DNA of 21,897 nt from contig JBBRSP010000051.1 of the NCBI GenBank assembly GCA_038245295.1, positions 1 through 21,897 on the forward strand. Reading direction: 5' to 3'. Of the stretch, positions 1-21,897 are shown one piece after another. Under the pieces are notes generated by a model. That model had not been told where the DNA came from and ran no database searches. It worked only from the letters and a program-made list of their open reading frames with translations. This DNA is from Candidatus Binatia bacterium (lineage in GTDB: Bacteria; Desulfobacterota; Binatia; HRBIN30). Every line of letters starts with the position of its first letter. Position 1 is the first letter of the stretch. Position numbers and translations under genes: made by a program.

Positions 1-429
1 CCAGCGCACGCGCTGTTTGTTGAGGCGATAGTCAGGATCGAACAGGATCAGTTCTTTGATGCCGAGCTCGATGTAGCGTTCGAGTACCTCGACGTAATCC
101 TTCCGCCAGTCCTGCGACACCACTTCGAGGGCGAATGTCGGTACGACCTGGTCGAGCCAGAGCTTCCAACTGCGAACCCGGCGCTGCGGACTGATCCCAG
201 GCAGCACATAGATGTCGGGAGCGACGCGTGCGTGCGAATCGTGCTGGCGGTAGTAGATGAACTGGTCGGCACCAACGAGAGCGCGGATCCGCCGGCTGTT
301 GAGCCAGCGTTGCAGAAGGGGACGCAGAACCTCGATGATCCAGCGCTGCAAGATATCCTCGCCCACGCGTTCCTCCTCGGGATAGATCGTCGGATCAGGA
401 GCCTTTCGTCGTGCCGCGCTGCCCTTCAT
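1..429 (-). CDS. Uma2/DUF820-family putative endonuclease, C-terminus beyond the window edge
   Basis: Not in the ORF track. My translation from ATG at 429 stays open to position 1: MKGSAARRKAPDPTIYPEEERVGEDILQRWIIEVL...VGADQFIYY...VAPDIYVLPG...VRSWKLW...VPTFALEVVSQDWRKDY...YIELGIKELILFDP. The APD, P.F.LEVVS and Y...GI.E...FDP motifs are typical of Uma2 PD-(D/E)xK proteins. Confidence 0.85.
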   Translation of the reverse strand, partial: MKGSAARRKAPDPTIYPEEERVGEDILQRWIIEVLRPLLQRWLNSRRIRALVGADQFIYYRQHDSHARVAPDIYVLPGISPQRRVRSWKLWLDQVVPTFALEVVSQDWRKDYVEVLERYIELGIKELILFDPDYRLNKQRVRW

Positions 430-535
430 AGACCGCACCCTACCGTCAACGAAAACCCCGGGCAACGACTGCCGCGCATCGCTGCAATGCAGCCAAGGCG
501 GCCGAGTGGTCATGGTCCGTAGCTCCGCGACGGGC

Positions 536-3500
536 TCAGTAGTCGTTCTGGTCGTCGACCTCGATCACCAATCGTGTCGTGTTGTTGCTGCTGTCGGTGT
601 CGCCGCCGGGGCCGCTGACGCTTAACACAGCGGTGCAGCGGGCCGGCGATCTCTTGCTATGCCCCACGAACGCGGCGGCATTGATGGTCAGCGGCAAGAT
701 ACCGGCCTTGCGCTTGCCCCCTGTGACCTGGGCGGTCGTCTGCGAACCGGCCTGATTCGGGTCGAAGTCGGCGATGCCAACGGTGCCGCTTGGGCAGTCG
801 CCGTCACTGGCTCCAACCGCGATGCCATCGGGAAGTGTTTCCACGGTGGGGAGAATATCGGCATTCACCACCGCTGGTTTGACGTTCCGCAGGCGTTGCG
901 TCGCGCCGTGCGCCAACGACAGCTTCACCGGCGCGATACTGGCGATCAACGACTCGTGGCGTGTCGATGATTCCGGGTCGTTCTTGTCGACCACGTTGAG
1001 CTCCATCGTCGCCGTGGCGTTTTCCGGCGTCGGGTCTACGGCACCTGCCACGCTGGCGGTGAAGGTGAGAGTGCAGCGTGTTGGGGCTTTGCGGTTAAAG
1101 CTGGCAAAGCCGGTTCTGATCAGCCGCAGTGGCACCGCCGCCGACTTCTGTTGACCCTTCAGCAAGCTGACGACGTTCGACGGACCGGCAGCGGAACGTC
1201 CGAAGTCTGGCGTGCCGACCGTTCCCGCCGGGCAATCGCTACTGCTCGCCGTGAGCTCGAACAAGGGACCCTCGGCCCCCGTGAGATCGGCGTTGATCAC
1301 CGACACACGGACGACCTTATCCACATAGGTCTTGCCGGCCGGGATGGAAAAACTGCGCGGCTTCAGAGCCGGGACAACCGCGTCGTGCACAGCCGTGGTG
1401 GGTGTGGCCGTGGCGGTAGCCGTTGTCGTCGATGTTTCCGTCAACGTCGGCGTTTGTGTCACGGTCGGCGTAAGGGTTGGTGGACTGGTGGGAGTCGGAC
1501 TTGGCACGACGCCACCGCTTTCGTAGGCGCCCGCATCACAGTGCGCGCCGACGGTGCGTCCGTAGCCGCGCTGATCGACGCCGTTGACGGGCGCCGCGCC
1601 ACAGATGGAATCATCGCCGGCGTCGATCGCAAGGCTGCCTCCACCCAGAGCCATCGTCTGCGTTGGTCCGCCATTGCCGGCGAGAGGCGAGAGAGCGATT
1701 TGCGCGCCGGTCACCACCGTTGCACCATTGCAGGTAGAGTCGTCCGACAAGCTGTTGCTGTCGGAGGACAAGGTCGCGCCGTTGGCGGTCTGGCAGTTCC
1801 TGCCGTTAGGGCTGCTGGCGAAAATCGAATTCCTCACTGTACCGCTGCCGCCGCTCAACGAGACGTCGCCGGCGTAGGCGACGCCGCTGCGTCCGACATT
1901 GCCCGAGAAGGTGCTGTTCAGGACGAGGGTGGAGCCGAAGCCCTTTTGCAGGGCGCCACCGCCGACGGCGCTGTTGCCGACAAAGGTGCAGTTCGCGACG
2001 GTGAGCGAGCCGAAGTCGTTGTGGTAAATCGCGCCACCGCTGCTGTTCGAGTAATTGTTCACGAAGGTACTGTTGCTTACGGTGACAGTGCCGCCACGCG
2101 CGAACAGGGCGCCGATATTGGTGACCGCATCGGCGACGGTGAAGCCGTTGAAGTGGAATGTCGTGTAGTAGACGTAGAAGAGATACTCTTTGTAGGTCGA
2201 CGAGCCACTGATGGTGATCTGGCCGCCGTTGGCGCTGCCGTCGATGGTCAAATCGATGTCGATGCGCGGCAGGGTCGAGGCGGGCGCGATGGTGCACACG
2301 TTGGCACTGCTGCATCCCGCGCCGTTGGGAATGTTGAAGGTAATGAGGGTCGTGCCGCCATATGTGTTGGCCGCGTTGATGGCTTCGCGCAGTGTGCAGT
2401 CCTGATTGCCGACACCCTGCCCGAGCAGATCACAAGCGCCATCATCGCTGTCGGCGGTAGTGTTGACGGTAAAACTCGGGCCGGGCTGCGACGCGGGGAT
2501 TGTCGGAGTTGGGGTAAGGGTCGGGCCCGCCATCGTCGGCGTTGAGGTCGGCGTTGAGGTCAACGCTACGGCTGGCGTCGACGTGGGTGGCGGCGGCGGC
2601 GCGCCGAAGCCAACGACGGACGACGATCCACCAACCGCGGTACATTGCGTCGTTGACACACACGTCACCCCAAGCAGCGGATTGGCGGTTGGGCTTAGGT
2701 CCGAGCTCCACACCGATCCATCCCAGGAGACAATCGTCCCGTCGCCCACGGCTTTACATTGGGTCGCCGACGGGCATGTCACGCCGTGCAGACCGCTCGC
2801 CGTGCCGCTGATGTCGGCGCTCCAGCTGCTGCCGTTCCAGGAGCGAATCGTGCCATTCGCCGCCACCGCCTTGCAGAGCGTGGTCGACGGACAAGACACG
2901 TGCTCGAGGATCTTCGTCGTGCCGCTGACGTCGGCGCTCCATGTTGTGCCGTTCCACGAGCGCGTCACACCTTGATTGCCGACGACTTTGCAGAAGCTCG
3001 TGGTTGGACAACTGACACTGAGAAACTGCCCGGTGCTGCCACTTGTATCGGCGCTCCAACTCGTGCCGTTCCACGACAAGATGGTGCCATTGTCGCCGAC
3101 CGCCTTACACGAGGTCGGCGAGACGCAGTTGATATCATTCAGGTTACGCGTCGTGCCGCTGGTCTCCGAGCTCCAGGTCGTGCCGTTCCATGACGTGATG
3201 TAGCCGCCGAAGCCGACCGCCTTGCACAAGCTGGTAGACGGGCAGGCGATGCCTGCCAGGTAGACGCCCGGGCTCGCTTCCAAGCTCCACGTGGATGCAT
3301 TCCAGGAGAGGATACCGCTCGAGGCGGCGGTGGCCTTGCACAAGGTCGGTGAGGGACAAGATATGGAGTTGAGGAGAAGCTGACTGGTCAGACCGTGTGG
3401 CTCCTCGTGGCCCCAGGCGGTGCCATTCCAGCTTTGGATCTCACCAGCAGTACCGACCGCCTTACATAGGGTCGGCGAGACGCAAGAAACGCCATACATG

Positions 3501-4375
3501 GCGACGGCGGAGTCGTCGAAGACCGGGCTCCATGTCGTTCCATTCCAGGAGCCAGCGATGCCGCTGACGCCCCAGATCTTGCAGGACACACCCGACACGC
3601 AAGCAACGCCGTAAAGGGTACTGAAGGGCGTCGTATCGGCGGTCCAATTGGCTCCGTCCCACGACACGATGGCGCCGAAGAGGCCGACGGCCTTGCATTG
3701 GGTCGGCGACGAGCAGCTCACATCATAGAGCTGGTTGGTCGTGGCCAACGTGTCCTGGCTCCAGGCGGAGCCATTCCAGGAGTAGGTGGCGCCGCTGTCG
3801 ACATGGACGCCGTCATGCCCGACGGCTTTGCAGAAGTTGGCAGTTGGGCACGCGACGCCGGCGAGCGCGTTGGTGGTGCCGCTGACCTCGCCGCTCCAGG
3901 TCATCCCATCCCAGGAACGAATCGTACCGCCGCCGCCGACGGCCTTACACGACGTCGCTGACACACACGAGACGTCATTGAGTGTGGTCGAGTCGGCATT
4001 GCTGTCGAGGCTCCACACCGCGCCATCCCAGGAAAGGATGGTGCCGCCGCCGCCCACCGCCTTACAGGCATTGGTGGTGGCGCAAGAGATGCCGTTGAGG
4101 CCCTGGGTCGTCGGCACCGCCTCGATGCTCCAGGTCAATCCGTCCCAGGAAAGCACCGTGCCACCGCCACCGACGGCCTTGCACAAGGTGGCGGAAGGGC
4201 AGGAAACGTTCTGCAGGTTGTTGCCCTGTGGCAGCGGATTTTGCCAGGTCCACGGATCGGTCGAAGCGCCCGACTGCATCGCCGGCAGCAACACGGCAAG
4301 CAAACCGACCAGGCAGAGAGACAAACGGACCCCAGAAAGAGCGGACGGCGAACTGACTAGGCGGGCGCGGCGCAT
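536..4375 (-). CDS. Large secreted/surface protein: signal peptide, 14 Cys-paired beta-propeller-like repeats, Pro/Thr linker, CSLREA-type domain, beta-helix/choice-of-anchor-Q-like region, second linker, duplicated C-terminal module
   Basis: 1286-aa ORF in the track. ATG 4375 is preferred because GGAGGT lies just upstream (TGGAGGTTGCCCATG). Hydrophobic N-terminus; repeats W..L..VSC.S...CKAVG..G.I.SW(D/N)G; TVNTTAD...CTLREAI; LAGNGGPTQTMAL...SLAIDAG...DQRGYGR...CDAGAYE. Confidence 0.9.
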   Translation of the reverse strand: MRRARLVSSPSALSGVRLSLCLVGLLAVLLPAMQSGASTDPWTWQNPLPQGNNLQNVSCPSATLCKAVGGGGTVLSWDGLTWSIEAVPTTQGLNGISCATTNACKAVGGGGTILSWDGAVWSLDSNADSTTLNDVSCVSATSCKAVGGGGTIRSWDGMTWSGEVSGTTNALAGVACPTANFCKAVGHDGVHVDSGATYSWNGSAWSQDTLATTNQLYDVSCSSPTQCKAVGLFGAIVSWDGANWTADTTPFSTLYGVACVSGVSCKIWGVSGIAGSWNGTTWSPVFDDSAVAMYGVSCVSPTLCKAVGTAGEIQSWNGTAWGHEEPHGLTSQLLLNSISCPSPTLCKATAASSGILSWNASTWSLEASPGVYLAGIACPSTSLCKAVGFGGYITSWNGTTWSSETSGTTRNLNDINCVSPTSCKAVGDNGTILSWNGTSWSADTSGSTGQFLSVSCPTTSFCKVVGNQGVTRSWNGTTWSADVSGTTKILEHVSCPSTTLCKAVAANGTIRSWNGSSWSADISGTASGLHGVTCPSATQCKAVGDGTIVSWDGSVWSSDLSPTANPLLGVTCVSTTQCTAVGGSSSVVGFGAPPPPPTSTPAVALTSTPTSTPTMAGPTLTPTPTIPASQPGPSFTVNTTADSDDGACDLLGQGVGNQDCTLREAINAANTYGGTTLITFNIPNGAGCSSANVCTIAPASTLPRIDIDLTIDGSANGGQITISGSSTYKEYLFYVYYTTFHFNGFTVADAVTNIGALFARGGTVTVSNSTFVNNYSNSSGGAIYHNDFGSLTVANCTFVGNSAVGGGALQKGFGSTLVLNSTFSGNVGRSGVAYAGDVSLSGGSGTVRNSIFASSPNGRNCQTANGATLSSDSNSLSDDSTCNGATVVTGAQIALSPLAGNGGPTQTMALGGGSLAIDAGDDSICGAAPVNGVDQRGYGRTVGAHCDAGAYESGGVVPSPTPTSPPTLTPTVTQTPTLTETSTTTATATATPTTAVHDAVVPALKPRSFSIPAGKTYVDKVVRVSVINADLTGAEGPLFELTASSSDCPAGTVGTPDFGRSAAGPSNVVSLLKGQQKSAAVPLRLIRTGFASFNRKAPTRCTLTFTASVAGAVDPTPENATATMELNVVDKNDPESSTRHESLIASIAPVKLSLAHGATQRLRNVKPAVVNADILPTVETLPDGIAVGASDGDCPSGTVGIADFDPNQAGSQTTAQVTGGKRKAGILPLTINAAAFVGHSKRSPARCTAVLSVSGPGGDTDSSNNTTRLVIEVDDQNDY

Positions 4376-4662
4376 GGGCAACCTCCATTGGTGCACGTCG
4401 ATGCGCGAGAGTGTACCCGAGAGCAGGCGCCGCAGTCCTTCAAGAGTCCTTTAAAGATTCTTCAGTTTCGATCCCCGGGAGACCCGATGCCATGTGGCAG
4501 ACGCCGCGTCAGGTGGCGGTCGTGCTCGCCGCCAGTCCAGCATCAAGACGCCGGACAAGTTCAACAGGATATATAGGATGAAGGCGATAACCCGGTTCTC
4601 CATTCTCCATTCAAAATTTTCCATTGGCGGTTGCTTGCGCCTTCGCCAAGGCTTCGAGTCGT

Positions 4663-4923
4663 TTACGCGTCCCCAATTTGTCTCTGCCTGACGCCATAAC
4701 TAGGGCTGGCTGATCGGCTGCATCTGTGCGCATGCCTTGCGGCAGGGCGTGGTACTGAGATTGTTCCAATTTTACCGAGGAGAACGAACGGATGACGCAG
4801 CGCGAGCAAGCCGAGCTGGAGGGCCCAGGCGACGAGGACGAGGACGAAGAGGGGGAGGACGACGACTGGAAAGCCAATAGCTACGGCGATGATGAGGATG
4901 ACGGGTACTAGGCCGCCGAACAT
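4663..4923 (-). CDS. Small hypothetical membrane protein
   Basis: 86-aa ORF with GGAG 8 nt before ATG and ~45 hydrophobic N-terminal residues (two possible TM helices); same strand as and 57 bp downstream of the transpeptidase genes. Confidence 0.55.
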   Translation of the reverse strand: MFGGLVPVILIIAVAIGFPVVVLPLFVLVLVAWALQLGLLALRHPFVLLGKIGTISVPRPAARHAHRCSRSASPSYGVRQRQIGDA

Positions 4924-4980
4924 GGCGACGTCTCCAATTCCCCGTTTCGCGGCGGGTAACTGCGCGTCTGGCCCTTGCGC

Positions 4981-5703
4981 TTACCTGGCCGCGAGGTTGG
5001 CGTCGCATTGCAGGAATCGCGAATGGCGCAGCCAGGTAGGGTCTGGGTAGTACGCGAAGAGAGCCGTGCCCTCCTTGATGCGCTGGACGATCTGCGGCAG
5101 CACGGCGCGATCCACCGCTGGACAGCCCCAGCTGCGGCCGAGCTGGCCGAAGCGCTCCACGACGTGCTGGTTCACATAGGCGGCGCCGTGCATGACAATG
5201 CGCCGCTCCTCGGCCAGGTCGTTGACGCCCGGCTCCAGGCCAATCAGCCGCAGCGATGCGCCGTGGCCGCCGTCGTACACGTCGTCGGTGCGGAAGAGGC
5301 CGAGACTCGATTGACGCGACTCCGGCCGGTTGGAGAAATCGACCGCATAGATGTCGCCACTGTTTTGCCCGTGCGCCACGAGCTCGTTGAACAAGACCTG
5401 GTGTTTCGCCAGGTCGATCACCCAAAGTCGCCTCTCGGTCGAGGGCAGCGAGTAGTCGATCAGCGTCAGGATCGAACTGTCGAACTGACCTTCCGCCCGG
5501 CCACAACGGTAGGCGCACAACGCCAGGTCCAGCACCTCACGTCGAGGCCAGGCGGCGGGGGCGACAGGCAATCGGCGCACCTCGTCGCGCCAGATCTTGG
5601 CCTTCGACGCAGAGCGCGAACCGCGCAGTCGCGCCGCCGACGGGCTCGGCAGTAGGCAGCAAAGGACGGCAAGCGCCACGGTTGTGCTGATGTACGGATT
5701 CAT
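4981..5703 (-). CDS. Murein L,D-transpeptidase catalytic-domain family protein (YkuD_2 type)
   Basis: Signal peptide; IDYSLPS..RRLWVIDL, VAHGQNSG, FSN.PES.QSSLG, IVMHGA.Y and LGRSWGCPAV (catalytic His/Cys). ATGA overlap with the upstream gene. Confidence 0.9.
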   Translation of the reverse strand: MNPYISTTVALAVLCCLLPSPSAARLRGSRSASKAKIWRDEVRRLPVAPAAWPRREVLDLALCAYRCGRAEGQFDSSILTLIDYSLPSTERRLWVIDLAKHQVLFNELVAHGQNSGDIYAVDFSNRPESRQSSLGLFRTDDVYDGGHGASLRLIGLEPGVNDLAEERRIVMHGAAYVNQHVVERFGQLGRSWGCPAVDRAVLPQIVQRIKEGTALFAYYPDPTWLRHSRFLQCDANLAAR

Positions 5704-7448
5704 AACGGGTCCACGTCCACCTCCGGCTCGACCGGATCGGTCGCCGGCGCCGACGTCGCAGTTGGCGTTGGCGTGGGGGAGGGCTTTGGATACGGGTACG
5801 GCGGGCCTTTGGCAAGCAGCATATCGAGTCGCGCATCGTGGCCGTAAATATCCTCGAAAAAATGTGTCGTGCCGTCCTCGTCGATCGCCACCGTGGTGTA
5901 GAGCAGATAGACCCCGACCGGCCGCTCCAGATACACACGCCGGTTGTTACGGTCGCTCGTCATCGCGCTATCGATCGCCTGGCGATCCCACTTGCTCTGG
6001 CCGCGCAGCACGAATTCCGCCAGCGCCGCCGCATCGGAGACGCGGATGCATCCATGGCTGAAATCGCGCCGGCTCTTGGCGAACAGTCTCTTGCTCGGCG
6101 TGTCGTGCATGTAGACGTGAAACGGATTGGGAAAGACGAACTTGAGCAAGCCGAGCGCATTGTCGGCGCCGGGGCGTTGCCGGATGCGGCCGCTATGAAA
6201 CTCGTAGTTGTGGCGCGCGAAGTAGCCGGGGTCCTTCGCGGCATCCGGCAGGAGCTCTTTCTGCGCGATGGTCGGTGGCACGTCCCAGTACGGGCGGAAG
6301 ACGAGATACTGCATAGTGGCGTGCAGCACCGGTGTCTCGTGACGCAAGGACGCCGAGCCGACGACGGCGCGCAGCTGCACCGCCGGATTCGCATCGCCGC
6401 GGTAGTAGCCGCGCAGCTGAAACTCGGGGAGATTGACGACGACGTACGCCGCGTCATCCGGCGGCGGCAGCCAGCGTAGCCGTTCCAAGGCGAGCTCGAT
6501 CTGCCGTACCCGCCCCGACGGAGAGATCTGCAACTGGCTCAGCGTCGCGTCGCCGATGACGCCGTCGGCGCCGAGGCCCTGGCGCTCCTGGAAGCGTTTG
6601 ACCGCCTTGACCAGGTCGGGGTCGTAGACGTGCACATCCTTCGGCGTGCGGACGCTACTCGGCAGGTCGCCGATGGCGCGCAAGAAGTCGCGCAACGGTC
6701 CGACGCCGGCGTCGGACTCGCCCGGATGTAGCTTCGGTAGGTTCGGAACCTGCGGGAAATTGGCGTGCGCGGCCAACTCGCGCCAGTACGCCAGTGCCGT
6801 AACGAGGCGCCCGAAGAGGGGAAACTGCGGATCCAGCGTCGCCAGAAGTTGCGTCGGTGCCGGCGCCGCCGATAGTTGCGACACGAATGCCGCCGCGTCG
6901 AACGGCGGGGCCTCCATCTCGAGGGCGAATCCGACGATGCTCGGCGGCACGCGCCCAAGGTGCGCATTGGAGACATAGCGCAGAGCAGCGATCGTCAGCG
7001 CCGTGTCGAATGCCGCGGCGTCGGCGGCTGGCGCCGGCGCCGTGGCGTCGAGTCGCGCCATCGCGTCGCGTAATGGTACGGCGTCGTAATCTTGTGGCGA
7101 CAATCCATGCCGGTCCGACTCGGACAGAACCCGCAAGACCTCGGCGGCCTGACTGGTCGATTTGTCGTCGCGCCGCCACAGGGGGCGGAAGCCCGCCGCT
7201 TCGTACACTTGCCGGACGACATCTTGTCGGTCGGGAAAATCGGCCAGGTGCAGCAGTGGCTGCCGGCCCGCCTCGACGATGGCGGCAATTGCCGCGGCAA
7301 TTGCTTCCGGCCTCGGCGGGGGATTGCCTTCCACGCCCAGCGCGGGGAGGCGCCACAGACAAAAGGAAACGAGGCAACACGCCAACCCGGCGGAAATCCT
7401 CCACCGAACCCCTACCGGGCCCCACCCCGCATCGAATCCACCAATCAT
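5700..7448 (-). CDS. L,D-transpeptidase of the YcbB/LdtD type (scaffold, peptidoglycan-binding and YkuD domains)
   Basis: HGLSPQDY scaffold; AVKRFQERQGLGADGVIG PG-binding motif; VNLPEFQL, PYWDVPPTI, QRPGADNALG.LKF.FPN, VYMHDTP, FSHGCIRV, DIYGHD. Start uncertain (GTG 7460, ATG 7448 or later). Confidence 0.9.
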   Translation of the reverse strand: MIGGFDAGWGPVGVRWRISAGLACCLVSFCLWRLPALGVEGNPPPRPEAIAAAIAAIVEAGRQPLLHLADFPDRQDVVRQVYEAAGFRPLWRRDDKSTSQAAEVLRVLSESDRHGLSPQDYDAVPLRDAMARLDATAPAPAADAAAFDTALTIAALRYVSNAHLGRVPPSIVGFALEMEAPPFDAAAFVSQLSAAPAPTQLLATLDPQFPLFGRLVTALAYWRELAAHANFPQVPNLPKLHPGESDAGVGPLRDFLRAIGDLPSSVRTPKDVHVYDPDLVKAVKRFQERQGLGADGVIGDATLSQLQISPSGRVRQIELALERLRWLPPPDDAAYVVVNLPEFQLRGYYRGDANPAVQLRAVVGSASLRHETPVLHATMQYLVFRPYWDVPPTIAQKELLPDAAKDPGYFARHNYEFHSGRIRQRPGADNALGLLKFVFPNPFHVYMHDTPSKRLFAKSRRDFSHGCIRVSDAAALAEFVLRGQSKWDRQAIDSAMTSDRNNRRVYLERPVGVYLLYTTVAIDEDGTTHFFEDIYGHDARLDMLLAKGPPYPYPKPSPTPTPTATSAPATDPVEPEVDVDPL

Positions 7449-7577
7449 GTTCAGCCGCACTGTGCTTAGAAGAGCAGACTACTGCAAGACGCAAGAGCTG
7501 GGGCCGTGAGCTACAGAATGGGCAAATATCGGACGATGTGCGAGAGCTCGAACCATGCACGGGCGACCCGTATACGC

Positions 7578-7727
7578 AGTGGAGCAACGTCATCCCGGTG
7601 AAAACCGGGATCTCCCCTGCTGGAAGCCTCGAAAGCTGGCGAGATACCGGCTTTCGCCGGTATGACGGGAGTGTTTGCGTTGTTTCAAACGATGAATCAG
7701 AGAAAGTCGACAGACTCGGAGGCCGGG
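7578..7727 (+). repeat. CGTC-tagged palindromic repeat doublet (REPIN-like), copy 1 of a ~145-bp dispersed repeat
   Basis: CGTCATCCCGGTGAAAACCGGGATC ... GATACCGGCTTTCGCCGGTATGACG; a near-identical reverse-complement copy lies at 20861-21001. Confidence 0.9.
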
Positions 7728-7905
7728 ACGACGCACTTCTCTCGCAAACTTAACGACATTGCCCCGCCCCCTGTTTCATCTGCTCGGATGATGCGCCGAG
7801 CGTCATGGCCACTGGGTTCGCGGTTCTCGATGCGTTGTGCTCGGCTCTCCACGCAAAGCGGCGTGAGGGATTCACGGGAGACGCAAGTCGGAGTAGGTTA
7901 CGCAC

Positions 7906-8412
7906 ATGTATAATGAAATTTTCCAGCAAATGAAGAAGATGTTGGGCCAGCTCGACAAGTGGCTCGATGCGGCAGCCGCATTCGCAGAGACAAAGAAGTT
8001 CGACCCGAACCTCTTCCTCTCACAACGGCTCTCTTTGGATCAGTTTGCGTTTGCGCGCCAGGTGCAGTCGGCGTGTGATACGGCGAAGCTCGCCGCATCG
8101 CGACTCACGGGTAAGGAGGCTCCGTCGCACCCCGACACCGAGCAAACCATCGATGAGCTGCACGCGCGCGTGCGCTCAGTGATCGACTACCTCGAGAGCT
8201 TCTCTCCCACGGACTTCGACGCTGCCGCGGCGAGTGTCGTCACCCAGCCTCGTTGGGAAGGAAAAATCATGACGGGCGCCGACTACTTCCTGGAACACGC
8301 TGTGCCCAACTTCTTCTTCCACATCACCCACGCCTATGCGATTTTGCGCCACAACGGCGTTGGCCTCGGCAAGCGCGATTACCTCGGTAAGCTCACCCAA
8401 CGCATGCCATAG
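7906..8412 (+). CDS. DUF1993 family protein (DinB-like fold)
   Basis: RL..DQF.FARQVQSACDTAK, Y....AVPNFFFHITHAYAILRHNGV.LGKRDYLG; GGAG upstream of ATG. Confidence 0.9.
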   Translation: MYNEIFQQMKKMLGQLDKWLDAAAAFAETKKFDPNLFLSQRLSLDQFAFARQVQSACDTAKLAASRLTGKEAPSHPDTEQTIDELHARVRSVIDYLESFSPTDFDAAAASVVTQPRWEGKIMTGADYFLEHAVPNFFFHITHAYAILRHNGVGLGKRDYLGKLTQRMP

Positions 8413-8498
8413 GGCCGATTTGGGGACGCGCGTCCTCAAGTCAGCCTTCGTCGTCCGGTGACCGAGCCGCGGCGTCTCAGTCACCGCTAAGCCATGGG

Positions 8499-8903
8499 TC
8501 AGCAGCCAGCGACGCGTAAGCCGATCGCCCGGGCGGCGCGGGCCTGCCTGGCGTCAAAGGTTACGAATGGCAGCGCCGCGCCGCCGACTCTTTGAGCCGC
8601 CGACAGATGAAGGGCATCCAAGGTTCGGACGCCCTCGGCCCGGGCGATCTCGGCGGCGCGCTCGCATGTGACGCGGTCAAGTTCGACCACGTGGATACCG
8701 CGCCAATCACGTCGGAACGCCGACTCTATGCGAAGAAGTTCACGCCCTTCGAGCAGACGCGCCAGGTTGCGCACAACTTCGACCCACGTGTGCCTGCCGG
8801 TAACCCAACTGGTGTCGGACTCGAGAAGCTCGGCGGCGCGCTCGCTGTCGGCCTCGTCAACGTAACGCTTCAGCAGAGCGCTCGTATCGACATACTGGCT
8901 CAC
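8499..8903 (-). CDS. vapC: VapC-family PIN-domain toxin
   Basis: YVDTSALLKRY..E, E in TWVEV, RTLDALHLSAA, FVTFDARQARAA; start overlaps the antitoxin stop (GTGA). Confidence 0.9.
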   Translation of the reverse strand: MSQYVDTSALLKRYVDEADSERAAELLESDTSWVTGRHTWVEVVRNLARLLEGRELLRIESAFRRDWRGIHVVELDRVTCERAAEIARAEGVRTLDALHLSAAQRVGGAALPFVTFDARQARAARAIGLRVAGC

Positions 8904-9157
8904 GAGTCCCGATCCTCCGCGAGGGCGTCAGCAATGCGCCGCTTCGAGCGCGCCCTTCGGACAGACTTCTCCACCGTCGCGGTCGCCGCCTGGATCCACC
9001 CATCGGCAACTCCCTCGTCGAGGCGCAACCGGCCCGGGAGAGGGCCGATGACGGCCTTTGGGGTACCTCGATCCGTCACTCGAATCGTTTCACCACGTGC
9101 GGCTCGCTCCAGGTACTTTGAAAGGTTTTGCTTCAACTCGCGTACGGCCACGTCCAT
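8900..9157 (-). CDS. Phd/YefM-family antitoxin
   Basis: From ATG 9157: MDVAVRELKQNLSKYLERAARGETIRVTDRGTPKAVI, 85 aa, directly upstream of vapC. The track's N-terminal extension to 9355 looks spurious. Confidence 0.9.
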   Translation of the reverse strand: MDVAVRELKQNLSKYLERAARGETIRVTDRGTPKAVIGPLPGRLRLDEGVADGWIQAATATVEKSVRRARSKRRIADALAEDRDS

Positions 9158-9159
9158 GG

Positions 9160-9185
9160 GGACACAATAGTTTATCAATGTGTCC
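9160..9185 (-). promoter_or_regulatory. TA operon promoter/operator: inverted repeat bracketing an extended -10 element
   Basis: Minus strand GGACACA-TTGATAAACTAT-TGTGTCC-CC-ATG; palindrome arms flank TGnTAAACT immediately before the antitoxin start. Confidence 0.65.
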
Positions 9186-9266
9186 ACTTCAACGACGACC
9201 CCTGTCTCCCAGGGACGTTCCCATCGGTGGTCGCTTGAGTCATAGAGAACATGCCATGACCGCGTC

Positions 9267-9755
9267 GTGCTGACCGGAGCGTTCACCGTCGAGCCGCGGT
9301 GGTCAGTGAAGGACAAGATCGTGTTCATGCGCCTCAACGAATCGCTCCTCGACATTTACACCATCAATACCGCCGGGCAGGACCTTCGGCGGCTGACGGG
9401 CAACCAGGGCAACAATGGCGATCCGGCCTGGTCTCCCGACGGGTCCAAGATCAGCTTCGGAAGCGACCGAGAAGGTAACGACAAGCTGAATATCTTTGTC
9501 ATGAACGAGGACGGCTCCAATCCCGTGCAGCTGACCCACGTGGGCGTCCCGGAAGAGACGGGCGATACGAGTTGGTCCTCCGACGGGGACAAGATTGCCT
9601 TCGAGCATGACATCAACGGGAAGAAACAATCCGATCCGACCGCGCGCGCCGAGGTCTGGACGATGAACGCGGATGGCTCCGGGCAAGTGAGTACCGGGCA
9701 ATCCTGCAGCAACGTCGGCTGCGCCCCGCGGTTCGCACCGACGCGCCAGCCATAG
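9267..9755 (+). pseudogene. N-terminally truncated TolB-like (PD40-repeat) beta-propeller fragment
   Basis: DPAWSPDGSKISFGSDR, IFVMNEDGSNPVQLT, SWSSDGDKIAF, VWTMNADGSG. Only about three blades, no signal peptide, in-frame TAG at 9243. Confidence 0.65.
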
Positions 9756-9780
9756 CGCGTAGGGCGCTTCCTGGCCGCTT

Positions 9781-9873
9781 TTAGTCGCTTGCAAAAAAGC
9801 TCGCCGACTTGTCCGGCTTGCACCTGCGGCGGTCGTAGAGCTTGGTGGTCGTCGCGTCGGCATGGCCCGCGGC
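9781..9873 (-). pseudogene. C-terminal remnant of a tyrosine recombinase/integrase
   Basis: AAGHADATTTKLYDRRRCKPDKSASFFASD* matches the box-II (L/A)GH....TT..Y motif with the catalytic Tyr; no H-x-x-R or upstream domain is recognisable in frame. Confidence 0.65.
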
Positions 9874-10008
9874 TAGCCTGCGGCGTGTTGCAGAGGCCCG
9901 CCTGCGGATGCACCGCGGGCTGTGTATCTTCCAAACGGTTACGGTTTGCGGCGGCAATGCGCTTGATGGTACGCGACACCATCCGCAGGTCGCTGGGCAG
10001 GGGGCGTG

Positions 10009-10542
10009 ATGAAGCATCCACGAAGTTCTTGGCTATTGGCTTTTCCCATCTCGTCGTTGGCGGTGCTCCTGCTGCAACTCTCGGACGCGCGTGGCTAAAG
10101 CATCGCCCAGGAATTCACCCGCATCGGCGCCGGTGAATCGCTGGTCGTTCCTTTTGTGTCGCGGTCGGTGTCGACAACGAGCCAGTACGGCGGCCTGGTC
10201 GAGGTGATCGTGTCGGGAACCGGGACCAGTTACGGCCAGCTGGTAAACGACGCCTTCTATGATGTGCCGTCCGGTATCCCGGTTGACTACTCGGGTTCCG
10301 GCTCGCTGTTCCAAACCCGCTACTACCAATTGAACCTGGGTTGGCAGAATGGCTTCGGGCTCCTCGGTTGCGACGACGAGCCGTACAACATCAACAACGC
10401 CATCGTCTTCATCGACGGCGTGGGTAGCGTGAGCCCACCGGCAATGCCTTCGTATGAACCGGTCACGCATCGTTATGACTTTGTGGTCCGTGTGCCGGAA
10501 GACGCCGGTCAACTCAACTTCGGTGACGCAGACTGCGGCTGC
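10009..10542 (+). pseudogene. Secreted hypothetical protein with an in-frame nonsense codon, 3' end lost at the REP array
   Basis: ATG 10009 gives MKHPRSSWLLAFPISSLAVLLLQLSDARG*SIAQEFTRIG... (TAA 10096-10098), in frame with track ORF 10156; protein-like sequence ends at ...NFGDADCGC where the repeat starts. Confidence 0.7.
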
Positions 10543-10718
10543 TTTAGCTTGCGGCGGAATGCCCACGCTGAACCGTTCCATCCGGCGCAGGCTGAAGACC
10601 TGCGCCTACCTCACCGCCTCGATGCCGGGCCGTCACGGGGTAGGCGCAAGCTTTAGCTTGCGGCGGAATGCCCACGCTGAACCGCTCCATCCGGCGCAGG
10701 CTGAAGACCTGCGCCTAC
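10541..10718. repeat. BIME-like array of alternating inverted GTAG REPs, 3' of the RAYT gene
   Basis: Partial REP-A from 10541, REP-B 10584-10609 (GGCGCAGGCTGAAGACCTGCGCCTAC), REP-A 10640-10662 (GTAGGCGCAAGCTTTAGCTTGCG), REP-B 10693-10718; period 109 bp with conserved linkers. Confidence 0.95.
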
Positions 10719-11203
10719 CTGGTGGCGAGGCCGTCGATGATGGCTCGGAGGTCGTGGCCGATCGCACCGGTGAAGGGGTAATCCTCCCAGCGTTCTACGA
10801 GCCCGGCGCGTACCGGATTATTGGCGATGTATCGGATGTGTTTGCAGAGATCCTCGTCGCGCCGCATGACATGGCCATTGAAGTCCTTCTGCCAAGCGTG
10901 CCGCATGCCGGCTTGAGCCAGCCAGAAACCCGAACGTTGCTTGAAGGCTGACATCGCTGAGAGCGTGTCGGCCATCACTGTCGATCCGGCGAGTACCGTG
11001 TGAAGGTGATCCGGCATGAAGCAACAGATCATCGCGCTCGTCCAGGTTCCCGCACAGGCCAGGCGAAGGCAGTCGACCAGAGACTGGACAACCCGAGGAG
11101 TCGTGAAAAGCGCGCGTCGGCCGCGTGTACACGCGGTAAAGGAGACGACGACCTCGCCGCGGTATTCCTCCACGGGGAGGCGGTGTTTGCGTTCAAAGAT
11201 CAT
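10715..11203 (-). CDS. REP-associated tyrosine transposase (RAYT/TnpA-REP, IS200/IS605 Y1 HUH superfamily)
   Basis: RKHRL..Y, SFTACT, FMPDHLH (HUH), FKQRSG, WQKDFNGHVMR, YIANNPVRAGLV..WEDYPF (catalytic Tyr); flanked on both sides by GTAG REPs. Confidence 0.93.
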   Translation of the reverse strand: MIFERKHRLPVEEYRGEVVVSFTACTRGRRALFTTPRVVQSLVDCLRLACAGTWTSAMICCFMPDHLHTVLAGSTVMADTLSAMSAFKQRSGFWLAQAGMRHAWQKDFNGHVMRRDEDLCKHIRYIANNPVRAGLVERWEDYPFTGAIGHDLRAIIDGLATR

Positions 11204-11285
11204 TCCCGAATTGGATCACAGCGGCGGCGATGGCGCATTGGCTGCGCTGCATACATGCGCGAGCGCGGTGGGGCGCCGGAATTAC

Positions 11286-11473
11286 GGCGCAGGCTAAAGA
11301 CCTGCGCCTACCTCACCGCCGCGATGCCGGGCCGTCAGGGGTAGGCGCAAGCTTTAGCTTGCGGCGGAATGCCCATCCTGAATCGCTCCATCCGGCGCAG
11401 GCTAAAGACCTGCGCCTACCTCACCGCCTCGATGCGCGGGCCGTCAGGGGTAGGCGCAAGCTTTAGCTTGCGG
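11286..11473. repeat. BIME-like array of alternating inverted GTAG REPs, 5' of the RAYT gene
   Basis: REP-B 11286-11311, REP-A 11341-11363, REP-B 11394-11419, REP-A 11450-11472; same linkers as the left array, period 108-109 bp. Confidence 0.95.
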
Positions 11474-11493
11474 TAGTAGCCAGGCAACGGAAC

Positions 11494-12066
11494 ATGATCC
11501 TCGAAGACCTCAAGCACAAGACCGCGCTGTTCTACGGCGAGGTTTCTACCAGGCTGACTCTGCGTATCCTGCTGACCGACGGCACCTCGGCGATGATGTT
11601 GTTTCGCCTCGTCGGCTTCTTGCGCCGCAACGGGCTGGGCGCTCTCGGTTGGATCTTCGTGAAGGCCAACGGCATTCTCAACGGCTGTGTCATCGGCCGC
11701 AATGCCACCTTCGGCGCCGGCTTCGTGATCATGCATAGCCACGGCGTCGTCATCAACGGCGGCGTGCGCGGCGGCAACAACATCGTGGTCGAAAGCGGCG
11801 TTGTCATCGGAGCCGCACGGTACGGCCTGCCCGTCCGGGTTCCGACTCTGGGCAGCGATATTTTTTTTGGGTCCGGCGCCAAGATTCTCGGCGGCATCAC
11901 GATCGGCAACCACGTCACCGTTGGCGCCAACGCTGTGGTGGTAGACGATGTTCCGGATGGCGCCACGGTGGTTGGGATTCCGGCGCGCGTCGTCAAGATG
12001 GCCGAGATCGCCCAGCCGCCAGCCGAGATGCCGTCCGTATCCCCACAGGACCGGGTGGGGCATTGA
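11494..12066 (+). CDS. Serine O-acetyltransferase-like hexapeptide-repeat acetyltransferase, probably polysaccharide-modifying
   Basis: IGRNATFGAGFVIMHSHGVVI, PTLGSDIFFGSGAKILGGITIGNHVTVGANAVVVDDVP...VVGIPARVV; next to EPS genes. Confidence 0.88.
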   Translation: MILEDLKHKTALFYGEVSTRLTLRILLTDGTSAMMLFRLVGFLRRNGLGALGWIFVKANGILNGCVIGRNATFGAGFVIMHSHGVVINGGVRGGNNIVVESGVVIGAARYGLPVRVPTLGSDIFFGSGAKILGGITIGNHVTVGANAVVVDDVPDGATVVGIPARVVKMAEIAQPPAEMPSVSPQDRVGH

Positions 12067-13073
12067 AGGGCAAGACGCGGCTTCTGTCTGAGATCCTCTT
12101 CCACGCGCGCGCTCTGCAGGCGGTGAAAGGGCTGCTGCGCGATCGCGTCGTCGTGCTGAACTATCATCGGCTGCGCCCCGACGATGCGACGGCGACGACG
12201 CCGTTTGACGACCTCGTCTTCGGGCCAACCGTGTCGCAGTTCGAAGAGGAGATGGTCTGGCTGAAGCAGAATGTGCACCTTCTGCGTGAGACCGAGTTGA
12301 TCGACGGCCACCAGGCGCGGCGCGGCCCGGGTGAGCTGAGTGTGCTCGTCACCACCGATGACGGGTACCGCGACAACTACACACTCGCCTATCCGGTTCT
12401 GCGCCGCCTTGGCATCCCGGCCCTCTTCTTTGTACCGTCCGCCTTCATCGAATCGCGCCGCCTCGGCTGGTGGGATCAACTCGCCTACATCCTCAAGCGC
12501 TGCGCCAAGCCGCAAATCAATTTCGATGGCAGGGTATTCGACCTGCCGCGCAGCCGCCGCGAGGCATTCGGATTCCTGAATCGGCAAATCATCGACGCGC
12601 ACAAGGGAACGGCTCAGGGAGTGCTCGATCAACTCGTCGCCGTGTGTGAAGTCGATCCGCCGAGTAACGAGATTCAGGACGCCGAGCTCATGACATGGGA
12701 GCAACTCCAAGAGATGAGCCAGCACGATATTGCGATCGGCTCACACACCCATAGCCACCGCATCCTGAGCGGCCTTGGCGCCGCCGAGCAGCGCGACGAG
12801 ATGATCACGTCGCGACAGTTGATTGCGTCCAAGATCGGCGGCCCGGTGCGTTCGGTCGCCTACCCGGTCGGCGGTCGGGCCCACTTCACGGCGGAAACGC
12901 AGCGGCTGGCCCAGGACACGGGCTATGAGCTCGGCTTCTCGTTCTACGCCGGATTCAATCGATGGAGCACGATGAATCCGTTCGACATCCGCCGCACCGC
13001 GGTCGCCTATAACGATCGTATCGGCGTTGCCGCCGCGGCAACCCTGCCGGAATGGTTTACGTGGGCGACGTGA
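12063..13073 (+). CDS. Polysaccharide deacetylase (CE4/NodB family)
   Basis: VLNYHRL, TTDDGY, GIPALFFVPS, IGSHTHSHRIL, AYPVG motifs; TTG start overlaps the previous stop (TTGA). Confidence 0.9.
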   Translation: MKGKTRLLSEILFHARALQAVKGLLRDRVVVLNYHRLRPDDATATTPFDDLVFGPTVSQFEEEMVWLKQNVHLLRETELIDGHQARRGPGELSVLVTTDDGYRDNYTLAYPVLRRLGIPALFFVPSAFIESRRLGWWDQLAYILKRCAKPQINFDGRVFDLPRSRREAFGFLNRQIIDAHKGTAQGVLDQLVAVCEVDPPSNEIQDAELMTWEQLQEMSQHDIAIGSHTHSHRILSGLGAAEQRDEMITSRQLIASKIGGPVRSVAYPVGGRAHFTAETQRLAQDTGYELGFSFYAGFNRWSTMNPFDIRRTAVAYNDRIGVAAAATLPEWFTWAT

Positions 13074-13101
13074 GGTCCACGTTGACCGGCGCTCAGCTCA
13101 C

Positions 13102-13124
13102 CGCAGGCTGAAGCCTGCGCCTAC
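13102..13124 (-). repeat. Solitary GTAG REP between convergent genes
   Basis: CGCAGGCTGAAGCCTGCGCCTAC, same family as the RAYT-flanking REPs. Confidence 0.85.
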
Positions 13125-13205
13125 CCATCGTGCCCCTGCCCGGCTCTTGCGGCGGTTTCATCCTGGTTCGGGCGCGGGCGTGGGACTTGTGGGCAACAGA
13201 CAGAT

Positions 13206-13883
13206 TCATCGCGGGCGGTAGGGATACCCATAGGTATACCCAAGGACGGGAGTATCGGCGTTGTTGAAGACAAAGCCGATGATCTTGGCTGGATCGATTG
13301 TGCGGAGCGCCTCTTCGATGGGGCCGCGCGGCGTACGGTGCGCCGCGACGACGAGAACGAATCCATCGACGAGCTCGGCGATGAGGCGACAATCAGACAC
13401 CGAGACCAAGGGCGCCGTGTCGACGACGATGAAGTCGTAGCGCCGGCGGGCCTCGTCGAGCAGTGCGCCGAAGCGAGGCGAGCTGAGCATTTCATACGGC
13501 GAGCCGGAAGCCGAACCCGCAAGCACAACCTCCAGCCCGAATGGCAACGAGTTGAGCAACACACTGTCGAGCTTCACCTCGGCGACCAGCATGTCCGCCA
13601 GACCGCGGCCCGGTTGCACACCCAGCTTCTGTGCCACCGTCGAGGCGCGCAGGTCGGCGTCCAACAATAGAACCTTGCGGTTCTCCGACTGCGCCAGGGC
13701 GCCGGCAAGATTGATGGCGGTCAGGGTCTTGCCGTCCCCGGCACCGGCGCTCGACACCGCAACCACATACGGCTTGCCCGGCGTGGCGACATGCTCCACC
13801 GCGTTGCGCAGCTTGCGGTACTGCTCGGCCTCGGGACAAACCGGATCGACGAGGCTCACCAAATGTGGATCGAGTTCACTCAT
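13206..13883 (-). CDS. CpsD/CapB-family bacterial tyrosine kinase (stand-alone Wzc kinase domain)
   Basis: AEQYRKLR, Walker A GAGDGKT, A' LLDADLR, Walker B IVVDTAP, C-terminal Tyr cluster GYTYGYPY. Confidence 0.93.
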   Translation of the reverse strand: MSELDPHLVSLVDPVCPEAEQYRKLRNAVEHVATPGKPYVVAVSSAGAGDGKTLTAINLAGALAQSENRKVLLLDADLRASTVAQKLGVQPGRGLADMLVAEVKLDSVLLNSLPFGLEVVLAGSASGSPYEMLSSPRFGALLDEARRRYDFIVVDTAPLVSVSDCRLIAELVDGFVLVVAAHRTPRGPIEEALRTIDPAKIIGFVFNNADTPVLGYTYGYPYRPR

Positions 13884-13886
13884 GGC

Positions 13887-15452
13887 TTACGACAGCAAGG
13901 CCACCAAACGTGTGTTGTAGCGGGCCAGAACATACGACACGGCGACGATACAGAGCAGCCCAACGAGTGTCGCGGTGGTCGCGAGCCAACGCCGGCGCCT
14001 CTGGGCGCGCCGATCGCCGTCGGTAACGATCTGCGGGATGGTCACCAGTACCGGCACACTGGAGAAGGCGCGTAGTTCTTCGACCGTGTGAATGGTGGGA
14101 TCAAACGCCTCGGCAACTCCGGCGACCACCGCCGCCAGGCCAAAGGAGAGCATCAGGCCGACCAGGAGAAGGCGCAATCGATTCGGCGCGACCGGTCGGT
14201 CCGCCACCAGCGCCGGATCCAAGATGCGAAACTGCGCCCCCTTACGATTGTGCTCGAGACTCTCCGACAACTTGGCTTCTTCGTAGCGCTTCAGGAGTGA
14301 TTGGTAGACCTGCTGCGTCGTTTCGTAGTCGCGCCGCAGCACCTGGAACTGCTGTTCGCGACGCGGCGTATTCTCGATGCGTGCTTCGTACTCGGCAATC
14401 TGCGCCCGCAGCCGGTCTTCCTCGGCCTTCAACACCTTCACCTCGACACCCGCCATGGTGTCGGCGCCGGCACCCGGGTTGACGACTTCGCTCGGTTTGC
14501 CACGCGCCGGCGCCGCGCCGCCATCGCGTTCCAATTGATTCTCGAGATCGGTGATCTCGCTGCGCAGGCGCACGACATCGGGATACTTGTCGGTAAACCG
14601 CTTGCGCATATCGGCCAGCTCGCGGCGCGCCGTCTCGAGGCGACCCAGCGGCGAGCCGGCGGTGGTTGCCGACGGCGCGTCCGCCAACTTCGCCGGCGCC
14701 CGATCGCGCACACCCTGGCGTTCGCGCGCCAAGGCCTGGCGCTCGCTGTTCAGCAGGAGCTGCGCACTGAGTCGCTCGAGGGCCGACAGGTTGGCGGTCT
14801 CCTGTTGCGGCAACTCTCCCATGTATTGTTCCTTGAATTCCTTGACGGAGCGCTCCTGGCTTTCCAGCTGAACCTTCATCTCATCAAGTTGGTTGCGCAG
14901 GAACTCCGCCGTACCGGCGGCTTGACGCTCACGGACTTTCAGATCTTCTTCGATGTAGGTTTCCGCTAGCTCGTTGGTAACCGCCGCCACCGTTTCCGGG
15001 TTGGCTCCCGTATAACTGATGATGAAGGCCACCGTACCGTCGCGCGCCGTCCCCCGCTCACTTCCCTCGAGCTCGAGCTTGATGTCGCCGCGCATACGCT
15101 GCACGACATCTTCCATCGGACGGCGCTGGCGTAGCGCCGCATAAAGGTCATGCTTCTCGATCAGCATCACCAGACGCGCGCGGCTCATGATCTGCTGGCT
15201 GATCTCCTGCAAGCGGCTGTCGACTTCGCGCGTCACTGTCGAGCGCACGAAATCTTCCGGGACCTGCTGGCGCTCCACCAGGACCGTGGCGCCGGAGCGG
15301 TAGATGTCGGGCAGAAATACCGCGAGGCTGAGAGTGGCGGTGATCGTCGCGGCGGCGAGCGGCACCATGAGCCAGGCGCGACGACGCAGAATCGAGACAA
15401 CCCGCTCGAGGCCGATGTCGCCGTCCTCCGCCTTGCTGGTCTGGGCCGCCAT
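13887..15452 (-). CDS. Polysaccharide co-polymerase/chain-length determinant (Wzz/GumC family)
   Basis: N-terminal TM plus PDIYRSGATVLVE, long coiled coil, YTDKYPDV-like FTDKYPDVVRL, FRILDPA...PVAPNR, C-terminal TM helices. Confidence 0.92.
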   Translation of the reverse strand: MAAQTSKAEDGDIGLERVVSILRRRAWLMVPLAAATITATLSLAVFLPDIYRSGATVLVERQQVPEDFVRSTVTREVDSRLQEISQQIMSRARLVMLIEKHDLYAALRQRRPMEDVVQRMRGDIKLELEGSERGTARDGTVAFIISYTGANPETVAAVTNELAETYIEEDLKVRERQAAGTAEFLRNQLDEMKVQLESQERSVKEFKEQYMGELPQQETANLSALERLSAQLLLNSERQALARERQGVRDRAPAKLADAPSATTAGSPLGRLETARRELADMRKRFTDKYPDVVRLRSEITDLENQLERDGGAAPARGKPSEVVNPGAGADTMAGVEVKVLKAEEDRLRAQIAEYEARIENTPRREQQFQVLRRDYETTQQVYQSLLKRYEEAKLSESLEHNRKGAQFRILDPALVADRPVAPNRLRLLLVGLMLSFGLAAVVAGVAEAFDPTIHTVEELRAFSSVPVLVTIPQIVTDGDRRAQRRRRWLATTATLVGLLCIVAVSYVLARYNTRLVALLS

Positions 15453-16121
15453 TTAGCGAACTATGATGATGTCGCCGGCGCGCAATACGAAATTCTCCTC
15501 CGCGCCGTCGGGAGAGGTCGCCTTTGAATAGTGGAAGGGCAGCCGGTTCGTCTGTCCGCCTTCGGAGCGCAGCACGGTAATCGTATCGGCGGCAAACTCG
15601 GTGAGGCCGCCGGCCATGGCCAGGGCGTCGAGGACGGTGGTCCGATTCTGCAGCGCATAACGGCCGGGTTGGCGCACCTCCCCGATCACCGACACGGCAA
15701 CACCCTTCACCTCGTGGACGATGACCGATACCTCGCTGTTGGAAACGTACTCCGCCAGCTTGGCGGCCAACACGTCGCGCAACTCGGGCGCCGTGCGGCC
15801 GGCTGCCGAAATCTCATTGAGCAACGGTAGAGAGATGCGCCCATCGGGGCGCACCAGGACCGTGCGGCTCAGGTCAGCGTTCTTCCACACCGACACTTCA
15901 ATGAGGTCACCCGGCTGGATCACATACGGCGCCGGAAGGTCGTCCGCCGTGTTCGCCTCGGCAGGTGCAGCCAGCGGGCGCTCCGATGCATCGGCGGGTG
16001 GTGTCCTGGTGCTTGGTACAAAGCAGCCGGTCATCACCAACGGCAAGGCGATGAGAATGAGAAGGCGGCAACCAAGGGTGGGCGCCGCGTTCGACAGGTT
16101 GGTTTGATCAATGCGTGTCAT
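15453..16121 (-). CDS. Polysaccharide export OPX/Wza-family lipoprotein, short form
   Basis: Lipobox-like VMTG-C; YVIQPGDLIEVSVW...VRPDGRISLPLL (Poly_export), VIGEVRQPGRY...LAMAGGLT (SLBB); ends LRAGDIIIVR. ATG 16121 preferred to the track start, which abuts a REP. Confidence 0.9.
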   Translation of the reverse strand: MTRIDQTNLSNAAPTLGCRLLILIALPLVMTGCFVPSTRTPPADASERPLAAPAEANTADDLPAPYVIQPGDLIEVSVWKNADLSRTVLVRPDGRISLPLLNEISAAGRTAPELRDVLAAKLAEYVSNSEVSVIVHEVKGVAVSVIGEVRQPGRYALQNRTTVLDALAMAGGLTEFAADTITVLRSEGGQTNRLPFHYSKATSPDGAEENFVLRAGDIIIVR

Positions 16122-16204
16122 GCCGGCTGCACGGACCGTCGCTGAATAGCAAGCCATCGGCGAGAGCGCCAACCGTTTGGCTTCAACTTCGATGCCACAC
16201 ACGC

Positions 16205-16613
16205 CGCAGGCTGAAGCCTGCGCCTACCGGCCTGCATTCCACCTGGGGATCCAAAGGGGAGGTGGGGTCATGTCCTCGGAAGAAGATGTAGAATCCCGAA
16301 CTTCCCTCTCCCACCGTGAATGAGGATCCCAGACAGTGGGAGAGGGTGAGGGTGAGGGTTCGGTCTGCGGATCCAGCGAGCCCAGCCGCGGTCCCTCACC
16401 CCGACCCTCTCCCCCCAATCGACAATCCATTTGAAGTGGGAGAGGGGGAGCTTGGTCTTCAACAACGCGGGGGCGCTGGGCTCGTCGGCACTCGGTTGAA
16501 ATGGCCCCACCACCTCCAAAGGGTACCGGCTTGCGTTCCACCTGGGAATCCAAAGGGCACCGGCTTGCGCTCCACCTAGGGATCCAAAGGGTAGGCGCAG
16601 GCTTCAGCCTGCG
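16205..16613. repeat. Mosaic intergenic repeat: two outward-facing GTAG REPs enclosing three 33-bp direct repeats and a MITE-like insert
   Basis: REPs at 16205-16227 and 16591-16613; ACCGGCYTGCRYTCCACCTRGGRATCCAAAGGG at 16226, 16525 and 16559. Confidence 0.85.
16258..16517. mobile_element. Putative 260-bp MITE carrying a CCCTCTCCC/GGGAGAGGG palindrome doublet
   Basis: Imperfect terminal IRs GGAGGTGGGGTCAT and ATGGCCCCACCACCTCC; AAAGG duplicated at 16253-16257 and 16518-16522; removing it restores the 34-bp period of the direct repeats. Confidence 0.6.
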
Positions 16614-16617
16614 GCGT

Positions 16618-17895
16618 TCAAGGCCAATCCAAACGCCATGAATCAGACGCTCGCAAACCAACGAGCACAAAGTTGTGGTAGATCTCCTCGTGCGAACGCC
16701 CGGCGGCTGCCTGCGATGCACGGTCGTCGAAGTGCTCATCCTGAAACCAGAACTGGTGTGACAGCGTCAGGCTCAGCCAATCGGTGATTTTGTACGCGAG
16801 GCCAACGGTCGTCTGGTACACGTCGGTGTTGGACATATCGAGTTGGTTCTTCGAATACGTGAAGCCGGCGCCGAGGCCGAGGTGGCGTGTGATGTCATAG
16901 GAAACACCGGTCGCGGCCGTGTCCGCGGTCACGGCGCCGACACGTCCGACCGTCGTGCCCTGGCGGCGAAAGTAGGCCAGTGAGATGGATCCGTCTTCGA
17001 CGTGATAGGTCGCCGTTGCGGCCGCATCGGCATCGACGCTGCCATCCGAGAAGCGCGGCCCTGCCTGCAGCAACACATCCAACAACTCCGTGACACGATA
17101 CGCCCAACCGAGCAGCACGGTGTGGGTGGTCAGATCCTGATTCGCCGCCGCCTGGCCTTGATTGCCGAAGGTGAAGCGGTTCCACGCATACCCGACCCGC
17201 AACGTCTGATTGGCGTCGAGTTTCCAACTCAACGCCGTGTTGGCGATCTGCGAGTCGTTGGTGGCGCCGCGCTGGTCGGTTCGCTGAAAGGCATAACTCG
17301 CCGACGCGTCGAGGACGTGGCTGAGTTGATACGCGACGGACGGCGAACCCGAATACTCGTGCGCCGCGACGCGACGCGTGTCGAGATTGGTGGCCGTGAA
17401 CAGGGACGTGCCGCCATGCGGATCGATCAATTGGAAGAGATTCAGATCGCGCGCCGTGTCGGTGCCGCGGTAGAGGCCGCGCAACCCAAGCGTCAGACGC
17501 CGTATCGGCAGGTAGGTCAAGGTTGTCGTCGCCAGTTGCCGCGCCGGGAACGAAGTCAGACTCGAGTGCCGCGCGTAGACGTCGGCATCAAGACGATAGT
17601 CGGCCACCAGGGTGAACGGCTCCGACTTATACCCGGCGCCAAGCCCCGGGCTGAAGCGGGTAATGAAATCGTCTTCGCGCCCGACCGATGTTGTGCCGGT
17701 TGCCGGCGCGGGCGGATTCGACGGCGCCGAAAAGACATTGTCGTCGAATACCTCGGCCGTGGTGAACATGGGTGTGACATACGCCCCGGCCTGCGCTTGG
17801 GCGCCGCTCGGCCCCAGCCGCCAACCGACGACACACAACAAGACGACCCAGCCGGCGATCTTGAGCTTTGCCAAACGTCTTTCCCGTCTCCTCAC
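16618..17895 (-). CDS. Outer-membrane beta-barrel protein associated with polysaccharide export
   Basis: Signal peptide (AQA-QA), EVFDDNVF and DDFITRFSPG start, alternating aromatic/Gly strands throughout, located directly upstream of the OPX gene; GTGA overlap with the upstream gene. Confidence 0.8.
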   Translation of the reverse strand: MRRRERRLAKLKIAGWVVLLCVVGWRLGPSGAQAQAGAYVTPMFTTAEVFDDNVFSAPSNPPAPATGTTSVGREDDFITRFSPGLGAGYKSEPFTLVADYRLDADVYARHSSLTSFPARQLATTTLTYLPIRRLTLGLRGLYRGTDTARDLNLFQLIDPHGGTSLFTATNLDTRRVAAHEYSGSPSVAYQLSHVLDASASYAFQRTDQRGATNDSQIANTALSWKLDANQTLRVGYAWNRFTFGNQGQAAANQDLTTHTVLLGWAYRVTELLDVLLQAGPRFSDGSVDADAAATATYHVEDGSISLAYFRRQGTTVGRVGAVTADTAATGVSYDITRHLGLGAGFTYSKNQLDMSNTDVYQTTVGLAYKITDWLSLTLSHQFWFQDEHFDDRASQAAAGRSHEEIYHNFVLVGLRASDSWRLDWP

Positions 17896-20714
17896 CGCTT
17901 CCTCCTCGTTGCCGCTGCGCCAGTCGCGGTGCGCGATGCCGGTGGACGCTCAACGGCGTCCGCATCAACGCTTGGATGGCCGCGCCACTGGCGATCGCCG
18001 GAACCGACAATAAGCACGCCGCCGCTGTCGCTCACAACCGGCGCGCCGCCGGAGTTGGTATCGATCTGAAGTGTTAGTGTCTCGTCGTTCGTCTGCTGGC
18101 TGACATGATACGTCACGTTCGGCGCCAGACCGGTAATCAGATGCGTCGCCGTGGTGGCCGGGACGCGATAAGTCAAAGCGCCAAACGGAGCCTCACTGCG
18201 CACCTTGAACAACACGGCCGTCTTATCAACGACGGCACCCTCGTATGGCGTCTCACCCGACGATTCGATCAGACTGGGCGGCACCAACGCCGTGCCGAAG
18301 TCGGACCCTTGCACGACGTGCAGAAAGCGCGCGTCCGACGGATCATCGGGTGCTCCCACCACAAGAAGGGCGTTCATCGGCTCGTTGACGGCGGTTTCGT
18401 CGCGACACGTACACGACGGACAGCTCGGAGCGGCGCAGGCACAGACGCCGGTCGCCGCATCGACGTCGACGCAGTGCCGCGCCGCATCACTGTCGCAGTC
18501 GACGCGCTCGCCGCTTGCGACGGTGCAGGTTCCGGTCATCTGCCGTTTGCGTTCGATGGACAGGTTCGGACGCGCCGGCAGCAGAGTCGTGGTGTAGAGC
18601 TCGGCGCGCGGCGCGTGGGTCGAGACGCCGGCGACGGAATGCGTATCGTACACCGTCTGATGCGTGGTTTCGGCGAGGATGCGGGGAACCGCCGGCATCG
18701 CCAGCGTGAATCGTTTGAAGTGCCCGGCACTGCGGGTCGTGGCGCGATCATAGATGACAAGGAAATCGGGCTTGAGCCAGACCACGTCGCGTGTGGCGTG
18801 TACGACATCGTCGACCTTCTGACGCTTGTCATAAAGGTTGTATAACGGCGCGGCTTCACCACTCACGTATATGAAATTCGCGGCAAGGCTTTGGGCCAGC
18901 AGTCGCGGATCGCCGGCGGGCGCGTAGGCATACTGACCGCCGTGACGGTTCGACGTCGTGTGATGCGGTAGTGTGTCGCTGACCGGCAGCGGATTGTTTT
19001 GGATCGACATGGCGTTGTTGTAATCCGATCTCTGCGCGATCGCGCCATATCCGATCCAGCGCTTGGTGAGCCAGACACCGTTACGCCAGAGCTCGAAGCT
19101 GTTGCCGTCGCCGTGTTGGTGATCGATGCGATTCCAACCGAGGCGATAGTCAAAGTAGGTGGCGTTGATGCCCTCACCGTGACGCGCGAAGATGGCGCCC
19201 ATCGTCGCGTTGTCATCAAACGACGCGAAGACGTTTGTGGGTTGGTTGGCTCGGGGATCGAGGACCGCCGCGGGCGCCGTCGGATCGAACAGCAGGAAGT
19301 AGGTGATAGCGTCGATCAGGCGTTGTTGGCTGTAGCTAGCGCGAATACGTTCCGCGAGTACGCTGGCGCCGCCGGGCGCCAGATGGGTTTGGATATAGCG
19401 CACGGCCTGCAGGCGCGGCGCGGTGGTGCCGTGGCGGTAATAGTCATAGAGCGCCAGCGGCCCGAGGACCTTGATGAACTGATCATTCTGCCCATACACC
19501 TCGCCGTCGCCGAACCACGCCAGCTCGAATTGCGGGCCGCGCCACTCTTCACCGTCTACCAAGCGCGGTGCCGGCGGTAGATGCGAAAGAAACGCGTCAA
19601 CCGATTTGTCCCAGAACGGGTTGCCCTCCAAGACGACCTGCGATCCCCACCGCGACGCATCGTCCTGGCCTGCCGTGTAGAGGGCCAGCAAGGACAGAGC
19701 GACCGGACCGAGGCCGTTGGTCATGTACTCGAGTCCCTCTTGTGAACCGCCGCCGGCACCGTCGTGACGCAGGGCGTAGTCGGTTTGATACAGCCAGCCG
19801 CCGGTGCCGAGGCGCAGGTACCCCGTGTTCTTGTAGATCCATTCGTCCGGCGTGGCCCCAACGGTGTAGCCCGTGAGAGCGCCGGGCGGCGCGTCGTCAC
19901 CGGCGGCGCGCGGCACGTCGTCGGTCGGGTCGAGCGCCATGGGCATGAAGATCATCATCTTCAAGCGCGTTGCGTAGTGATTGTTGAGCGCCTCGCGGAC
20001 CGCCTGACGTTGATCGACAACGTCTTGCGGTGCCGGTGGAGTCAGGCGCAACAGAGCTGGATCGTTGACGAGGCCCTGTGGGTTCCACGGCGAGAAGTAC
20101 ACCGCCTCATTTGCCTTGCGTCCCCACCACAGGAAGGTCTTGCGGATCTTGCCGAGGTCGACGGCCGACAGAGCACCGGGGTGGGCTTGCAGCCAGTCCA
20201 CCGCCAGCGGGAATGCCTCGGCGGCGAATCCGCGATCGGCAAGAATGAAGTCGGGATGGCGAAATGGTGGATACCGCCCGTCGGCATCCGGTGTTGCCGG
20301 CCCGAGCACGGCCCGATCGATGACATTCATCAGACATTCGCGCGCCGCCGTCACATAGAGTTGCCGGCGCTGCGGATCCGTCTCCAGCAGCGAGACAAAG
20401 GCGAACAGCATGGCGTATTGTTCCGACTTGTAGTTGCTGTTGCCCGTGTGTGTGCCGCCATCGAGTTGTGGCACCTTGTGGCTGCGCCAATCTTCCAAGG
20501 CGACCTGGACCTGACTCTCGAACGCGACCCAGACCGGATTGGACGGCGTCATGCGCCGACGGAGCTCGGCGAGATCGGTGGTGCGCAGCAGCAGCCGCGG
20601 GTGTGTCTTCACCGGCTCGGCGCGCAGCACGCGCACGGCGACCAGGTTCAGGAGCACCATCAACAGAAGCAACGGCCTGCGTCGACAGGGTCGAGTCAAG
20701 CCAAGGCAATACAT
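17892..20714 (-). CDS. Secreted heparinase II/III-like protein (putative polysaccharide lyase)
   Basis: AGGAG RBS; signal peptide; HPRLLL start, NNH, EGLEY, HQHGDGNSFELWRNG, RDVVWLKPDFLVIYDR, RFLHVVQ motifs. Confidence 0.75.
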   Translation of the reverse strand: MYCLGLTRPCRRRPLLLLMVLLNLVAVRVLRAEPVKTHPRLLLRTTDLAELRRRMTPSNPVWVAFESQVQVALEDWRSHKVPQLDGGTHTGNSNYKSEQYAMLFAFVSLLETDPQRRQLYVTAARECLMNVIDRAVLGPATPDADGRYPPFRHPDFILADRGFAAEAFPLAVDWLQAHPGALSAVDLGKIRKTFLWWGRKANEAVYFSPWNPQGLVNDPALLRLTPPAPQDVVDQRQAVREALNNHYATRLKMMIFMPMALDPTDDVPRAAGDDAPPGALTGYTVGATPDEWIYKNTGYLRLGTGGWLYQTDYALRHDGAGGGSQEGLEYMTNGLGPVALSLLALYTAGQDDASRWGSQVVLEGNPFWDKSVDAFLSHLPPAPRLVDGEEWRGPQFELAWFGDGEVYGQNDQFIKVLGPLALYDYYRHGTTAPRLQAVRYIQTHLAPGGASVLAERIRASYSQQRLIDAITYFLLFDPTAPAAVLDPRANQPTNVFASFDDNATMGAIFARHGEGINATYFDYRLGWNRIDHQHGDGNSFELWRNGVWLTKRWIGYGAIAQRSDYNNAMSIQNNPLPVSDTLPHHTTSNRHGGQYAYAPAGDPRLLAQSLAANFIYVSGEAAPLYNLYDKRQKVDDVVHATRDVVWLKPDFLVIYDRATTRSAGHFKRFTLAMPAVPRILAETTHQTVYDTHSVAGVSTHAPRAELYTTTLLPARPNLSIERKRQMTGTCTVASGERVDCDSDAARHCVDVDAATGVCACAAPSCPSCTCRDETAVNEPMNALLVVGAPDDPSDARFLHVVQGSDFGTALVPPSLIESSGETPYEGAVVDKTAVLFKVRSEAPFGALTYRVPATTATHLITGLAPNVTYHVSQQTNDETLTLQIDTNSGGAPVVSDSGGVLIVGSGDRQWRGHPSVDADAVERPPASRTATGAAATRRKR

Positions 20715-20790
20715 GCGCCACTCCTACCCCGCGAGCGCGTTCCGCCGCAACGCTGCAACGGCTGACGGTAGTGGGCTCTTCCCAAGGGTA

Positions 20791-21083
20791 GGCAACGTCA
20801 TCCCGGCGGAGGCGGGGACCCAGCGTAACCGAACGCATAGCTACGTTTTCATCACTGACCCCCGGCCTTCGAGACTGTCGATTCATCGTTTGAAACTGCG
20901 CAAACACCTCCGTCATACCGGCGAAAGCCGGTATCTCGCCAGCTTCCGAGGCTTCCAGCATGGGGAGATCCCGGTTTTCACCGGGATGACGTTGCTCCAC
21001 TTTGGTTTTGCGACAGACTCCTTCACCGGGGATGACGTTGCTTCATTTCAGTCTATCGACAGTCTCCTTCGCCGGGGTGACGG
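20791..21083. repeat. Cluster of CGTC-tagged palindromic repeats including the inverted copy 2 of the ~145-bp repeat (20861-21001)
   Basis: CGTCATCCCGGCGGAGGCGGGGACCC at 20796; full doublet at about 20911-20991; half units CGACAG(A/T)CTCCTTC(A/G)CCGGGG(A)TGACG at 21011 and 21057. Confidence 0.88.
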
Positions 21084-21136
21084 CGCCTCCAGGTCACGCG
21101 ATGGAAGCAGCGTCGCGTCGCTTGTATGCTGGCGGC

Positions 21137-21658
21137 ATGAACAACCCGACTCCGATCACCATTCGCCAGGCGACGCGCGAGGACGAAGCAGCGCTGGGAC
21201 GCCTGGGTGCCGAGCTGATGCGTGTCCACTATGAATTTGATCGGCAACGCTTCCTGGCGCCCGGCCCACACGCCGCGAAGGGTTACGGGCGATTCCTGGC
21301 GTCGCAGCAGGAGAGTGACGATGTCGTGGTGTTCGTCGCCGAGCGGGCCGGGCAGATCGTCGCTTATGTCTACGCCGGCGTCGAACCATTGTCCTGGAAG
21401 GAACTGCGCGATCGTGCCGGCTTCGTGCACGATGTCATCGTCGACCCTGATGCACGCGGGACCGGCGTGGCGGCGCGCCTCGTCGAAGCAGCGGCCGAGT
21501 GGTTGGCAACGCGCAACGTGCCACGCGTGATGTTGTGGACCGCCGAACCCAACAGCGCGGCTCAGAGTCTGTTCACGCGCCTTGGGTTCCGCCGCACGAT
21601 GATCGAGATGACGCGGGAAACGAAAGGTGAGTCGGGCACAACGAAGGTTGAAGGTTGA
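21137..21658 (+). CDS. GNAT-family N-acetyltransferase
   Basis: ITIRQATRED, VFVAE..GQIVAY, FVHDVIVDPDARGTGVAARLV (motif A), NSAAQSLFTRLGF. ATG 21137 lies 6 nt after TATGCT; the track's start at 21002 is inside repeats. Confidence 0.9.
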   Translation: MNNPTPITIRQATREDEAALGRLGAELMRVHYEFDRQRFLAPGPHAAKGYGRFLASQQESDDVVVFVAERAGQIVAYVYAGVEPLSWKELRDRAGFVHDVIVDPDARGTGVAARLVEAAAEWLATRNVPRVMLWTAEPNSAAQSLFTRLGFRRTMIEMTRETKGESGTTKVEG

Positions 21659-21704
21659 CGGGGATGCGTTAGCCGGGCGACGCGCATCGGAACTTCAGCC
21701 CGTG

Positions 21705-21767
21705 GTGGGCGCAGGTTTTAGCCGGCGGAGAGCTGGACGGCATGTGCAAAGCCAACCGCAGGCTTCA
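21705..21767. repeat. Degenerate GTAG-family REP doublet whose second REP is interrupted
   Basis: GTGGGCGCAGGTTTTAGCCGGCG (21705-21727), then a half REP CGCAGGCTTCA (21757-21767). Confidence 0.6.
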
Positions 21768-21897
21768 GAGGCTGTCTCAAAACATAGGCTCACCCTTCGA
21801 CGGGCTCAGGGCGAGCGGACAAAATGTCTTTGAAAATCAACCAAGCACCCGCTCAGGCTGAGCCTGTCGAAGCCGGCTCCGCAAGGTTTTGAGACAG
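21768..21897. mobile_element. MITE with IS5-like terminal inverted repeats, containing a palindrome doublet; right end cut by the window edge
   Basis: GAGGCTGTCTCAAAAC (21768-21783) and GTTTTGAGACAG (21886-21897) share 12 bp of perfect IR as far as visible; internal CCCTTCGACGGGCTCAGGGCGAGCGG and CCGCTCAGGCTGAGCCTGTCGAAGC. Confidence 0.75.

Follow-up and report, generated by a model that had tools for sequence, protein, structure and literature searches.

A single-copy REPtron joined to a truncated gene in a Candidatus Binatia genome, and possible origins of the joint

A gene broken at the edge of a REP array raises the question of whether the RAYT enzyme encoded within that array made the break. 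In the locus analyzed here a RAYT (TnpA-REP) gene is flanked by two REP arrays, and the left array is fused to a coding frame, termed gene X, that has lost its 3' part. RAYT strand transfer was observed in vitro according to the available part of PMC3333891, and a literature search, with subscription papers mostly outside it, returned no report of RAYT-made gene truncation in vivo. A gene-breaking joint at a C^T site of an inverted REP (iREP) would be a rare natural test of such rearrangement. The original prediction proposed a footprint of RAYT-cassette insertion or of RAYT/REP-driven rearrangement. We found a single-copy REPtron of a mostly known kind, which gives no proof that RAYT genes jump.

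The window, i.e., the whole stretch of 21,897 nucleotides analyzed, is contig C51 of assembly G000 (6.63 Mb, 129 contigs, 96.6% complete). It was compared to 51 other genomes of the order, including 25 of the family. None of the genomes searched belongs to the same genus, and the state before the break is therefore unseen and the event undated. Contigs from two sequencing runs were also compared: X1, possibly the source sample, and X2, another sample from the same study; a third run, X3, yielded no matching contig. X1 contigs covering 8500-10570 and the RAYT gene were identical to the window, while the X2 contig 10149-10624 deviated by one letter. The latter crosses the left joint by 84 nt, the X1 contig extends 30 nt past it, and the right joint is bridged by the X1 contig 11442-13115 with 32 nt on its left side. 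The left junction is real. A misassembly through repeats, of the junction or of the link between its parts, would fit the lack of any single public contig across the whole cassette, the short X1 overhang at the left joint and the lack of X2 pieces at 10756-11265 (over the RAYT) and 11470-11673 (at the right joint), although a hole at a depth of 2.5-4 proves nothing. However, non-unique stretches of the cassette are no longer than about 54 nt (every third base sampled) and the two left REP-B copies share a loop variant absent from all other A-B units, which together with the bridging contigs makes misassembly barely credible.

The RAYT gene is located within a tandem array of a 109-bp unit consisting of REP-A, a spacer, inverted REP-B and a second spacer. 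Half an A followed by B, A, and B lies to its left and B, A, B, and A to its right, giving seven complete REPs and a half one whose orientations alternate (Table 1). The mapped coordinates bore out both the (A)-B-A-B and B-A-B-A anatomy proposed earlier and the loss of the first 10 nt from the leftmost REP. REP-A and REP-B hairpins folded better than 200 of 200 shuffled sequences (z -3.7 and -4.7). Likeness between the left and right arrays is 89-95%, and the two REP-B copies flanking the RAYT differ in their loop, suggesting that the array has contained the RAYT for a while. This nearest pair (10693-10718 and 11286-11311) is direct and inverted pairs are found one REP further outward, whereas the REPtron definition given in the available part of PMC2817692 has two inverted flanking REPs. 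Since the nearest flanking REPs are direct repeats, the RAYT could leave or enter an array in circular form; precise excision of tnpA-REP is known from E. coli strains (PMC3333891, part available).

Table 1. Features of the RAYT locus (positions in the window; strand given as + or -, or a dot where it does not apply).
Feature	Position	Strand	Remarks
Gene X remnant; likely signal peptide and unnamed surface domain also found in PEP-CTERM proteins	10009..10540	+	cut before last conserved strand
In-frame TAA, gene X codon 30, at end of likely signal peptide	10096..10098	+	X1 contig identical
Left junction interval	10537..10546	.	most likely 10540|10541, C^T step on REP-A bottom strand; bridged by X2
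REP-A 3' half, first 10 nt missing	10541..10553	+	
REP-B, loop variant private to left array	10584..10609	-	
REP-A	10640..10662	+	
REP-B; its GTAG forms the RAYT stop codon (TAG, 10717-10715)	10693..10718	-	
RAYT / TnpA-REP gene, 162 aa, single copy	10715..11203	-	NF047646; H66, H68, Y125, N129 kept
Codons for Asn109 and Gly110, replacing aromatic/His and invariant Asp (E. coli W99, E100)	10874..10879	-	
REP-B, same orientation as REP-B across the gene	11286..11311	-	
REP-A	11341..11363	+	
REP-B	11394..11419	-	
REP-A, complete; right end of array	11450..11472	+	joined rightward by X1 contig 11442-13115
Serine O-acetyltransferase-like (EpsC/CysE-like hexapeptide) gene	11494..12066	+	below curated cut-offs
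Polysaccharide deacetylase gene, convergent with wzc-wzz-wza	12063..13073	+	

A strict pattern for the cognate REP identified 287 copies in the genome. An IUPAC pattern identified 263 (reversed control, 0) and between 0 and 10 in each of the 51 other order genomes, 45 of which had none. Other A-B arrays of the genome are also ragged-edged, and three of them (C10, C22, and C28) begin inside a REP. No REP of this family was found within 700 bp of the five other Y1 genes of the genome, and we therefore regard the window RAYT as the cognate enzyme. It likely spread the approximately 290 REPs of the genome at an earlier time. A scan for sigma-70 promoters across 9700-11600 found no site and was uninformative, with 0.5 expected.

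Gene X is 51-57% identical over its domain to five aligned homologues, and a profile search retrieved 370 relatives, of which 149 were examined. PEP-CTERM-type tails were present in three of the seven relatives scanned. In 121 of the 149, G-x-x-D-x4-[DE]-N-x-G is followed by at least nine residues, while the window copy is cut just before D-N-x-G. Its frame continues through the left array to a stop at 10654-10656. The earlier reading of a frame without a natural end was thus correct, as the cut lies inside a conserved domain and homologues do not end there. The comparison it called for, with an uninterrupted homologue of 10009-10542 in relatives, revealed no empty site among the 51 order genomes; gene X was matched in G005 only, in two copies, one of which was seen beside an exonuclease gene. 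The TAA at codon 30 is a second lesion of gene X, missed in the original prediction. Upstream of the gene, a TolB-like PD40 repeat ORF (9267-9755) covers only positions 237-375 of a 418-position profile and begins just after a stop, and is likely a 5'-truncated remnant. The region 8499-9169 encodes a Phd/YefM antitoxin and PIN-domain toxin pair.

The position of the break depends on the native gene X sequence. DNA likeness to the G005 homologue stops at 10536, before D-N. At the third of the four variable motif positions 103 of the 121 homologues have F or Y and none has C, and C-G-F is found in 6 of the 12 homologues with a variable stretch starting with C. Judged from these alignments the native sequence was most likely D-C-G-F, which places the break most likely at 10540|10541, where it had first been put; a native C-G-C-F would permit any break point up to 10546. 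With a native Phe codon (present in 63/121 homologues) the joint repeats GCT and does not share it, and a clean microhomology join is then not at hand. The likeliest break falls after unit position 10, at a C^T of the bottom strand, on which the inverted REP-A lies 3' of REP-B. C^T steps occupy 14 of the 109 unit positions when either strand is counted, with five on the bottom strand. Only one of 24 array edges, the window's own, lies on C^T (3.1 expected by chance; edges taken from local alignment), and a general C^T signature at array edges was rejected.

The prediction that the cassette begins and ends with the same 14-mer was correct for 10541 and 11460, but the repeat carries no information, since two further copies lie at 10650 and 11351 and the genome has 26 in all. 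It consists of the REP-A 3' arm with one additional base, and 24 of the 26 copies have the usual 5' arm; a target duplication was therefore rejected. Excision of the cassette at the 14-mer would leave a frame that reads S-L-R and then stops, with no D-N-x-G in any frame. The missing 3' part of the gene did not turn up beyond the right edge of the cassette or, by motif search and profile scan, in any other part of the assembly, which excludes a simple insertion. A profile built on the lost strand as it occurs in 121 homologues had no true match in the assembly, its best hit (on C5) being rejected as the antisense strand of another gene, and a half-REP scan of the assembly revealed no reciprocal half-REP joint. 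Both absences suggest that DNA was lost at the left joint. A relocated 3' part could be missing from an assembly that is 96.6% complete in 129 contigs. Altogether, a rearrangement junction at a REP was supported, by the cut gene, the contig bridging the joint in a second sample and the homologues running past it. Cassette insertion marked by a 14-bp repeat was not, because that repeat is a REP arm, the REP at the right end is whole and gene X is not taken up again beyond it.

The RAYT ORF scored 89.1 bits against NCBIfam NF047646 (curated cut-off 80) and contains the HUH motif H66-L-H68, the catalytic Y125 and the Y---NP signature with N129-P130. Its description as HUH/Tyr-intact holds for these motifs and for the reading frame, but two other conserved positions are altered. 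Compared to 91 homologues from several phyla (41-56% identity), the window has Gly at position 110 where all 91 have Asp, Asn at position 109 where 89 have Y, H, W, or F, and Cys at position 60, which is usually Tyr. Among 44 more distant loci all 26 motif matches carry D or E at the equivalent of position 110. These changes should not be over-read: three deviations at 39 conserved columns are not unusual, as 23 of the 91 homologues have three or more, and six of the 91 deviate alone at a column that is invariant in all others. The best solved match was PDB 4ER8 (E 1.7e-11), and a gap-free HMM alignment to it maps residues 109 and 110 to W99 and E100. Active TnpA-REP proteins are described as having a GTAG-guide patch of W94, Q95, (W99), E/D100, and R104 (PMC6006769, PMC8266576, parts available), in which W99 is wedged between guide bases (PMC3479197, part available) and E/D100 is one of the conserved GTAG-contact residues (PMC6006769; PMC8266576). 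The window protein retains the equivalent W104, Q105, and R114 and has an incomplete patch due to the changes at 109 and 110, which make it likely impaired in binding the GTAG guide. A further caution is that the fold was predicted with confidence (mean pLDDT 91). As a naturally occurring variant, N109/G110 offers a ready means of probing how short-REP RAYTs recognize GTAG; no structure of such RAYTs exists according to the available part of PMC8266576.

A search for further RAYT genes, as originally suggested, found one close copy only in the genome, i.e., the window's own. Close RAYTs (49-55% identity) were present in four of the 51 order genomes and one of the 25 family genomes, at three different loci: beside a DUF499 gene in G031, beside a TPP enzyme gene in G013, and between holA and a ChsH2/thiolase pair in G025 and, judged by ORF likeness, in G028. 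The latter two belong to one other genus and share the locus. A related REP adjoins three of the four. The RAYT L022 (G013:C43), 50% identical to that of the window, lacks a REP of this family and is flanked by a different repeated palindrome (from ORF translations), possibly representing a switch of cognate REP. Metagenome contigs contained ten loci with close relatives (best identity 48%), while 72,556 plasmids contained no match at E<=1e-15. A tree of 96 RAYTs was poorly resolved and showed no donor. As the four closest order RAYTs reside at three other loci, the gene must have reached its present place at some time. That the locus varies from genus to genus but is shared by the two genomes of one genus agrees with infrequent relocation or transfer on a long time scale, as described for RAYTs in the available part of PMC5581495. 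Nothing ties this arrival to the left junction, and the accessible text of PMC8266576, PMC2817692, and 10.1101/2021.07.10.451892 reports no evidence of tnpA-REP mobility.

On the right, the acetyltransferase ATG at 11494 was predicted to follow the cassette by about 20 bp. It does, 20 nt after the 14-mer and 21 nt after the last REP, but the spacing is uncommon rather than unique: by rough gene calls a start-facing REP flank lies within 30 nt of a gene in 8 of 158 cases, and 26 of 204 REP clusters lie between divergent genes. In the search for what normally precedes the acetyltransferase only distant homologues of it were found (30-42% identity at six loci, and in 2 of the 51 order genomes), with no match at E<=1e-15 in the 25 family genomes. 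In G023 and G002 wza-wzz-wzc is continuous with the XrtA biosynthesis genes. This XrtA/PEP-CTERM polysaccharide operon is split in the present genome, with wza, wzz, and wzc within 11494-17895 on C51 and the biosynthesis genes at C4:179086-192883. The export genes end at a REP (13102-13124), and no REP or MITE ends were seen at the borders of the C4 part. The polysaccharide locus is thus rearranged, with nothing to link this to the RAYT. Upstream of the porin gene and wza, the region 17892-20714 encodes a secreted-looking protein of 940 aa that matched neither Pfam nor NCBIfam at E<=0.001.

The 4-nt loop of this REP family is the insertion site of a 134-bp MITE whose inverted ends measure 15 bp. 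The genome contains at least 29 full copies (e.g., C10:7162-7295), and the window has a copy at 21768-21897. Several copies have unlike loop letters on their two sides, which may result from recombination between copies or from misassembly. REP loops with an extra 6-base piece between two loop copies (C22:15803-16081, C10:169865-170146, C12:182074, and C43:160) are possibly footprints of the loop-targeting element. A second palindrome family (GTCATCCC type) occupies 20790-21045, and its end at 21020 resembles the MITE terminal repeat.

The reading that we prefer, at a probability of about 0.5, is that DNA next to an already resident REPtron was deleted and that host processes placed the break at the REP-A hairpin. 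A REPtron consisting of the RAYT inside its 109-bp A-B array would already have resided near gene X. A deletion would then have removed the 3' part of gene X, the intervening DNA and the outer part of the array. Replication slippage or end joining by the host would have fixed the break point at this hairpin, and the left array edge would thereby have been fused to the inside of gene X. We infer that the REPtron was present before the break, that the missing DNA was deleted and not moved, and that the joining was the work of host enzymes. The neighborhood shows decay besides the junction, namely the TAA in gene X, the TolB-like fragment and the split XrtA operon.

The RAYT is a possible cause of the break. 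It could have started the deletion itself by binding REP-B on the bottom strand and nicking C^T in the inverted REP-A, with the free 3' end joined to gene X and Asp110 lost later. The likeliest break is indeed one of the five bottom-strand C^T steps of the unit and lies 3' of REP-B, and E. coli TnpA-REP is described as cutting CT in iREPs and linkers, distant from the REP, and as transferring strands in vitro (PMC3333891, part available). Against this, C^T is a frequent step in the unit, the break is uncertain over 10537-10546, none of the other array edges falls on C^T, and a native Phe codon would leave a gene-side end that is neither a CT nor a CA site. Given the frequency of C^T and the single edge placed on it, we regard this course as doubtful. 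Alternatively, the RAYT and its arrays, perhaps with DNA to the right, took the place of the 3' part of gene X when they arrived through horizontal transfer or relocation. This would agree with the scarcity of close RAYTs in the order and their scatter over three loci, with a REP pattern abundant in this genome only, with an acetyltransferase unmatched in the family directly after the last REP, and with direct flanking REP-B copies, the form expected from a circle of RAYT and B recombining into an array. However, there is no duplication, no resumption of gene X on the right, no second RAYT copy and no donor in the tree, and the loop difference between the flanking REP-B copies, in arrays that are not identical, speaks for a residence of some duration. 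We consider such an arrival scar unlikely.

The more specific proposal that the joint is a natural footprint of RAYT chemistry is quite unlikely as a whole. By this proposal a REP-B-directed C^T cut of inverted REP-A was joined into a host gene, the REPtron moved or deleted its neighbor, and the enzyme was afterward disarmed by loss of GTAG-guide residues. If true, it would be genomic evidence of a "domesticated" RAYT rearranging chromosomes and then being selected against. The junction cannot carry a claim of in vivo RAYT rearrangement, because it is one undated joint in one genome with no close relative. A break made by the MITE transposase, either as an abortive insertion or with the inserted copy lost along with adjacent DNA, would explain why the junction lies within 2 nt of a REP loop. 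This MITE family attacks these loops: of 71 MITE ends, 64 directly adjoin half a REP at its loop, and the 4-nt loop is duplicated in 15 of 29 full copies. A stem-loop-targeting IS1182-family element has also been described near a small deletion (PMC5678879, part available). The joint contains no MITE letters, however, and a transposase gene with such ends was not found in the assembly, and we find this explanation very unlikely. The deletion beside a resident REPtron, with a break of host making, is the reading that we retain.

The closest known system is the E. coli tnpA-REP REPtron with its structure 4ER8 (PMC3333891, PMC3479197, PMC8266576, parts available). As in E. coli, the enzyme is a single-copy Y1 HUH protein with Y---NP and best structural match to 4ER8, alternating GTAG hairpins lie on both sides, the genome carries hundreds of REPs, and the stop codon lies within a flanking REP. 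The window differs in its short, near-perfect hairpins, in Gly and Asn at the E100 and W99 equivalents, in the direct orientation of the nearest flanking REPs and in the fusion of the left array to coding sequence. Short hairpins, a short protein, GTAG one base off the stem and a family-wide Asp at the E100 position resemble group 3 RAYTs, or TnpA-Y1 subclass 2.5 (PMC6006769, PMC5581495, parts available), a likeness by description and not by subclass profile; the window's subfamily spreads across several phyla at 41-56% identity. The Y1 fold, hairpin-guided cleavage and the lack of target duplication are shared with IS200/IS605 elements. Membership in that family was rejected, as its enzymes have Y---Q and many copies (PMC6006769, part available) whereas the window protein has Y---NP and one copy. 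An insertion element with target duplication was likewise rejected, the 14-mer being a REP arm and gene X not resuming beyond the cassette.
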